NCBI GenBank assembly: GCA_048884785.1
Contig: JBHLQM010000004.1
Span: forward strand, 41,227-105,226
Source: Candidatus Thorarchaeota archaeon
GTDB taxonomy: Archaea; Asgardarchaeota; Thorarchaeia; Thorarchaeales; Thorarchaeaceae
Length of the DNA: 64,000 nt
Reading direction: 5' to 3'
Of the stretch, positions 1-64,000 are shown in pieces. The number at the start of each line of letters is the position of its first letter. The first letter of the stretch is position 1. The position numbers and the translations under genes are program-made. The notes beneath the pieces are model-generated. The model was not told the DNA's origin and did not search any database. It saw nothing but the letters and a program-made list of their open reading frames with translations.

Positions 1-161
1 AGCACAAGCTTGGTAGTTTGAAGTCTTCCTCGAGGACCATATGCCTCCCAACGAAGCTGTCTGAATGTAGGACAGACCATTGTGCAATTACCACACGAAG
101 CGCAGATGTATGGATCTGTTTCATGTCCTGTCCCTTCGAGATTTTTCAGACGACTCATCAT
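1..161 (-). CDS. GlcF/HdrD-like (Fe-S)-binding protein, 5' part only (runs off the window; not in ORF track)
   Basis: Manual translation from ATG at 161: MMSRLKNLEGTGHETDPYICASCGNCTMVCPTFRQLRWEAYGPRGRLQTTKLV; CxxCxxCxxxCP plus PRGR; AGAGG RBS upstream. Confidence 0.85.
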   Translation of the reverse strand, partial: MMSRLKNLEGTGHETDPYICASCGNCTMVCPTFRQLRWEAYGPRGRLQTTKLV

Positions 162-268
162 TGGTCCTCTTCGATTGTATCTAGCTATAAGCACCAAGTG
201 TTAGTGTGGAATCTTTTGTCGGTGGCAGCTGCTATCTACCACCGACAATCTATTTTTTTTGGTCGCAA

Positions 269-1597
269 TTAAGCATAGTCTTGGGTCATTTCCTGAGCAC
301 AGGCAATTCCAGACTTGGATGCAGCTTCCATAGAGGCATAATAATGGCCGCAATTGGCATATGCGCCAGCAACATAGAGCCCTTTAACTCCGGTGCGGTT
401 GGTCTTGAGCCTCTGAGACATTATTCCAGGTGGTTGTGAGAGCACGGACCTCCAAATCTTCCAGCTCTTCTTCCAAGTTATCTTTTCTTCAATTCCTGGA
501 ATCAGAGTCTTTAGCTCATTCAGGATTTCACGTGTTGCCTCACTATCATCCATCTTTAGTAGATCTTCATCAATTGACGTCACAGTAAGTAGTGATTCTC
601 CAATCGGTGCCAAGACCCCTGAAACACGTTTCGCTTCAGCCATTATGTGGATTTTCTTTCCAGGAATAAAGCCGCCCACATTGAAGTCAAGCACACGTGA
701 GGAAAGACCAAAGTATGCCACAATGGACGGGCGGTACGAAAACTTCCTGACTGCAGATGTGAAGTCACTCGGAAGCTTGTTCATTTCAACAAAATTCGGA
801 AGCAGATCAATGGGGGTCGTGACAACAACTGCATCGGCATCAACAGTATAGTCTTTACCTTCTTGTTCATACTCAAGCCCCACAACTTTCCCATCGTCTA
901 TGATAACCTGCTTTACTGCACAGTTAACTTTTGGTTCAATGGCGAAATTTCGAGCCTGAAGCATTAGTGTATATGGAACACTTCCCAATCCACCTCTTTC
1001 AGGATACATTGCTTGAAATCCATCTTCGTAGGCAAACCTCAGTTGCTCCGAGTATAGGTATTGACCAGCAGAAACTTGGTCGGGCTTCATGAAAGTGACA
1101 GTTCTAATAAGCGGGTCATAGAAATTCTCTTGTATGGACTCTGGGATATGATCCTCTGCATACTCTGAAAATGTCATCTTATCCAACTCCAAGAAATTCT
1201 CCTGAGTTCGTTTGAGGTTTTCCTGAACCAGCCGTCCCAGTGTGACACGTTCAGTTGGTCCTACAAGCCCAAATTTGGCAAGATCAACGACCGATTTCCG
1301 TATCATATGTTTCTCGCCAGCCTTTAGCCACACTGCTCCTTCTCCTACGACCGTCATGCGGACTCCGCTGCGCTCAAGTATCGGTATAAGAGACTTGAAA
1401 CCACCTACAAAGAAGTGAAGTCCTTGGTCAAAGACATACCCCGATTCTGTAAAAGATCTGGCACGACCCCCTACAGTCGGTTCCTTCTCAAGGATTGTAC
1501 ATCTGGCTTTCAGCCCTTTTAGCTCAAGTGCACAGCTAAATCCAGCGATGCCTGCTCCTACGATTACAACCCTTGGTGCCTTTCTTGTGTCGCTCAT
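269..1597 (-). CDS. FAD-dependent oxidoreductase, amine oxidase/phytoene desaturase (HpnE/PPO-like) superfamily
   Basis: VGAGIAG dinucleotide-binding motif, LEKEPTVGGRA, FDQGLH, C-terminal GLYVAGAY...SMEAASKSG. Confidence 0.85.
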   Translation of the reverse strand: MSDTRKAPRVVIVGAGIAGFSCALELKGLKARCTILEKEPTVGGRARSFTESGYVFDQGLHFFVGGFKSLIPILERSGVRMTVVGEGAVWLKAGEKHMIRKSVVDLAKFGLVGPTERVTLGRLVQENLKRTQENFLELDKMTFSEYAEDHIPESIQENFYDPLIRTVTFMKPDQVSAGQYLYSEQLRFAYEDGFQAMYPERGGLGSVPYTLMLQARNFAIEPKVNCAVKQVIIDDGKVVGLEYEQEGKDYTVDADAVVVTTPIDLLPNFVEMNKLPSDFTSAVRKFSYRPSIVAYFGLSSRVLDFNVGGFIPGKKIHIMAEAKRVSGVLAPIGESLLTVTSIDEDLLKMDDSEATREILNELKTLIPGIEEKITWKKSWKIWRSVLSQPPGIMSQRLKTNRTGVKGLYVAGAYANCGHYYASMEAASKSGIACAQEMTQDYA

Positions 1598-1629
1598 TGA
1601 TGTTTCCTCGGTTTATTTCATTACTATAT

Positions 1630-2754
1630 TCACTCGCCGACTAATGACGATTGCGCAAGGTCAAGAATCAATTCGTCGAGTTGAATTACTTCCAGATTCG
1701 TATCCCGTGCACAATAGCTGAGATTCTTGAAACAGGATATGCATGTGGTTATAATTCCATCCACTCCTATCTCAACAGCTTCAGCCACTCTGTTCTTTCC
1801 AATTGACTCTGCAAGATCTGGGTCTATTACACTCACAAAACCCCCGCAACAATTTGAGTTCTCTCGATTGTTTGGGAGTTCTGTAAATTCAAGCCCAGGA
1901 ATCGCGTTGATAATGGTTCTAGGTGGCTCATAAATACCCAACGCTCTACCAAGATGGCAAGAATCGTGGAATGTGTATGACCCCTCTTTTCCTTTAAAGG
2001 TAAGTACACCATTGTTTACCATATCTGCAAGAACTTCCACAGTATGATGGATTTTGATGTCAAAATTCTCTATCACATGAGGATAATGTTCAGCAAGAGT
2101 CCCAAAGCATCCACCACATCCAGTAATTATGTGATCAACTCCTGCTTTCTTGAACATTGAATAGTTCTTTCTGATGATGGATTCAAATCCCTCATCATCT
2201 CCCGCCCAGTAGTTCATGAGACCACAGCATACTTCGCTGGGAACGTATCCAACATTGACCTTGAGTTTCTGCATCATATCTACAACCATCTCAGGTTGAT
2301 CTGGATACCAGAATGAACCCATGCATCCTGAGAATATTGCCGTGTTGGATTCGGGAGGAAGCTCGAGGTCTTCAGCCCACACTGTCCTTTCATCTGCCTC
2401 AAACCCAACGAAGGGCGTTCCTTCTTTTTTCAGCCATTCGAGCACCTTCATTAGCCCCTCTGATAAGGACCCGCCTGTTCCTAGAAGATTAGCTTTTGCA
2501 TCATGCCAAATTGTCGTAACCGGAACTCCAGCAGGACAAATCGCTTCACACCGCCGGCAATCCGCGCAATAGAGTCTGTTTAAGAGTTCCTGAGGCGGCT
2601 TCCTCATCTTCTCAGCATATGCCCTAAGAGCTCTGATCTTCCCTCCAGGACTATCAAGTTCAGAACCAAGTTGCTTGTACATGGGACAGAAGTCCCGACA
2701 GTAATTACATGAGCCACAATGTCTTAGTACATCGGTCTTGAGGTCTACCTTCAT
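1630..2754 (-). CDS. (Fe-S)-binding oxidoreductase subunit, GlcF/HdrD-like (2x[4Fe-4S] plus two CCG domains)
   Basis: CGSCNYCRDFCP, CADCRRCEAICP, EVCCG, TGCGGC, HDSCHLGR, NCCGG, TTCISC. Confidence 0.9.
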   Translation of the reverse strand: MKVDLKTDVLRHCGSCNYCRDFCPMYKQLGSELDSPGGKIRALRAYAEKMRKPPQELLNRLYCADCRRCEAICPAGVPVTTIWHDAKANLLGTGGSLSEGLMKVLEWLKKEGTPFVGFEADERTVWAEDLELPPESNTAIFSGCMGSFWYPDQPEMVVDMMQKLKVNVGYVPSEVCCGLMNYWAGDDEGFESIIRKNYSMFKKAGVDHIITGCGGCFGTLAEHYPHVIENFDIKIHHTVEVLADMVNNGVLTFKGKEGSYTFHDSCHLGRALGIYEPPRTIINAIPGLEFTELPNNRENSNCCGGFVSVIDPDLAESIGKNRVAEAVEIGVDGIITTCISCFKNLSYCARDTNLEVIQLDELILDLAQSSLVGE

Positions 2755-2760
2755 TTATTT

Positions 2761-4260
2761 TCACCTCGCTACAAACTTGCCAAGCCGCCTGAAGGCAGCA
2801 GCAAGAACAAACAGAACGTTCATCCTTCCATATGATGTCATGCAGGTGGTTATTCTGTCTGGATTCATAATGTTTCTCGCGTCCAGAGACGCCTTTCTTT
2901 CCTTCATCACGGATTGTCTCTCTGGATATGCCCGTTTCATGTATATTGAATTCTGAAGACCTATGGTATAAGGTCCTCCTCCTCGTTTGATCGCCCTTTT
3001 CATCATTTTATGCAGGATTCCTTTGCTTGAAATGAATTCAAGATATTTGTCAGGATTCAGCATTGCCATAAGTTCAAGTCGCATCATGCTTGATGTACCA
3101 AGCATCCCAAACCATATAGCTGGTACCTTGTGTGTCTTCTTGGTCTTTTCATAGGCTTTCAGGAGGTCGTAGACATGTTCAACACTCACCCAGAGTTCCT
3201 GAAACATCAGAGTATGGCAATGCTCCTTTGGATTGAACTCACAATCAAAACGTAGGTCCCATTCCTTCGCTGAATACTCGTTTCCGAGGAATGTCCCTCC
3301 GCTTTCAGAGACGATTTGTTCGATCTCACTGAGAGGTGCCTTGGAGCTGTTCTCTACATATGAAACCGTTAGAACATATCTTCCCTTCTCGAGTGGATTG
3401 CTGAAGCTCTGGAAAGGTTGGTCTGCTATCTTGAGATACAGTGGTTTTTGAGTAGTTCCTGAAATACCCCTCATGGCGTTACATACATGCTCCAGGTAGG
3501 CAAAGCCATAACTCAGGGTGTTGATTCTTGGTGCCAATGGTCGTATCCTAAGCGTTGCTTCAACGATTACGCCCAAAATACCATACGAAGCATTGTAGAT
3601 ATCGATATCTTCCCCCTCTATTATCGAGATGGATCCGTCAGGCAAAACAACCTTTAGTTGAATGATATTGTCCTTGAGAGTGCCATATAACGGGGTTCCG
3701 ATTCCGGCCTTTCCTCCGCACCCGATCCAGCCGCCAACTACGGCTGACTTTGCACTCGAAGGATATATCCCTAGTTCAAAATTTTGCTTTGCCAATGCTT
3801 CGTCAAGAGCAGTGAATGTGACTCCTGGCTCAATAGTGACGGTTCCTTCCTTTGGATTTATTTCAAGAATCCTATTCATCCTCTTCAAATCCAAGGAGAT
3901 TCCTCCCCTTGATGGGCTTGAGGAACCCAGACAACTGGAGGCGCCTCCCCGCGGGATTACTGGAATCTTATGCGCACTGGCAATTTCTATGATTTCTCTC
4001 ACATGGTCTGTTGTTTCAACTCGTACTACATAATCTGCTAGATACCTCAACTTCCATCGGTAATGGAACTGTGGAAGAGCTGCTGGATCTCCACTATAGA
4101 CAATTCTCTCTAGCTCCATATCTGAGGCGTTTGTGAAACCCACAACACCAGCTAGTTTCTTGAGAATCAGCTCTTTCTCTGATACTTTGCTGGTCGGAAC
4201 ATCAATGAGTTGCTCTTGGGCCTGTGTTTGTTGAGTTGTACTTTCGTTTTCTTCAGCCAT
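2761..4260 (-). CDS. FAD-binding oxidoreductase, GlcD/D-lactate dehydrogenase (VAO/PCMH) family
   Basis: PVIPRGGASS, LDLKRMNRILEI, EPGV, PSSAKSAVVGG, SYGILGVIVEA, LDARNIMNP; start taken at MAEEN (4260). Confidence 0.85.
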   Translation of the reverse strand: MAEENESTTQQTQAQEQLIDVPTSKVSEKELILKKLAGVVGFTNASDMELERIVYSGDPAALPQFHYRWKLRYLADYVVRVETTDHVREIIEIASAHKIPVIPRGGASSCLGSSSPSRGGISLDLKRMNRILEINPKEGTVTIEPGVTFTALDEALAKQNFELGIYPSSAKSAVVGGWIGCGGKAGIGTPLYGTLKDNIIQLKVVLPDGSISIIEGEDIDIYNASYGILGVIVEATLRIRPLAPRINTLSYGFAYLEHVCNAMRGISGTTQKPLYLKIADQPFQSFSNPLEKGRYVLTVSYVENSSKAPLSEIEQIVSESGGTFLGNEYSAKEWDLRFDCEFNPKEHCHTLMFQELWVSVEHVYDLLKAYEKTKKTHKVPAIWFGMLGTSSMMRLELMAMLNPDKYLEFISSKGILHKMMKRAIKRGGGPYTIGLQNSIYMKRAYPERQSVMKERKASLDARNIMNPDRITTCMTSYGRMNVLFVLAAAFRRLGKFVAR

Positions 4261-4264
4261 TTTA

Positions 4265-5464
4265 TCACATCCCAAAGAAGATACCCAGGAACATACCCGT
4301 CATTCCCAAAATTGTCCACAAAACCACGGCAGGCAATCCAAGATTGCATGTTTTCCAGCCTGCTATATGAGTGAGAAAGGCCAACGTACCCAAAATCATA
4401 CTCACTATTCCAAGCCAAATATGCCAGGAATGAATAAACAATGTCAGATTGGCTACACTGATCAGATATGCAGGATTCATGGCGGTCCATGTTGAGGGAT
4501 CTTCTTGGAAAAGCCAAATGACGTTGATGCTTGTCAGGATATAGGCTATACTGAGCATTATTCCATGCATTCGTGTGAATCGTTCTTCATCGTAATATTC
4601 CAGAGCCGTACCAATATAGGCAATAACCAACGCAGGTCCTCCAAGAAGCCAGCCATAATGCATTTGTGGTAGCGGTTCAGGTGGGAAATTGCCAACAATG
4701 TATTCTTCTTCCCAAGAAACGGATTCAACTCCATCTGTGTCAATTGCTACAATTCTAAAAACGATGTAAGTATACAATGGAAATTCGGGAATTGTACCAA
4801 CATAGTATCCATTACTTAGAGTCATCGATTGATTTGTCCATGTCGATCTATTATCAGTGCTATACTGCAGTTTGACCTCACTGATGCCAACCTCGGAGGT
4901 TACATTTGTTCGGACTGCGACTGACTCGGTATCAAGAGGAATCAATGGTGTAGCATTGATTAACAGGATTGCAGGTCCTGCTCCTGGAGGTGGAAGAACA
5001 GTTACAGCAATTTGGATACTTATTCCATTAGGTATACCCTGCACCCCAAAAGCCTGAAGTGTATAGGACCCGGGAGAGGTTGGGGCTGTAATTGTATAAT
5101 TGACTTCTACTTGGTCAGTATCGGCATCCATATCTGCCGCATCTCCATCATTAACTGTACCCTCAGATCCGAGCGAACCATAGGTGAACTCGGCATTATC
5201 CCCAACTGCTGAGGGAAACTTCAGGGTGAGAGCATTCTCTCCTGTCACACCAACGACTTGAATAACAATGCTAAAGCTTGCCTCAGTTTCTACGCTTATT
5301 GCAGTGGTGGATGCAGAAACACTCATCCCTGATGAGCTATCATGACAAGGGGATGCAGTGCATGCATCGTTTCGACTAGGGTATGCCAAAGCTGAACCCG
5401 CAAGTAGAACCAAAACAAGAGTAATCGAAGTAATAAGAATTCCATATCGGACTTGCTTCTTCAC
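4265..5464 (-). CDS. Membrane protein: signal peptide, CX4CH motif, extracellular beta-rich domains, C-terminal 4-TM His-containing module
   Basis: GTG start after GGTGA RBS; SALA cleavage-like site; ACTASPCH; TM segments with MHG, HSWH, THI. Confidence 0.7.
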   Translation of the reverse strand: MKKQVRYGILITSITLVLVLLAGSALAYPSRNDACTASPCHDSSSGMSVSASTTAISVETEASFSIVIQVVGVTGENALTLKFPSAVGDNAEFTYGSLGSEGTVNDGDAADMDADTDQVEVNYTITAPTSPGSYTLQAFGVQGIPNGISIQIAVTVLPPPGAGPAILLINATPLIPLDTESVAVRTNVTSEVGISEVKLQYSTDNRSTWTNQSMTLSNGYYVGTIPEFPLYTYIVFRIVAIDTDGVESVSWEEEYIVGNFPPEPLPQMHYGWLLGGPALVIAYIGTALEYYDEERFTRMHGIMLSIAYILTSINVIWLFQEDPSTWTAMNPAYLISVANLTLFIHSWHIWLGIVSMILGTLAFLTHIAGWKTCNLGLPAVVLWTILGMTGMFLGIFFGM

Positions 5465-5710
5465 ATTTTTCACCCGGTTTATGTGGAGACTGTTTGCCAA
5501 CAAGTTTCGTTTCGTGCATATGGGCTATAAATCCTTACTGTTTTGTAGAAGCGTTCTAAGCAGGCAAAACCAATAAATTACGAATTCTTCTTTAAACTTA
5601 GATTCATGTTCCAAATAGTAACTAAGAGAATTAAGGCTACAAAGTTTCGAAAGACGAATCCAACAACAGAAAGGCTTCCAGAAACTCAGCATCTAAATCC
5701 GTCTTTTCAA

Positions 5711-7192
5711 TCAAGACACTATAATATCAGGAAACATGGAAACTGCCAGATCATTGAGATACTTCATGCTTGGAGCCTTAGCCGTTTCTTGCACCTGTCG
5801 CAGCAACATATGCATATCATCAAACCGTCCCTGTTTCCTGCGAAGCTCAGCCTTTAATAGCAGGGCACGAGCCGCAATGCCGGGGAAGTCATTCTTCTCG
5901 GCATGCTCAATCAATTTTGCCATCCAAGGACCCGACAGATCTGTGCCTTTTTTCATAGACTTATCTGTGAGCATTTTGATCTCAATCTCTGTGAGGTTGA
6001 GGAGGCAAATACTTCCGGCAACCAGCTTTAAATCGTTCTCCAGATTCTCAAACTCATCTCTGAGGACATTGAAGGCACCATCAAGATTGCCCTTTGCTTT
6101 TTCAAGAATACCTCCAACCAGATGAAGAATCTTCATTGTTCCTGAATCCCCACACCTCGCTGCAGCATTGGATGCAGCTGCAAGCTCTGCCTCAGCCTCA
6201 TCATATTTACCGAGGTTGACAAAAGCCCAAGCCAACTGGACGTGCGAAGAAGCACGGTGCCGATTTGATGAGTAGAAGCTATTTTTTGCCATTTGAAGAG
6301 CTTCTTCACCTTTACCCATTTGATTATACAAATGTGCAATAACGATGTTGTAGAATTGCGGTGGGAAACCGATTTTTTCTCCGATTGCCCTAGCATCCAA
6401 TTGATAATCGATTGCAGCACTTAGTTCTCCTCGAGCTTGCATGATATGGCCCAATTGGTGTTGAACTATACCTATCATATCTCTGTATCCTAGCTTTTCG
6501 CCAAGTTCCCGAGATGAACCAAGAAGGTCAAGCGCTTGTTCTGTGTCTGTTTCCTTCACCATATTGGCAATATCGCAAAGGAGACCTGCAACCAATATCT
6601 GGTCATCGAACTCCCTTGCTATAGTAAGTGCCTGTCTGCTTCTATCCACTGCTTGCTCAAAATTCCATTCTCTATGATGCTTCATGGCTTCTATAGCTAG
6701 AAGACCTGCTTTGAAAAATGCCAAGTCCTTATTGTTTTCTATACTATTGGTAACTGCTTCAATTGGCTTGATGTCCACATCAAACTCAGAAAAATATCGT
6801 TCAGCTTCCATTCTCCAAGTCAAATAGAGATGGCATGTTATCCAATCATTCGGAGAAGATATCAATCCTCGTTTCAAGGATTCTTTCAAGGCATCCCATT
6901 TGACTGATTCATCTCTCATAGACCTAATTAGTAGCAGTAAAGGTGACGCCAACTCAGGCACCCTACCAGCACACTCCAGTTTATCAACTAGGATGAAGTA
7001 GCCTGTCCGGAAGGAAAAGTAAACGGCAAAATACTCCAGCAAGGGAGGCGAGGGCTGAGCACAGACTCTGTCGCATAATTTCTCTGTGAAATCTCCAAAG
7101 TCCTCTGACTCCTCCATGACTGACTGGAGTATGGATCTTGTTTCATCATCGACATGAGGAAAGCACATGGTTATAGTTCCGATTGGCTTCAC
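5711..7192 (-). CDS. TPR-like helical repeat protein (KPIGTITMCFP family)
   Basis: GTG start 7192 with GGAGG RBS; TPR-like units (ALTIARE, LGHIMQARGELSAA, LAWAFVNLGKYDEAEAEL). Confidence 0.75.
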   Translation of the reverse strand: MKPIGTITMCFPHVDDETRSILQSVMEESEDFGDFTEKLCDRVCAQPSPPLLEYFAVYFSFRTGYFILVDKLECAGRVPELASPLLLLIRSMRDESVKWDALKESLKRGLISSPNDWITCHLYLTWRMEAERYFSEFDVDIKPIEAVTNSIENNKDLAFFKAGLLAIEAMKHHREWNFEQAVDRSRQALTIAREFDDQILVAGLLCDIANMVKETDTEQALDLLGSSRELGEKLGYRDMIGIVQHQLGHIMQARGELSAAIDYQLDARAIGEKIGFPPQFYNIVIAHLYNQMGKGEEALQMAKNSFYSSNRHRASSHVQLAWAFVNLGKYDEAEAELAAASNAAARCGDSGTMKILHLVGGILEKAKGNLDGAFNVLRDEFENLENDLKLVAGSICLLNLTEIEIKMLTDKSMKKGTDLSGPWMAKLIEHAEKNDFPGIAARALLLKAELRRKQGRFDDMHMLLRQVQETAKAPSMKYLNDLAVSMFPDIIVS

Positions 7193-7332
7193 GCTCAGTG
7201 CCTCCAGACAATTGAAATCGATATGAGATTGCTGAAGTTCCCAATTAACCTTTTGAAGTATTTCAGGCATCATTCAAGACTGATCGCATTATAGACCTAG
7301 CTTCGTCACAAAAGGGAGAAGCTCATGTTGGT

Positions 7333-8754
7333 TCAGATTGTTTTATGCTTGATAGAAAGACGGATTACATTGGCAAGGGCCCGAGCTGCACGTTGTGGAC
7401 TAGCAAATACAGGAATACCTGCCTCCTCCAGCTGGACTTGTCCAGGAGGAATTCTTCCTACTGGAGCATTCATAATGCTGATGACAAGTTTATCACTATT
7501 CTCTGATGAGTTTATGATTTCTCTAACAGGCATTCCTCCTCCTATACCCTCTTGAAAATTAGGAGCAAACACAGTGACTATTGTATCAAAGGTGTCATCA
7601 TTCATTAGGATTTCAAATGCGCTGGCGAAGACTTTTGGTTCTGCCCATGCCTTTGCGAGTAGATCTACAGGGTTCTTAATTTCCATTTCAATTGGCATAT
7701 CAAGAACAGCATCAATTTTTCGCTGAGTCTCCTGAGGTGGCATCGGAAGAATTGCACCTTTTTCCTCCAGAGTCTGAGCGACAATCAACGCCAAACCTAA
7801 CGTATGCGTTATAATTCCAACCCGTTTACTTTGTGCTCTTTTTGAGGTCATCGATAGAATCTTCGCCGTGTCCATCATATCTTGAATGCTATCTACTTCC
7901 AGGCCACCTGCTTGCTTCACGGCTGCGGAATATATCTCTGGCTGGCCTGCAAGGCTCCCTGTATGGCTTAGAGCAGCCTGACGAGAAACAGGAGTCTTTC
8001 CAACTTTAAAAACCAATACTGGCTTCTTCGGGGTAGTAAGCAGCATTTCTTGATACATTTCTCTTCCCAGTTCAGTTCCTTCAATGAACAGGCAAATCAC
8101 GCTAGTTTCTGAATCATCTCGGAAAAATTGGAGCAGATCATGAAAATCAATGTTCACTCGATTGCCTACACTAACGAATTTCGAAATTCCGAGGTTGGAA
8201 TCCACTGCGCTGTATAGCATTGAGCCGCATACTCCGCCGCTCTGACTAACGATTGCGGTTCTTCCTTTCTGAACGGGAATTGGATGAGGAAAGAATGTTG
8301 CATTAAGATTCAAATTGATGTTCCCTGCTCCAAGGCAATTGGGGCCAACAACAGCTATCTTTGCATCATCAACAATCTGCTTAATGCGCTGTTGTTCCTT
8401 TTCTCCCTCAGGTCCAAGCTCCTTATACCCAGCTGCGAAGATTATTACCGAAGGCACATTTGCCTGTGCAGCATCAAGCAGAGCTTGTGGTACGAATACT
8501 TCTCTCACACAGATTAACGCCAAGTCTATCTGAACTGGAATCGCAGTTATGCTAGCGTAGCATTGTGCATTTCCAATTTTAGATATTCTTGGATTGACTG
8601 GAAAGGTATTGCCTTCAAATCCCCGAAGGGCCAATAGAGCGAGGGCTCCCAGTCGCTCGGGCTTATCAGATGCTCCAACAACTGCAATGTTTCTTGGATT
8701 GAAAAGATGATGGAGTGAGTCAATTTTCCAATTCACTGATTTGTGCCTCCGCAA
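7333..8754 (-). CDS. ADP-forming acetate/acyl-CoA synthetase alpha-subunit family (CoA-binding plus ligase domains)
   Basis: LFNPRNIAVVGAS, VGPNCLG, SQSGG, SVGN, phospho-His motif SHTGSLAG, NPVDL; likely start GTG 8736. Confidence 0.9.
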   Translation of the reverse strand: MRRHKSVNWKIDSLHHLFNPRNIAVVGASDKPERLGALALLALRGFEGNTFPVNPRISKIGNAQCYASITAIPVQIDLALICVREVFVPQALLDAAQANVPSVIIFAAGYKELGPEGEKEQQRIKQIVDDAKIAVVGPNCLGAGNINLNLNATFFPHPIPVQKGRTAIVSQSGGVCGSMLYSAVDSNLGISKFVSVGNRVNIDFHDLLQFFRDDSETSVICLFIEGTELGREMYQEMLLTTPKKPVLVFKVGKTPVSRQAALSHTGSLAGQPEIYSAAVKQAGGLEVDSIQDMMDTAKILSMTSKRAQSKRVGIITHTLGLALIVAQTLEEKGAILPMPPQETQRKIDAVLDMPIEMEIKNPVDLLAKAWAEPKVFASAFEILMNDDTFDTIVTVFAPNFQEGIGGGMPVREIINSSENSDKLVISIMNAPVGRIPPGQVQLEEAGIPVFASPQRAARALANVIRLSIKHKTI

Positions 8755-8795
8755 TCACTGCAAGAAGCTAATTCTTCAATTGCTATGTTTCTCCA

Positions 8796-9884
8796 CTATC
8801 CCTTGTATTCTTTTAGAGCCTTTTGAAGCATTTTTAGTCCATGAATGAGCTCTTCTTTCTCGCCGCCATATCCTAAACGGAAATGCTCATCCATCTCAAG
8901 ACCATAGCCTGGAACTACAAAGGTTCTATATTTCTGAACCAGAAGCTCGCAAAGCCTTCGTGTAGAGCCACCGGTCTTGAATCTTGGAGCCGCGACCACT
9001 CCTCCCTCAGGCTCAATCCATTCAAGCCAATCTTGGTTATTCATCCAGTCCTTCAAGATAGCATAGTTTTCAAACATTCTCTTCCTGATAGGTTTAATCA
9101 GCTTTTCTCGTTTCTTCAGCACCTCTAATGAGATCGCCTCACCGAGTGATGAGTTGCAGATGGTCATTTGTTCCCGAACAGCTCTGATCCCTTCAACTAT
9201 TGGCAAATCTGCAACTGCCCATCCTATTCGTATTCCAGGAAGACCATATACTTTAGACATACTGGTTAGACTTATTGCATTCTTGCTTAGAGTAGCTGCT
9301 AGCGGAGGCGGTTGACCGAAAGTGAGATCGCGGTAGGTCTCGTCCACCATGAGATAGAAATCATTTGATTCCGCTATTTCTATCGCCTGTAGAAGTGTTT
9401 CTTCGTCGATTTGGGATCCGGTAGGATTGTTTGGATGAGTAAGTGTAACTAGTCGAGTGTTAGGCTTCACCATCTTTTGTAGTTCCTTCAAATCCGGCTT
9501 GAAACGGTCTTCCCACTTAAGACGCAGAAGAGAGTGGTTTCTTCCTAGAGACCTTGGAACCTCATATAAAGAGGGATAAGTTGGGTGTTCAATAATCATG
9601 TGATCGTCAGGTCCTACAAGATGTGCAATGATGCAGAAGTTTGCTTCACTTGCGCCAGTGGTCACTGCAACATTTTCTCCTGAAAGACTCTGGTACTGAG
9701 CTGCAATCAAGCTTCTCAGCTTCGGGTGACCGAGATGATATCCATACCGAAGTTCCACTTCATTCAGGTCAATGTTTAGGTCCTTGACTGAGAGATACTT
9801 GACACCACTTTCACCAATGTCATAATCAACCTCGAATTGGTATGAATCGAACCAATCTTCAAGGGGCATTCTCTTGAAAACCAT
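8796..9884 (-). CDS. PLP-dependent aminotransferase class I/II
   Basis: HPNNPTG, VDETY, SMSKVYGLPGIRIGW. Confidence 0.92.
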   Translation of the reverse strand: MVFKRMPLEDWFDSYQFEVDYDIGESGVKYLSVKDLNIDLNEVELRYGYHLGHPKLRSLIAAQYQSLSGENVAVTTGASEANFCIIAHLVGPDDHMIIEHPTYPSLYEVPRSLGRNHSLLRLKWEDRFKPDLKELQKMVKPNTRLVTLTHPNNPTGSQIDEETLLQAIEIAESNDFYLMVDETYRDLTFGQPPPLAATLSKNAISLTSMSKVYGLPGIRIGWAVADLPIVEGIRAVREQMTICNSSLGEAISLEVLKKREKLIKPIRKRMFENYAILKDWMNNQDWLEWIEPEGGVVAAPRFKTGGSTRRLCELLVQKYRTFVVPGYGLEMDEHFRLGYGGEKEELIHGLKMLQKALKEYKG

Positions 9885-9936
9885 TATGAGGCCTCAAATT
9901 CTCCTCTACTGCGGACTAGGATATATAGATTGGCCC

Positions 9937-10425
9937 CTAGCCAGAAATTGAGTCAGCTGTTTTTAGGGCAGGTACAACAATTATGCGTCTTAACAGCTCT
10001 CGCAAATATTGACTGCTTCTAGCCCTTCGTGCAATCACAGGGCTAATCTCATAGTAAAGAAATACCATGAATCGACCTAGGTAGTTCGAAAGAAGGAAAT
10101 CGTCTCTGAATAACCTTAACCGATTGATCTCAGAATTAAGTGAAGTACCATAAACTGCAGTAGCGATAAAGCAGTCGGACTCATGTTCATTACAGAGTAT
10201 CTCTTCTCCAATTATCTTTGCCTTATGCTTGTCACACATGTAGACTGTTTTGTTGCATGTTATGCATTGACCAACAGGGTTCACTCCATCATGTAGAGGA
10301 ATGCCACACCTATCACAATACCTTTGCTTGAAACCATCATCTAGGCTTGCACCACACTTGTGACACTCTGCGGCATCACTAGGATTTCCCATCCCGCAGT
10401 ATCGACATTCGATAATCTCTGGCAT
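9937..10425 (-). CDS. Multi-zinc-ribbon protein with C-terminal CFI-box-CTERM domain
   Basis: CRYC/CHKC, CDRC/CITC, CDKH/CNEH; CFIATAVYG...LRLFRDDFL...YYEISP; ATG 10425 after AGGGGG. Confidence 0.8.
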   Translation of the reverse strand: MPEIIECRYCGMGNPSDAAECHKCGASLDDGFKQRYCDRCGIPLHDGVNPVGQCITCNKTVYMCDKHKAKIIGEEILCNEHESDCFIATAVYGTSLNSEINRLRLFRDDFLLSNYLGRFMVFLYYEISPVIARRARSSQYLRELLRRIIVVPALKTADSISG

Positions 10426-10475
10426 CTTTTTCCCCCTTTTATTTGGCAATCTTTTAGGCAAATACCAGCAATTTC

Positions 10476-10489
10476 TAATTAGCTAATTA
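10476..10489. promoter_or_regulatory. Perfect 14-bp palindrome TAATTAGCTAATTA in divergent intergenic region
   Basis: Seen directly; function inferred. Confidence 0.3.
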
Positions 10490-10619
10490 CTAGGCTAATC
10501 ATATGGTGTCCTGATTAAGGTTATTAGTTGAAAATTCTAATATTGCATATATGATTTGTCCCGGAATTCCGAAAGACAAATAGCACGCCACCACGTTTTT
10601 GGAATTCCTTGGGGGTGGG

Positions 10620-13600
10620 ATGATCATGACTGAGAGAGGTACAGAGCGAGCCGCGCGCGTTGCCGATGTCATGCAGACTTTAGCACGTATCTTAGTTCTT
10701 GTAATAATAATTCCAACTGCAATTCTGTTGGCTGTTTATTACCTGCTAATGGGACTGATACCCGACAATTTGATTCGGATGATGTTCTCCCTCACATTTG
10801 GCCTTGGCATTGCAGGTGGATTTGTTGCCCGAATGGAGCGTCCTCTTTTGGGAAGCTCGATTGTGACCCTAGCCGCCATTTTTGGTGCTGTTTCCCTAGC
10901 GATTTTTTGGAGTTCCCTCTTCAGCTCGATTGCTGTGCTTCATGTTTACTTAATCGTATTATTGGGAATACTAAGCTATCTCCATAGGGTTCATGTCATT
11001 CCGCCTTGGAGATGGATAAAGATTCGTTCGTTATTAGGAATCTCAATTAGTGCATCAGCACCTCTAGCGTCGATTATTCTGTTTCAAGGTATGGGACTGC
11101 AAGCTCCTCACATAATTTCAATCTCCATGCTCATTCTATGGGTATACACCGCAGGTGGCCAGTATTATCTTCGAGCCCTTCGGTTGGGTCCAGCTAGTGC
11201 TTTGTTCCTATCCCTTAGCGTATCATTTCTAGTATTGCAGTATCATCTTGATACGTGTCCAGCATCAGATATTCTATTGAGCATGTCAGTAGCTTTTCTT
11301 GGTTTTGGAGGAGGTTTGTTTGTAGTTTCACAGATTCTGCGATTCATTCAGAAATCAATATCCCTGCGTACCATATCTTCTCGTGAAAGGAAACATCGAG
11401 AAGGCATTCTCGATAATTATCCAGAGCAGGGAGACGAGCTACCTGATGCGTTTCCGGAATGGATTATCAGGTCAAAACACGCGCAGGCAATATCTGGAAT
11501 TGCGATGCTCGCCATTGCGGCAGGCATTCCGGTATACTTTCTATGGATGGCCCAATCTACAACTTGGGGAGTTGAACCCAGTTTCTTGAATTTGTTCGTG
11601 CCGCTCGCATTCTTGGCATTCCTTCTAACATTGATTCCATCACCTGTTCTTTTTCGATTAGGAGGAATCATGCAAAGGTCAACTGAGAGCAATATAGTAA
11701 AGGGAATCGGGCTTCTCATGGTATTGGATGCATCTCTCGCATCATACATTTGGACCCAATTTTGGTTTTTCTCTCTTATGCAGTCTATTACATTCTCTTT
11801 CATCCTCCTAATAACTGGGCTAACAGGTGTCTTTGAGCGAATTCGTGCACTCTGGAAAAGAGTGGGATATGAACTCCTGTACCAAATCAAAAAACTAAGA
11901 CACTGGATTTCAGGGCATCTTGTTCACACTGGAGTTGCGGTAGATTCTGTGATCACATTATTCGTTATGTCATTTCTTTATCCATTTCTATATCCGCTGC
12001 CAAATATGATTGCACCTTTGCTTCTACTTTCAGTAGTTCTATTCACTCTCATTGCTATGGCTGGAGTTGCAGCATTACGGATGCTACCTAAGAGAATTCA
12101 ATTCGCTTCCATAGGGTGGTCCATCCTACTGATTTCAGGTAGCTTGCTGACATATTGGTATCTGACTTACATTGTTAATATGGAACTAATGCCCTGCCTA
12201 GCGTACTCTTCTCTCTGGTTTATTGGCATGGCTGCTCTGCAAAAAGCAAACCTCTCCCGTCCGTTGGTTTCTATTCCGGTTGCTTTTGGAGTTCTTGGAA
12301 CACTCTATCATCTTGTTCCATTGGAGTACAATTATTCATCTATCACATATCCGTGGATCACCATTACCTCAGCAATTCTTCTTCTTGGCCTTGTTCTCCA
12401 TAAAGAGTATATCAGATTTCTCGGTGCAAGTTATAGATTACTTGCTGCCACAGGTAGAAGGATTTACAATGTAATCTCGAGGGCTGCCCATGTTATCATT
12501 AGTGTTCTAACTCGTTTCGCCACAGCTGCTAGGCGTGTGCTTGTACGTGTAGGAGGTTTCATCTATCGCGGTGCAGTATTCATTGGACTCCAGCTTCTGA
12601 GATTCGTCCTTGCCGTATATACAATAATCATTGTCATTGCAATTGCACATTTCGGATACAATGTTGTCTTTATTACAGGAACCTACGAGCCATGGTTTCT
12701 TTTCTCTTCTCTTTCACTAGTATTCTTCATTGCTCTATCACCTTCTCTCTATTTTAGAGAACGACACAAGACACCTTTGCTGAAGATTGTCATTATTGGA
12801 ATTGGGCTTACATTAGGCGGTTTTGTGTTTGGTCTAATTTCCTCTCTGCATTTCTGGTTGCGCATTCCTCTATCCATCGCGTCAGTTCTTGCCTTCTGGA
12901 CATTAACCCGAAAAGGGTTGCCTGAAAAATCCAGGGATGTTCTTCCTGTGGCAACATGGCTTGCAGTTCTTTCCGCCATTTCCCTTATGACCTGGCTGAC
13001 ATCCTTTGAAGCCTCATTGGTCGTTGCATCTATAACTACGGCTTTTATCACCGGAGTTGGGTTTTTGCCTATCAGGATTCAAACCAAACTTGCACGCGTT
13101 TCAAGCCTCCTTTACCTAGTTTTGTCTGTTCCTTCGGGAGCAGCCATGGCATTCATGTATACATCGGACTACGTTCTTTCACTGCTTGTTATCGCAGCTC
13201 TTCCAGCTGCAGTACTTTATCGGCAATACTCGAGCGGTCTAGAATTCCTGGCGGGCAAGCTTGCAGCTGGATTCAGGATTCTGGCATCTGCATTATTGCA
13301 TGCTTTGAGAATCATAGCACAAAGATTGTCTATTGCAGTGAGATACATATTGATCGTACTCGCGGCAAACATCATTCCTGCTACAGGAGTCTTCAGCATT
13401 GCCATTTCATTCGTTATAATGCAGGCCCTTCCGCAGTACGTCCAAGTCTGGTTTCTTGGAGTAACAACTAGGTTGCTTGTTTTCATTCTTCTGACAATGA
13501 TTCTCTGGTTGCCCGCTCTGCTCATTCGGCATCGCGACTTTCCTCTCTTGTTGTCGGGTGTATTGATAACAATAGCAGGCTCGATGGGTGCTCTTTCACT

Positions 13601-16600
13601 TAGCTTTCTTTTGCCATTGGGATTTCTAAGAGCCTTCCTGCTATCAATTGCGCTAACTTCATTCATCCTTGCACTATCTACGCCAGGAATCGAACGAATA
13701 GGGTCTCGAAAGGCACCTTCTTCAGTATCATTTTCAGCTCTTCTCTTGTTCTGTCTTGACCTACTCTCTCTAGACTTTCCTCTAACCCTTGGTATTCTTG
13801 CATTCAGCTTTGCAGTCCTTTCTGCACCATTCTTAAGTAGAATAAACCAGTTTCGGGTCGTCTATCCAATAGCCACTGCATCTTCAATTGCCCTAGTATT
13901 CTACTACTTTGTACTGCCTATTACTGATCTTTGGTTGACTATTAGTTTATGTGTTGCATTCGAAGCACTACTTCTTTCAATTCCGAATGAAATTCGATCA
14001 TGGCAGCTGTGGTGGTTGCTCTCCATCTCCATAGGTTATGCCATCTTCTCAATCATGAATACGGCTCCATATCTAGGAGCTTTTATCGCAATTCTCATTT
14101 CCACTGAACTGATTCACCTGACTCCTGATATAGAATACAGATTCACAGAATACGGTGAAGCATTGAGTGTCATGAGGGGTTTTCTATTAACTGCCTCAGC
14201 TGGGCTAATTCTCTCACCAATCTTATCGGTAGAGCTTGTTGCAGAAATCTGCTTGACAGTATTCCTAATTGTATTTTCAGCTTCAATCTGGAACGGAGCA
14301 TCAGCAAAATCAAGAACGATCTTCCTTGACGCCACGGGAGTATCTCTATCTCTATTATCATTCACATTCTTGTCGGCACTGCTGGAAGTACACTGGTTGC
14401 TCGTTCTCTATATTTCCATCCCGCCAATTTTTGCTGCACTTATTTATGCTTCAACATCAGGTGTCGCACAAAGTCATCATTGGACCGCACTAAAGGGCGT
14501 TGCAGTGCTTTCTATCTCATTGGCATGGTTCAGTGTATATCAAACGGTTGAATCTATTTTACTGGGACTTCCAACTGGTCTGTTTATCGCAATCGCTTTA
14601 TCCTACTGGAATCCTTGGGGCGGGAGTGTGCAAGGGAAGGGTCCAAGTCCTCTCGTGGGGGCTTTCATTTTGCTGATTGAATCAATCTGGGTATTTTATT
14701 CCGTAGTTATATTCTCACTATCTGGGAGTTTGATTCTTCTCGGTGCTTCTCTACTTCCAATTATCCTACTTGGATTTCCATTAAGGAACATGATTAGCTG
14801 GATGCAGTTTGAATTGATCTGGGATGCAATCTCTGCCTCAATCGCTGTAAGCACCGGATCAATCCTCTCAGGGTGGGATATTGCATCGCTGACATTTCCA
14901 CCAAATTTGGCTCTTCTCTTGGGCTGGAGTCTAAGTCTATACTCAATTTTTTCATTATCTGTGACTCATCTCAGCGAGAAAAGACAAAATCTTCAGACTG
15001 AAGAGAAAGTGAGTCATCTGACATGGACTCCTGCAATTCTTGGTTGGACTATTCTCGGATATGCGTACTCCGCAATCTTTGAGTTAATCCCATCATTTCA
15101 GCTCGGGGTATCCTGGCTGTCTTTCTGCATCTCATCGCTTATTTTTGTAACATTGCATCCCAATCCCTCTTCCAACCTTAAAATCGCAATTAACATGCTT
15201 GTTTCTACAGCACTTGCCTATTTCACATGGATTACTTTTAGCTGGGTTGACTCACTTTATTCTTTCATTTTTTCCGTTGGCGTATGGTATCTATTTGGCC
15301 TTCCAGTACTTGCAGCTCCTACCTACAGTCTATTTCGCAGAGCGTACGCTTTTATCACTACACATAGTGAAAACATCGCTCTAGGTCTGCCAGTTATAAT
15401 TGGCTTATGGTTTGGAGCTACATTTCTTCTAGATACAACATGTCCCGCAATTCTTGGTATTGGTGTAAGAAATTGTTTTCAAGCCTTGGCAATTGGAGCG
15501 CTTACTGTTGGTGGCCTTTATCTACTAGAAGGCATGACGCTTAATGGAAATCTCTCATCGAGAGTCAAGCAGCCATCAGTAACAATACTGGGACGAGGAG
15601 TGTTTGTGTTGCTGCTTGCCATTTACCTTCCTGAGGTTTTCGTTGCGTTTGATTTAGTTTTATACTACCTTGCAGGTTCTGCTGCAGTCTCGTTCTTTGT
15701 GATGTTTTTCCTAAATCTTATCCTTGGCTTCCGCGAGGCAATGAGGAGGTCTCTCATGATTGCTGGAGTTCTTCTGTTGCCGTCACTTATGGTGGGATTA
15801 ATGATATTCAATGCATTTCCTCTCCTGGAGTCAATACTACTAGCCTCGTTTGCAAGCTTTCTGGTTGAGAGCCCCCTCTTCGAAGTCCAGATTAGACGAT
15901 TCTTTGGAGCTTTGAGAAATGTAGCTACACTCGTTTCAAATGCACTAAGAAAGCTTGGTCATGCAATCAAGCAGTTTTTCCTTCGCTTTGGATATATCAA
16001 CTGGATTGCTTTCTCTGCTGGATTCACTATCTGTCTTTCCTGGTTGTCATACCCATTCTTCAGCGAATTTCTCAATATGAATCCCCTGAGTTTTGCCTAT
16101 GTGATTCCTAGCATAGGGATACCAATTCTTGTGCTTGGTTTTCTTTTGCTGAGCATATCCATAATCAGACGTACCGTTAGATCTTCATTTGGTTCTGCAT
16201 CATTCATGATTGCACTTTTTGGAGCAGCAACTACAGGGACATCATGGCTGTTTGACCATGGATTTATGCTGGAATCAACGGCAGTTGGCGTAATCCTCGT
16301 ATGCCTGTCCATTCTGATTTTCATGCGAGAGCGCCATATAATGGGTAGGTGGGTTTCTGCAATTTGGAGCCCAATCCCCCTCTCACTTGGCGTCCTTATA
16401 TTCAGTTTTATTTATCCGGTTGGTTCACCTATTGAATTGCTGCCGCTTGCATTATCTGTATCAGCAATGATTGGTCTATTTCTCTTATTGCTCTCTGCTT
16501 ACTCCAGATTGATGCCTAATCGAGTAAAGACTCCTCTCTGGGTCATGACAGGTGCATCGTCTGCGATTGCTACATACATGGTATCTGTGGAAGCCTCATT

Positions 16601-16922
16601 CCCTGTATTGGCAAGCATTTACCTAGCTGTATTTGTGATGTCTTGGGTGATGTTTCCCCTCACGCATAGGCAATATCGACATCTATTCAATGCACCTCTA
16701 TTCTTTGCGCTCACGGGCTTTGCATTTACTTTTGTTTTCGGTGAGTATTATCAAGGTCTTTTATTGGCATTGGCTTCGTTTCTTCTATTCATTGTGCTCT
16801 TTGTGAAGGAGCGAGAACCCCGAAATCCAAAACTTGCCTATCTACGTCTCTTTATGCTGATGGTACTTCTCGCTTTCATTGCAGTATTCGGGATCACAAT
16901 GCTCGGGGTATTAATGACGTAG
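10620..16922 (+). CDS. Giant polytopic membrane protein (~2100 aa), unknown function
   Basis: Uninterrupted 6.3-kb ORF made almost entirely of hydrophobic ~20-aa segments with basic amphipathic linkers; start ATG 10620 or 10626. Confidence 0.85.
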   Translation: MIMTERGTERAARVADVMQTLARILVLVIIIPTAILLAVYYLLMGLIPDNLIRMMFSLTFGLGIAGGFVARMERPLLGSSIVTLAAIFGAVSLAIFWSSLFSSIAVLHVYLIVLLGILSYLHRVHVIPPWRWIKIRSLLGISISASAPLASIILFQGMGLQAPHIISISMLILWVYTAGGQYYLRALRLGPASALFLSLSVSFLVLQYHLDTCPASDILLSMSVAFLGFGGGLFVVSQILRFIQKSISLRTISSRERKHREGILDNYPEQGDELPDAFPEWIIRSKHAQAISGIAMLAIAAGIPVYFLWMAQSTTWGVEPSFLNLFVPLAFLAFLLTLIPSPVLFRLGGIMQRSTESNIVKGIGLLMVLDASLASYIWTQFWFFSLMQSITFSFILLITGLTGVFERIRALWKRVGYELLYQIKKLRHWISGHLVHTGVAVDSVITLFVMSFLYPFLYPLPNMIAPLLLLSVVLFTLIAMAGVAALRMLPKRIQFASIGWSILLISGSLLTYWYLTYIVNMELMPCLAYSSLWFIGMAALQKANLSRPLVSIPVAFGVLGTLYHLVPLEYNYSSITYPWITITSAILLLGLVLHKEYIRFLGASYRLLAATGRRIYNVISRAAHVIISVLTRFATAARRVLVRVGGFIYRGAVFIGLQLLRFVLAVYTIIIVIAIAHFGYNVVFITGTYEPWFLFSSLSLVFFIALSPSLYFRERHKTPLLKIVIIGIGLTLGGFVFGLISSLHFWLRIPLSIASVLAFWTLTRKGLPEKSRDVLPVATWLAVLSAISLMTWLTSFEASLVVASITTAFITGVGFLPIRIQTKLARVSSLLYLVLSVPSGAAMAFMYTSDYVLSLLVIAALPAAVLYRQYSSGLEFLAGKLAAGFRILASALLHALRIIAQRLSIAVRYILIVLAANIIPATGVFSIAISFVIMQALPQYVQVWFLGVTTRLLVFILLTMILWLPALLIRHRDFPLLLSGVLITIAGSMGALSLSFLLPLGFLRAFLLSIALTSFILALSTPGIERIGSRKAPSSVSFSALLLFCLDLLSLDFPLTLGILAFSFAVLSAPFLSRINQFRVVYPIATASSIALVFYYFVLPITDLWLTISLCVAFEALLLSIPNEIRSWQLWWLLSISIGYAIFSIMNTAPYLGAFIAILISTELIHLTPDIEYRFTEYGEALSVMRGFLLTASAGLILSPILSVELVAEICLTVFLIVFSASIWNGASAKSRTIFLDATGVSLSLLSFTFLSALLEVHWLLVLYISIPPIFAALIYASTSGVAQSHHWTALKGVAVLSISLAWFSVYQTVESILLGLPTGLFIAIALSYWNPWGGSVQGKGPSPLVGAFILLIESIWVFYSVVIFSLSGSLILLGASLLPIILLGFPLRNMISWMQFELIWDAISASIAVSTGSILSGWDIASLTFPPNLALLLGWSLSLYSIFSLSVTHLSEKRQNLQTEEKVSHLTWTPAILGWTILGYAYSAIFELIPSFQLGVSWLSFCISSLIFVTLHPNPSSNLKIAINMLVSTALAYFTWITFSWVDSLYSFIFSVGVWYLFGLPVLAAPTYSLFRRAYAFITTHSENIALGLPVIIGLWFGATFLLDTTCPAILGIGVRNCFQALAIGALTVGGLYLLEGMTLNGNLSSRVKQPSVTILGRGVFVLLLAIYLPEVFVAFDLVLYYLAGSAAVSFFVMFFLNLILGFREAMRRSLMIAGVLLLPSLMVGLMIFNAFPLLESILLASFASFLVESPLFEVQIRRFFGALRNVATLVSNALRKLGHAIKQFFLRFGYINWIAFSAGFTICLSWLSYPFFSEFLNMNPLSFAYVIPSIGIPILVLGFLLLSISIIRRTVRSSFGSASFMIALFGAATTGTSWLFDHGFMLESTAVGVILVCLSILIFMRERHIMGRWVSAIWSPIPLSLGVLIFSFIYPVGSPIELLPLALSVSAMIGLFLLLLSAYSRLMPNRVKTPLWVMTGASSAIATYMVSVEASFPVLASIYLAVFVMSWVMFPLTHRQYRHLFNAPLFFALTGFAFTFVFGEYYQGLLLALASFLLFIVLFVKEREPRNPKLAYLRLFMLMVLLAFIAVFGITMLGVLMT

Positions 16923-16924
16923 GA

Positions 16925-17401
16925 CTAGAATTCTTTATCGGTACAGTACCCTCTCTGAACTCTTCCGGGTACTCCCTCGAAGGTACGTCCATTGCCTGAG
17001 TGGTGTTTAGATTTTCGCCGCAGGACCCCCATGAATGGTTTGCTCATATCTAAAACATGATCGGAAGTATCAATGGGATGTTCCAGTTCGAAAAATTGCC
17101 CGCTATATCCTCGAGCTAATTGCATTGATTCATTGTATACTGTAATTCTGCCGTTTCTCAGGAGATAGCCTTTTTCCACCTCAATCTCATCTATTTCATC
17201 ATTCCAAAGAATAAGGTCTATCTGTGCAGTTTCATCAGCAACTTTGGCTTGAGCTACTCTGTAGCTCTTCCCGGATTTCTTTGACCTTACTATTCTAGGC
17301 GTGTTTAGCTCAACTACCTTAAAACGGACTGAAATCCTGTGGCTAGTAATCTTTAGTTGGTTGATCTTTAGATTGTTTTCTACTATTTCTTCTTGAGGCA
17401 T
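16925..17401 (-). CDS. ssb: Single OB-fold ssDNA-binding protein (crenarchaeal SSB/RPA-like) with basic tail
   Basis: FKVVELNTPRIV...VADETAQIDLILWNDEI...NGRITVYNESMQL. Confidence 0.8.
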   Translation of the reverse strand: MPQEEIVENNLKINQLKITSHRISVRFKVVELNTPRIVRSKKSGKSYRVAQAKVADETAQIDLILWNDEIDEIEVEKGYLLRNGRITVYNESMQLARGYSGQFFELEHPIDTSDHVLDMSKPFMGVLRRKSKHHSGNGRTFEGVPGRVQRGYCTDKEF

Positions 17402-17595
17402 TTCTAATTGACCACACTATAATATTCTTCTACTGAGGTTAAGAACACCTACTCGTTGAGAATTCAGAGTTCCGCCTATACTTTCCGACACAATTGGCTC
17501 TAGAACCTTCTCGCTCCAACTTCTGCAATTCAGTACGATTCATAAGGCACTCAGCTTAAAATACGCCAAACCTCATACAACTGGATAGAATACGA

Positions 17596-17997
17596 ATGAC
17601 AGTCCGCATATTTCTTGTTGATGATGAACCAGCGGTACCAAAACTTGTGGGCATCTACCTCAGAAGCTTTCTTGATGATTTTGAGGTCATGAGCTCAACC
17701 AGCGGATTGAAGGCGATTGAGAAGATTTCCCTAATCGTGAGGGGTGGCTACTTAGACAGAATTCCTGATATCACCGTCCTCGATTTTAGAATGCCAGGAA
17801 TGGGTGGACTTGAAACTGCGTCAAAACTAAAGGAGTTAGGTGTTCCTAATATCTATATTCTCACAGCGTACATCAGCCCTGAACTAATAGAAGCAGCAAC
17901 AACTATTGGAGTAAAGGGAATAATGAGAAAGAGTGAGGGTTTCAAAGAGATAGCTCGTCGAATTGCAGATGCGGCTAGAGCATTACAAACCTCATGA
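17596..17997 (+). CDS. Stand-alone response regulator receiver domain
   Basis: IFLVDDE, phosphoacceptor LDFRMPGMGG, LTAY, MRKS. Confidence 0.92.
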   Translation: MTVRIFLVDDEPAVPKLVGIYLRSFLDDFEVMSSTSGLKAIEKISLIVRGGYLDRIPDITVLDFRMPGMGGLETASKLKELGVPNIYILTAYISPELIEAATTIGVKGIMRKSEGFKEIARRIADAARALQTS

Positions 17998-18051
17998 TTT
18001 ATCAACAAAACCCTTTTCAGAATGCAGCAATCTATTGATTTGCTTGAATAA

Positions 18052-19683
18052 GTGGAGGTATCTGATTTGGCACGCTCTCACTCTAAAATTGCATTTGCGT
18101 TATTTGCTCTATTCTTTGCTATGCTATTCATTTCTGGCTCTATGTCAACAGCGCAGGCACAGAGTTTCGGAGATGACTGGATTGAAGATGAGGATGAAAA
18201 ACTGCATATCCTCTTGACATTTGATGGTAGGTCGGCAACTACGGCAACTGAATCTAATCCTATAGTCATACCTCGAAATGAACCAATGGAACTACATCTA
18301 GAAATCAATGTGACCAATGATGTTCCACTTAATGTTAGTGGAGTGATAACTTTTTACTTCAATGATATTCCAGTGCTTCCTATTCAAATCCAGAATCCTG
18401 TTACGGAATCTGCATGGGTGCCTGTTGATCCAGTTTTAGGCATTATCCCAGTCACTTACCTATTCAATCTAAGTGATTATCTTGAAGTAGGCCCTGTTGA
18501 TTTGATGACAGGGATATACCAGTCCCGATTATCTTTCAGCTTTTATGAAATAGATCCTTCTGATTCCGTGCGTTCATCAGTGTTACATACTGTTTACACA
18601 GAGTTTTATTTTATACTCCCTGTTGAGAATCCTCTACAGGTGATTACCACCGTTGCAGGTTTGATAACAACTGGCTCCACTATTGCTGCTGTAGGTGGAG
18701 TTGGTTTGAATATACAAAAGATACTCGAGGCTATCCAGACAGCTCACAAAGCTAAAAGTATTCACAAGAAAACGGGAGAAATTAGATCTCTTCCAAATCT
18801 AATGGTTATAGGTGCTCTCCCATTGCTTTTCTCTATGCTATCGAGTATGGTTTCAGTTAAGAAAAAGAAGAGAAAAGATGCTGTTGAAGATCAACCTGAT
18901 AGCGTTAGTGAATATCGTCTCAGGCAAAGACTACGCGAAACAGCTCCTGAGGCCTGGCAAGTTGATAAATGTCCAAGATGCAAACGCGACTGGGACAAGA
19001 AAACAAACACCTGCAAGAAGTGCAAGATTGATGTTGATACCGGGCGGCAAGAATACGCTGAGTACCTTTCAACTAAGACTGAGAAAGCTATCAAAGTTGT
19101 AGGGAAGAAGAAATCAATTTCTATTCAAAAACTCTCAAAAGCAATCAAAACCAACGAGTATAACGCCGGAGTCATTGGAGCTGCAATGGTGGATACTGGC
19201 GTAACAGAGATACAAAAGATTGACACGCCATTCAGGAGTTTTATTATCAATATTGGTGGTCTAATCTTTCTAATCCTAACTTGGCAACAGCTACTTGGTG
19301 GTGCCGCAAGTAAGTTCCAGACCACACTGACATTTGTGGGTGCTGGGCTCTCTCTCGCAGTTATCATAGCTCTCTACGTAGCTAGAAAAACTCAGATCGA
19401 GAAGCTCAGAGTTGAAGTCGAGGATGGGGGTAAGCTAATGCCAACTGAGGCGGAGAGAGAGGCCAAAGATGAAATCCCTGAAGCTGAATCGCTCCCGTCA
19501 GAGGACGAGCCGTACGAAGAAGCAACCGATGAGGAAACAGCAGACGAAGAATCTGACGATTATGCGGATGAAGAAGTATCTGAATTACAGGAGGAGATTG
19601 ACGAAGAATGGTCTGAAGATTCCGATCTTGATGATGACTCAGATTCATTGCCTCCAGAGCGACTTGACAAAGAGAGGAAATAG
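18052..19683 (+). CDS. Membrane protein: signal peptide, extracellular domain, TMs, Zn ribbon, wHTH-like segment, acidic tail
   Basis: AQAQS cleavage-like site; CPRC-x10-CKKC; D/E-rich C-terminus. Confidence 0.75.
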   Translation: MEVSDLARSHSKIAFALFALFFAMLFISGSMSTAQAQSFGDDWIEDEDEKLHILLTFDGRSATTATESNPIVIPRNEPMELHLEINVTNDVPLNVSGVITFYFNDIPVLPIQIQNPVTESAWVPVDPVLGIIPVTYLFNLSDYLEVGPVDLMTGIYQSRLSFSFYEIDPSDSVRSSVLHTVYTEFYFILPVENPLQVITTVAGLITTGSTIAAVGGVGLNIQKILEAIQTAHKAKSIHKKTGEIRSLPNLMVIGALPLLFSMLSSMVSVKKKKRKDAVEDQPDSVSEYRLRQRLRETAPEAWQVDKCPRCKRDWDKKTNTCKKCKIDVDTGRQEYAEYLSTKTEKAIKVVGKKKSISIQKLSKAIKTNEYNAGVIGAAMVDTGVTEIQKIDTPFRSFIINIGGLIFLILTWQQLLGGAASKFQTTLTFVGAGLSLAVIIALYVARKTQIEKLRVEVEDGGKLMPTEAEREAKDEIPEAESLPSEDEPYEEATDEETADEESDDYADEEVSELQEEIDEEWSEDSDLDDDSDSLPPERLDKERK

Positions 19684-19693
19684 ATGCCTATTG

Positions 19694-19738
19694 TGGTAGC
19701 AGGGGTAGCCTGCCCCGCTACCATCTGACTCTTTTATT
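19694..19738 (+). terminator. GC-rich hairpin plus T-rich tract after 18052-19683
   Basis: TGGTAGC-A-GGGGTA/TGCCCC-GCTACCA stem followed by TCTTTTATT. Confidence 0.55.
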
Positions 19739-19905
19739 CCTAATACCCCGAATCATCCCTGGGTTTCTCTGTTGGTTTACTCCCGATTATCCCGACTGCC
19801 TTACTTCGTTTGGCATTTGGCATATATGGATTCTGAATAGCAATGTCCTATATTGGTAAGAGTGATTAGGGAGGAGATTCAGCAATGGGCAAGGGATGAA
19901 CTGCT

Positions 19906-21267
19906 ATGGTCAATCACATTGCCATTATAGGATGTGGTGCTGCTGGTGCGACAGCGGCAATGCAAGCCCGCAAATTCAATCGTGATGTCAAGATTTCTAT
20001 CTTCAATACTGAGAAGTATTCTCAGTACTCTCGATGCGGTCTTCCATATACAATCTCTGGTAAAGTCAAGGAGTTTGAAGATTTGGTCCTCATGGCTCCT
20101 GAAAATTGGAATGCAATCAAAGTGGAAGCGTACCTCGGATCAATAGTCACAGAGATTGAACATGAAAAACGAGTTCTAAGCTATGAAGGTACTGATGGAA
20201 TAGGGAGTATAGAATATGATGCTTTGATATTTGCTACAGGAGCAGAAAATGCTGATCCACCCATCAAAGGATTAGAAAAACAACGCGTATACGGGTTGCG
20301 AACACTTGATGATGCAAAGGCACTCGCTGTTGAAGCCGAAAAGGCGAGGAATATTGTTGTTGTTGGAGGCGGTCTTGTGGGCATGGAAACCGCAGAGGCA
20401 TTTCACGAACGAGGTGTGAGTGTAACGGTAATTGAATTCTTACCCAATATCCTATTGGCAATGGTGGACCCCGATTATGCAACAATTGTTGAAGATCATT
20501 GCATTGAGCATGGTATTGAGATTCTTACAAATACAGCAGCTCAGGAAATCCTCGGAGGAGATGCCCCTGAAGCTGTTCTGGCAAAAAGCAGAGTTACAAA
20601 TGAAAGTATTACAATCCCAGCCGATGCCGTTGTTGTTGCCACAGGTGTTAGGGCAAAAACTGAGCTGGCTCAGAAAATTGGAGTCAAGGTTGGCCCAACT
20701 CGAGGAATAATAGTCGATGAAAACATGATGACGAATATCGACAAGGTGTATGCATGTGGGGACTGTGCTGAGCATGTAGATTTCATAACCCGAAAGCCCA
20801 TGACTGGAGGGCTTGGTACAGTTGCAGTAAGACAAGGCCGTGTTGCTGGAATCAACGCTGCAGGAGGAGATGTTTCATTCCCTGGAATTGTTGGAGCAAA
20901 AGTAACAAAGCTTTTTGGCATGGAGATTGCAAGTACCGGACTTACTGAAGATTTAGCAAAGCGATTTGAAGTAGAAGTTGCAAAGGGTTCGATTAAGGGG
21001 GGAACAAAGCCACCATATTATGTCGGCGGTCATGAATTAAAAGTGAAGACATATTATAACAAAGAAACAGGCAAGCTCGTCGGAGGACAACTCCTCGGCG
21101 TGGAAGATGCTGCAATGAGGATTAATGTGATAACCCTTGGAATACAGCAGAATATCGATGCATTAGATCTATTTGACTTCGAAAACTGCTATGCACCGGC
21201 TATATGCGACACATGGGATCCATTGGTCCAATCGGCTGATGCCGCACGTCGAAGATTAAAGCTATAG
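19906..21267 (+). CDS. FAD-dependent CoA-disulfide reductase / NADH oxidase family protein
   Basis: GCGAAG, single redox Cys YSRCGLPY, GGGLVGME, YACGDC, C-terminal CYAP dimerisation motif. Confidence 0.9.
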   Translation: MVNHIAIIGCGAAGATAAMQARKFNRDVKISIFNTEKYSQYSRCGLPYTISGKVKEFEDLVLMAPENWNAIKVEAYLGSIVTEIEHEKRVLSYEGTDGIGSIEYDALIFATGAENADPPIKGLEKQRVYGLRTLDDAKALAVEAEKARNIVVVGGGLVGMETAEAFHERGVSVTVIEFLPNILLAMVDPDYATIVEDHCIEHGIEILTNTAAQEILGGDAPEAVLAKSRVTNESITIPADAVVVATGVRAKTELAQKIGVKVGPTRGIIVDENMMTNIDKVYACGDCAEHVDFITRKPMTGGLGTVAVRQGRVAGINAAGGDVSFPGIVGAKVTKLFGMEIASTGLTEDLAKRFEVEVAKGSIKGGTKPPYYVGGHELKVKTYYNKETGKLVGGQLLGVEDAAMRINVITLGIQQNIDALDLFDFENCYAPAICDTWDPLVQSADAARRRLKL

Positions 21268-21294
21268 AGTTAGGGGCGATAGGTGGTTTTCCTC

Positions 21295-21753
21295 TCATGT
21301 CCCTGGGCCTGCAATGATATGTGCATTGTCTAGAGCGTATTGAAGGGAGCTAAGCTGGGTAGGCGAGCCCACGACAATGATTACTTTCTCAATCTGACAC
21401 CCTTTCTGACAATGTGTGTGAATTGCCCGTACTATCTCTTCGGCCACTTCCCAGCTAGGTATTCGTGATGTTTCAAATCCGGTTGTGAAAAAACATACTG
21501 ATTTCTCAGAGAGCGAATCAGCCTTTTCTAGAGCATTTGTTACAGCATTGAACAGATTCTTTCTTCTTTGAGGATCCCCCATTGATATGGAAGGCCAAAA
21601 GTCTCTATTTCTTGCAGAACTCGATTCTTGGATTGTGATACCCATGCCCAACCCTATCTCTATGTTCTTTGTAGCAACTGATAGGCCAATGTCTTTATCA
21701 TCAAAAGGTCCCATTTGCGCCTTTACAGATATTTCCTGGAACAACCACTCCAT
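21295..21753 (-). CDS. Hypothetical protein resembling the C-terminal half of a macro domain
   Basis: LFNAVTNALEKADSLSEKSVCF...PSWEVAEEIVRAI...IEKVIIVV pattern. Confidence 0.55.
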   Translation of the reverse strand: MEWLFQEISVKAQMGPFDDKDIGLSVATKNIEIGLGMGITIQESSSARNRDFWPSISMGDPQRRKNLFNAVTNALEKADSLSEKSVCFFTTGFETSRIPSWEVAEEIVRAIHTHCQKGCQIEKVIIVVGSPTQLSSLQYALDNAHIIAGPGT

Positions 21754-21941
21754 TTTCTGACCCCTTGTCCTATGTTACCCACCATCTATTGCATTTATTC
21801 AGCAATTAATGTCCATTCAATATGTCATCATTCCGTAAAAAAATAGCTGTAATGAGCGAAAATATCTCACATGAGGGATCGCATTCCAAACCCAGGGACT
21901 ACCCTAGTCAGAGCACAATCCTTTTTGGTGGAAAGTAAGTC

Positions 21942-22535
21942 TTGCGCTTGGCGAGAAACCTGAACGATGTAACTCATGAGGAATACCTGCATCTCTGTAA
22001 GAAATATGGCACTCCAATGAAGTGTCATTTTGAGGCTAAATTCCTAGATTTTGAATGCGACCTCGTCCGATCAAGCTCCTCAAAGGGGCGACAACATGAC
22101 ATAACATGCTTCATTCCACGTGATGATGGGTGGGTCACTATTCAGAAGCATGCATACTCAGGGACCGGAATTTTCAGAGCACCTTCTGGGGGAGCTCATT
22201 TTGGCGAATCTCTCGAGATTGCGGCAGAGCGGGAGATGAAGGAAGAAACTGGATTGGATATTGAACTGAAGCATTTCATGGTAGATATCTCGCTTGAAGT
22301 TAAGTGCAGCGAAGGAATTATTCCATGGAGGTCTCTAGTGTTTCTTGCGGAAGCTGTGGGCGGTGAGATGAAGGCCATTGATACCGATGAGATATCCGAT
22401 GTGAGGGTGTCTCTTAGAGAGGACATGCTTGGACCAATCAATCAGCTTATGGAGAACTCAGGCTGGGGAGGTTTTGCGTACAGGGCTTTCCTTACAACTA
22501 AGTTCTTTGAAGCACTAGATGGTGAGCGAAAGTAG
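21942..22535 (+). CDS. NUDIX hydrolase
   Basis: Nudix box GGAHFGESLEIAAEREMKEETGL. Confidence 0.9.
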   Translation: MRLARNLNDVTHEEYLHLCKKYGTPMKCHFEAKFLDFECDLVRSSSSKGRQHDITCFIPRDDGWVTIQKHAYSGTGIFRAPSGGAHFGESLEIAAEREMKEETGLDIELKHFMVDISLEVKCSEGIIPWRSLVFLAEAVGGEMKAIDTDEISDVRVSLREDMLGPINQLMENSGWGGFAYRAFLTTKFFEALDGERK

Positions 22536-22554
22536 GAATACCTGTTATCCCGAT

Positions 22555-23616
22555 TTATTGATTCCATTTGCTCAGTGCTCGCTCCATGCACTCGATTGCT
22601 GCAAGGATGTGTGGTTTAGCATCTACCAGCAATTGGGATCCCATTGTCCTTTTTTCAACGGTGAATTCCTCCCCTTTCCAATTTCTCTCAACGCTAAATG
22701 GAAACAGTTCTGAGAATATCCTTAGTTTCTCAGCTGCATGCTTGTACTGATGCGATGCTTCAGCAAGATCTTCACCGAAAGGATGTTTTTTGTACCTCCT
22801 TGACAATCGCATTAGGAATGATGAGGCCAACTCCATTCCTTCTTTAGTGCATGCAGCGACATAGGAGTTCCCATGGTAATTGAGCTGCTTTACATCCTTC
22901 ATTTTTTTGGAGTCTTCTTCTGATTTTGGCACCACACCGGATTCAAGTATTCCTGCCCACTGAGATAATGCATCAGGACCTGGTACATACCTCGCATTGA
23001 TTTCATCATTCCCAAAATCGACACCTTTCGCGATTAGAACTGCACGCCTAATTGCCACTTTATCGAGGCTGTTGAGATTTGGTGTGTCAATCTTGGTTTC
23101 GAAAACCATCTTCGATAACCCTCCTGGTGCATTCAACTGGTCGAATCTAATGGGGTCTTCATCTTGACCCTGTAGACGTCTGAATGTGCTGACGATGTAA
23201 TGATCCCCATCAAAACCATTTACAATCCCAAATTCCGGTACAGGTATTCCCCAAATTCCTACAGGTCTATTTGTACGAGTTAGATTGGATTTGATATCCT
23301 CGAAATACTCACGTGCTCTAGCAATCTCATTTTCATCTTCACTTGGAGAATATGAAGGGCCTGTCCATCCAAATGTCACCTTCCACCCAAACGACTCCAG
23401 TCCCTCCCTAAAGAGGTCAAAGGGAGCCACAGTGGGTGCTGATGGGCAGGTAGTATCAATACTAGTATTCAGGTGGAATGCGTAGCCTGTATATCCGCCT
23501 GCATAGACCAAGTCAACTTCTTCATCCATGGCGCGAAGGATGCCAACAGCAGCAGATAGGTATGATATCCATGCCGGGACATATTCACCTTTGCTATCGA
23601 CTTCGAAATTATCCAT
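22555..23616 (-). CDS. Hypothetical soluble protein
   Basis: 353-aa ORF with GGAGG RBS; no motif I can name confidently. Confidence 0.7.
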   Translation of the reverse strand: MDNFEVDSKGEYVPAWISYLSAAVGILRAMDEEVDLVYAGGYTGYAFHLNTSIDTTCPSAPTVAPFDLFREGLESFGWKVTFGWTGPSYSPSEDENEIARAREYFEDIKSNLTRTNRPVGIWGIPVPEFGIVNGFDGDHYIVSTFRRLQGQDEDPIRFDQLNAPGGLSKMVFETKIDTPNLNSLDKVAIRRAVLIAKGVDFGNDEINARYVPGPDALSQWAGILESGVVPKSEEDSKKMKDVKQLNYHGNSYVAACTKEGMELASSFLMRLSRRYKKHPFGEDLAEASHQYKHAAEKLRIFSELFPFSVERNWKGEEFTVEKRTMGSQLLVDAKPHILAAIECMERALSKWNQ

Positions 23617-23806
23617 TCTTCAAATCCTCCAAAAATGCTCCTGTTACATTATTGCTTGCTGTTTTAATTTATTTGACATAGGAAATAATCAGTTTGCAAA
23701 TCTGATTAATACAATGGTATTTTGCATAGAAATGTATTTAGTTAAGTTGACGTTTACTCAGGGCGGCCTCATTTGATTTCCAATTGGGGCTGCGAGGTGT
23801 TCGTAA

Positions 23807-24190
23807 GTGGAAATTCCTAGTATTTTGAAATATACATTCTTATTTCATTTTATAGCCTGCTTGGTCTTTGGGGTCATATTTTTCCTGAGTCCAGAGATTT
23901 TTGTGGATTTGGTGGCGTGGCCTTTCTTAGACCCAATTGCAGGTAGGGTTTTGGGATCCATGTTTCTAGGATTTGCAGTTGCAAGTCTTTTGGGATACAG
24001 GGCCTCATCATGGGAAGAGGTGAAAATAGTAGTACTTGCGGATATTGTTTGGACTGTCTTTGGAACAATATCGATGATTTGGATGATAGCAGTATACCCA
24101 ACTGCTCCGTTCGCTGCTTGGTTTGAGCTGCTTTTGGTGGCTTTATTCATGGTGCTCTTCTTGTACTGCTACATGAAGGTCAAAAGATAG
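23807..24190 (+). CDS. Small 4-TM membrane protein
   Basis: Four hydrophobic segments; GAGGTG RBS. Confidence 0.75.
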   Translation: MEIPSILKYTFLFHFIACLVFGVIFFLSPEIFVDLVAWPFLDPIAGRVLGSMFLGFAVASLLGYRASSWEEVKIVVLADIVWTVFGTISMIWMIAVYPTAPFAAWFELLLVALFMVLFLYCYMKVKR

Positions 24191-24317
24191 GCAAATGCAT
24201 CTAGGATTCGGATTAGGCTCAGTTTTGAGAATCTCTTTTGGCTGAGCTGTATGAGAACTTGAATAGGACTCGAACCTATCTGGTAGTCCAGACTATTGAA
24301 TTCAGAAAATTAGTTGG

Positions 24318-24341
24318 TGACTGCGGCAATCGCCGCAGTCA
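24318..24341 (-). terminator. Perfect 10-bp-stem hairpin just after the second tfb stop
   Basis: TGACTGCGGC-AATC-GCCGCAGTCA. Confidence 0.6.
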
Positions 24342-24349
24342 TTCATATA

Positions 24350-25318
24350 CTATGGTGCCATTGTCAGCTGAAGTTTCTTTACAAGCTCCTTGTAACGGTT
24401 TCTTATAGTAACCTCAGTAACTCCAGCAGTCTTGGCGATTGCCCTTTGAGTGATTCTTTGATCAGTCAGAATCGAAGCAATGTAGATTGCAGCAGCTGCA
24501 AGTCCTCTCGGATCCCTGCCTGTCACAAGATTTCTCTCTCTCCTTGCCTTCTCCAGCAACTCTAAAGTCATAGACTGTACCTCTGCTGGGAGTCCAAGTT
24601 CAGTTACAAATCTCGTTACGTATGTTTCAGGCCCTGGAATGGGCATCCTAAGCTTGAGTTTGGTTGCAAGCATCCTATAATGAGCGCCAATCTTCTTCTT
24701 CGAAACCGGCGATAGAACAGCTATCTCTTCAAGTGATCTTGGCGATTCTCTGAGTCTGCATGCGGCGTAAATAGACGCAGCAACAGTTGCATCTATTGAT
24801 CTGCTCTTTGCAAGTCGGCCTACAATGAGTTTCCTGTATAGCATAGCTGCTAGCTCTCTTATACCATTAGAAAGGCCTAGCTGCGAAGCTAATCTATCCA
24901 TCTCAGTCATAGCCTGAGCTAGATTTCGATCCATGGAGCTGTGTACACGTGTACGTATCTGCCATTTTCGCAACCGGAAAATTTGGGCACGCTGAGATGA
25001 TGTAAAGCGTTTACCCTGTGAGTCATGGTCGCGCCAGTCAATCATGGTTGACAGACCCTTGTCATGAATTGCGAAATTGGTCGGTGCTCCAGTCCTTGAG
25101 CGTGCATCTTTCTCATCTGATGTAAATGCCCTCCATTCAGGACCCGAATCAATGCGGTGGTCACTTAGTACCAATCCGCATGTTGCACAGATTATCTCCC
25201 CCTTCTCATTATCTCGAATGATCTCAGATCCTCCGCAATCTGAGCATGATTTTATGGTTTCATTCGAAAGGCTATTCTTACTACTTATTTTACTTCTATT
25301 ACCTAAACTAGCTACCAT
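24350..25318 (-). CDS. tfb: Transcription initiation factor IIB (TFB), paralogue 2
   Basis: Zn ribbon CSDC/CATC, B-reader GPEWRAF, HDKGLST, two cyclin repeats, GVTEVTIRNRYKEL. Confidence 0.96.
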   Translation of the reverse strand: MVASLGNRSKISSKNSLSNETIKSCSDCGGSEIIRDNEKGEIICATCGLVLSDHRIDSGPEWRAFTSDEKDARSRTGAPTNFAIHDKGLSTMIDWRDHDSQGKRFTSSQRAQIFRLRKWQIRTRVHSSMDRNLAQAMTEMDRLASQLGLSNGIRELAAMLYRKLIVGRLAKSRSIDATVAASIYAACRLRESPRSLEEIAVLSPVSKKKIGAHYRMLATKLKLRMPIPGPETYVTRFVTELGLPAEVQSMTLELLEKARRERNLVTGRDPRGLAAAAIYIASILTDQRITQRAIAKTAGVTEVTIRNRYKELVKKLQLTMAP

Positions 25319-25395
25319 CTTGTTTAGTTCTCTCTCCTATGTGATTGCGATCACGTGTCGCGTGCTTTTTTTCCTTGTCTTTTGTATGCGGCGTA

Positions 25396-26361
25396 TCAAG
25401 GAGCCATTGTGATGTGAAGTTTGTTCACCAGTTCCTTGTACCTGTTTCTGACCGTAACCTCAGTCACTCCAGCTGCAACTGCTATGTCTCTTTGAGTCAC
25501 ACGGTGGTCTGTGAGTATTGAGGCAATGTATATTGCCGCTGCAGCAAGCCCCCTCGGGTCACGACCTGTAACGAGTGTTCTATTGGCCCTTGCCTGTTCA
25601 AGTATTTCGAGCACCTTCTGTTGTACGATGCCAGGGAGCCCCAGTTGAGTGATGAATCTCGGCACATAATTTGCCGGATCCGAAATAGGCATTCTTAGCT
25701 TAAGCTTTTCAACTAGCAATCGATAGTGCTGTCCAATCTTCTTCTTACTCACGCGCGAATGCCGCGAAATCTCTTCAAGAGACCTCGGAGACGATCTCAG
25801 TCTGCAGGCTGCATATATTGCTGCTCCTACCATTGCATCAATAGACCTGCTTCTGGCAAGTCTTCGCACAATGAGTTTTCTGTACAGCAAAGCTGCAAGT
25901 TCCTTGATACTTTTGGTCAGTCCAAGCTGAGATGAAAGTCTTTCAAGCTCGGACATCGCCTGAGCAAGGTTTCTGTCCACAGAGCTATGTACGCGAGTAC
26001 GAATCTGCCATTTTCTAAGACGATAGATCTCAGAACGTTTTTTGGCAGAAAACTTCTTTCCTGAAGAGTCATGGTCACGCCAGTCAATCATGGTTGATAG
26101 ACCTTTGTCATGGATTGCATAATTGGTTGGTGCTCCAGCCCTGGAACGTGCGTCCTTTTCGTCTGAGGTGAATGCCCTCCATTCTGGTCCAGTGTCAATT
26201 CTATGATCACTAAGGACCAATCCGCAAGTGGCACAGATTTTCTCACCTTTCTCAATGTCCTGCACGACTTCTGAACCGCCGCACTCAGGACATGTGAATT
26301 CTGCGGAATCTGTGCGTGCGCGTCCTTCTGAACGCCTCTTTTTATCTTGTCTGGATGACAT
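25396..26361 (-). CDS. tfb: Transcription initiation factor IIB (TFB), paralogue 1
   Basis: CPEC/CATC, GPEWRAF, RLRKWQ, GVTEVTVRNRYKEL; GAGGTGA RBS. Confidence 0.96.
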   Translation of the reverse strand: MSSRQDKKRRSEGRARTDSAEFTCPECGGSEVVQDIEKGEKICATCGLVLSDHRIDTGPEWRAFTSDEKDARSRAGAPTNYAIHDKGLSTMIDWRDHDSSGKKFSAKKRSEIYRLRKWQIRTRVHSSVDRNLAQAMSELERLSSQLGLTKSIKELAALLYRKLIVRRLARSRSIDAMVGAAIYAACRLRSSPRSLEEISRHSRVSKKKIGQHYRLLVEKLKLRMPISDPANYVPRFITQLGLPGIVQQKVLEILEQARANRTLVTGRDPRGLAAAAIYIASILTDHRVTQRDIAVAAGVTEVTVRNRYKELVNKLHITMAP

Positions 26362-26497
26362 CCCTCTTCACCTCATACCTTCTGGGCTACCATTGACTGC
26401 GCCTTCTAAGAAATCATCCTTGCCGCAACAAATCCGTTTCAGAAAGTGGCGCTTTGTTATAGTATTCGCCTCGTCAGGTTCCGCTACAAGGGAAACC

Positions 26498-26518
26498 TTA
26501 TATACAATAGTATATAAA
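26498..26518. promoter_or_regulatory. Palindromic double TATA element upstream of the tfb pair
   Basis: TTATATAC-AATA-GTATATAA, perfect 8-bp arms; reads TTTATATA on the minus strand. Confidence 0.55.
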
Positions 26519-26849
26519 CATTGCGGTGGTTCCACTGAACTCGTTCTATAAGAAGCTTGTGCTATGTTGCCGTGCGGGAATTTTGTTTTAAAACTTACGA
26601 AGAGCTTGAAAAGGAAGTTTTGACTCCCTCTGTTAAGCCAAAAGTGCAGTTTTGAGGGCGTCTGGCTCAAAAAGCTCATGTACTGCCTTCCTAAAATCAA
26701 GATTTGGCAAATTCTCCTTTAATATTTGCTCGAGAATTGCTATATTCTCACTATATAGTATAGAGCATTACCTGGTTTAGGAGGCTGGTTTCTGTAAAAT
26801 GCGGATTTAATATATTGATAGTCATACAAATATCTGAGGTGCATGTGAA

Positions 26850-27293
26850 TTGGAGGGATGGTTAGAGTGCCCCATAGAATGGGCTTACTATATTCATCCA
26901 GCACGACTAGAAATGTTTCGTGTCTGGAAGATGGTTCCAATTGGAGGTATAATCCTAAGTAAGATCCCCGTGAAACAGGCGGATGGAAGAAACTTCGTTT
27001 CCACCGAGTACATTGTTGTCGAGAAACATGGCTTGAGAGCATTAACCGGAAAGGATGAGGCTACCCTCATCCTTGCTCAACAGTCAATTCGATTCATAAA
27101 GAAAAACGAATCGTTTCCGCCGCATTGCAGGATGCTGAGAACGTATTCGAATGGTGATGCTGATCTCCTCTTTAGGCCTTCCAATTATGATGTATTTGAA
27201 ATTCATATTTCCTGTACCTCATTTGGTGAGAATTTTGCCGCGTATCTGGCTTTGCTGAAAGTTAGGAATTCTGAAGGAATTTCCACTCACTAA
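26850..27293 (+). CDS. Hypothetical protein (start uncertain)
   Basis: Open frame filling an otherwise empty gap; GGAGGT at ~26943 suggests a later start. Confidence 0.5.
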   Translation: MEGWLECPIEWAYYIHPARLEMFRVWKMVPIGGIILSKIPVKQADGRNFVSTEYIVVEKHGLRALTGKDEATLILAQQSIRFIKKNESFPPHCRMLRTYSNGDADLLFRPSNYDVFEIHISCTSFGENFAAYLALLKVRNSEGISTH

Positions 27294-27359
27294 TATGGGA
27301 ATACTGGATACCTAAAAATATATTAACTATTGTTATCAACCTCCCTATGAGGACTAGTT

Positions 27360-27842
27360 ATGCCCGAAGAAGAGAAGTTCACTCTTAATGAGTTTCACAA
27401 GAAAATGGGTGCCAAGACCAATGGTGGGGTCTGGGGATTTCTGGATGATTCAACTCCAACCACCGCTGGGTTTGAAGATGCATTGGAAATGGCACATACA
27501 TCTCGCTACCATTGGAGACAGGTAGGCACGTTGACAAATGATGTTCGTGCTGTCTACATGATTGCTCGTGTGTATGCACATATGGGTCATGGGGATTCTG
27601 CAATGCACTATGCCAAAATAATGCTTGGTCTTGCTAAAAAAGCAGAGAAAGAAGATGCTGCCAACTGGAAATCATTTGACATGCCTTTTGTATATGAAGC
27701 AATGGCAAAATCATATGCAGCTGCTAGAAAGAAGGATGAATGCAAGAAATTCAGAAAAATGTCTCAGGATCTAATCAACAATCTGACAGACAAACAGGAC
27801 AAGGAAATTTGCCAAGCAGAATTGGATAAACTGAAATGCTAG
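27360..27842 (+). CDS. Conserved hypothetical alpha-helical protein
   Basis: GAGGA RBS; AHTSRYHWRQVG...YMIARVYA...FVYEAMAKSY TPR-like pattern. Confidence 0.75.
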   Translation: MPEEEKFTLNEFHKKMGAKTNGGVWGFLDDSTPTTAGFEDALEMAHTSRYHWRQVGTLTNDVRAVYMIARVYAHMGHGDSAMHYAKIMLGLAKKAEKEDAANWKSFDMPFVYEAMAKSYAAARKKDECKKFRKMSQDLINNLTDKQDKEICQAELDKLKC

Positions 27843-28105
27843 GAATAGGCGAATCGTTTGCCTTTCTCAGTCACATAGTATATTCTACCAGAAGTGTTGT
27901 CTGTGCAGTTGGCTGCTGAAGTATTACAGCTGGAGCAATGTGAATCATCTGATATGCTACAGTCACTAACCCTTAGCATACCTCTTCTAGTGAGCAGGTC
28001 CAGCATATCATCCAAGGTTTCGTGTTGGACGCCAACTGTCAAGGCAATATCCTGTTTACTCCTCATACCTGCTTCCATGATAAGTTGAACAATTCTCTTT
28101 AGCAA
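27839..28105 (-). CDS. feoC: FeoC-like winged-helix protein with Cys cluster
   Basis: wHTH (SKQDIALTVGV...LDLLTRRGML) plus CSISDDSHCSSCNTSAANC; last gene of the feo operon. Confidence 0.75.
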   Translation of the reverse strand: MLKRIVQLIMEAGMRSKQDIALTVGVQHETLDDMLDLLTRRGMLRVSDCSISDDSHCSSCNTSAANCTDNTSGRIYYVTEKGKRFAYS

Positions 28106-28108
28106 TAC

Positions 28109-28564
28109 TTAGCCCCCTGCATGCATCATCTTATTCTCAATAGGGATTCTTCCTGTTAGTTTGAGATATGCAGCAGCAATGAGTATCACGAAAAACAGCC
28201 AGATGGCCGGGGAGAAATCGTCCAGTGGTGACCAATTAATCCAATCATCGAAAGCTAGGAGTCTTCCAAGCGCGTTTGTGCCAATAACAATGAGATGTAG
28301 CGCAAACAAGACTGCTGCAAGACCTGATGCAACAAGTGTGTATGCATACCCCTCGAACTGTCTATCTCTCAGTGGTTTCAATCCGGTGAGATATACAGAG
28401 CCTACAATTACAAGCATTAGAGAGGAAATCATATCACTTGATCCAGGAAGAGAAAATGTGTAGCCAAAACCCAATATGAGGTACAAGAATCCTATAATCG
28501 TATAAAGAGCCCCAAGTACTGCATTGGCGTAAAAGGGCCATTTGGACAAGCTAGTTTTACCCAA
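28109..28564 (-). CDS. 4-TM membrane protein within feo operon
   Basis: Hydrophobic segments; overlaps the stop of the feoB membrane gene. Confidence 0.75.
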   Translation of the reverse strand: MGKTSLSKWPFYANAVLGALYTIIGFLYLILGFGYTFSLPGSSDMISSLMLVIVGSVYLTGLKPLRDRQFEGYAYTLVASGLAAVLFALHLIVIGTNALGRLLAFDDWINWSPLDDFSPAIWLFFVILIAAAYLKLTGRIPIENKMMHAGG

Positions 28565-29885
28565 TGAATATCCCCCCTATTAGAACAACAACGAAAGCGA
28601 CTACGTAGGCCAAGGCAACTTGATAGAATACTGAGAATGCTGCCCATTTCCATGATCCGGTTTCCTTTCTTATGGTACCAATTGTGGCAATACATGGAGT
28701 ATATAGAAGTACGAAAACCATGAGTGCCAATGCCTGCACAGGTCCTAGGAGACCTGTCAAGCCAATGGCGATTGCTGCTTCGCTCTGAGTGGAAAAAATG
28801 ATTCCCAGAGATTCAACTACTACTTCTTTTGCGAGAAGGCCGAATAATAATGCAGTCACAATTTGCCACGGGAATCCAAGTGGTGCAAATAAAGGCTCCA
28901 TCGTAGTACCAAGCAATGCTACAAAGGATTCCTCCACAGGGACACCAAATCCTGTAGGTCCAACATTAGCAATGAACCATATCAATATGGCACCTGCAAC
29001 CAAATAGGTCCCTGCTTTCTTCAAGAAGAGAACTCCTCTCTCCCAGGCATGAGTAAGCGTTCCATGGAATGTAGGAACCTGATACATTGGGAGCTCCATT
29101 AGAAGGGGTGATGCTTGTTCTTTAAAGAGGGTCTTTTTGAAGACAAGAGCCATAATCACGGCCATCAGAATTCCCAGCAAATACATGAGGAATACCATTG
29201 TTCCTGCAAAATCCGGGAAGAAGACTCCCGCAATCAGAACATACACGGGCAGACGAGCCGCACATGACATTAGTGGACTCACGAGTATAGTTGTTAGTCT
29301 ATTGGCTTCACCATCAACTGTCCTGGCAGCCATGATTGCTGGAACGCTGCAACCAAATCCTAGTAACAGGGGAATGAAAGACCTGCCATGTAGCCCCATC
29401 TTCATCATTATTCTATCCATGACAAACGCTGCCCTTGCAAGATATCCGCTATCTTCAAGCATCGAGATTGTCATGTACATGAACAGAATAGGTGGCAGAA
29501 ATACGATAATAAAACCAACTCCACCGATTATTCCGTCTGTTATGAGAGATGCTAGCCATGAGATTTGTATTTGGGTGGTGTAGCTTGCCAGCAATGCCAA
29601 CATAGCCTCAATCATCGACATGAAGACTTTACTAGCTTCGAATGTGAAGTGGAACATCACCCAAACTACTAGGAGGAAAATTGGAAGACCCAGATATTTG
29701 TGTAGAAACACTTTATCGAGCATATCGCTAAGGGTCCATTTTCCTTGACCTGGTTGATACACTTGACATAGGATGTCTCCGATTACCTGATACCTTTCAT
29801 CAGCAAGAATCAACTGGTTATCATAGATTTCATCATCTTCGAAGTCCTCAACGACATCATTCGATGACATGTTTTTTGGAATCAT
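28557..29885 (-). CDS. feoB: Ferrous iron transporter FeoB, membrane (gate) portion
   Basis: ADERY, LEDSGYLARAAF, GFGCSVPA, MSCAARLPVY, ELPMY, LYTPCIAT. Confidence 0.93.
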   Translation of the reverse strand: MIPKNMSSNDVVEDFEDDEIYDNQLILADERYQVIGDILCQVYQPGQGKWTLSDMLDKVFLHKYLGLPIFLLVVWVMFHFTFEASKVFMSMIEAMLALLASYTTQIQISWLASLITDGIIGGVGFIIVFLPPILFMYMTISMLEDSGYLARAAFVMDRIMMKMGLHGRSFIPLLLGFGCSVPAIMAARTVDGEANRLTTILVSPLMSCAARLPVYVLIAGVFFPDFAGTMVFLMYLLGILMAVIMALVFKKTLFKEQASPLLMELPMYQVPTFHGTLTHAWERGVLFLKKAGTYLVAGAILIWFIANVGPTGFGVPVEESFVALLGTTMEPLFAPLGFPWQIVTALLFGLLAKEVVVESLGIIFSTQSEAAIAIGLTGLLGPVQALALMVFVLLYTPCIATIGTIRKETGSWKWAAFSVFYQVALAYVVAFVVVLIGGIFIG

Positions 29886-30697
29886 TTGATTGCCTCCCTA
29901 ATCCGCCTCAGCATGTCTTGGCTGCCAAGCAAACGAATTACCTCCTCATCATCTTCAAACAATTTCAGTGCTAGCCATCGAGGAGGAAAGCGGTCAATTA
30001 GCCCTTTGTTTTCTTCTAAAATGGCTACAATGGTTTTTAGCTTCGATTCAATTTCCCGACTATATTTTATCGCAGGTGGCTTAAGTTTTTCAAACTGGCC
30101 ATGATGATGATGCTTGGGATGGTAATGCATATGATCACTTTGATTATTCTCTCCAGGGAGATGTCCAATTGTAACGACTTCTCCATCTTCAACTAGATGT
30201 GTATGATTTGGAACAACATCAAGAATTGCCTCTTTTAATTCGTCCATTCCCTTCTTTTTTGTGGCGGTTGAAATTACCATTGGGCAACAGAGGATTTCAG
30301 ACAGCCGTTGTACATCAATCGTATCCCCCCTGGCTTCCACAATGTCATACATATTCAGAACAACTACAAGATTCAGCTGGAGCTCAATCAGTTGAAGCGT
30401 GAGATAGAGGTTCCTCTCGAGTTGAGACGCATTTAGGACATCAACGACAACATCTGGACGATGGTCAATCAGGTAATCTCGAGCCACTCTTTCATCATCT
30501 GAAACTGCACTAAGACTATAAACACCAGGAAGGTCAATCATTTCAAACTCATGATCCATGAAGTCAAAATATCCGATTTTCCTCTCGATGGTTTTTCCTG
30601 GCCAATTCCCTGTATGCTGCTTTAATCCAGTAAGATTATTGAAGACAACAGACTTTCCTACATTTGGATTCCCAATCAATGCTACTTTAATTGGCAC
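29882..30697 (-). CDS. feoB: FeoB N-terminal GTPase/GDI portion, separately encoded
   Basis: G1 GNPNVGKS, GNWPGKT, DLPG, NMYD, RWLALKLFE; His-rich insert. Confidence 0.93.
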   Translation of the reverse strand: MPIKVALIGNPNVGKSVVFNNLTGLKQHTGNWPGKTIERKIGYFDFMDHEFEMIDLPGVYSLSAVSDDERVARDYLIDHRPDVVVDVLNASQLERNLYLTLQLIELQLNLVVVLNMYDIVEARGDTIDVQRLSEILCCPMVISTATKKKGMDELKEAILDVVPNHTHLVEDGEVVTIGHLPGENNQSDHMHYHPKHHHHGQFEKLKPPAIKYSREIESKLKTIVAILEENKGLIDRFPPRWLALKLFEDDEEVIRLLGSQDMLRRIREAIK

Positions 30698-31069
30698 CTA
30701 TTTCTCCACCACCTCTACGAGAAGTTTTGATGCCAATCCCTGACCCAGTGCTACTCTTGTCCCTCGCACCTGTATTAGAATAGGCCCGCTCTTTCCTCCA
30801 TGAATTACTTCGAAAACACAGCCTGATGTAATTCCCAGATCCAACAGTCTTCTTAGGATGCGCCTGCCACCAAGATGAAAACTTCTATCGATACCGACTT
30901 CATTATCATATCCACTGCGCCGATGTTTCTCTCGGTATTCATGTTCTCCTGAAAAACGTCTTCTGTCTTGTGCGATGCCTACGAACTTGCAAGTACGCCC
31001 TGATGGGATCTCAACCAGACTAAGGGTTTCAGTCTTTGTAGGTGAATCAGCTGTGTCGCTATGTGACAT
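30698..31069 (-). CDS. feoA: FeoA (SH3-like) with internal insertion
   Basis: RRLLDLGITSG...GPILIQVRGTRVALGQGLASKLLVE. Confidence 0.9.
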   Translation of the reverse strand: MSHSDTADSPTKTETLSLVEIPSGRTCKFVGIAQDRRRFSGEHEYREKHRRSGYDNEVGIDRSFHLGGRRILRRLLDLGITSGCVFEVIHGGKSGPILIQVRGTRVALGQGLASKLLVEVVEK

Positions 31070-31092
31070 TATCGACCCTCTGAGCTGTAAAA

Positions 31093-31112
31093 ATGTTAGT
31101 CAAGTCTAACAT
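31093..31112. promoter_or_regulatory. Inverted repeat over the predicted feoA transcription start (putative metal-repressor operator)
   Basis: ATGTTAG-TCAAGT-CTAACAT; minus-strand TTATAT box at 31133-31128. Confidence 0.55.
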
Positions 31113-31210
31113 TCCACCTGTGATGACATATAAGGATATTGAATAGGTCAATGTCGTCTTAATGAAGTACTCACCACAACGATTACATATTATCTTCACA
31201 TTCAGAAAGG

Positions 31211-32611
31211 ATGGAGAAGACCATGTCCTACTACAAGACACCGCTGAAATATGGCGAGATTGTTGTCGATGAATTCATCACCAGGGAACTTGAGAATGTT
31301 AAAGTCCTCAAAGTAGGTGATTTCCATCCTGATTTTATAGACCTTGCAGCTAAGCTACAACAAGTATTGGCCAATCCCATTGGATCAGAGCCGTTTGATG
31401 ACGTTGTGAGAGCGCGTTATGTTAAAGGTAAGCCAATCATGATTATTGTGGATGATAACACTCGTCCAAATATCCATACACGTGCCTTACTACCTCTCAT
31501 TTCCAAACGAATCTTGAGTCTGGGTGTTCCAAAATCAGACATTAGAATTATTATTGCGACTGGCTCTCACAAATTGCCTACTCCTGAGCAAATCCAGAAT
31601 CGTATACTGGGCTCAAAACTCTACACAGAGTGGAAGGATAATATCCTGATTCATGATTGTGACAGTGGCAACAAACAGATTGGATCCACATCCAGAGGGA
31701 CTCCCATCATGATTGATGAGAGAGTGCTGCAGGCATGTTTGCTCATTCCTCTATCAGACAGCGAGTATCATTATTTTGCTGGACAGGCGGGCACAGTCAA
31801 ATTGTTCTGTCCTGGTGTTGCAGGTCGGGAAACTATTCGTATTAATCACCCAAGAATGTTTGACTTGCAAAAGGGATTTGTTGATGGATGCAGATTGGGA
31901 AATTGCACCGGTAATCCTGTTATTGAGGATATGATTGAAATTGCATCAAAAGTAGGTGAGGGGCTTCCCATGTTTTGTATCGACACAATAATCCATCATG
32001 GAGAAATTGTATATGTTCAAGCCGGTGATCTAATTGATTGTCACAAAGCCGCTGCCGAGCCTCTTCGGAAGCTCCGAGTTGTTGATATCGACCATCCTGG
32101 TGATATCGTATTTGTATCAGTCGGAGAACTCGGTCTCAATCTCTATCAAGCTGGGAAGGGAATTCATGCAGCTTGGAATGCGGTCCGTCACGATAGAAAG
32201 GGGTGGATTGTCCTCCTTGCTCCTTGTCAGGACGGGATAGGTAGTCCAGCGTATGCTGAAGCGATGTATGCCGCAAAAGACCTAGAAGTCCGTGACGCAC
32301 TTCGGTATGTAATAGAAACCTATGGATCGGAAAAGACCTTCAAGATTGGCAATCAAAAGCCACCAGATCTTTTCAGAATACTATTGGATGTTGCAGAAGG
32401 TAATATCAAAGTCGTAACGCAGCTTGATCCAGATGAATTGAAGAATGTATATCGAATGGAAGCATGCAACCCAAATTCACCCGAAGATGGTCAGAGAGTA
32501 CTGCGCGAAATCATGAATCGATTCGTTCGAGAATCTGGTATTAGCAATCCTAGAGTATATGTTCTAGATGATTCTGGGCTTCTTGTCAATGTAAAGAATC
32601 AAATTAACTAG
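31211..32611 (+). CDS. larA: Nickel-pincer-dependent lactate racemase (LarA) family protein
   Basis: DDNTRP, ATGSH, HYFAG, GTVK, INH and YQAGK match the LarA catalytic positions. Confidence 0.88.
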   Translation: MEKTMSYYKTPLKYGEIVVDEFITRELENVKVLKVGDFHPDFIDLAAKLQQVLANPIGSEPFDDVVRARYVKGKPIMIIVDDNTRPNIHTRALLPLISKRILSLGVPKSDIRIIIATGSHKLPTPEQIQNRILGSKLYTEWKDNILIHDCDSGNKQIGSTSRGTPIMIDERVLQACLLIPLSDSEYHYFAGQAGTVKLFCPGVAGRETIRINHPRMFDLQKGFVDGCRLGNCTGNPVIEDMIEIASKVGEGLPMFCIDTIIHHGEIVYVQAGDLIDCHKAAAEPLRKLRVVDIDHPGDIVFVSVGELGLNLYQAGKGIHAAWNAVRHDRKGWIVLLAPCQDGIGSPAYAEAMYAAKDLEVRDALRYVIETYGSEKTFKIGNQKPPDLFRILLDVAEGNIKVVTQLDPDELKNVYRMEACNPNSPEDGQRVLREIMNRFVRESGISNPRVYVLDDSGLLVNVKNQIN

Positions 32612-32711
32612 TGACCAGTCCACCTGGTCACTCATCTTTGCTTTTAGCCAAACTCTCTTGGAAAATGCTACAGATCGTAACGAGTTCAATGGATTCAACA
32701 GTATGAAACTG

Positions 32712-33101
32712 TTACTCCTTCCAAAGCGATTCGATGCCTATTCTTGCCTCTTCAATCGAGAGTCTATCATCTGTCAGCAATTCCTTCAAAAGAGCCAGAA
32801 ATCCATCATCCAGAATGTAGTCCTTTTCAGCTATGAGATCCACAACTGCATCATGATTCCATTCTGCATCCCTGTCTTTGGTTGAGTGGATTGTCACGAT
32901 ACTGTCATTTCCAGTCCTACCAAACATAATTCGAATACTTCCGTACTCGAGTTCAGTGACCTCACCGCCTGTGACACCGCAGGCATAGCTCTGCATTGCC
33001 GATATGAATGATGTGAAGAGACCTTGGTGCATCTCAAGTGCATCAAAGCCAACTGAGGCCAGAGGAATACTGGCTTCATCGAAGACGATTATTCCTTTCA
33101 T
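32712..33101 (-). CDS. Stand-alone longin-like domain protein
   Basis: IIVFDEASIPLAS...GLFTSFISAMQSYA...GGEVTELEYGSIRIMF...IVTI: longin beta-beta-alpha-beta-beta-beta-alpha pattern. Confidence 0.6.
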   Translation of the reverse strand: MKGIIVFDEASIPLASVGFDALEMHQGLFTSFISAMQSYACGVTGGEVTELEYGSIRIMFGRTGNDSIVTIHSTKDRDAEWNHDAVVDLIAEKDYILDDGFLALLKELLTDDRLSIEEARIGIESLWKE

Positions 33102-33243
33102 ATCTCAAGCAACTCAACCATGAATGGCACAATTGATTACATTATCACATAAAGAGATGTCTGGTAGGTGCAGTAAACTGGTTTGAAGGAGACATCCTTC
33201 GAAAGCATGTCTCCAATTCATTTTTTATCGTGGTTTGGTCTGG

Positions 33244-34680
33244 CTAACTCATTTTCCACGTGGGGCCATCCTTGGTGTCTGAAACATCGATACCCATTTC
33301 GCCAAGTCTGTTTCGAATTAGGTCTGCAGTAGTCCAATCCTTGGCCTTCCGTGCACTCTCCCTGAGCTCTAGAAGAAGCTCGATGGTTCCCTTCAGCTTC
33401 TCAGCTGACTCACTTGAGTCTGCCGTTGAGCCTGTTGCTTCAAGATTGATGCCAATTATTCCAGTCAGCTCAATTAGGATTGCAAGTGCCTCTCGAAGGA
33501 CTGCAGCATTTCCGATATTTGGTGTCAAGGAGTTTGCAGTTTTTATGAAAGTGAAGATCTCGGCCATTGCACCAGATGTATTGAAGTCATCATCCATCTC
33601 CTTTTCGAATCCCTGTTGAAGGGCTAGAATGGCATCTTTCATCTGGGTATCTCCTTTGGATCTTCTTCCACTTGTCCTTTCCAGAATCATGATTCTGCCA
33701 CGAAGGGTATCTGCTGCATTCTTAATCCTTTCAAGACTCTGTATCGCCTGATTAAGGGCAGTCTTATTGTAGTCCAAGGGCTGTCGGTAGTTTCCTGAAA
33801 CTAGATAGAGTCTCACCGCTTGATGGTCGTAATTATCGAGAACCTCTCTTGCCGTGAAGAAGTTGCCTTCAGATTTAGACATCTTTTCTGAATCCATGGT
33901 CAGGAAACCATTATGTAGCCAATACTTGATTGGAGTCTCAATATTATATGCCGCTGCTGACTGAGCTATTTCATTCTCATGGTGCGGAAATATAAGATCT
34001 TGACCTCCACCATGAATGTCGAAGGGCAATCCGAGATAATACTTCCCCATGACGGAGCATTCTGCATGCCATCCGGGTCTGCCCTTGCCCCATGGAGATT
34101 CCCAAGAAGGCTCACCCGGTTTCTCAGCCTTCCAGAGTGCAAAATCTCTAGGGTCCTGTTTTCGGTCATCGACTTCAACTCTGGCTCCGGCATCTAGTTC
34201 GTCTGATGATACTCTCGAAAGAACACCATAGTGCTCCCATTCGCTAATATCAAAATAGACATCGCCGTCAACAACATAGCCCTTTCCATTTTTGATGATG
34301 TTTTCAACCATTTCAATGATATCTTCAATATGCTCAGTTGCACGAGGATTCACTGTTGCAGGTTTAAGATTGAGCTGCTTTGCTATAGCCAAGTATTCTG
34401 CAATGAATTGACTCGCCAGATCGCTAACAGCAATACCTAGTTCATTGGCACGGTTTATCATTTTATCATCAATATCAGTGAAGTTGGTGACATAGAACAC
34501 TCGGTAGCCTTTATACTCAAGATATCTCCGTATTGTGTCAAATATAGAGAACGACCTAGCATTTCCAATGTGAGGGTAATCATAGACTGTTGGACCACAT
34601 ACATACATTCTGACATTATTTCCATCCAACGGCTTGAAATCCTCTTTTTTCCGGGACAGGGTGTTGTATACTTTTAGCAT
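33244..34680 (-). CDS. cysS: Cysteine--tRNA ligase
   Basis: MLKVYNTLSR, YVCGPTVY, HIGN, PGWHAECS, DIHGGG, FPHHENE, KMSKS. Confidence 0.98.
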   Translation of the reverse strand: MLKVYNTLSRKKEDFKPLDGNNVRMYVCGPTVYDYPHIGNARSFSIFDTIRRYLEYKGYRVFYVTNFTDIDDKMINRANELGIAVSDLASQFIAEYLAIAKQLNLKPATVNPRATEHIEDIIEMVENIIKNGKGYVVDGDVYFDISEWEHYGVLSRVSSDELDAGARVEVDDRKQDPRDFALWKAEKPGEPSWESPWGKGRPGWHAECSVMGKYYLGLPFDIHGGGQDLIFPHHENEIAQSAAAYNIETPIKYWLHNGFLTMDSEKMSKSEGNFFTAREVLDNYDHQAVRLYLVSGNYRQPLDYNKTALNQAIQSLERIKNAADTLRGRIMILERTSGRRSKGDTQMKDAILALQQGFEKEMDDDFNTSGAMAEIFTFIKTANSLTPNIGNAAVLREALAILIELTGIIGINLEATGSTADSSESAEKLKGTIELLLELRESARKAKDWTTADLIRNRLGEMGIDVSDTKDGPTWKMS

Positions 34681-34854
34681 TAGCACTACCCTCGCGAAGA
34701 TTGAAGCATCCTCATAAAAAGGAGCCTGCAATTATTGCCCACATTTTCTACATATCTGTGGTGGAATCTGCAACTTGCGAATGGATGCATTCTAAAAAGG
34801 AGACCTCAAACTCATAAGTAGGTATAGTTTAATGAAAGAGGGGTTGCGAGGAGA

Positions 34855-35601
34855 GTGACCATGAAAAAGGAGGAAGTCATAACTAAGGCAGAAGAGCTTT
34901 GTACTCTTTGCGAGGAAAAGGCTGCAGAAACCTTGGTGAAAGAAGCACTTTCAGGATCCCCAGATGACCCTAATCTACAAACAGAACTTGCCATTATACA
35001 GTCCCGACTTGGCTATGATGGCAAAGCAGAAACTCTACTGAGGAGAGTAATCCGAAGCAATCCTAATCTGGAAAGAGCAGTATCAGCTTTAGGAAATCTT
35101 CTGAACAACTCTCTGAGAACAGATGAAGCAGCATCTCTGTATCGCACGTTTCTACAAAGTAATCCTCATGGGCATGTTGTACTTGATGATCTTTGCCGCC
35201 TGCTAATCGATGATGGTGACGAAAAAGAGGCTCTTAGGCTGGCTCGAAAACATGCAATTGACTATCCATCTGAACCACAAGCCTATGATGCATTGAGATA
35301 TGTTCTCGATCGCCTTGAAGATGACCTAGCTGATGAAGTTGCCGAGAATCCATCAAGCTCTAGTCATCTCAGAGACTTCGCGTCGAATATTATTGAGCAA
35401 TATTCAGTTCTCAAGAAAATGGAAGCGCAGGCTTTGGAACCAGGAGTTGATTTTGAGGATTTTATTCAGGATATACACGAGGATTTGATACGAATATATG
35501 GCGAGATGGATGACATTGCTTCAAGAAACGAAAGAAACGAAAGCCCCTTGCCTAGAGAGGTTATTAATGCAATCAATGAAGCGCTGGCTTCGAGAGAATA
35601 A
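34855..35601 (+). CDS. Tetratricopeptide repeat protein
   Basis: Repeated A..L....L...P.....LG units. Confidence 0.75.
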   Translation: MTMKKEEVITKAEELCTLCEEKAAETLVKEALSGSPDDPNLQTELAIIQSRLGYDGKAETLLRRVIRSNPNLERAVSALGNLLNNSLRTDEAASLYRTFLQSNPHGHVVLDDLCRLLIDDGDEKEALRLARKHAIDYPSEPQAYDALRYVLDRLEDDLADEVAENPSSSSHLRDFASNIIEQYSVLKKMEAQALEPGVDFEDFIQDIHEDLIRIYGEMDDIASRNERNESPLPREVINAINEALASRE

Positions 35602-35617
35602 CAAGCAAAGAAGATGC

Positions 35618-35914
35618 CTATTGCCACTGGTATCCAATAGAATCGAATTCTTGCGGGAATTCTACCTTTGTCAAGTAAATGATGTCTTGTTGTGATTCCT
35701 TTCCGAGCCAAATGTGAATATTCGAGCCTTCCAATTCTTGCAGCATTCTTATCCTCTGGTTTGAATCTAGCCCCATTACCTTTAGCAAACTCGATTGGCT
35801 TACCATTCTATCCAAATTCTTCATTGCTACAGCAAGCATTCTCTCTTTGCTTCCTGACTCTAAACCCAGTATCTCCTCGTCGCGAAGAACTGCCTTTATT
35901 CGCATATCTGGCAC
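35618..35914 (-). CDS. Conserved archaeal hypothetical protein
   Basis: MRIKAVLRD...SLLKVMGL...HIWL; protein-like composition. Confidence 0.65.
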   Translation of the reverse strand: MPDMRIKAVLRDEEILGLESGSKERMLAVAMKNLDRMVSQSSLLKVMGLDSNQRIRMLQELEGSNIHIWLGKESQQDIIYLTKVEFPQEFDSIGYQWQ

Positions 35915-36109
35915 CGTTTGGCTGAATTCCCTTAATCAAAATAAGGATGTGCATTTCATAGATTTCTGAGCGGTGCATGCTTCAACACAAGTTGTGAGGT
36001 CATTTTTCATCATTAGGAATAACTAAGCCATGACTCAGGACCGTAGCAAATGGTGCGCCTCCACAAATAAGAAGAGCCATTATAAGATCAGATGGTGACA
36101 GCAATCGGA

Positions 36110-36478
36110 TTAGCAATCACAATCTCCAATGCGAACGACAATTTCCTTTGATTCTTCAACAATATCTCCGAATGCTTGGTAGAAGTAACGAGCAGCCTCC
36201 TCCAATCCCTTCACGCCCTCTGAGGTGAGATGGTAGATTATTTGATTTCCTTCCTTCTCACCATGAATAAGCCGTCGTTCTTTCAAATCTTTCAGTGCTG
36301 GGTAAATTGTCCCTGGTGTTGGTCTATTTCCTCCTCTTCTTTTCCAGATTCTATCTGCTATTTGCTGACCATTCAGTTTTTCGTTTCGCAGCTCCCACAT
36401 GATTTGGAAGGTGAGAAATCCTCTCATATCGCAGCAATCGGGAGGACAGCATTCCGGTTCATTGGGAACTTCATTCAT
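36110..36478 (-). CDS. PadR-family transcriptional regulator with Cys-rich termini
   Basis: LNGQQIA, PGTIYPALKDL, YHLTSEG; ECCPPDCCDMRG at the N-terminus, DCDC at the C-terminus. Confidence 0.9.
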   Translation of the reverse strand: MNEVPNEPECCPPDCCDMRGFLTFQIMWELRNEKLNGQQIADRIWKRRGGNRPTPGTIYPALKDLKERRLIHGEKEGNQIIYHLTSEGVKGLEEAARYFYQAFGDIVEESKEIVVRIGDCDC

Positions 36479-36521
36479 ATCATAGCTTTCAGGTCAATAC
36501 ACTTAAATGTATCTGATATAC

Positions 36522-36541
36522 AATATTGGATGACCAATATT
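36522..36541. promoter_or_regulatory. Perfect inverted repeat, probable PadR operator
   Basis: AATATTGG-ATGA-CCAATATT between padR and a divergent small ORF. Confidence 0.6.
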
Positions 36542-36569
36542 ATTAAGGCAAATTGAAGAGGCTCAGTAA

Positions 36570-36701
36570 ATGCCAAAGAAATACAAGAAGAACAAGGTTG
36601 CGAAAAAAGGGATTCATGAGACCTGCATGAAAGTCACTGATGCAGACTGCACTTCAGGATTATATAATGAAAATGAATACTTCAAACCATTCATTGTCTG
36701 A
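36570..36701 (+). CDS. Small 43-aa basic peptide (not in ORF track)
   Basis: MPKKYKKNKVAKKGIHETCMKVTDADCTSGLYNENEYFKPFIV; GAGG RBS upstream. Confidence 0.5.
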   Translation: MPKKYKKNKVAKKGIHETCMKVTDADCTSGLYNENEYFKPFIV

Positions 36702-36804
36702 ATGGGTTTTCTACAAATTGCCTGTTCTTGATTTCCTAATCCAATGATTGCAACTGAATGATTCATTAGGATTCATTTACATATGAAAGAGCTGGGTATA
36801 TGGC

Positions 36805-37290
36805 GTGAAAACTGCGGCAAATATAGTAGGAACGCATCTTTTTCAACAGTATAGTTCAATGTGTTCCATGCTGCGAAAGGCTATCGCAAGCATTCCTGAT
36901 GAGAACTTCCACATTTGTGAGGGCAAATGGTACTACTCACTAACATTATACCACATAATTGAAACCATTGATTTTTACTCGAGGGCAACTCCTGAGGGCA
37001 TGAAATGGGGTTCAAGAGGCGGCTTTGATTGGAAGCTCGCCGAAGATGTCAAAACTGATGTCTTAGGAAAACTTAGCAAAGAAATGATCAACGTCTATCT
37101 TGATGACATGGAATCGAGATTGAACAATCTATTCAAGCAAACCGAAAATCTGTTTGATAGAGATGAGTTCGATTGGTTTGATAGTGCTTTTCAAAAGCTG
37201 GTATATCTATTGCGGCACTCTCAGCATCATATCGGAGAGCTTGCATTTGCGATTAGAAAACTGGGTATGGAACCCCTAAGATGGAAATGA
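36805..37290 (+). CDS. DinB-family protein
   Basis: YHIIE and RHSQHHIGEL metal-binding His pattern. Confidence 0.85.
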   Translation: MKTAANIVGTHLFQQYSSMCSMLRKAIASIPDENFHICEGKWYYSLTLYHIIETIDFYSRATPEGMKWGSRGGFDWKLAEDVKTDVLGKLSKEMINVYLDDMESRLNNLFKQTENLFDRDEFDWFDSAFQKLVYLLRHSQHHIGELAFAIRKLGMEPLRWK

Positions 37291-37291
37291 A

Positions 37292-37759
37292 TTGAAGGAG
37301 GTGAATCGGATTAAAGCAACTCAAATCGCCACAATCCGAAAACCCAATCCTAGTACAACCTACATAGAATTCAAGGAGAAGTATTGGCCTGGAGTGCTTC
37401 AACTTGATAAATTCTCACACATTATTGTACTGTGGTGGATTCATGAAAGAGACAGTAAAGAAAACAGAATGAACCTTCGCGATTATCCCCCTGTCGAAGG
37501 TGCTGAATTATCTGGAGTTTTCGCAAGTCGGTCCCCGGCTCGTCCAACACCGATTGGCTTATCCATAGTAAGAATAAAGCGAGTTGATGAAGATGAACTT
37601 AGGATTCTTATTGACCAAATTGATGCCATTGAGGGCACGCCTGTTATTGACATAAAACCGTACATGCCTTTCTCGGACAAAGTTGATAATTCAAGAGTCC
37701 CCAAGTGGTTTCTTCAGAACCAATCACGATATACTGAAAGACCATTTGAAGAAGGCTGA
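37292..37759 (+). CDS. trmO: tRNA m6t6A37 methyltransferase TrmO/TsaA family
   Basis: FSHIIVLWWIH, GVFASRSPARPTPIGLS, DAIEGTPVIDIKPY. Confidence 0.9.
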   Translation: MKEVNRIKATQIATIRKPNPSTTYIEFKEKYWPGVLQLDKFSHIIVLWWIHERDSKENRMNLRDYPPVEGAELSGVFASRSPARPTPIGLSIVRIKRVDEDELRILIDQIDAIEGTPVIDIKPYMPFSDKVDNSRVPKWFLQNQSRYTERPFEEG

Positions 37760-37765
37760 GGGATA

Positions 37766-38653
37766 TTATGAAAATCCGAATTCGTGTTTCTTGCCAGCTA
37801 TCGCCGATATCATAACCAATCCAGCTAGGCCGCTAAATATGACTGCGGCAAAAATCTCGATAAACAGTATATCTGGCTTTGAAACATAGATTACTTTTTC
37901 AGATCCACCGCTTCTCAATCGAGGATTGTGTGCGTTGTCTGTTGCATTGGGATTTGGTGAAACATAAACTGTAGCAGAGGAGCTGGCTGTGTTATATCCC
38001 AAATCCCAAACAGTCAGCGTACAAGTATAGGTTCCTGCTTTTAGATTGTATATTATTAGATAGAATCGGCAAATTTCCTCTTCCCAAGGTCCCTCTTCAA
38101 GTAGTATTCCGTTCATTTCTATTGTATAATGCGAAGGATTTGCATCGCGTGCAATCCAAGTGATATTGTGTCCTAAAGTTCCTTCAACAAATTCAAGGTC
38201 TTCAGCTGGATCGATCACTGGGACCTGAGAATCCTCTACATGTATGTAGATATCTGCTGTGAGTCTATCATAGTATAGATCCCATACCGTTATTCTGAGG
38301 AAATATACTCCAATGTCAAGCACATGTGTATCTTGTACTATAGCAGTATTGGGTTCTGATCCTGTTCCTATCACAAAATTCTCTTCATCACTAACACGCC
38401 ACTCATACCCAACCTCTCCGACAAGGATACTAACAGTTAACTCGAATCTATCGCCCAGTTCGATTGTTTGATTCGCGGGTTGCTCCATCCAACTTGGCAT
38501 GTCTGGAGCCGGTGTTTGAGGGGAGAATGCCTCCTTGAAAGTATGGTTCTGGTATTTCATTTCTGTACCTGCTATTGGTAATCCGAATCCAATGAGGATT
38601 AAACTGACTAGCAATGTTGTCATGGACAAAGCATTCATTCTCTCAATTCTCAA
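37766..38653 (-). CDS. Secreted, C-terminally membrane-anchored protein with Ig-like repeats
   Basis: Signal peptide; two G.Y...ITVWD repeats; C-terminal TM. Confidence 0.75.
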   Translation of the reverse strand: MRIERMNALSMTTLLVSLILIGFGLPIAGTEMKYQNHTFKEAFSPQTPAPDMPSWMEQPANQTIELGDRFELTVSILVGEVGYEWRVSDEENFVIGTGSEPNTAIVQDTHVLDIGVYFLRITVWDLYYDRLTADIYIHVEDSQVPVIDPAEDLEFVEGTLGHNITWIARDANPSHYTIEMNGILLEEGPWEEEICRFYLIIYNLKAGTYTCTLTVWDLGYNTASSSATVYVSPNPNATDNAHNPRLRSGGSEKVIYVSKPDILFIEIFAAVIFSGLAGLVMISAIAGKKHEFGFS

Positions 38654-38833
38654 TAGTCCTCACCTAACGCCCATTTCCATAGTTTCCATGAACAATATGC
38701 TTTCCAGCAAATAGGCATAATCCTGCTACACTAAACTCTCAACGATACTTAAAGAGCTTGAAGAAAGCAGCTTTCTTTGCCTAAATTGGTTGATTTATCT
38801 GGATGGTCCGAGATTGATGTTTCTGAATAAAAC

Positions 38834-39604
38834 GTGATTGCTGAATGGAATTCTTCAGATAGGCAAAGTATAGCGGCCATGTTTGAAGTACACAAGAGGG
38901 GAAGGGCAATGATTTTCTCATGGCTGGAGCTAGGCTTAGGTAAGATATTGGTCGATAAACAGCCAAATCCCTCTGTAGGCGCACTCTTTTTTCCTCCACT
39001 ATGTTTCATTGCAGGGGATAGCGACTCAGAATGCGCTATAGACCTAATTTGGGAAATTCCGCCACAAAATATCATGATTCCACCTGATGATGCTTGGGCT
39101 TTTCTTATTCAAAAGGAATGGGGCGACCAAACTCATATCCAGCATCGTACAAGAATGAGTCCAAAACTTCTCAGCATAGAACATATTCGCCGTCTGAGAC
39201 ATGCACTTCCATCTGGTTTTGGACTATATGAAATTAAACTTCAAACAATGCTAGATTCGGATTCATTTTTTTGGGAAGGGATGCTTCCATTTTTTGGGTC
39301 GTTTGAAAACTTCATTCAAAATGGGTTTGGGTATTGCATTAAGAGCGAGAGAAAAGTGGTAAGTGTTGCATATACAGCATTTCCCTATACACACGATTTT
39401 GAGGTTCAGGTGACGACCCTGAATAGTCCCAAGTACAGAAGGAAAGGACTTGCGACAATAGTGAGTTCGGCATTAATTGAAGATGGTCTTTCCAAAGGTG
39501 TGACTCCCCAATGGGATGCAGCAAATTCAGCTTCAGTCCAATTGGCGTTGAAGTTGGGCTATAGCGACCCAGATCCCTATGATGTCTATTATCGTCTGGA
39601 ATAA
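38834..39604 (+). CDS. GNAT-family acetyltransferase
   Basis: GFGYCI, YRRKGLAT, PQWDAANSASVQLALKLGY. Confidence 0.88.
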   Translation: MIAEWNSSDRQSIAAMFEVHKRGRAMIFSWLELGLGKILVDKQPNPSVGALFFPPLCFIAGDSDSECAIDLIWEIPPQNIMIPPDDAWAFLIQKEWGDQTHIQHRTRMSPKLLSIEHIRRLRHALPSGFGLYEIKLQTMLDSDSFFWEGMLPFFGSFENFIQNGFGYCIKSERKVVSVAYTAFPYTHDFEVQVTTLNSPKYRRKGLATIVSSALIEDGLSKGVTPQWDAANSASVQLALKLGYSDPDPYDVYYRLE

Positions 39605-39682
39605 CCCAGATTCGATGAATACCCTCCGCCTGCAATTGTATATAATGAAGCCACCAAGTTGGCACTAATGAAAAACCTAATA

Positions 39683-39730
39683 TATCTCATGAATGAGATA
39701 GGTATATAGATATATCTTGACAATGAGATA
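39683..39730. promoter_or_regulatory. Two copies, 30 bp apart, of palindromic operator TATCTCA-N4-TGAGATA
   Basis: 39683-39700 perfect; 39713-39730 TATCTTG-ACAA-TGAGATA. Confidence 0.65.
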
Positions 39731-39742
39731 GGAGCTATAGAA

Positions 39743-40615
39743 ATGAGTATCCCATTTGAAATAGGGAAGGGATCTGGTCATCCTCATATCCCTGTACTTG
39801 TTAATGGAAAAGGCCCATTCACATTCACTCTTGATACGGGCGCCGTACTGACTTCAATAACGCCTAAACTTGCGGCTGAGTTAGGCATTGAAATATATGA
39901 ACGTGAAAAGGCGATGGCATCAGGAGTTGGTGGCGGTAGAATTGATGTCAAGTTTGCCACAGTTGACTCTATCCAGGTAGGCTCTGAAGTACATGGAAAG
40001 GACGAGGTACTTGTAATCGACTTCGATTCAGTCCTAGGGTGTTTCACTCCGGGAGTTCTAGGCCATTCCTTTCTAAAGAATTACCTTGTTCATGTCAACT
40101 ACAAAACAAAGACTATGAATTTAATAAAATCAAAAGAAGGCAATCCCTCAAACTATAATGGTCTGCCTTGGATTGATTTTGAATATATAGCTGGTACCCA
40201 TCTCATTACTGTTCCAGTATATATTAACAACGAAGGTCCAGTTCATCTCGTAGTTGACACAGGTTCTTCTGGAACTGTTATAACTCCAAAGACGGCTGAG
40301 AAACTTGGCTTCACCAGAGAGAATAAGACTGCTGATGTTCAAGTCAAATCCCCCATTTCTGAGGGATGTTCCAGCGGATGTCAGGGCGTTGGTGGATTTG
40401 CACCTGGGTATGCAGTCCAAGCAAACGCGATTACCGCCGGCTCAAGGACTCAAGTAAACACAACACTTGCGGTAATTGACCTCAATATAGTGAGTTCTTG
40501 TGGATCAACTGTCCATGATGGCATAATCGGCTATCCGTTTCTGAAGGATCTTGAGCTGTACATTGACTATCCGAACAAAAGAATCGCCTTTGTCGATGAA
40601 ATGAGTAACAACTAG
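39743..40615 (+). CDS. Two-lobed retropepsin-like aspartyl protease
   Basis: LDTGA...GVLG and VDTGS...GIIG. Confidence 0.9.
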   Translation: MSIPFEIGKGSGHPHIPVLVNGKGPFTFTLDTGAVLTSITPKLAAELGIEIYEREKAMASGVGGGRIDVKFATVDSIQVGSEVHGKDEVLVIDFDSVLGCFTPGVLGHSFLKNYLVHVNYKTKTMNLIKSKEGNPSNYNGLPWIDFEYIAGTHLITVPVYINNEGPVHLVVDTGSSGTVITPKTAEKLGFTRENKTADVQVKSPISEGCSSGCQGVGGFAPGYAVQANAITAGSRTQVNTTLAVIDLNIVSSCGSTVHDGIIGYPFLKDLELYIDYPNKRIAFVDEMSNN

Positions 40616-40646
40616 ATTTCAACGTGGAGATGGCGAATCATTTAAT

Positions 40647-40664
40647 TGCCTCGTGAATGAGATA
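40647..40664. promoter_or_regulatory. Third operator copy upstream of the wHTH regulator
   Basis: TGCCTCG-TGAA-TGAGATA followed by GG, as in the other copies. Confidence 0.5.
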
Positions 40665-40720
40665 GGTTTGCCAATGTGAGGTGATTCGTCATTTCTTCCT
40701 CGAATAGCCATACCGGGCGA

Positions 40721-41395
40721 TTGAACAAGAAACTAAATCAGATTGAGGATTTCGTACAAATCATTAATCTCGAATCTTGCCTTAGGATATACTCCTATCT
40801 TATGTTGTTTGGGAAGACAACTCCTGCTGAGCTGAGAGATGTAACACAGCAAAGCAAAGCGACAATGTTTCGAAACTTGTCCATGCTATACGATGCAGGA
40901 CTTGTGAAGAAACAGGAAGTGAAATCTGTGGAGGACAAGAGATACAGTCTTCACTATTACATCTCCAAAGATCTCATCGAGGCCGCAAAGAATCTGTACA
41001 CAAAAGAGCTTCATGCGTTTGCAGATGCAATTGGCAAATCTGATCTGATTAGAGCATGGCTTTCTGCTATCGAGGCTCTACCTTTTCTAATGAATCAACA
41101 TACTTCACAGATGATAATGCTCCTTGCACAGAAACCGAAGCTCAAACCAAAAGTGGAACGTACCGTAGTATCAAAGTTTCTAGTTTTCAGATTAGCAGAC
41201 GCAGAAAGGATTGGTGAATTCCAAACCAAACTTCACCAACTAGTTACTGAATTTGATTCTAAGCATTCAATGAAAGATAGGGATTGGAAAAAGCCATTGC
41301 TTAGACCTGTGGCACTTGCAATTGGGATTGTATCGCTAAACCCTGATTCTCTCCCCACAGAGGATGCGACGATGATTGAGATTGAGAAATGCTAG
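40721..41395 (+). CDS. Winged-helix (ArsR/TrmB-like) transcriptional regulator
   Basis: TTPAELRDVTQQSKATMFRNLSMLYDAGLV. Confidence 0.8.
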   Translation: MNKKLNQIEDFVQIINLESCLRIYSYLMLFGKTTPAELRDVTQQSKATMFRNLSMLYDAGLVKKQEVKSVEDKRYSLHYYISKDLIEAAKNLYTKELHAFADAIGKSDLIRAWLSAIEALPFLMNQHTSQMIMLLAQKPKLKPKVERTVVSKFLVFRLADAERIGEFQTKLHQLVTEFDSKHSMKDRDWKKPLLRPVALAIGIVSLNPDSLPTEDATMIEIEKC

Positions 41396-41408
41396 CTCAT
41401 AGAAATTG

Positions 41409-43424
41409 CTACTTGAATTCAAGATTAATTCTGTTCATTATTGAACGACTTGACTGGCCAATCATTAATTCAAAAGTACCAGGTTCAATAACCCATTCAT
41501 GCCTGTTTGCGTCATAATATGCTAGATCTTGAGCTTTAATCTCGACCAAAGCAACCCCTTTTTCACCCGGATTTAAGCTGGTTTTTGCAAACCCGACAAG
41601 TTCCTTCGGAGGTCTATCTACAGATGCTTCAAGATCGTTGGAATATACCTGGACAATCTCACTTCCAGGTCTTTCTCCAGTGTTTTCAATCTCCACTTCT
41701 ATTGCTATACTATCCTTTGAGCCCACCATGATTTCCTTACTTGCATTTGCACTTTCGTATTGAAAATCAGTGTAACTCATCCCGTAGCCAAAGGGATATA
41801 GAGGTTCAATATTCTTCTCGTCGAACCAGCGATAGCCAACATAGATTCCTTCGTCATAGTATACTTTTTTCTCATCATCTCCAGGATATGTTCTCCTGGA
41901 ACCAGAACTATGCGCAGGGGAATCAGCAAGTTTCATCGGAAAGGTGATTGGTAGTTTGCCTGATGGATTCGAGTCCCCAAATAGCACATTGGCAATCGCA
42001 CGCCCTCCTTCCATTCCAGAGTACCAGGGTACTACAATTGCAGGAACCTTCTCTGACCAATCAGTCATCGCTATAGGGCTGCCTGCAATAATAACAACTA
42101 TTGTATTTGAGTTCGCTTCTGCTGTCTGTTTGATTAATTCAATTTGGTCTTTGGGCAGATCTAATCCAAGACGATCGTATGTTTCAGAGTCCATTCCCTT
42201 GTCATGATTCAATCCAACAAATAGAATGGCAACATCTGCATCTGATACATCTGCAGCTTCCCTTACTTTATCTCCCATCTTCTCCCTAATACCTTGAAGG
42301 GGGGTTTTTTCGTATGGCGGTACCACTGCCGAAGAGCCTCCATAGAGCAGTCTTCCGAATTTCTTCTTTAGGTTTGGACCAAGTAGTGCAATGGAATCAA
42401 GCTCATCGAGATGGAGAGGAAGAATGTTTCTCTCGTTCTTCAGAAGGACAGTCCCTTGTTCTCCAATTCTTCTTGACAACTCCTGATGCTCCGCAGTGTT
42501 TAGTGCTCCTGAAGGTAGATCTTTTAGATCTTCAAAAGCCCCGCATAGATACATTCCTCTCAAATACCTACGAACTAAATCATTCAGTGTTTCCTCTGTG
42601 AATTTTCCTTCTCTGAATGCTTCATGAAGGGATTTCATCTTATATCGCGAAGGAACTGGCATTTCAAGTGAGAGCCCTGCATTAATGCACCCGTCAGTAG
42701 TTTCAATTGGGCGGGATGCAAACCAGTCAGAAATAACAAAACCTCTGTATCCCCATCTCTTCATTAGTATATTACGAAGAAGATACCTATTTTCACATCC
42801 ATAAACGCCATTCACTTTGTTATAGCAAGCCATGACCGCCCACGGATCGGCTTCCTTTACAACCTCGCGAAATGCTCTCAGATAGATTTCATGAAGGGGT
42901 CTCTCGCGCACTTCCGAGCTTACAAATCTCCTGTCAATTTCCTGATTGTTAGCCGCAAAGTGTTTTATGCAGGCCCCAATGCCTTGACCCTGAACTCCGT
43001 TAACAAATGGAATGGCGAGCTCTTTTGTTAGGAAGGGATCTTCGCTGAAATATTCAAATGTTCTTCCGCAGAGAGGCGTCCTATCAATGTTAATTCCTGG
43101 GGCAAGAAGCATATGTCTGCCAATGGCTCGTACTTCAGATGCCATCGCTGCACCAGCTCTATGCGCAAGTGATCTGTCCCATGTTGATGCCAGAGCAATT
43201 GTTGCGGGAAATCTTGTGCATTTCCTAAAACCGCCAGAAAGCCTAGAAATCCCTAATGGACCATCTGTCATCTTAAATGCAGGAATACCAACGCGTTTGA
43301 TGGGTTTGGTTGAATAGAGCCTTAGATATCCGGGACTTGTCAAGAGTTGGAATTTCTCTTTGAGTGTAAGCTTCGATAAAAGTTCGCTTGCTTTCAATTC
43401 AGCCTCTTTGGTGCTAGATGCCAT
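41409..43424 (-). CDS. Glycoside hydrolase family 3 beta-glucosidase (cytoplasmic)
   Basis: TDGPLG, GRTFEYFSEDP, KHFAAN, ISDW nucleophile, NPSGKLPITFP, YPFGYGMSYT, Fn3-like tail; start MASS (43424) assumed. Confidence 0.95.
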   Translation of the reverse strand: MASSTKEAELKASELLSKLTLKEKFQLLTSPGYLRLYSTKPIKRVGIPAFKMTDGPLGISRLSGGFRKCTRFPATIALASTWDRSLAHRAGAAMASEVRAIGRHMLLAPGINIDRTPLCGRTFEYFSEDPFLTKELAIPFVNGVQGQGIGACIKHFAANNQEIDRRFVSSEVRERPLHEIYLRAFREVVKEADPWAVMACYNKVNGVYGCENRYLLRNILMKRWGYRGFVISDWFASRPIETTDGCINAGLSLEMPVPSRYKMKSLHEAFREGKFTEETLNDLVRRYLRGMYLCGAFEDLKDLPSGALNTAEHQELSRRIGEQGTVLLKNERNILPLHLDELDSIALLGPNLKKKFGRLLYGGSSAVVPPYEKTPLQGIREKMGDKVREAADVSDADVAILFVGLNHDKGMDSETYDRLGLDLPKDQIELIKQTAEANSNTIVVIIAGSPIAMTDWSEKVPAIVVPWYSGMEGGRAIANVLFGDSNPSGKLPITFPMKLADSPAHSSGSRRTYPGDDEKKVYYDEGIYVGYRWFDEKNIEPLYPFGYGMSYTDFQYESANASKEIMVGSKDSIAIEVEIENTGERPGSEIVQVYSNDLEASVDRPPKELVGFAKTSLNPGEKGVALVEIKAQDLAYYDANRHEWVIEPGTFELMIGQSSRSIMNRINLEFK

Positions 43425-43579
43425 GCATTGCCATAAGATGCTACGCATGATATCAATGTTTGGAGCTCCAAAACCTAGTATCTAGTATTTTGGTGGTCTT
43501 ATTGGCTTTTTGCCAGATGAAGCGTCGCTTTAGGTGGCTAGTAGTGCAAAGAACCGATAAAGGGTGAAATAATCTGGAC

Positions 43580-43777
43580 TCAAAGAAGTCCCAATGAACC
43601 AAGTACCAAGAACACAATGAGCGATACTGGTTCAAATATGAGGTATAGAATATTCAATGGTCCTTCTAATCCACCAGGCGAAATAGGGATTATATTTTGC
43701 CAACGCAAAATGGACCAGATAACACCAATTATCAAGTATGCCAGCACAACTATTCCAAGTTTCTTTGCAATACCCAT
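43580..43777 (-). CDS. Small 2-TM membrane protein (65 aa)
   Basis: MGIAKKLGIVVLAYLIIG...; AGGAGA RBS. Confidence 0.65.
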   Translation of the reverse strand: MGIAKKLGIVVLAYLIIGVIWSILRWQNIIPISPGGLEGPLNILYLIFEPVSLIVFLVLGSLGLL

Positions 43778-43917
43778 TTTGGATAATCTCCTTCTCTCTA
43801 GTGCATTAGATTTGAAAATAAACTCTGTTCGTGTGTTACATTTTCTGATTTGAATTCCTATTTCGCCATTGTTATTTAGTTTAAAAAAAGTCACAGATAC
43901 AAGGAAATGATTTCAAT

Positions 43918-44883
43918 ATGGCCGAAATAGAGCTTCGTTCTCTGGGCAAGAGTGACCTGAAAGTAACACCAATTGGTTTGGGTGCAATGCAGTTCTCCGG
44001 CGGTAGAGGTATGTTCCGATATTTTCTCTCTGCACTTCCTCAGGCAACAGTAAATAATGTTGTTGAGGCCGCTCTGAATTCAGGAATAAACTGGATTGAT
44101 ACTGCTGAAATCTATGGCAACGGGGCATCAGAAAAGTCTGTTTCGGAAGCGCTCAGGGTTATCGGAAAGCCTACTGGTGATGTGCTGATCACCACGAAGT
44201 GGTTCCCGCTGTTTAAGACTGCAGGATCTATTCCAAAATCCGCTTCAAAGAGTTCCAGACGTCTTGAGCCTTATCCAATTGACCTTTATCTTGTCCATCA
44301 ACCTTATTCTCTCTCTTCAGTTAGAAACCAGATGGACGGGATGGCGAACCTTGTAGATGAAGGAATAGTGAGGGCAATAGGTGTGAGCAATTTCTCCCGT
44401 GACAAGATGATTGAAGCTGCGGAAACATTGGAGAGTAGAGGTATTCCTCTTGCTGTCAATCAAGTTCGATGGAGTCTTATTGATCGAAGCATTGAGAAAA
44501 ACGGTGTTCTCGAAGCCGCAAAGGATCTGGGTGTGACTGTTATTGCATATACTCCCCTTGGGATGGGCCTATTGACTGGGAATCTTCATCGGAATCCAGA
44601 AGTAATGAACACCATGCCAAGATTCAGAAGAGCTATGCTGAAACGGAATCTGGAAAGGACCCGTTCCTTGATCGAAGCAATTGAAGCAATAGCCAATGAA
44701 GTCAATGCAACTCCTGCTCAGGTTTCCCTAAGTTGGGGAACCAACTTCCATGGTCCTTCAATCGTTGCCATTCCTGGTGCCAGTAAACCCAATCAAGCCA
44801 TACAGAATGCAGGTTCAATGAGGGTTCACTTATCCCGTGAGCAGATGGAAGTGCTAAATGATGCAAGTCTTGGTTTGAACTAG
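43918..44883 (+). CDS. Aldo/keto reductase (on + strand; track strand label is wrong)
   Basis: ATGGCCGAAATAGAG at 43918 on +; IGLGAM, IDTAEIYG, TKW, DLYLVHQP, IGVSNF, IPGA. Confidence 0.93.
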   Translation: MAEIELRSLGKSDLKVTPIGLGAMQFSGGRGMFRYFLSALPQATVNNVVEAALNSGINWIDTAEIYGNGASEKSVSEALRVIGKPTGDVLITTKWFPLFKTAGSIPKSASKSSRRLEPYPIDLYLVHQPYSLSSVRNQMDGMANLVDEGIVRAIGVSNFSRDKMIEAAETLESRGIPLAVNQVRWSLIDRSIEKNGVLEAAKDLGVTVIAYTPLGMGLLTGNLHRNPEVMNTMPRFRRAMLKRNLERTRSLIEAIEAIANEVNATPAQVSLSWGTNFHGPSIVAIPGASKPNQAIQNAGSMRVHLSREQMEVLNDASLGLN

Positions 44884-44972
44884 TGACTAGAATTGGAATT
44901 CCGATTAATTAACTAGAATTGCTAATAAATAGAGTTTGGCGTATTCATATTGGATATAATGAGGAACTTGGA

Positions 44973-45848
44973 ATGACAAGGATTAGCCTTGAATATAGCA
45001 GTCGGAAAGGCACTATTTCAATGCCTCTTGATACTGCCTCAGATACCGTCAAACTTGGACGGAAAAAAATTTCATCAATAATTCTTGACCCATTAAGTGA
45101 TTGCAATAATCTAAGGCGAATTTGGCTTAACGATAATCATCTGACTTCACTTGACTTATCTCCTCTGAGCCATTGTGCCAATCTCGAGATTCTCAGTATC
45201 AGTGGGAATATTTTAGAAAGCATTGATCTAACACCCTTAAAACATTGCAAGAAGCTCGAGGAGCTCTATCTTCAAAAGAATAATCTCGAGTCAATTGAAT
45301 TGGGTCCTCTGAAAGCAGCTCAAGATCTCCGCATCCTCTATCTCGATAGGAACCGAATAAAACGAATGCAGCTTGACCCCCTTGGCGAATGCAGAGCTCT
45401 TCAGGAGATTAGAGTCTGGAGAAATTTAATGCCTTCATTGGACATTTCGGTGCTTTTCTTCCTCCCTGAATTCAGGACACTTCATATCGAAGAAGACAAG
45501 ATTTTGACAATGGATGTTCTTTTGAAGTATGTTTCAGAGCAAATGACGACAAATCTATTCATAAAAGACGCTCTTGAGCACAGAAGGATTGAGTGGCTCG
45601 ATTACACAGCACTGTCTATCCGAAATGGATGGGCAGGGGTACGTTCTCGCCTCTTGGATTTGATTAGTAGAGTTCCCATGCAGTATGGTACCGCCCTAAT
45701 CAGAGGGTTCTTTGAATCCACGGGAATTAATGATGTTCCAGCTGAAAATATTCCATTGCGAGAAGTCCTACTTTCCATTACTGATGACATCGAATCCAGT
45801 GATGCGCTGACATTAATTAGGCAGAAGCTGGAAAAACTGGATGCATAA
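44973..45848 (+). CDS. Leucine-rich repeat protein (on + strand; track strand label is wrong)
   Basis: Tandem 22-aa LxxLxLxxNxLxxIDLxPL repeats; ATG 44973 after GAGG. Confidence 0.88.
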   Translation: MTRISLEYSSRKGTISMPLDTASDTVKLGRKKISSIILDPLSDCNNLRRIWLNDNHLTSLDLSPLSHCANLEILSISGNILESIDLTPLKHCKKLEELYLQKNNLESIELGPLKAAQDLRILYLDRNRIKRMQLDPLGECRALQEIRVWRNLMPSLDISVLFFLPEFRTLHIEEDKILTMDVLLKYVSEQMTTNLFIKDALEHRRIEWLDYTALSIRNGWAGVRSRLLDLISRVPMQYGTALIRGFFESTGINDVPAENIPLREVLLSITDDIESSDALTLIRQKLEKLDA

Positions 45849-45883
45849 TCTTTCCAGACTGGCTTTATCGTTATTTAAGAAAT

Positions 45884-46336
45884 TCATGCCACCTTTTCGA
45901 ATACCAATTCAAACGATAGGGAACCGTCCGGTTCAAAATCTGCGAATCTCAACTTATCTTCATCCGTGATTTCATAGGATATGAAACCCTTTTCGGGGCT
46001 TTTTGCCAGAACAAATACACACTTTCTCTCGGTTAATTCAGTTAAGAGGAATTTCAAAGGTTCATCCTTTTCTTCTGAAGCTACAAACTCCTTGTTAAAA
46101 TGGCGAAGGAAGAATTGAACAGTGTCTGCAACCTCCACCAGTGCCATAATTTCGTAGATGTAAATCTCATCGCCCCTAATCCACCTGAACATACCAGTCA
46201 TATTGCTGCGGGTTTCAATGGTCCATAGTTCTTCCACATAACTATTGCCGAGAGTGCCCCTCCATGTCCCGCTGAGAAACTGGAGGTCTTTTACTCTTGC
46301 GCCAACAAGTGGATTGGTTTTGTGTTTCATATTCAC
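45884..46336 (-). CDS. DUF6265-like protein
   Basis: LQFLSGTWRG...EELW...MTGMFR...LRHF. Confidence 0.65.
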   Translation of the reverse strand: MNMKHKTNPLVGARVKDLQFLSGTWRGTLGNSYVEELWTIETRSNMTGMFRWIRGDEIYIYEIMALVEVADTVQFFLRHFNKEFVASEEKDEPLKFLLTELTERKCVFVLAKSPEKGFISYEITDEDKLRFADFEPDGSLSFELVFEKVA

Positions 46337-46626
46337 ATTTCAGCGTTGGCGCAATTATATGGATTTGGTTGAACGCTGGGGTCAAAGGAACTAGCTGAAT
46401 CTATGATATTTTTGGCATTCAGTTAACAAAATGCACATCCATTTAGGAAGTCGTCCTTTTTGTTTCCCAATCTTCTAACAGGAATAAATATTCAGTTTTG
46501 ATGTAACTACACTGCTCCAAATGGCGAAGCAAAGGCGACAGAATTCATTCTTTAATGGATTGTTGACTTGTTAATCTAAGGCGAGGATTTGAAATAAGCT
46601 CAATCTCTGTTTCCGAAATTGTGGGG

Positions 46627-46654
46627 GAGGGGGGTGACTCCCCCTCTTTTTTTT
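46627..46654 (+). terminator. Hairpin plus T8 terminator with no annotated + strand gene upstream
   Basis: GAGGGGG-GTGACT-CCCCCTC-TTTTTTTT. Confidence 0.6.
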
Positions 46655-46690
46655 CTAGCAACCAAGGCAAAGATATGCTAGAAATGCTGA

Positions 46691-47917
46691 TTATAGAATC
46701 TCTCTCAACCAGTCAAAGATAACTATGTGAAGAAGGTTTAGATTATCTATTTGACAATGAGCTGCTCCTCCTTCCTCCTTTGTCAGAATCCTCAACTGCT
46801 TTTTCGGATTTGGTAGAAGCTCAAAGCATTTTTCCGTTTGCTTCAAAGTGATTTTTGCCTCTGATTCCCCGGCCATACACAAAGTTGGGCAGGATATCTT
46901 TTTCGGGTTAGCACGGGCAAATCGCAAAAATCCCAATCCTTTGGCAAGACGTTTCAGGGTCTGGGCAATTCTGACTCCAAATCTCCAAGCGATTTGTTCA
47001 AACACAATTTTACCAATCGGGTCACCTTTTCCGTGGCCGGACTGCTGTGCGAGTGCTGAGCTGAAAATGTTTGTTGTCGCTGGATTGGCTATTAGAGCTT
47101 TGATACGGGATTCATATTGTGCCCCTCTCAATACTATGTGCCCTCCCCAGCTAAATCCAAATAGAGCTAAATGGTTTTCATTAACTTCATTGCGATTCAG
47201 GGCATAGTCAACAACTGCCATAATTGGAATTTCAGACCTAGCTTCCAGAAAGAGACCTTGGTATGGATTCATCCCCTGACCCGGAAGGTCCACTGCTATT
47301 ATGTTGTATCCCTTCTCTAATGCTGCAGGACCAATCATGAAATAGCAGTCTTCTGCGAATGTTTCAATTCCTCCAACTACTATCATTGTATGTTGTTCTT
47401 CTGTGCTTTTAGCAGATTTGCAGAAATAACCTGCCAGTGTCGTTCCCTGATATGGAACTTGAATAATTTCAATCGGAGGGTCAAATAATGATGCTGCATT
47501 CTCAAAGCAAGTTCTCATTTTGCTTGCGATATCATGAAAGAATGGACTTTGCGGATCCATGATGAATAACGCTGCACGATTATATGTGCATGCACGAAGA
47601 AAACCCGTCCGAGCTTCTTCTTGGTATCCCCTATGCAAATCATCAATAGCTTCTGCCTCTACTTCCTCTGCAAATGTCATCCATGCTTTTTGCCAAGTCG
47701 AAAAATCCCCATCAGTTATTTGAGAAGCTACTTCGAAACACTCTCTTCGTAAACTGCCTTCAGTTGCCTCACGGCCTATAATCCATGAAAAATAATAGTC
47801 CATATCCCTATGGTTAAAGAATAGTTTTTGATCACTACGCTCAGCAATCGACGTTCGGGATTCATCCATGAAATCATGCCGCCCGCCGTGAATCAAAACG
47901 ATTTCGGATATAATCAT
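46691..47917 (-). CDS. Alpha/beta hydrolase (FrsA / 2,6-dihydropseudooxynicotine hydrolase-like)
   Basis: VDLPGQG, nucleophile GFSWGG, EGGAAHCQ; start may be MDES. Confidence 0.88.
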   Translation of the reverse strand: MIISEIVLIHGGRHDFMDESRTSIAERSDQKLFFNHRDMDYYFSWIIGREATEGSLRRECFEVASQITDGDFSTWQKAWMTFAEEVEAEAIDDLHRGYQEEARTGFLRACTYNRAALFIMDPQSPFFHDIASKMRTCFENAASLFDPPIEIIQVPYQGTTLAGYFCKSAKSTEEQHTMIVVGGIETFAEDCYFMIGPAALEKGYNIIAVDLPGQGMNPYQGLFLEARSEIPIMAVVDYALNRNEVNENHLALFGFSWGGHIVLRGAQYESRIKALIANPATTNIFSSALAQQSGHGKGDPIGKIVFEQIAWRFGVRIAQTLKRLAKGLGFLRFARANPKKISCPTLCMAGESEAKITLKQTEKCFELLPNPKKQLRILTKEEGGAAHCQIDNLNLLHIVIFDWLREIL

Positions 47918-47997
47918 GACGCCGTTTTTGTTGCCAATTTGCTATTTACTTACATGAGCTCCCAAGGGTTATTGGCTCTGAATCTATCATTCTCTTT

Positions 47998-48906
47998 TCA
48001 AGTCAAATAGAACATACCATCTGCTGTGGTCCTGACTCTACCAGATACAAGCACATCGGTTTTTTGCTTCTTTCTTACTAGCTGAACTTTGAGTTGACTG
48101 GGTCTATTCATCTCATAGCCTTGTTCAATTACGATTACTTCCCCACCTCTGTGTGACGTAATGACATCATGCTGTTCGAGGTAGGCACCTAGCGGGCCTG
48201 CTGCGCTTCCTGTTGCAGGATCCTCAATTACACCTGCAGAGGGAGCAAACATCCTGGCATGTACATTTGAATCGGTATTCACTGTTTCAGTGGTAAAGAT
48301 CAGCACATCCTGCGAAATCGCTCCTTCAAGGGCTTTAAGTATTGATGAGGGGTTTGGAGATGCCTTCTGAACTGATGCCAGAGATTTCAATGGGATTATC
48401 AGAAACGCATTCCCTGTTGAAACAAAGCTAATTGGATAGTCTTCATCAATTGATTTCTCTGGAAGGCTAATTGCCTTCATTATAGCTCGTGGATTTTCCA
48501 ATTCTCCAAGAAACTCCGGAGGTTTTTGCTTCATGCTGATTGTGTCCTTGCCTAGGAATTCAACACTAATTGGTCCAATCCCGAGTTCCAAGCGAAAATG
48601 ATCGGTCTTTGAGTCGACAATCTTCTGCCGACGCAATACATAGGCGGTTCCTAGTGTTGGATGACCCGCAAATGGAATTTCAAGACCTGGTGTAAAGATG
48701 CGAACTTTGGAGATACAATCCTTCCTTTTTGTTTGAAAAACGAAGGTGGTTTCTGAGTAATTCATCTCTCTAGTAATACCCTGCATTTCTTCATCTGTCA
48801 GCTTCAGATTTGCCTCAGCATTCCAGAATGTAGCTAATTGGTTACCTCCAAAATCATATCTCTTATCAACAAAGACCGAAGTTTGTACAAAGGGTATTTT
48901 TCTCAT
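47998..48906 (-). CDS. PhzF-family epimerase/isomerase
   Basis: GNQLA, SETTFV, EIPFAGHPTLG, EDPATGSA, EQGYEMNRPS. Confidence 0.93.
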   Translation of the reverse strand: MRKIPFVQTSVFVDKRYDFGGNQLATFWNAEANLKLTDEEMQGITREMNYSETTFVFQTKRKDCISKVRIFTPGLEIPFAGHPTLGTAYVLRRQKIVDSKTDHFRLELGIGPISVEFLGKDTISMKQKPPEFLGELENPRAIMKAISLPEKSIDEDYPISFVSTGNAFLIIPLKSLASVQKASPNPSSILKALEGAISQDVLIFTTETVNTDSNVHARMFAPSAGVIEDPATGSAAGPLGAYLEQHDVITSHRGGEVIVIEQGYEMNRPSQLKVQLVRKKQKTDVLVSGRVRTTADGMFYLT

Positions 48907-48953
48907 TTAAAATCGCCTAGCATTCTACAAAGCTAACCTTCTACATAAATTTA

Positions 48954-49005
48954 GGTGCAAAGGCAGATTCTCGTCCGAATTGGTGCAAAGGCAGATTCTC
49001 GTCCG
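48954..49005 (+). repeat. 24-bp exact direct repeat (28-bp period)
   Basis: GGTGCAAAGGCAGATTCTCGTCCG at 48954-48977 and 48982-49005. Confidence 0.9.
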
Positions 49006-49160
49006 CTTTGCTGAAATCAGAATCCTATCAGAATTGTGGTCAAGCGCAGGATGCACGAACTACACTTGAAGAGGCATTGAATATCACTGATTCCCTTGGG
49101 GTTGAAACGCTGAGAAATAAAATCACACATCGAATCAAGGAATTAGATCAACTTCTTTGA
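49005..49160 (+). pseudogene. Start-less C-terminal remnant of a TPR-like helical protein
   Basis: ALLKSESYQNCGQAQDARTTLEEALNITDSLGVETLRNKITHRIKELDQLL*, resembling ALLLKAELRRKQG...APSMKYL at the end of 5711-7192. Confidence 0.6.
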
Positions 49161-49229
49161 AAGATGAATCACCCTCTGACCAAGCAATGAAGTGCTTTGC
49201 AATTCCAAATGTAATTCTCCTGGGCTATT

Positions 49230-50063
49230 CTACTCAGCCAAAGACCAAACATAGCCCTTCTTCTCTTTTGAGAACTTCTTCTTCACTTGATTCTCACTCT
49301 CCAAAGCACTGAGGGTTCGGGGAGCACGGTCCCTACACTCACCTGATTCTTTCGTAGCCTCAGCAATAATCTCCGTTGTCGTTGCTTCACCCAAGCTTCT
49401 CAATATCCTAATTATTCTCGTTCTGGAATCCGGATCATCAAAAGTTGTGTTTCTTGCAGCAATTATGAGAATGAATCCAAGAGCGACTTCTGCCATGATA
49501 GCTACTGCCACACCGACAGTCGATATCCAAACAAAGGTAGGAGCAAGAAAACCAGTGATGCTTTCTAGGAGATACCCAAATGAAGCTCCTGCCCCTAGGA
49601 TAATGCCGACATATCCATTTAGATAGCCAGATTTGAACACCAAATAGCCAATTAAAATAAGATGAACTGCATAGAATGCTATGCCAACAAGCAACACCTG
49701 ATAGAACAGTGATATTTCTGCAAACATCAATACAATTCCTGCGATAAAAAGCAAAGCCTCTATTATTCGCAATCTTAGCGCAAGCAGTGATACGTTTTTG
49801 TCTACATTCGTTAGTACGTTGTTTAGCGGAAAAGCAACAACCAAACTAATGAATGACAGCGGAACAAGAGCGCAAAGCATCAAAATGAAGAAAAGTAGGT
49901 TGGCTTTAACACTCTGAATTGCCACTACCATTGATTCCGTTGGAAAATAGAACATCGTACCCAATGCCAAGAAAGCAAAAGTTCCTAGTATAATTCTGAG
50001 CAGAGTGAGAACTCCACCATTCCTAGCACATTGTATTCGCTCTAATGATAATCCTTCACTCAA
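49230..50063 (-). CDS. DUF4386-like membrane domain fused to C-terminal winged-helix
   Basis: ~6 TMs (LRIIEA, GYLVFKSGY) then ILRSLGEATTTEII...TLSALESENQVKKKFSKEKKGYVWSL. Confidence 0.75.
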   Translation of the reverse strand: MSEGLSLERIQCARNGGVLTLLRIILGTFAFLALGTMFYFPTESMVVAIQSVKANLLFFILMLCALVPLSFISLVVAFPLNNVLTNVDKNVSLLALRLRIIEALLFIAGIVLMFAEISLFYQVLLVGIAFYAVHLILIGYLVFKSGYLNGYVGIILGAGASFGYLLESITGFLAPTFVWISTVGVAVAIMAEVALGFILIIAARNTTFDDPDSRTRIIRILRSLGEATTTEIIAEATKESGECRDRAPRTLSALESENQVKKKFSKEKKGYVWSLAE

Positions 50064-50116
50064 GCGATTTCCACCTGCCTTTCTTACCTACACTCTACTT
50101 GAGAAATATATACTTC

Positions 50117-50130
50117 GGTTTCATGAAACC
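50117..50130. promoter_or_regulatory. Perfect 14-bp palindrome GGTTTCATGAAACC beside a TATA-like element
   Basis: Seen directly, next to ATATATA at ~50106-50112. Confidence 0.4.
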
Positions 50131-50336
50131 ATGGAGTTAATATATGGGATGCCAAGACGTTTTTTGGTCAATGTGCTACAACACTTTGATTCCTCTCAAA
50201 TGCGAGGATTTCATTTGTTCTTGATTTCACGAAGGCAAAAATAGAACGCGAAATCTCAAGAATCCAAAGAAGATCGTGCAAGCGGGATTTGATCTTGAAT
50301 GAGAGTACGTTAGACAAGAATACGGAATGTGGAACC

Positions 50337-50816
50337 ATGATTATAGAATATTATCACGCATCGAAGTATGGCAATGGCGTACGAGTCGCTGAGGAATTTA
50401 GTAGATTTATGGCCGCAAAAGGTGTTACTGTGAATATTCATCATGTCAAAAAAGCAAAGCCAAAAGAGATTCCCCCTGCTGACTTGTATGTATTCAGTTC
50501 TCCTGGCCGGTTTGGTAAACCGATTGGAGATATACGTGGCTTTTTGGGGAAAGCTCAATTCAACCCCGGAACGAGATGTGCCGTCGTTACAACTGAGATG
50601 GCGCCGCAGCCAGATAAGAAGACAGGCAAAGTGTCAACGGAGGAAGGAGATTGTCAGAAGGTTCTTCCAATAATGAGAGAGATTCTGCAGGCCAAAGGGC
50701 TCAATAAGGTAGCAGAGCAGAGAGTCTATGTGCTTGGGATAAAGGGGCCTCTTGAAGAGGGTTGGCAGAAGAAGGTGGATGCCTTTGCTGAATCAATACC
50801 ACTAGTTGCCATGTAG
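50337..50816 (+). CDS. Flavodoxin-like protein
   Basis: YHASKYGNG..VAE, DLYVFSSP, KGPLEEG. Confidence 0.8.
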   Translation: MIIEYYHASKYGNGVRVAEEFSRFMAAKGVTVNIHHVKKAKPKEIPPADLYVFSSPGRFGKPIGDIRGFLGKAQFNPGTRCAVVTTEMAPQPDKKTGKVSTEEGDCQKVLPIMREILQAKGLNKVAEQRVYVLGIKGPLEEGWQKKVDAFAESIPLVAM

Positions 50817-50854
50817 ATGTTTGGTCTATTTCATTCTACATGGGCGATATAAGC

Positions 50855-51364
50855 TTAGATCGCCCGATTTCTATGCCGACACCAGTCACCATTGATAGCA
50901 CTAAGATGTCCATTATGATGGTTCAAGTGTGCAAACATCTCTGTAATAACATCGATAATGCGCATACCCTGATGATATTGAGAAAAACACGATTCATCTA
51001 ATCTGCGATTCATCTCTTCGTCTGAGGCATTCTTAATCCAAGAGAGGAAATCACTCTCGGATGAGTTGAAATAGGCTTCAATCTCTTGGATTGGCGTTCC
51101 TTTCCATTCTCCTGTGTCGCTTGAGTCGCCCCTATAGGCGTAGAAGAAGTCAGGATTCTTGGGAGAACTTCCTCGAATCAGCATGTTCAAATTAAAATCA
51201 TAAACTGCTGCCTGATGGGCAAGAATCCATCCTACGGCTGACATGCCTGAGGAAGGTCGAAAAGACAAATCCAGACATCCATTATCCTTCAAGTCTTGGA
51301 ATGCCCTCTCGCGCATGATTCTGGTCGATTTGGCCATACTTATAACAAATTCAGCTACGTTCAT
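50855..51364 (-). CDS. DinB-family protein
   Basis: GWILAHQA, HLNHHNGHL. Confidence 0.85.
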   Translation of the reverse strand: MNVAEFVISMAKSTRIMRERAFQDLKDNGCLDLSFRPSSGMSAVGWILAHQAAVYDFNLNMLIRGSSPKNPDFFYAYRGDSSDTGEWKGTPIQEIEAYFNSSESDFLSWIKNASDEEMNRRLDESCFSQYHQGMRIIDVITEMFAHLNHHNGHLSAINGDWCRHRNRAI

Positions 51365-51480
51365 TTTTCCAACTTAGTGAATGGACTGCCTCGATTTATA
51401 CGTTGATAATAAAGCATAAACCATCTGAGCCTACTTGCCGCACGTGTGATTCTTGTAATCAAATCGTGGTGGTGGACAAT

Positions 51481-52158
51481 ATGCCAATTGATGCAGTCTT
51501 TTTGCTGAAGAAGATCGTGGCTTTGGTCATCTCGCTTCTTCTCTTGAATGTAGTGCTCATCCTCCTGTTTCCTGAAGTCTATCTGGCATCAAACTTCTCG
51601 ATAACTCTTTTATTGACCAATCTATTCCTTGGAGCGGACATCGCCATCCGACCTTTCATGTATCAAGAGGGCAAAAGAGATCGATATCAAACCCGTTTCC
51701 TGCTCCTCTTTCTCTTGGCGTGCCCTGTTCTAATTGCATTTCCATATCTTGAATATTCATTCATTCAAAGTACATTTCTTTCTCCAGTTGCAACCAATGT
51801 ATTTTGGATAATGGGCACATTGCTGATTCTGCTTGGAGGAACTACACTTGTAGCAAGTCGTATTATTCTTGGAACCTATGGCACATTGAAAATAGGAATC
51901 GACGAGGATCACAAATTAATAACTAGAGGTCCTTTCCATTACATCAGACATCCAATTTACGCTGGAACGTTAATTCTGTTATTTGGGTACACTGTTTCTT
52001 TTAGTAGTATTATCAGTCTGGCCATTATGCTACTCATTGTCATCCCGCTTGGTAGAGGAAGAATGGCTTTGGAGGAAAAGCTACTGATTCAGGAATTTGG
52101 AGATGAATATCTAGAGTATATGAAACGTACAAAGCGAATAATCCCCTTTCTGTATTGA
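51481..52158 (+). CDS. Isoprenylcysteine carboxylmethyltransferase (ICMT/PEMT) family membrane protein
   Basis: HKLITRGPFHYIRHPIYAG, EEKLLIQEFGDEYLEY. Confidence 0.9.
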   Translation: MPIDAVFLLKKIVALVISLLLLNVVLILLFPEVYLASNFSITLLLTNLFLGADIAIRPFMYQEGKRDRYQTRFLLLFLLACPVLIAFPYLEYSFIQSTFLSPVATNVFWIMGTLLILLGGTTLVASRIILGTYGTLKIGIDEDHKLITRGPFHYIRHPIYAGTLILLFGYTVSFSSIISLAIMLLIVIPLGRGRMALEEKLLIQEFGDEYLEYMKRTKRIIPFLY

Positions 52159-52268
52159 TTTCTATGTTCTTGCTCCCGAATTCGCCTATATCCTGTTAGA
52201 GATGTTTCAAATGAGAAGAATTACGCTGCCAAGCGGCAATCTTCCTGCGGCTACTATCGCAAAGTGAC

Positions 52269-53084
52269 TCAGCTTTTGAAAAAAACTGTCTGAATACTAG
52301 ACACAAGCAACTCTCTTTCATCGCTCCACAGTTCTGCAACTTGATCGAAATATCCACGATAGAACCGCTGCCCTCTTGCTGCGGCCAAGAGTGGGCGACA
52401 TGCCTGACGGTCAAGGCTTGAAGAATCTGCATGAAAGTGGATGGTAGTTGATACTGTGCCTGCTATCCCGAGATTGCTGCGCAGAATAAAGACTCGAGGG
52501 AAGAACACATCGCTTATCGCCGCCAGCGAGAGAAAATCAAGAGGCCGTTCCGGTTCGTCACGCACCCAGAGTATTGTTTCTGAGTCTTCTGCCAATTCAC
52601 CTGATAGATTCAATTCACCGCGTATGAATTTGAAGTCGTAGCGCTGTATCCACTTTGGTTCTGGAGGAGCAAGCCAAGATTCAACTTCTTCAGGTTTGGG
52701 TGATACGGGCGCCCGTGCTTCGGACATCATCCAAGTATCTTGTCGGGTTGCGAGAACCGCTGTGGATGTTGCAGCTACTTGTGATCCTTGAATGATTTCT
52801 GCAATCCAGTGTTGGTTTGAACGATTTGTACGCATGTTGCGAACTTTTAGCTCAAATGGAGTATAGGCGATTGGTCCAGCGAAGTTCACTGTCATTGAAA
52901 CTGGATCGCCCTGACGCTCTTTGTGGTTCATTATGCCATTGAGAATGACTGCAACAATGATACCACCGAAGGGACCTACCATATTGGCGTAGGACTCAGG
53001 GATACACCCCTGATATGTGTAAGGTGATTTCATTGCAAGTTCGATTGCCTTATCGAAAAGGTGTGTTTCTTCTTCGCCGAGCAT
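52269..53084 (-). CDS. Acyl-CoA thioesterase (TesB-like double hotdog)
   Basis: GPFGG, SMTVNF, LAAISDVFFP, TVSTTIHFH, SIQ. Confidence 0.85.
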   Translation of the reverse strand: MLGEEETHLFDKAIELAMKSPYTYQGCIPESYANMVGPFGGIIVAVILNGIMNHKERQGDPVSMTVNFAGPIAYTPFELKVRNMRTNRSNQHWIAEIIQGSQVAATSTAVLATRQDTWMMSEARAPVSPKPEEVESWLAPPEPKWIQRYDFKFIRGELNLSGELAEDSETILWVRDEPERPLDFLSLAAISDVFFPRVFILRSNLGIAGTVSTTIHFHADSSSLDRQACRPLLAAARGQRFYRGYFDQVAELWSDERELLVSSIQTVFFKS

Positions 53085-53090
53085 GGTCTT

Positions 53091-53573
53091 CTACCTCTCC
53101 ATTTCATTCAGAGGAAAGCTCTCAAGCATTTCTCTCATGAATTCCTTTGTTTCCTTGTGAAGAATACGTTTGAATAGCTCTTCTCTGACTACAAATTCAA
53201 CGCGATCAATTTCATCATCATTGGGTATGAGGTCATCTCCTTTTCCAAGATATTCAACCAGAAACATTGTGCATTCTTGCCCATCAAATCCAGTCCTATC
53301 TCTGATGCTTGGTGGGAAATCAAAGCAAACCTTGTTTTCGTATTCCTTGATAATCATGAATTGGTCTGATCCCGTTTCTTCTCGGAGCTCTCTAGCAATT
53401 GCCTGATGGTTCGATTCATCGACCTCCAAAACCCCACCTCCTGGAATGTTCCATTCAAGTGGAATGTTCTCTGGTCCACCTGGCATATCCATCAACTTCA
53501 CCTTGCCCACAACTAGGAATTTGTGTCCTCTATAGACAATAGCCCCAACTGCTTTTCTAATCATGGTTATCAA
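53091..53573 (-). CDS. NUDIX hydrolase (RppH/Ap4A-like)
   Basis: PGGGVLEVDESNHQAIARELREETGS. Confidence 0.88.
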   Translation of the reverse strand: MITMIRKAVGAIVYRGHKFLVVGKVKLMDMPGGPENIPLEWNIPGGGVLEVDESNHQAIARELREETGSDQFMIIKEYENKVCFDFPPSIRDRTGFDGQECTMFLVEYLGKGDDLIPNDDEIDRVEFVVREELFKRILHKETKEFMREMLESFPLNEMER

Positions 53574-53663
53574 ATCGGCAGTATCTAATTATTCACTCTC
53601 CTAATGAGAGTCAAGGATTTAATCTCTCTCCCCCAGCTTGATTTCACGGCGATTCTTCTTGAT

Positions 53664-55157
53664 TCATTTTTCTGAGCGTTTCACCACCGATGCAGCGATA
53701 CCTAGTATGCAGTAAAGCACCATTATTATCACTGGTATAATTTCATCTAGGATGGTTGCATTATAGAAGGCAACAGCTCTTGATGCTTCCACGTAGTATG
53801 TTAGAGGGAAGATATAGGGGATCCAAGAAATGAAAGATGGCAGTTGACTTAGGGGGAATAGGATTCCCGATAGGAACATTTGTGGAAGGATGAATACAAG
53901 CATAAGCTGTATGACCTGAAGTTCATTCTTCATCCGATACGAAATCGCAATTGCGAGAGTGACTGACCCCATGGCTAGCAGGATAACCAATGGGACCAAT
54001 GTTAGGATGGATGAGAATAGCTGCGGAGAAATATAAAGCACAACACTGCTAATTACCGTGGTCTGAACGAGGAGTACTCCAATGAATGCAATTGAATATC
54101 CTAGGATGATTTCAAGGTCTGTTAATGGAGTACATTGCATCCTCTCAAGCGTACCTTGCTGTCTCTCTCGCAAGAAGAATATTCCAGGTATAAGAAAACC
54201 AAAGAATACCCCCATAAAACCAATAATCGCTGGTCCCATGATCTCAATCATTGACATTCCCTCCTCTCCATAGACGTAGGTGATGTCAATGCTGACCTCA
54301 TTCTCTCTTCCAAAGAACTGTGATATTGCATCAGAGAGGGCTCCACTAATGGTTGCCAAAGCTGATGCCGCCTCTGCAGTCCGAATGCCATTTACCATCA
54401 GCTCAATAGGTCGATCCTCTCCACTAAGCGTGGCTTGCGTGAAACCCGCACCTATGTATACTCCTGCAACCGCAGATAGGCTGTTGACTGACTCAATGAC
54501 TGCCTCTCTCGTATCACAAGAGATGATTGACAAGTTCCCACTATCTGTCAGGATTCCATCAAAGAGTGCTCCTATAGTAGTGGTGAATCCAATATCCTCA
54601 TTCACTAGAGAAAGATTGAATGATAAATCAAATGGACTTGGAGGAAGGGGGTTGTCAAATGTAACGTTTCCTCCAACTTCAATTCCTCCTTTGCGTCCTA
54701 TGAGTTCGCTAGCGGCTTGTGTTGTTGCGTTTCCTATCACCGCCATTATATAATTCGCTTCCAATTCACTTGTAACATTGATGTATATGTTGAGAGAAAC
54801 GTTGCTTCCAGTTAGAAGGCTCTCAGTGAAATTGGAGGGTAGGAGGAGAACAGCTTGAATTGACTCTCCATAGCCAAGGAATGCATCAGAAGGAGCTCGA
54901 TGAAAGACGGTCACATTTGCATTACCATCTAATTGTAAGGAGATTTCCGAACCATAACTATCTTCTATTGGTGCATCCTGAATGCACACAGCTGTTGATA
55001 CACCTGTAATAGACCCTGAAAGGATGAATGACCATAGTACAGTAATCAGTAGAGGTGCAACCACTAGCAGACCAAGGGTTGGCCTGTCTCGACGAATCTG
55101 ACGGAAGATCCTTCGGACAATTGTATTGACACGATGAGTACTAATGCTACTGCTCAT
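53664..55157 (-). CDS. ABC-2 type exporter permease with duplicated extracellular domain
   Basis: RQIRRDR, LRERQQGTLER, FLSGILFP, PLTY. Confidence 0.9.
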   Translation of the reverse strand: MSSSISTHRVNTIVRRIFRQIRRDRPTLGLLVVAPLLITVLWSFILSGSITGVSTAVCIQDAPIEDSYGSEISLQLDGNANVTVFHRAPSDAFLGYGESIQAVLLLPSNFTESLLTGSNVSLNIYINVTSELEANYIMAVIGNATTQAASELIGRKGGIEVGGNVTFDNPLPPSPFDLSFNLSLVNEDIGFTTTIGALFDGILTDSGNLSIISCDTREAVIESVNSLSAVAGVYIGAGFTQATLSGEDRPIELMVNGIRTAEAASALATISGALSDAISQFFGRENEVSIDITYVYGEEGMSMIEIMGPAIIGFMGVFFGFLIPGIFFLRERQQGTLERMQCTPLTDLEIILGYSIAFIGVLLVQTTVISSVVLYISPQLFSSILTLVPLVILLAMGSVTLAIAISYRMKNELQVIQLMLVFILPQMFLSGILFPLSQLPSFISWIPYIFPLTYYVEASRAVAFYNATILDEIIPVIIMVLYCILGIAASVVKRSEK

Positions 55158-56098
55158 TGCCGACTCCTCCTGACATGATATGTAAAAGCTTCTTCTAGAC
55201 CCGGCTGTTTTACAATCAAGTTTCCCATCTGGAATTTCACATCAGTTAAAGCTTGGAAGACTCGGAATTTAACGTCACTATTTGATGCTAACACGAAGAA
55301 TCGATTGCCCTTGATTTCTACAGGCGCGATATTTTCCAGCGCGCTTTCCAGCTCCTTGGCATGAGCTGCATCTATGGTGCCAGAGATTGTGCTCTCCAGA
55401 GGAAGTGCACTGATGAGTTCCTCAGGGGGTCCATGGGCAATTAGCTTACCTTCAAAAATCATTGCCACCTTGTCACATCTTGTGGCCTCATCGAGATAGT
55501 GGGTCGTCATGACGATTGTCTTTCCTTCCTTGGAAAGTTTATGGAAATGGTCCCAGAATTCCATACGTAGGTCCGGACTCACACCAACTGTTGGTTCATC
55601 CAAAAATATGACATCGGGTTCGTGTACTATCGCACAGGCCAAACTCACTCGTTGAATTGTCCCTCCGCTGAGCACTTGGACCGTACGATCCAGAGATTCT
55701 GTAATCTGAGTCAGTGTAGCGGCCCTTTCAATCAACTCCTTCCTCCTTTGATGGCTCTTTACACCATAACTCTCAGCAAAGAATTCGAGATTCTCTCGGG
55801 CGGTTAAATCCGGATAGAGCGATTTCAATTGAGTCATGTAGCCAGTGCGAGCACGCTGTTCAGGGGTAAGACGGTTTGACTGAATCCCATCAATGAAACA
55901 GGCTCCATTCGTAGGTCTTAAGATTCCAATCATCATACGCACAAGCGTTGTCTTTCCCGCACCATTTGGACCAACCATACCAAGAATTGTTCCCTTGGGG
56001 ACATCAAGAGAAACATTGTCGACAGCCACAATATCTTCGAAATGCCTAGTTACACTAGCAGCCTGAATCAACTTCTGGTCCTCCGGTTTCTTTCTCAT
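55154..56098 (-). CDS. ABC transporter ATP-binding protein
   Basis: GPNGAGKT, LSGG, FLDEPT, TTHY; start MRKK (56098) assumed. Confidence 0.93.
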   Translation of the reverse strand: MRKKPEDQKLIQAASVTRHFEDIVAVDNVSLDVPKGTILGMVGPNGAGKTTLVRMMIGILRPTNGACFIDGIQSNRLTPEQRARTGYMTQLKSLYPDLTARENLEFFAESYGVKSHQRRKELIERAATLTQITESLDRTVQVLSGGTIQRVSLACAIVHEPDVIFLDEPTVGVSPDLRMEFWDHFHKLSKEGKTIVMTTHYLDEATRCDKVAMIFEGKLIAHGPPEELISALPLESTISGTIDAAHAKELESALENIAPVEIKGNRFFVLASNSDVKFRVFQALTDVKFQMGNLIVKQPGLEEAFTYHVRRSRQ

Positions 56099-56293
56099 GA
56101 ACTTGAGTCTTGATTCATTCCTACTTTGGTATGCGTTCCACTGTAATGAATTTAATCTGATAATATCGTTCGTTAGGATATCGCAGGAGGGGGATACAAC
56201 AGAATATCTAGTCAATATGACCACATGTATGCTTCTTCCGTGCTATTCTATAGTCATCCTCTAGGGAATGTCCGGCGCGGCGTTCGCATTTGC

Positions 56294-57091
56294 TTATTTT
56301 CTTCGTTTCATAGCAACAATCACAATAACTACTACTGCAATGGCTGCTCCTACTACCAGAATGATCAGCATCATATCGGAAAGCAGTGGGCCATTAGTTG
56401 TGGTTGTTGGATCCGGGATCGGTTCGTCATCAACCACGACATTGTCAATCGCAGGTCCAGCACTCCCATAGAAAGCGAAGTATGCCGAGGTCACAGGTGT
56501 GATCGATCTGCCGTCGAATCGATGTGTTCCATTTATGTAGATATCGAAGTCGCCTGGTTCCACTCGACTGATGTCGATATGATACCATCCCGAGGAGGTT
56601 GACGCGGAATAGCTGCCAATGGTCTGACCTAGGCCTGTACTGCCAGCCATTCGTCTATAGAGACGAAACTCTGGATTGGAATCGGCAAGGGGTCCTGTTA
56701 TGATCATTAGGCCATATTCTGCAGGCACGCTGTCCGGGACATCATCGGGGTCCAACACTCCATCAGAAATGAACGCTATGTAGAAATGGTGATCTTCGTT
56801 GTCAACGCAATCAACATCGAAGCTCCAGTGTCCGGAGCTTGCTGTGCTTGCATGGTATGTATAGGTACTAAATTCCCCTGTGTATCTAAGATTATTATCC
56901 TCAAGAGAATAGTTGGCAGGAACCTCTGTTGCTGACTCACCGGACCATATGACACCAAATGTCGTCCATCCATCAAGATTTCCATCGTTGAAGTCATCAG
57001 ACCAGACTACTGATGCTGAGACCGGCAAAAAAAGTGGAATCATGATGTAGGCACAAATTGCTATTGAAAGAAGCTTTAGGATTCTTTTCAA
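56294..57091 (-). CDS. Secreted beta-sandwich (LamG/ConA-like) protein with C-terminal membrane anchor
   Basis: Signal peptide VSA, WSDDFNDG, WYHIDI, IDNVVV, Thr linker, TM plus KRRK. Confidence 0.75.
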   Translation of the reverse strand: MKRILKLLSIAICAYIMIPLFLPVSASVVWSDDFNDGNLDGWTTFGVIWSGESATEVPANYSLEDNNLRYTGEFSTYTYHASTASSGHWSFDVDCVDNEDHHFYIAFISDGVLDPDDVPDSVPAEYGLMIITGPLADSNPEFRLYRRMAGSTGLGQTIGSYSASTSSGWYHIDISRVEPGDFDIYINGTHRFDGRSITPVTSAYFAFYGSAGPAIDNVVVDDEPIPDPTTTTNGPLLSDMMLIILVVGAAIAVVVIVIVAMKRRK

Positions 57092-57374
57092 TCTTCTTGC
57101 CTCAAGTACCGTGAGTACTCGGCTAACTATATTGGTGGTCCTTGTTAATAAGCATATGTAACAAATATACGCGAATCGCCGTTATCAAGATAGCTAAACA
57201 AGCTAGATAAAGACCGTAACCACACTGGATATATTATCTAGTGGTTGGACTATGTTGGGTATTGGATTTGGCTGGTTCAAATGTGAATGCATTGCATTTG
57301 ATATCGGAGCAACTGAAACCTCAAATTTGCTTTGAAAGATAGAAAGATATCTTTTCTAAAACGGAAACCATCAA

Positions 57375-57944
57375 ATGGCAGAATTCTTTCCCAAAGACAA
57401 ATCCGTTCCAGAAGAATTAGTTTTTGATAATATCCGGATTAGACAATTGAGAGCTAGTGATAATGAACTTGATTATAATGCAGTAATTGAAAGCGGATTT
57501 AGACCAGAAGGCTTCCCAAAAGAAGAGAATCTAAAGCAAATATCTCGTCATGAAGAAGATCATAACAACAAGGAGGAATTTGCTTTTACAATACTGAATG
57601 TTGAGGAATCAAAATGCTATGGGTGCATTTTCATCAAACCCATAGTTCCCTTTCTGAGATTTGCCTTCTTCAACGAGAGTATCATTGAATATATGTCTCT
57701 AGAAGAGACAGATCCTGGGATTTCCTTCTGGATAACACCAAATGGATGGAAAATGAATCTCTATGACAAATTGCTGGGGGAATTACCAAAATGGTTGAAG
57801 AAGGAATGGCCCTACGAAAGCTGGTATTTCTTTGGGATGGGGCCATCACCAGAAGAGATCAAAGCTTTATCCCGATTCAATCTTGAACAGAGATTCCTTC
57901 TCCAAGTTGGAGAAAAGAAATACTTCCTCTGGAAATATATCTGA
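57375..57944 (+). CDS. GNAT-like (RimJ-type) hypothetical protein
   Basis: IRQLRASDNELDYNAV, FAFTIL...YGCIFI, ISFW, WLKKEWP. Confidence 0.6.
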   Translation: MAEFFPKDKSVPEELVFDNIRIRQLRASDNELDYNAVIESGFRPEGFPKEENLKQISRHEEDHNNKEEFAFTILNVEESKCYGCIFIKPIVPFLRFAFFNESIIEYMSLEETDPGISFWITPNGWKMNLYDKLLGELPKWLKKEWPYESWYFFGMGPSPEEIKALSRFNLEQRFLLQVGEKKYFLWKYI

Positions 57945-57977
57945 TAGGCTTTGATAGGCCAATTCTAAATCGCTTTA

Positions 57978-58727
57978 TCAATTCCTTAGGAACTCCTTTA
58001 TCAGCTTCATAGCACGCTCTTGTACGGTCGTGTTCTCAAGTCTTATTCTCGACAGAGTTGCTGATCGAAGCATCATTTCTTCTTCCAGACCCATCAATAA
58101 CATGTATATGAATTCGACAATCTGATCCGCGTTTAGGTCATTGGAAATCGTTCCATCTGATTTTCCCTTCTTGATCGCATTAGTCCAAAGCAGAGTATGT
58201 CTCTGTAGTGTGATATAGAACTCGATCAAGTAGGGTTCTTCAAAGTTCTTGCGTAGTACTTCCTGTACTGGAGTTCTCATTCTAAGTCCTTTCTCTCTGA
58301 GTTGGGCCATTTTGGTGTCTATTCTCTCGAGAGATATTTTGTGATACTGTATCCGCTTGTAGAATTCTCGAATAATAACATGCATAAGTGGATTATGTAG
58401 AGCTGGAGTAAAATCAATGTCACATAGCTCCAACACTTGCTCAATTCCTGATGCTTTGTCGGAATACTTCTCACCATATCGATTGGTCAATTCTTCGATT
58501 TTCTCGATGCCGAGCCCAAAGAAGATAGCATCCTTATTCTGGAAGTAGTTGTACAATGTAGTTCGACTGACGAATGCCGCGTCAGCTATGTCCTCTAGAA
58601 TGACTTCATCGAAAGGCTTCTCAGAGAAGAACTTCTCAGCGGCTGAGAGAATTGCTTGCCTGGTTCTTTCTTTTTTCCTAGCACGCAATTTCATTTTCTT
58701 CGGTCCCACATCACTATCAGGTGTCAT
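57978..58727 (-). CDS. TetR/AcrR-family transcriptional regulator
   Basis: TRQAILSAAEKFF...IADAAFVSRTTLYNYFQNKD. Confidence 0.92.
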   Translation of the reverse strand: MTPDSDVGPKKMKLRARKKERTRQAILSAAEKFFSEKPFDEVILEDIADAAFVSRTTLYNYFQNKDAIFFGLGIEKIEELTNRYGEKYSDKASGIEQVLELCDIDFTPALHNPLMHVIIREFYKRIQYHKISLERIDTKMAQLREKGLRMRTPVQEVLRKNFEEPYLIEFYITLQRHTLLWTNAIKKGKSDGTISNDLNADQIVEFIYMLLMGLEEEMMLRSATLSRIRLENTTVQERAMKLIKEFLRN

Positions 58728-58879
58728 TTCACTATGTCATATATCTACAGACTATATATAGTTTTACATGGATAACAAAATTTTGCAAAGAGATAAATAT
58801 TTGACACAATGTAAAGATTTTTATACTATGTTGTCTAATATTGTACTCGTTGTCATCTACATTTGTGGATGAAGCGTGT

Positions 58880-59314
58880 ATGGAGAAGCAAAGAATGAAT
58901 TCAACCAAACTCGAAGATTTGAAAGTAAACGTGAAGATCAAGCTATCTGCCTTATGGATAACCCTGATGTTCTCATATTCATATGCAGATGTTCTGGGAT
59001 TCTATTCTCCCGGCAACTTAGCTGAGATACTCACTGGTGAAATTGCTGGTGTACTTCTGACTCAAGAGATGCTACTCGCCATGGCGATTCTTATGGCAAT
59101 CCCAATTGTCATGGTGTTTCTATCCATAATCTTGATGCCTAAAGTGAATCGCATCCTCAACATAATCGCAGCAATTTTTCAGCTCATCCTCCTGGGTGCT
59201 ACATTTCTCAATACAATCACTGCATACTATGTAGTGCTTGCTGGCATCGAATTGGTTTGTCTGATCCTGATTCTATGGTTTGCCTTCAAGTGGCCATATG
59301 AGGTGCTCAAATGA
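58880..59314 (+). CDS. DUF6326-family membrane protein
   Basis: KIKLSALW..LMFSYSYADVLGFY.PG; start uncertain. Confidence 0.75.
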   Translation: MEKQRMNSTKLEDLKVNVKIKLSALWITLMFSYSYADVLGFYSPGNLAEILTGEIAGVLLTQEMLLAMAILMAIPIVMVFLSIILMPKVNRILNIIAAIFQLILLGATFLNTITAYYVVLAGIELVCLILILWFAFKWPYEVLK

Positions 59315-60000
59315 GTAAAACTGAATCATACAAACTTAATGCACAAGTTGCAGGATTAATGTGGCTACTAGCAATAGTAGCAGGAATATTAGGCGCCATC
59401 TTTCTAGGCGATTACCAACAAGTGGAGACAAATGTAGCATTTTTCTCTCAGAATGAGACAGCTGTTCTAATTGGTTCACTACTATTCTTATCTATGGCTC
59501 TCTTCACTGCCAACATTGCGATATTTCTGTATCCAGTTCTCAAGAAGTATAATGAGTCAATGGCACTGTCTGCTATAGGTCTTCGTCTGATAGAGACCGC
59601 TCTCTTTGGTGTTGGTTCCCTATTGTTTATTGCAGTGCTTATTGTAAGCAACGCATATGTTGCAGCTGGATCTCCTGTTGATACGACGTATCAGATTTTA
59701 GCCCACACCTTTCTCAGTATGAATGATATGACAGGGGTCTTTGCGACGTTTGCGTTTAATGCAGGAGCTTTCATGTATTGCTACATCTTCTTCAGAACTA
59801 GATTGGTTCCTAAGTGGCTTGGAGTGTTTGGGGTCATTGTCACTCTACTGGGATTTGCAGGTTCATTCCTTAATCTCTTTGGAATCCATGATATCTCCTT
59901 GTTCCTAGAGCTTCCTACCCTCTTCTTCGAAGTAGCAATAGGGGTCTGGCTGATAGTCAAGGGTTTCAATCAAGAGGTCTTGGCATCCTTAAGCCAATAA
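59311..60000 (+). CDS. DUF4386-family membrane protein
   Basis: LYPVLKK, RLIE, LVPKWLG, FEVAIGVWLIVKGF; ATGA-coupled to the upstream gene. Confidence 0.8.
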   Translation: MSKTESYKLNAQVAGLMWLLAIVAGILGAIFLGDYQQVETNVAFFSQNETAVLIGSLLFLSMALFTANIAIFLYPVLKKYNESMALSAIGLRLIETALFGVGSLLFIAVLIVSNAYVAAGSPVDTTYQILAHTFLSMNDMTGVFATFAFNAGAFMYCYIFFRTRLVPKWLGVFGVIVTLLGFAGSFLNLFGIHDISLFLELPTLFFEVAIGVWLIVKGFNQEVLASLSQ

Positions 60001-60021
60001 TATCAATAAGTAAGAAAAGTT

Positions 60022-60064
60022 GGCCTCCACAAGAGGGAGTGTGGGGGCCTCTTTCTTCTTTTTT
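60022..60064 (+). terminator. Hairpin plus T-tract after the DUF4386 gene
   Basis: GGCCTCCAC...GTGGGGGCC then TCTTTCTTCTTTTTT. Confidence 0.6.
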
Positions 60065-60248
60065 GCGACTCTGTGTCTAGTTAGAAACGACTTTTCACTG
60101 TGAGTAGAGTTTCCAATATGAGTAGTTTTCTATCATCGAAGAACAACGGCAGGTACCCTTAATCTAACGCTTTAGCGCACATTGGCCGTAAATTCAATTT
60201 GACCTTTGAGTGCTCTTTCTGTGTAGGAATCGGAACTGAGGAAAGCGC

Positions 60249-61382
60249 TTACACTCTGTACTCTAGTGACAATGACGAGTACATATTCCGGAGTTTCGGA
60301 TATCGATCCGGTTTTGATAGCACGTCCGTAGAGTTGACATACTGATCCACCCCTCCGAGATACTTTGAGAGCGACAGGACCTCCTCATCTTGGATTGCTG
60401 CATAGATTGCTTCAGCGAAATCATCAGCCCCAATCACCAAGAACGGTCGGTTGTGAAAGTTTGACACCTTGGCTTTCATGGGTTCTGTAATGCCGAGGTC
60501 ATTATGCATGCCAGCCACTATCTCATATGCTCTCACAAGGTGTTCTTGTCGCTCTTCCCAAGAAGTCGCTTCAAATACACGTTCAAGAATTGGCGTCAAT
60601 ATACTTGCACTCTTGAGCTTTGAAAAAGCTGTTCCAAACCATTTGATATATGGCGCATATTGCTTCTCCATCACAAAACAGAGCTTCATGATGTCGTATA
60701 CCAGTCTAGAACCAATAACGCGAGAGCCTAGCTCATCTCCTACTTGTCCACACCGTCCCATGAAGTGCTCTTCTTGAGCTATTCGTCGCCATTGAGTCGA
60801 CAAGATGTACAACCATACATCATTTGGATAGTATGACAGCTTCTCCATAATGGGCTGCAACTGCTCAAGTCCATCATGGAATATGCGTCCATGTGCAATG
60901 CTTCGTAATCGCTGCTCAGGAATCACAACCCAATCTATCGGGCTCATCTTCTCAAGTGGATTCGGTGTGAGATATCTCTCGAAGTAGTCCCTGATTGTAA
61001 CTATCTTGACTTCGTGATTGAGTGGTCTATCCTCTGAGAACTGCATAAAGATAGGTCCATCATCTCCATGGATTCCGAAGTTTATGGGGAATCCACGAAT
61101 CTCTGCAGGTAAATTGTGACCTAGAAAAGTGTCTATTGATTCGTGGTATTTCTCATGGTCCTTTTCGCCAAGAAAGATTAGCAACTTCGGTCCCCAATCG
61201 TGGTCCCTAGACTGCTCCGTATCAAAACCTAGTACATCTGATCCCGCCCCCAGATGACCTGCAGAGTATGCAAGGTCTGGATACTCTGTATCTAAAAGCG
61301 GTCTAACGGCTTCCTCATAGAAAAACTGGCTGAGGTCTAGTCCTTTCATAAACCTGTCAGTTGATGGAGATTTTGAACTCAT
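60249..61382 (-). CDS. DUF4037 domain protein (nucleotidyltransferase-like)
   Basis: GAGSDVLGFD..SRDHDWGP, YYPNDVW, YAPYIKW. Confidence 0.85.
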   Translation of the reverse strand: MSSKSPSTDRFMKGLDLSQFFYEEAVRPLLDTEYPDLAYSAGHLGAGSDVLGFDTEQSRDHDWGPKLLIFLGEKDHEKYHESIDTFLGHNLPAEIRGFPINFGIHGDDGPIFMQFSEDRPLNHEVKIVTIRDYFERYLTPNPLEKMSPIDWVVIPEQRLRSIAHGRIFHDGLEQLQPIMEKLSYYPNDVWLYILSTQWRRIAQEEHFMGRCGQVGDELGSRVIGSRLVYDIMKLCFVMEKQYAPYIKWFGTAFSKLKSASILTPILERVFEATSWEERQEHLVRAYEIVAGMHNDLGITEPMKAKVSNFHNRPFLVIGADDFAEAIYAAIQDEEVLSLSKYLGGVDQYVNSTDVLSKPDRYPKLRNMYSSLSLEYRV

Positions 61383-61588
61383 GATGGATTCCCCGAAAAG
61401 GAGAGTGAATGGCTAAAATGCATTTGAACCGGTGATCTAATGTTCTATCTAGTCCCGCCACACGCTCTTTGGGCAATCCCGGCTGCCTCCTCTGTGTTAA
61501 AGCTTTCGCACTCCGCCAACTTATGAGCCAGAAAATGCCCTTACCAAAGCATGATATAGATTGAATTCAGGAGATACATCGACTAATC

Positions 61589-62314
61589 ATGAAACTCCTC
61601 CCAGATGTTCCTGATAATTTCCAACCGAATTCGTTGGATCTTGTACTGGCTACGTTGGCGGCAATTGGATTACCTATCGCTGCTGGATTTCTTTTTAATG
61701 CAACAGGTGCATTGATTCCCCTGATTCTGTACTACGGTGTGTTCTGTTGGGCTATCGTCAAATGGAGACGAGGAGCAATCGGGTATGAACTAAACAAGGG
61801 CGAACTTCGAAAGCAATTCATAGGTTATGTTAGTCCATTGTTTGCTGTTCTATTAACGTTACAGCTAATTCTGGTAGGGTTCGAGTTCATCAGTTTTCAG
61901 CAAGTATCCGACTTCAACCTTTTGGGCTTTATTATCACGCTGGCAATATGGCCTGTACTTAATGCATTTTCTGAGCAGCTCATCTGGATCTATACTTTCG
62001 ATTCCTATGCGGAGTTTTTCAAGGAAGGCCCAAAGAGGAAGGTGATGATTGCATTTGGTGGTTTATTGTACATTGCTTTCATCAGTTTGATTCATCTATT
62101 ATTCTGGATCTTGGTTCTTCCACAAGGGCAAAGTGTATTTCCAGTCAGTCAGTTATTTATTCCCATACAAACAGCGATATCAATTGGTTACATCTTCCTG
62201 TATAGAACATCAAAAAGCATGTGGCCCTTAGCTATTATTCACGTTCTGATAAACATTGTAGCAATAGCACTTAGTGGATACTCGATTCTGCCAGTACTGC
62301 TGGTATTCAGCTAA
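61589..62314 (+). CDS. CPBP/Abi-like intramembrane protease family protein (degenerate)
   Basis: Multiple TMs; FSEQLIW, IH, LYRTSKSMWPLAIIHVLIN. Confidence 0.65.
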   Translation: MKLLPDVPDNFQPNSLDLVLATLAAIGLPIAAGFLFNATGALIPLILYYGVFCWAIVKWRRGAIGYELNKGELRKQFIGYVSPLFAVLLTLQLILVGFEFISFQQVSDFNLLGFIITLAIWPVLNAFSEQLIWIYTFDSYAEFFKEGPKRKVMIAFGGLLYIAFISLIHLLFWILVLPQGQSVFPVSQLFIPIQTAISIGYIFLYRTSKSMWPLAIIHVLINIVAIALSGYSILPVLLVFS

Positions 62315-62451
62315 TCCCCCAATCTTTGCTGATTTCGAAACGCATGGGCTATGACTTTTTTGCCATGGTTATTGAATGTTAACTACTCACACTCTTGTTC
62401 AAGTCATAAAAGATGCATTTGTTTATCAGGCGCACTCACTTGTGTTATGCC

Positions 62452-63081
62452 ATGAAAAAGGATCCAAAGGATATCGTAAAAGAGGGATACAACAAGATTG
62501 CTAGACAATATGATGAGTACCGTGAATCTTTCAATAACGAAACTGAGCTTAATGAATTTATGAGCCTACTAAAACCCGGTGGCCCTATCCTAGATGCTGG
62601 TTGTGGGTCAGGTGTAGTCGCCCGAATTCTTGTTGACAAAGGATTTCAAGTAACTGGTATTGACATCTCTCTGAAAATGCTTGAACTTGCAAAAAGCCTT
62701 GTACCGGAAGCAACCTTTGAAGTTGGCGACATGACAGCACTTCAGTTTGAGGATGACTCGTTTGATGGCATTGTTTCAACTTATGCTGTCTTTCATATTC
62801 CAAGGGAAGAGCACTTCGGTCTTTTCCAAGACTTTCATCGCATGCTGAAAAAGGGAGGAGCACTTCTCCTCAGCATCGGCTCTAAGGAATCTGGAGCTGA
62901 CGAAGCTTGGGTGTGGGATGAATTCCAATCTGTACCTATGTATTCAAGCTATTATCCTCCCTCGAAGACTGTTGAGCTACTCGAGTCTGCTGATTTTCAG
63001 ATTGTGTTTGCTAGAAATGCTGAGATTGTTTTTGGGGGAAATCCAGAAACGCACTTCTGGATTCTTGCTAAAGCAATATAA
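62452..63081 (+). CDS. Class I SAM-dependent methyltransferase
   Basis: LDAGCGSG, GIDIS, GDM, FDGIV, LKKGG. Confidence 0.92.
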   Translation: MKKDPKDIVKEGYNKIARQYDEYRESFNNETELNEFMSLLKPGGPILDAGCGSGVVARILVDKGFQVTGIDISLKMLELAKSLVPEATFEVGDMTALQFEDDSFDGIVSTYAVFHIPREEHFGLFQDFHRMLKKGGALLLSIGSKESGADEAWVWDEFQSVPMYSSYYPPSKTVELLESADFQIVFARNAEIVFGGNPETHFWILAKAI

Positions 63082-63089
63082 TAAAGCAC

Positions 63090-63536
63090 TCACGCTAGAT
63101 AGGTTGATAGTAGCCTTGATACATCCTCAGCATATTTTGTACAATTCTTGAAAACACCCTTTTCGATTGCTTTCATCATTCCCTCCTTTGTGACCACGTC
63201 ATACGGAATCAGCTCTCGACAGAGAATCGACCCATTGATTGAGGTGAATTCTTCAAGTAATCGAGTGGAGATTTCAGCTACCTTTGTATCTAATGGCGTT
63301 CCATTGCCAAATTCAAGGCCTATAGCCATTAGAGCACCTGTCAATGCTCCACAGATATTTCCAGTTCCATTAATTCCGCCACTAAATGCCGAGGCGATTT
63401 TCATACAAGTTTCAGCGCCAACTTCTTTTGATCCTAGAAATGGACCAAATGTTGCGAAAACTGCTTGCGCACAATGTGCCTTTCTGTCATCCATTAGCTT
63501 ACTTACAGCACGTGTCATCTCGGATGAATGAGTCAT
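63090..63536 (-). CDS. C_GCAxxG_C_C family putative redox protein
   Basis: HCAQAV, AFSGGI, ICGALTGA, LCREL, NCTKY. Confidence 0.9.
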   Translation of the reverse strand: MTHSSEMTRAVSKLMDDRKAHCAQAVFATFGPFLGSKEVGAETCMKIASAFSGGINGTGNICGALTGALMAIGLEFGNGTPLDTKVAEISTRLLEEFTSINGSILCRELIPYDVVTKEGMMKAIEKGVFKNCTKYAEDVSRLLSTYLA

Positions 63537-64000
63537 TGTATCACATCCTCTTGACAAACAGAGATTGCAACGCTACCCACTTTGTGTCCTTTATATTTGT
63601 CGTAGAATCCACTAGGCGTTTGAGAGATGCCTGCCTGAGCTTTATGTATGATTCATCACAGTAGATACCTGCCACTTTTGCCGACATCCTTACAACTGAA
63701 AATCTGTTAGGTACAATTACTTGAGCCGATCTGCTTGCATTATTAGAATAATAATAGAGGCTCATAAATCGATAGTTGTAATCGATTGTGCTATCTCTCA
63801 CTTCTAAAGAGCTGAAGCCTTTAATATTCGAAATGTCGTTCACCAATTATGAGCAACCATCCTCGCAATCGACTGGAAGCGAATGGAGTCTACCTAGGCC
63901 AACTTGGTTTAGGAATAGAGCATTTCGTCCGTGGAGTAAGTGAGATAAAACATCTCACAAGAGAGGAGCATAATAGGAATATCCTAGATGAAGCCTACAA

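Follow-up and report, generated by a model that had tools for sequence, protein, structure and literature searches.

A giant polytopic membrane protein family of Thorarchaeota with basic 11-residue repeats on its cytoplasmic face

What is the role of an archaeal protein of more than 2000 residues that consists almost entirely of membrane helices? This question is raised by one gene in the window, the 64,000-nucleotide stretch of a Candidatus Thorarchaeota assembly (contig JBHLQM010000004.1) analysed here. A preliminary description of this DNA had proposed a polytopic protein of about 2100 residues with interspersed basic amphipathic 11-residue repeats and no recognised transporter or enzyme motif, as a candidate for an undescribed system. 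The gene, its intergenic region and its divergent neighbour are the following:

10626..16922, + strand: giant-protein gene (P0002), 2098 aa, about 67 transmembrane (TM) helices
10426..10625, no strand: AT-rich intergenic region of 200 bp between the two divergent genes
9937..10425, - strand: neighbour gene P0051, 162 aa, Zn-ribbon/CFI-box protein (NF041770 match, alignment)

A conserved orphan family of Thorarchaeota

The open reading frame (10599-16922, + strand) comprises 2107 codons without a stop and has a TTG at its upstream edge (10599). The ATG at 10626, as called in public data, is the likely start, since it agrees with the conserved N-terminus across the family. The resulting 2098 aa bear out the predicted size, and the four peptide stretches singled out in the preliminary description were found exactly where it had placed them. 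The single-copy gene is real and conserved in Thorarchaeota. It was found in 25 of 400 Asgard genomes, which all belong to one GTDB family that NCBI calls Thorarchaeota, and the NCBI records of the homologues carry that name, in agreement with the earlier assignment to an Asgard archaeon. Among 1.84 billion proteins the family has 38 representatives; the homologues comprise 2033-2447 aa and show 27-47% identity. Many near-complete genomes from this GTDB family lack the gene, indicating that it is dispensable.

No match to the protein was detected in Pfam or NCBIfam at E ≤ 1. Among 18 family members no family match recurred, and no transporter family was found even at E = 1. Profile searches with both halves against all PDB sequences yielded no membrane protein at E ≤ 10. 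AlphaFold2 models of the two halves, based on alignments of 11 sequences, reached a mean pLDDT of 56.7 and 60.7 and a pTM of 0.34 and 0.36, with the linkers below pLDDT 50. Compared with the PDB by Foldseek, these low-confidence models hit only generic alpha-solenoids (E ≥ 0.008, TM-scores ≤ 0.23). A literature search on the CFI-box, on giant membrane proteins of Thorarchaeota and on archaeal 11-mer repeats returned nothing relevant. Judged by its sequence, the family is thus an undescribed orphan resembling no known protein, as had been supposed. A part in anti-phage defence was also considered and rejected, as PADLOC gave no match.

Topology and internal modules

Secondary structure from AlphaFold, taken together with the hydropathy of the family, gave 67 TM-like helices, which account for 71% of the residues. 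The charge of the loops alternates strictly, with 97 Lys and Arg residues on 'in' loops and 2 on 'out' loops, and this alternation validates the 67-helix model. Loops are short, with a median of 4 residues outside (range 2-14) and 7 inside. The protein is a single chain that starts in the cytoplasm and ends outside; nearly all of it is buried in the membrane, and it has no soluble domain. The earlier count of 50-60 hydrophobic segments was therefore too low, whereas the near-absence of soluble domains stands.

The conserved and duplicated parts of the protein are listed here:

12090..12899, + strand: copy 1 of an 8-TM module, aa 489-758, arranged as 4 TM + linker L1 + 4 TM (hhalign)
12930..13670, + strand: copy 2 of the 8-TM module, aa 769-1015, arranged as 4 TM + linker L2 + 4 TM (hhalign)
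13929..14711, + strand: central TM34-TM43 region with conserved intramembrane charges (family conservation)
15978..16919, + strand: most conserved part of the protein, aa 1785-2098 (family alignment)

A search for repeated TM blocks, suggested in the preliminary description, detected 4-TM units as well as the duplicated 8-TM module. The two module copies align over 243 columns with a probability of 98.8% (hhalign, E = 8e-17), and 14 pairs of units exceeded 50% probability compared to 1 in the reversed control. Module duplications are also present in the orthologues P0007 (E = 1e-61), P0021, P0025 and P0031. The giant protein arose from 4-TM and 8-TM units that were amplified repeatedly, and some orthologues carry extra modules, with which they would contain up to roughly 75-80 TM helices. 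A search for relatives of the 8-TM module that are shorter or stand alone found only fragments of the giant family itself.

Conserved ionisable residues are few, about six in all 67 TM helices. The residue H106 in TM4 is invariant; in the TM34-43 region, E1113, E1161, R1184 and the mid-membrane E1352 (motif LExIWIWH) are each shared by 16 or more of the 18 sequences. The C-terminal part (aa 1785-2098) contains the longest outward loop, with the motif PFFSEL-NM-P, and an RR pair (1848-1849). Together, the intramembrane residues H106, E1113, E1161, R1184 and E1352 and the conserved outward motif suggest a specific site, and a passive scaffold would not need one. A few conserved charged residues within TM34-43 would be compatible with a transport or channel role.

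Basic amphipathic linkers between the TM blocks

Four linkers rich in Lys and Arg, all on the cytoplasmic side, separate blocks of TM helices:

11832..11918, + strand: L0, basic Trp-rich amphipathic helix of 29 residues in a cytoplasmic loop, aa 403-431
12414..12611, + strand: L1, six 11-residue repeats, aa 597-662 (Fourier peak, orthologue lengths)
13233..13364, + strand: L2, basic amphipathic stretch of 44 residues with weak periodicity, aa 870-913
15897..15995, + strand: L3, three 11-residue repeats, aa 1758-1790 (Fourier, orthologues)

Of all 22-residue windows in the protein, the six with the highest amphipathicity lie, in this order, in L1, L3, L0, the loop 236-285, L1 again and L2. All four linkers scored D = 1.39-1.85 and thus above the lipid-binding threshold of 1.34 in a sequence-based, HeliQuest-type discriminant.

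For L1 and L3 Fourier analysis confirmed the suspected 11-residue repeat with its period of 3.67. L1 carries a net charge of +11, contains no acidic residue and continues into TM19. Its peak lies at 98 degrees (z = 4.6-5.0) and was not reached in any of 2000 shuffles. In the 14 orthologues in which L1 consists of whole 11-mers the peak is at 97-100 degrees, and at 98 degrees in all those with at least 44 residues. L3, which terminates in an invariant RFGY motif, peaks at 99 degrees (z = 2.6), its orthologues with one exception at 96-101 degrees. Stacking of the 11-mers of both arrays, which are almost purely basic, results in the consensus R-Φ-G-x-x-Φ-x-x-[G/A]-Φ-Φ. As 11 residues make 3 turns, the hydrophobic residues lie on one straight stripe. 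Both L1 and L3 are true 11/3 amphipathic repeats, basic in character and located on the cytoplasmic side.

The number of repeats varies across the family, as the preliminary description had suggested checking in Asgard genomes. In 14 of 17 orthologues L1 measures 13, 24, 35, 46, 57, 68 or 79 residues between fixed anchors (2 + n x 11), corresponding to 1 to 7 whole 11-mers; in the other three the length is not a multiple of 11. L3 spans 36 or 47 residues between its anchors, i.e. three repeats or, in P0004, P0005 and P0020, four. Changes in whole 11-residue steps keep the helical phase of L1 and L3 relative to the flanking TM helices. Repeat counts differ among clades and even between close relatives (four in P0009, three in P0011); on a tree made after excluding the linker columns, the repeat number has changed independently within the family. 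Tandem Repeats Finder detected no 33-nt DNA repeat in the linkers, indicating that the 11-mer repeats are old and diverged. The whole-repeat indels could reflect unequal crossover between repeats instead of selection on helical phase, which would count against a scaffold.

The other two linkers behave differently from what had been proposed. L0 had been taken for a shorter array of 11-mers, but it is a Trp/Arg helix with a constant length of 29 residues in 18 of 18 orthologues, in which F403, R407 and W427 are invariant. L2 is basic and amphipathic as described, whereas its 11/3 periodicity is weak (z = 1.2) and lineage-specific: the stretch is absent from most of the family and long in the closest relatives only.

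Possible functions and the divergent neighbour

We tentatively favour a large membrane-embedded scaffold with in-plane, lipid-binding helices as an explanation of these features. The hendecad helices would rest in the plane of the cytoplasmic leaflet; their hydrophobic stripe would dip into the lipid and their Arg face would contact anionic head groups. Tethered by these in-plane helices, which would set their spacing and load the inner leaflet only, the TM bundles might stiffen, order or bend the membrane, probably together with the divergently encoded Zn-ribbon/CFI-box protein.

The membrane-shaping, scaffolding or mechanosensing activity proposed in the preliminary description is a possible one, suggested by analogy with the 11-mers of synuclein, apolipoproteins and perilipins. 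The class of 11/3 amphipathic repeats is a functional one and its members are not homologous; L1 and L3 show both its repeat period and its variation by whole units. With alpha-synuclein, exchangeable apolipoproteins, perilipins and group-3 LEA proteins they share the 11-residue repeat of period 3.67, a conserved small residue per unit, the straight hydrophobic stripe and a variable repeat number. Those proteins, however, are soluble and bind reversibly, while the arrays of the giant protein are covalently placed between TM helices. Furthermore, the polar face is a mix of Lys and Glu/Asp in the former but almost purely Arg/Lys in the latter, the hydrophobic face of the arrays is much wider, and there is no sequence homology. 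Reticulon, REEP and Yop1 proteins also combine TM hairpins with minimal outer loops and an amphipathic in-plane helix in the cytoplasmic leaflet. They contain 4 TM segments and a single short helix, though, and no homology to the giant protein was detected.

No closer relatives of eukaryotes are known than the Asgard archaea, whose ways of organising and deforming membranes are a central question still to be answered. The giant protein may be a new kind of membrane-organising machine. It would also be a polytopic protein of record size and a hard case for membrane insertion and folding. A bolder version is rather doubtful: the family would hold the most TM helices known in one polypeptide and represent a new architecture, in which chains of 4-TM and 8-TM bundles are tethered by tunable in-plane hendecad helices serving as rulers or springs on the inner leaflet; some Asgard archaea would then own an intrinsic means of membrane shaping or mechanical sensing, unrelated to ESCRT, BAR, reticulon and Piezo. 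As short peptides, the hendecad linkers lend themselves to direct tests of lipid binding and of effects on curvature.

A Piezo-like mechanosensitive or otherwise gated channel is unlikely, even if several features recall it. Arrays of 4-TM units would be large blades, the in-plane helices would transmit membrane tension, and an oligomeric pore would be made by the last 300 residues, which are highly conserved. Like the eukaryotic Piezo, the protein is very large and polytopic, with tandem 4-TM units, helices on the cytoplasmic surface separating TM blocks, and a C-terminal region that is the most conserved part. In the giant protein these helices are amphipathic, and the C-terminal region carries a conserved outward loop. 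Piezo comprises 38 TM helices in about 2500 aa, a far lower density than the about 67 found here. Neither Piezo nor any PDB chain was matched by sequence, the fold searches gave only background from models too poor for blade or pore geometry, and an extracellular cap, a large soluble domain and a beam are absent. Moreover, the linkers of the giant protein are quantised 11-mer arrays, and it is archaeal and restricted to one Thorarchaeota family.

An ion- or lipid-translocating machine, with the Glu and Arg residues of TM34-43 as a charge path and the remainder as structural elaboration, is quite unlikely. The conservation of these four residues and of H106 supports it, but the few conserved ionisable residues in so many helices, the lack of a transporter family match among the 18 members and the absence of an energy-coupling domain or partner argue against it; the conserved neighbours encode the Zn-ribbon protein and an OB-fold protein.

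We consider it similarly improbable that the hendecad linkers make protein or nucleic-acid contacts, either as coiled coils, straight or right-handed, that join protomers or as sites at which the Zn-ribbon/CFI-box protein or the cytoskeleton docks. Eleven-residue repeats do form a right-handed coiled coil in tetrabrachion, Gly/Ala at repeat positions 3 and 9 would permit close helix packing, and the conservation of both neighbours fits such contacts. However, a net charge of +5 to +15 and the near-absence of acidic residues make self-association of the linkers repulsive, the hydrophobic face of about 200 degrees and the high mean hydrophobicity are like those of in-plane membrane helices, and 1 to 7 copies are hard to square with a fixed partner interface.

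That the Arg-rich stretches are ordinary or voltage-sensor-like TM helices is hardly credible, even though they are fairly hydrophobic and AlphaFold fuses the last two L1 repeats with TM19 into one helix at low confidence, since there are three to four Arg per 20-residue span without conserved acidic partners, spaced by 4, 7 or 11 and not every third residue. L1 and L3 cannot be TM helices at all. In L1, 5-15 basic residues are uncompensated, and versions of 11 to 77 residues leave the in/out charge pattern of the flanks unchanged, so that the number of crossings cannot be a fixed one. The objection that the linkers might cross the membrane, raised with the first proposal, is thereby excluded for both.

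Evidence on the suggested partnership with P0051 comes from gene order. A gene of this type adjoins the giant gene divergently in 16 of 16 genomes with both on one contig, and both promoters presumably lie within the intergenic region (10426..10625); the scan for promoters and terminators used a sigma-70 consensus, which is not applicable to archaea. The one-contig genome G320, however, keeps the neighbour without the giant gene, and comparable small Zn-ribbon/CFI-box proteins are encoded in other Asgard families without a giant gene in the vicinity, so that the pairing may be synteny only. A complex prediction for giant-protein residues 1-490 with P0051, made without control runs, scored 0.00 and speaks neither for nor against binding.

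P0051 is the only CFI-box protein of the source genome. The CFI-box-CTERM model NF041770 matches residues 97-162 of its 174-residue ORF (E = 1.2e-21, 76.3 bits compared to a cut-off of 40), beginning at the CFIATA motif. In comparison with other CFI-box-CTERM proteins, for which the literature search found no published function of the domain, the C-terminal 66 residues match the model, whereas the N-terminal part is a zinc-ribbon module without signal peptide that has three sites (4 Cys, 4 Cys and Cys-His-Cys-His). In-frame TGA codons in the matches from several genomes were considered as selenocysteine and rejected, as they precede the true Met start. C85, F86 and I87 of P0051 are invariant.

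The giant gene and its family

The giant protein is encoded in a single open frame, and the start codon on record lies at the position of the conserved N-terminus of the family (M..KG.ERA.R.AD..Q).

10599-16922, + strand: open frame of the giant gene, 2107 codons
10626, + strand: ATG start of the product P0002, 2098 aa

The composition of the protein is extreme (Leu 17%, Ser 10%, Ile 10%, Phe 7.5%, Arg 4.3%, Lys 1.4%, Asp 1.1%). Full-length homologues of 2033-2447 aa, with 27-47% identity over 99% of the length and from organisms named Thorarchaeota at NCBI, show that this is a real gene, and the polytopic membrane protein of ~2100 aa proposed in the preliminary description is confirmed. Likewise, the absence of a match to a characterised family held in all databases searched: no family was found for the giant protein in Pfam, NCBIfam and PADLOC, 18 family members gave nothing recurrent against Pfam even at E = 1, and profiles of both halves matched no PDB sequence. 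Run exhaustively as an HMMER profile against 1.84 billion representatives, the C-terminal half yielded 38 proteins in total, all belonging to this family or being fragments of it, and when shorter proteins related to the repeated TM module were sought, just such fragments were returned. Judged by sequence, this is an orphan family.

The gene is present in 25 of 400 genomes of the phylum, all 25 within a single GTDB family, where 24 of 85 genomes and 9 of 16 genera carry it if the window's own genome is set aside. The gene is single-copy; where a genome gave two matches, which was rare, these were parts of a single gene broken up across contigs or frames. Since several near-complete genomes of the same GTDB family lack the gene, it is dispensable.

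Membrane topology and modular build

AlphaFold2 models of the two halves were all-helical and of low confidence (mean pLDDT 56.7 and 60.7), and therefore just the helix boundaries were used and merged with family-averaged hydropathy. This resulted in 67 TM-like helices, so that the many TM segments noticed previously are real and their estimated number of 50-60 was too low. Loop charge served as an independent check: family-averaged K+R strictly alternates along the whole chain between K/R-rich loops and loops with essentially none. According to the positive-inside rule the K/R-rich loops are cytoplasmic, which places the N-terminus in the cytoplasm and the C-terminus outside.

Loops of the giant protein in the 67-TM model ('in' loops; 'out' loops)
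K+R residues: 97; 2
Median loop length: 7; 4
Maximum loop length: 66; 14

TM helices hold 71% of the residues, and the sole longer non-TM loop is a charged cytoplasmic one of 44 residues between TM8 and TM9 (aa 239-282), in accordance with the earlier impression of almost no soluble domain.

Repeats of TM blocks were sought and found. In a profile-profile comparison aa 489-758 and aa 769-1015, each consisting of 4 TM, a linker and 4 TM, were homologous (probability 98.8%, E = 8e-17, 243 columns). All-versus-all comparison of the 4-TM units gave 14 pairs above 50% probability and 3 above 90%; the reversed-template control (465 comparisons) gave one and none, respectively. The units bearing the basic amphipathic linkers L0 to L3 are weakly related to each other (68-82% probability). 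It follows from the related units that the entire protein arose by amplification of TM units. Furthermore, in the orthologue P0007 (2447 aa) the L0 + 6-TM module is present in two additional copies at residues 587-1034 (identity 55% and 40%, with E = 1e-61 and 3e-44), and P0021, P0025 and P0031 have one additional module of ~236 aa at L2. Module copy number is thus still changing among orthologues. In P0007 and, around L2, in P0021, P0025, P0026, P0031 and P0033, entire TM modules were duplicated in tandem in individual lineages, so that roughly 75-80 helices are predicted for some orthologues.

The basic linkers and a possible function

All four linkers lie on the K/R (cytoplasmic) side in the loop-charge topology and are the most amphipathic stretches of the entire protein. 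The 3.67-residue period expected for 11-residue repeats was found in L1.

aa 597-662, + strand: L1, Fourier peak at 98 degrees, period 3.67, z = 4.6, 0/2000 shuffles as high

Orthologues with an L1 of complete 11-mers all peak between 97 and 100 degrees, and those with at least 44 residues in L1 all peak at 98. In 14 of 17 orthologues the length of L1, taken between two invariant anchors (Y595 and a K/R-F-I-L motif), is 13, 24, 35, 46, 57, 68 or 79 residues, which corresponds to 2 + n x 11 (n = 1-7); the three exceptions have 10, 17 and 28. This quantisation is the strongest evidence for the 11-residue repeat design. L3 (aa 1758-1790 in P0002) has 36 or 47 residues, the extra 11 being placed differently between lineages. 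Mapped on an orthologue tree built without linker columns, the number of repeats shows several independent changes (one clade has 6 and 5, another 7, and others 3, 1, 4 and 2), and P0009 and P0011, though closely related, are exactly one unit apart. No 33-nt DNA repeat was found in the linkers, indicating that the repeats are old.

The 11-mers noticed earlier hold for L1 and L3 and are weak in L2 (aa 870-913), which has its 44 residues in the closest relatives only (z = 1.1-2.5). They do not apply to L0 (aa 403-431): with 29 residues in 18 of 18 sequences and invariant F403, R407 and W427, it is an element of a different kind.

Stacked in register, the 11-mers give the consensus R-Φ-G-x-x-Φ-x-x-[G/A]-Φ-Φ, which is near-perfect in P0022. 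On an 11/3 wheel calculated from the stacked repeats, Φ positions 2, 6 and 10 line up in a straight stripe with the small residues on either side, and position 1 (Arg) makes up a narrow basic face with positions 4, 5 and 8. For the role, as distinct from the architecture, we infer that hendecad helices of the L1/L3 type would lie in-plane, embedded in lipid, and would tether the TM bundles. We favour this because the linkers follow the hendecad design, have a purely basic polar face, lie on the cytoplasmic side and change in length without losing phase. The giant protein might then be a membrane-embedded scaffold ordering, stiffening or bending the membrane, which is our leading, still tentative, interpretation.

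The protein has few conserved intramembrane polar residues, namely H106 (TM4), E1113, E1161, R1184, R746 and E1352, the last mid-membrane in the motif LExIWIWH. Its most conserved part is the C-terminal 300 residues, which include the longest outward loop, with the motif PFFSEL-NM-P. Because these residues and the C-terminal part are conserved, the protein may instead act as a channel or in transport. A Piezo-like gated channel is unlikely, and slightly more doubtful is an ion or lipid translocator working via the conserved intramembrane charges. Equally doubtful are linkers acting as contact elements for proteins or nucleic acids; the repeat arrays have a net charge of +5 to +15 with 0-2 acidic residues and lie above the HeliQuest lipid-binding discriminant (a sequence-based prediction). 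Linkers as TM or voltage-sensor helices are hardly credible, as L1 versions of 11 to 77 residues leave the flanking topology unchanged and a span of 20 residues would place 3-4 uncompensated Arg inside the membrane.

The neighbour gene and the wider locus

The giant gene has one constant neighbour, divergent from it and separated by 200 bp.

9937-10425, - strand: Zn-ribbon/CFI-box gene, product of 162 aa

The sequence of the product contains three conserved zinc sites (C7/C10/C21/C24, C37/C40/C54/C57, C64/H67/C78/H81) and a C-terminal CFI-box-CTERM domain (NF041770, 76 bits versus a cut-off of 40), for which a literature search revealed no published function. It is the one CFI-box protein of this genome and, with 50-61% identity, better conserved than the giant protein. 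In-frame TGA codons in neighbour matches (L009-L013, from G350, G377, G322, G337 and G325) were rejected as coding, since the real Met start is downstream of every one of them; the window's 174-codon TTG open frame is therefore over-extended and the true start gives 162 aa.

The neighbour adjoins the giant gene divergently in all three homologous loci fetched, including L003, which has otherwise lost synteny, and by coordinates in 16 of 16 genomes with both genes on one contig. In the one-contig genome G320 of the same GTDB family, it is located directly beside an Ssb-like OB gene with no giant gene between, in a locus (L004, G320:C1:1469000-1488900) otherwise syntenic, with both the pyr-redox gene and the 529-aa receptor-like gene.

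9692-10201 of L004, + strand: Zn-ribbon/CFI-box gene
10282-10815 of L004, + strand: Ssb-like OB gene

Other Asgard families also have small Zn-ribbon/CFI-box proteins without a giant gene nearby (L006 9829-10308, - strand; L008 9693-10196, + strand). As the neighbour occurs without the giant gene in G320 and these families, the neighbour does not depend on the giant gene, and the giant gene may depend on the neighbour. The CFI-box-CTERM domain itself was observed in 39 of 400 Asgard genomes, where it closes open frames of 150-600 aa whose N-terminal parts differ, including other families (e.g. G044:C311, G134:C41, G217:C6, G250:C23).

Three genes follow downstream of the giant gene.

16925-17401, - strand: Ssb-like OB-fold protein
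17596-17997, + strand: orphan response-regulator receiver
18052-19683, + strand: unannotated protein of 543 aa, weak match to a zinc-ribbon model

The OB gene is also found in the homologous loci L001 and L002 and in G320, and the pair of receiver and 543-aa protein in L001 and L002; L003 has neither. Upstream, flavin/Fe-S oxidoreductase modules and a cytochrome-c/b561-like fusion had been described at 1-5503, and the same FAD-oxidase/CCG genes precede the giant gene of L001. We take these shared oxidoreductase genes as genus-level synteny, not linkage.
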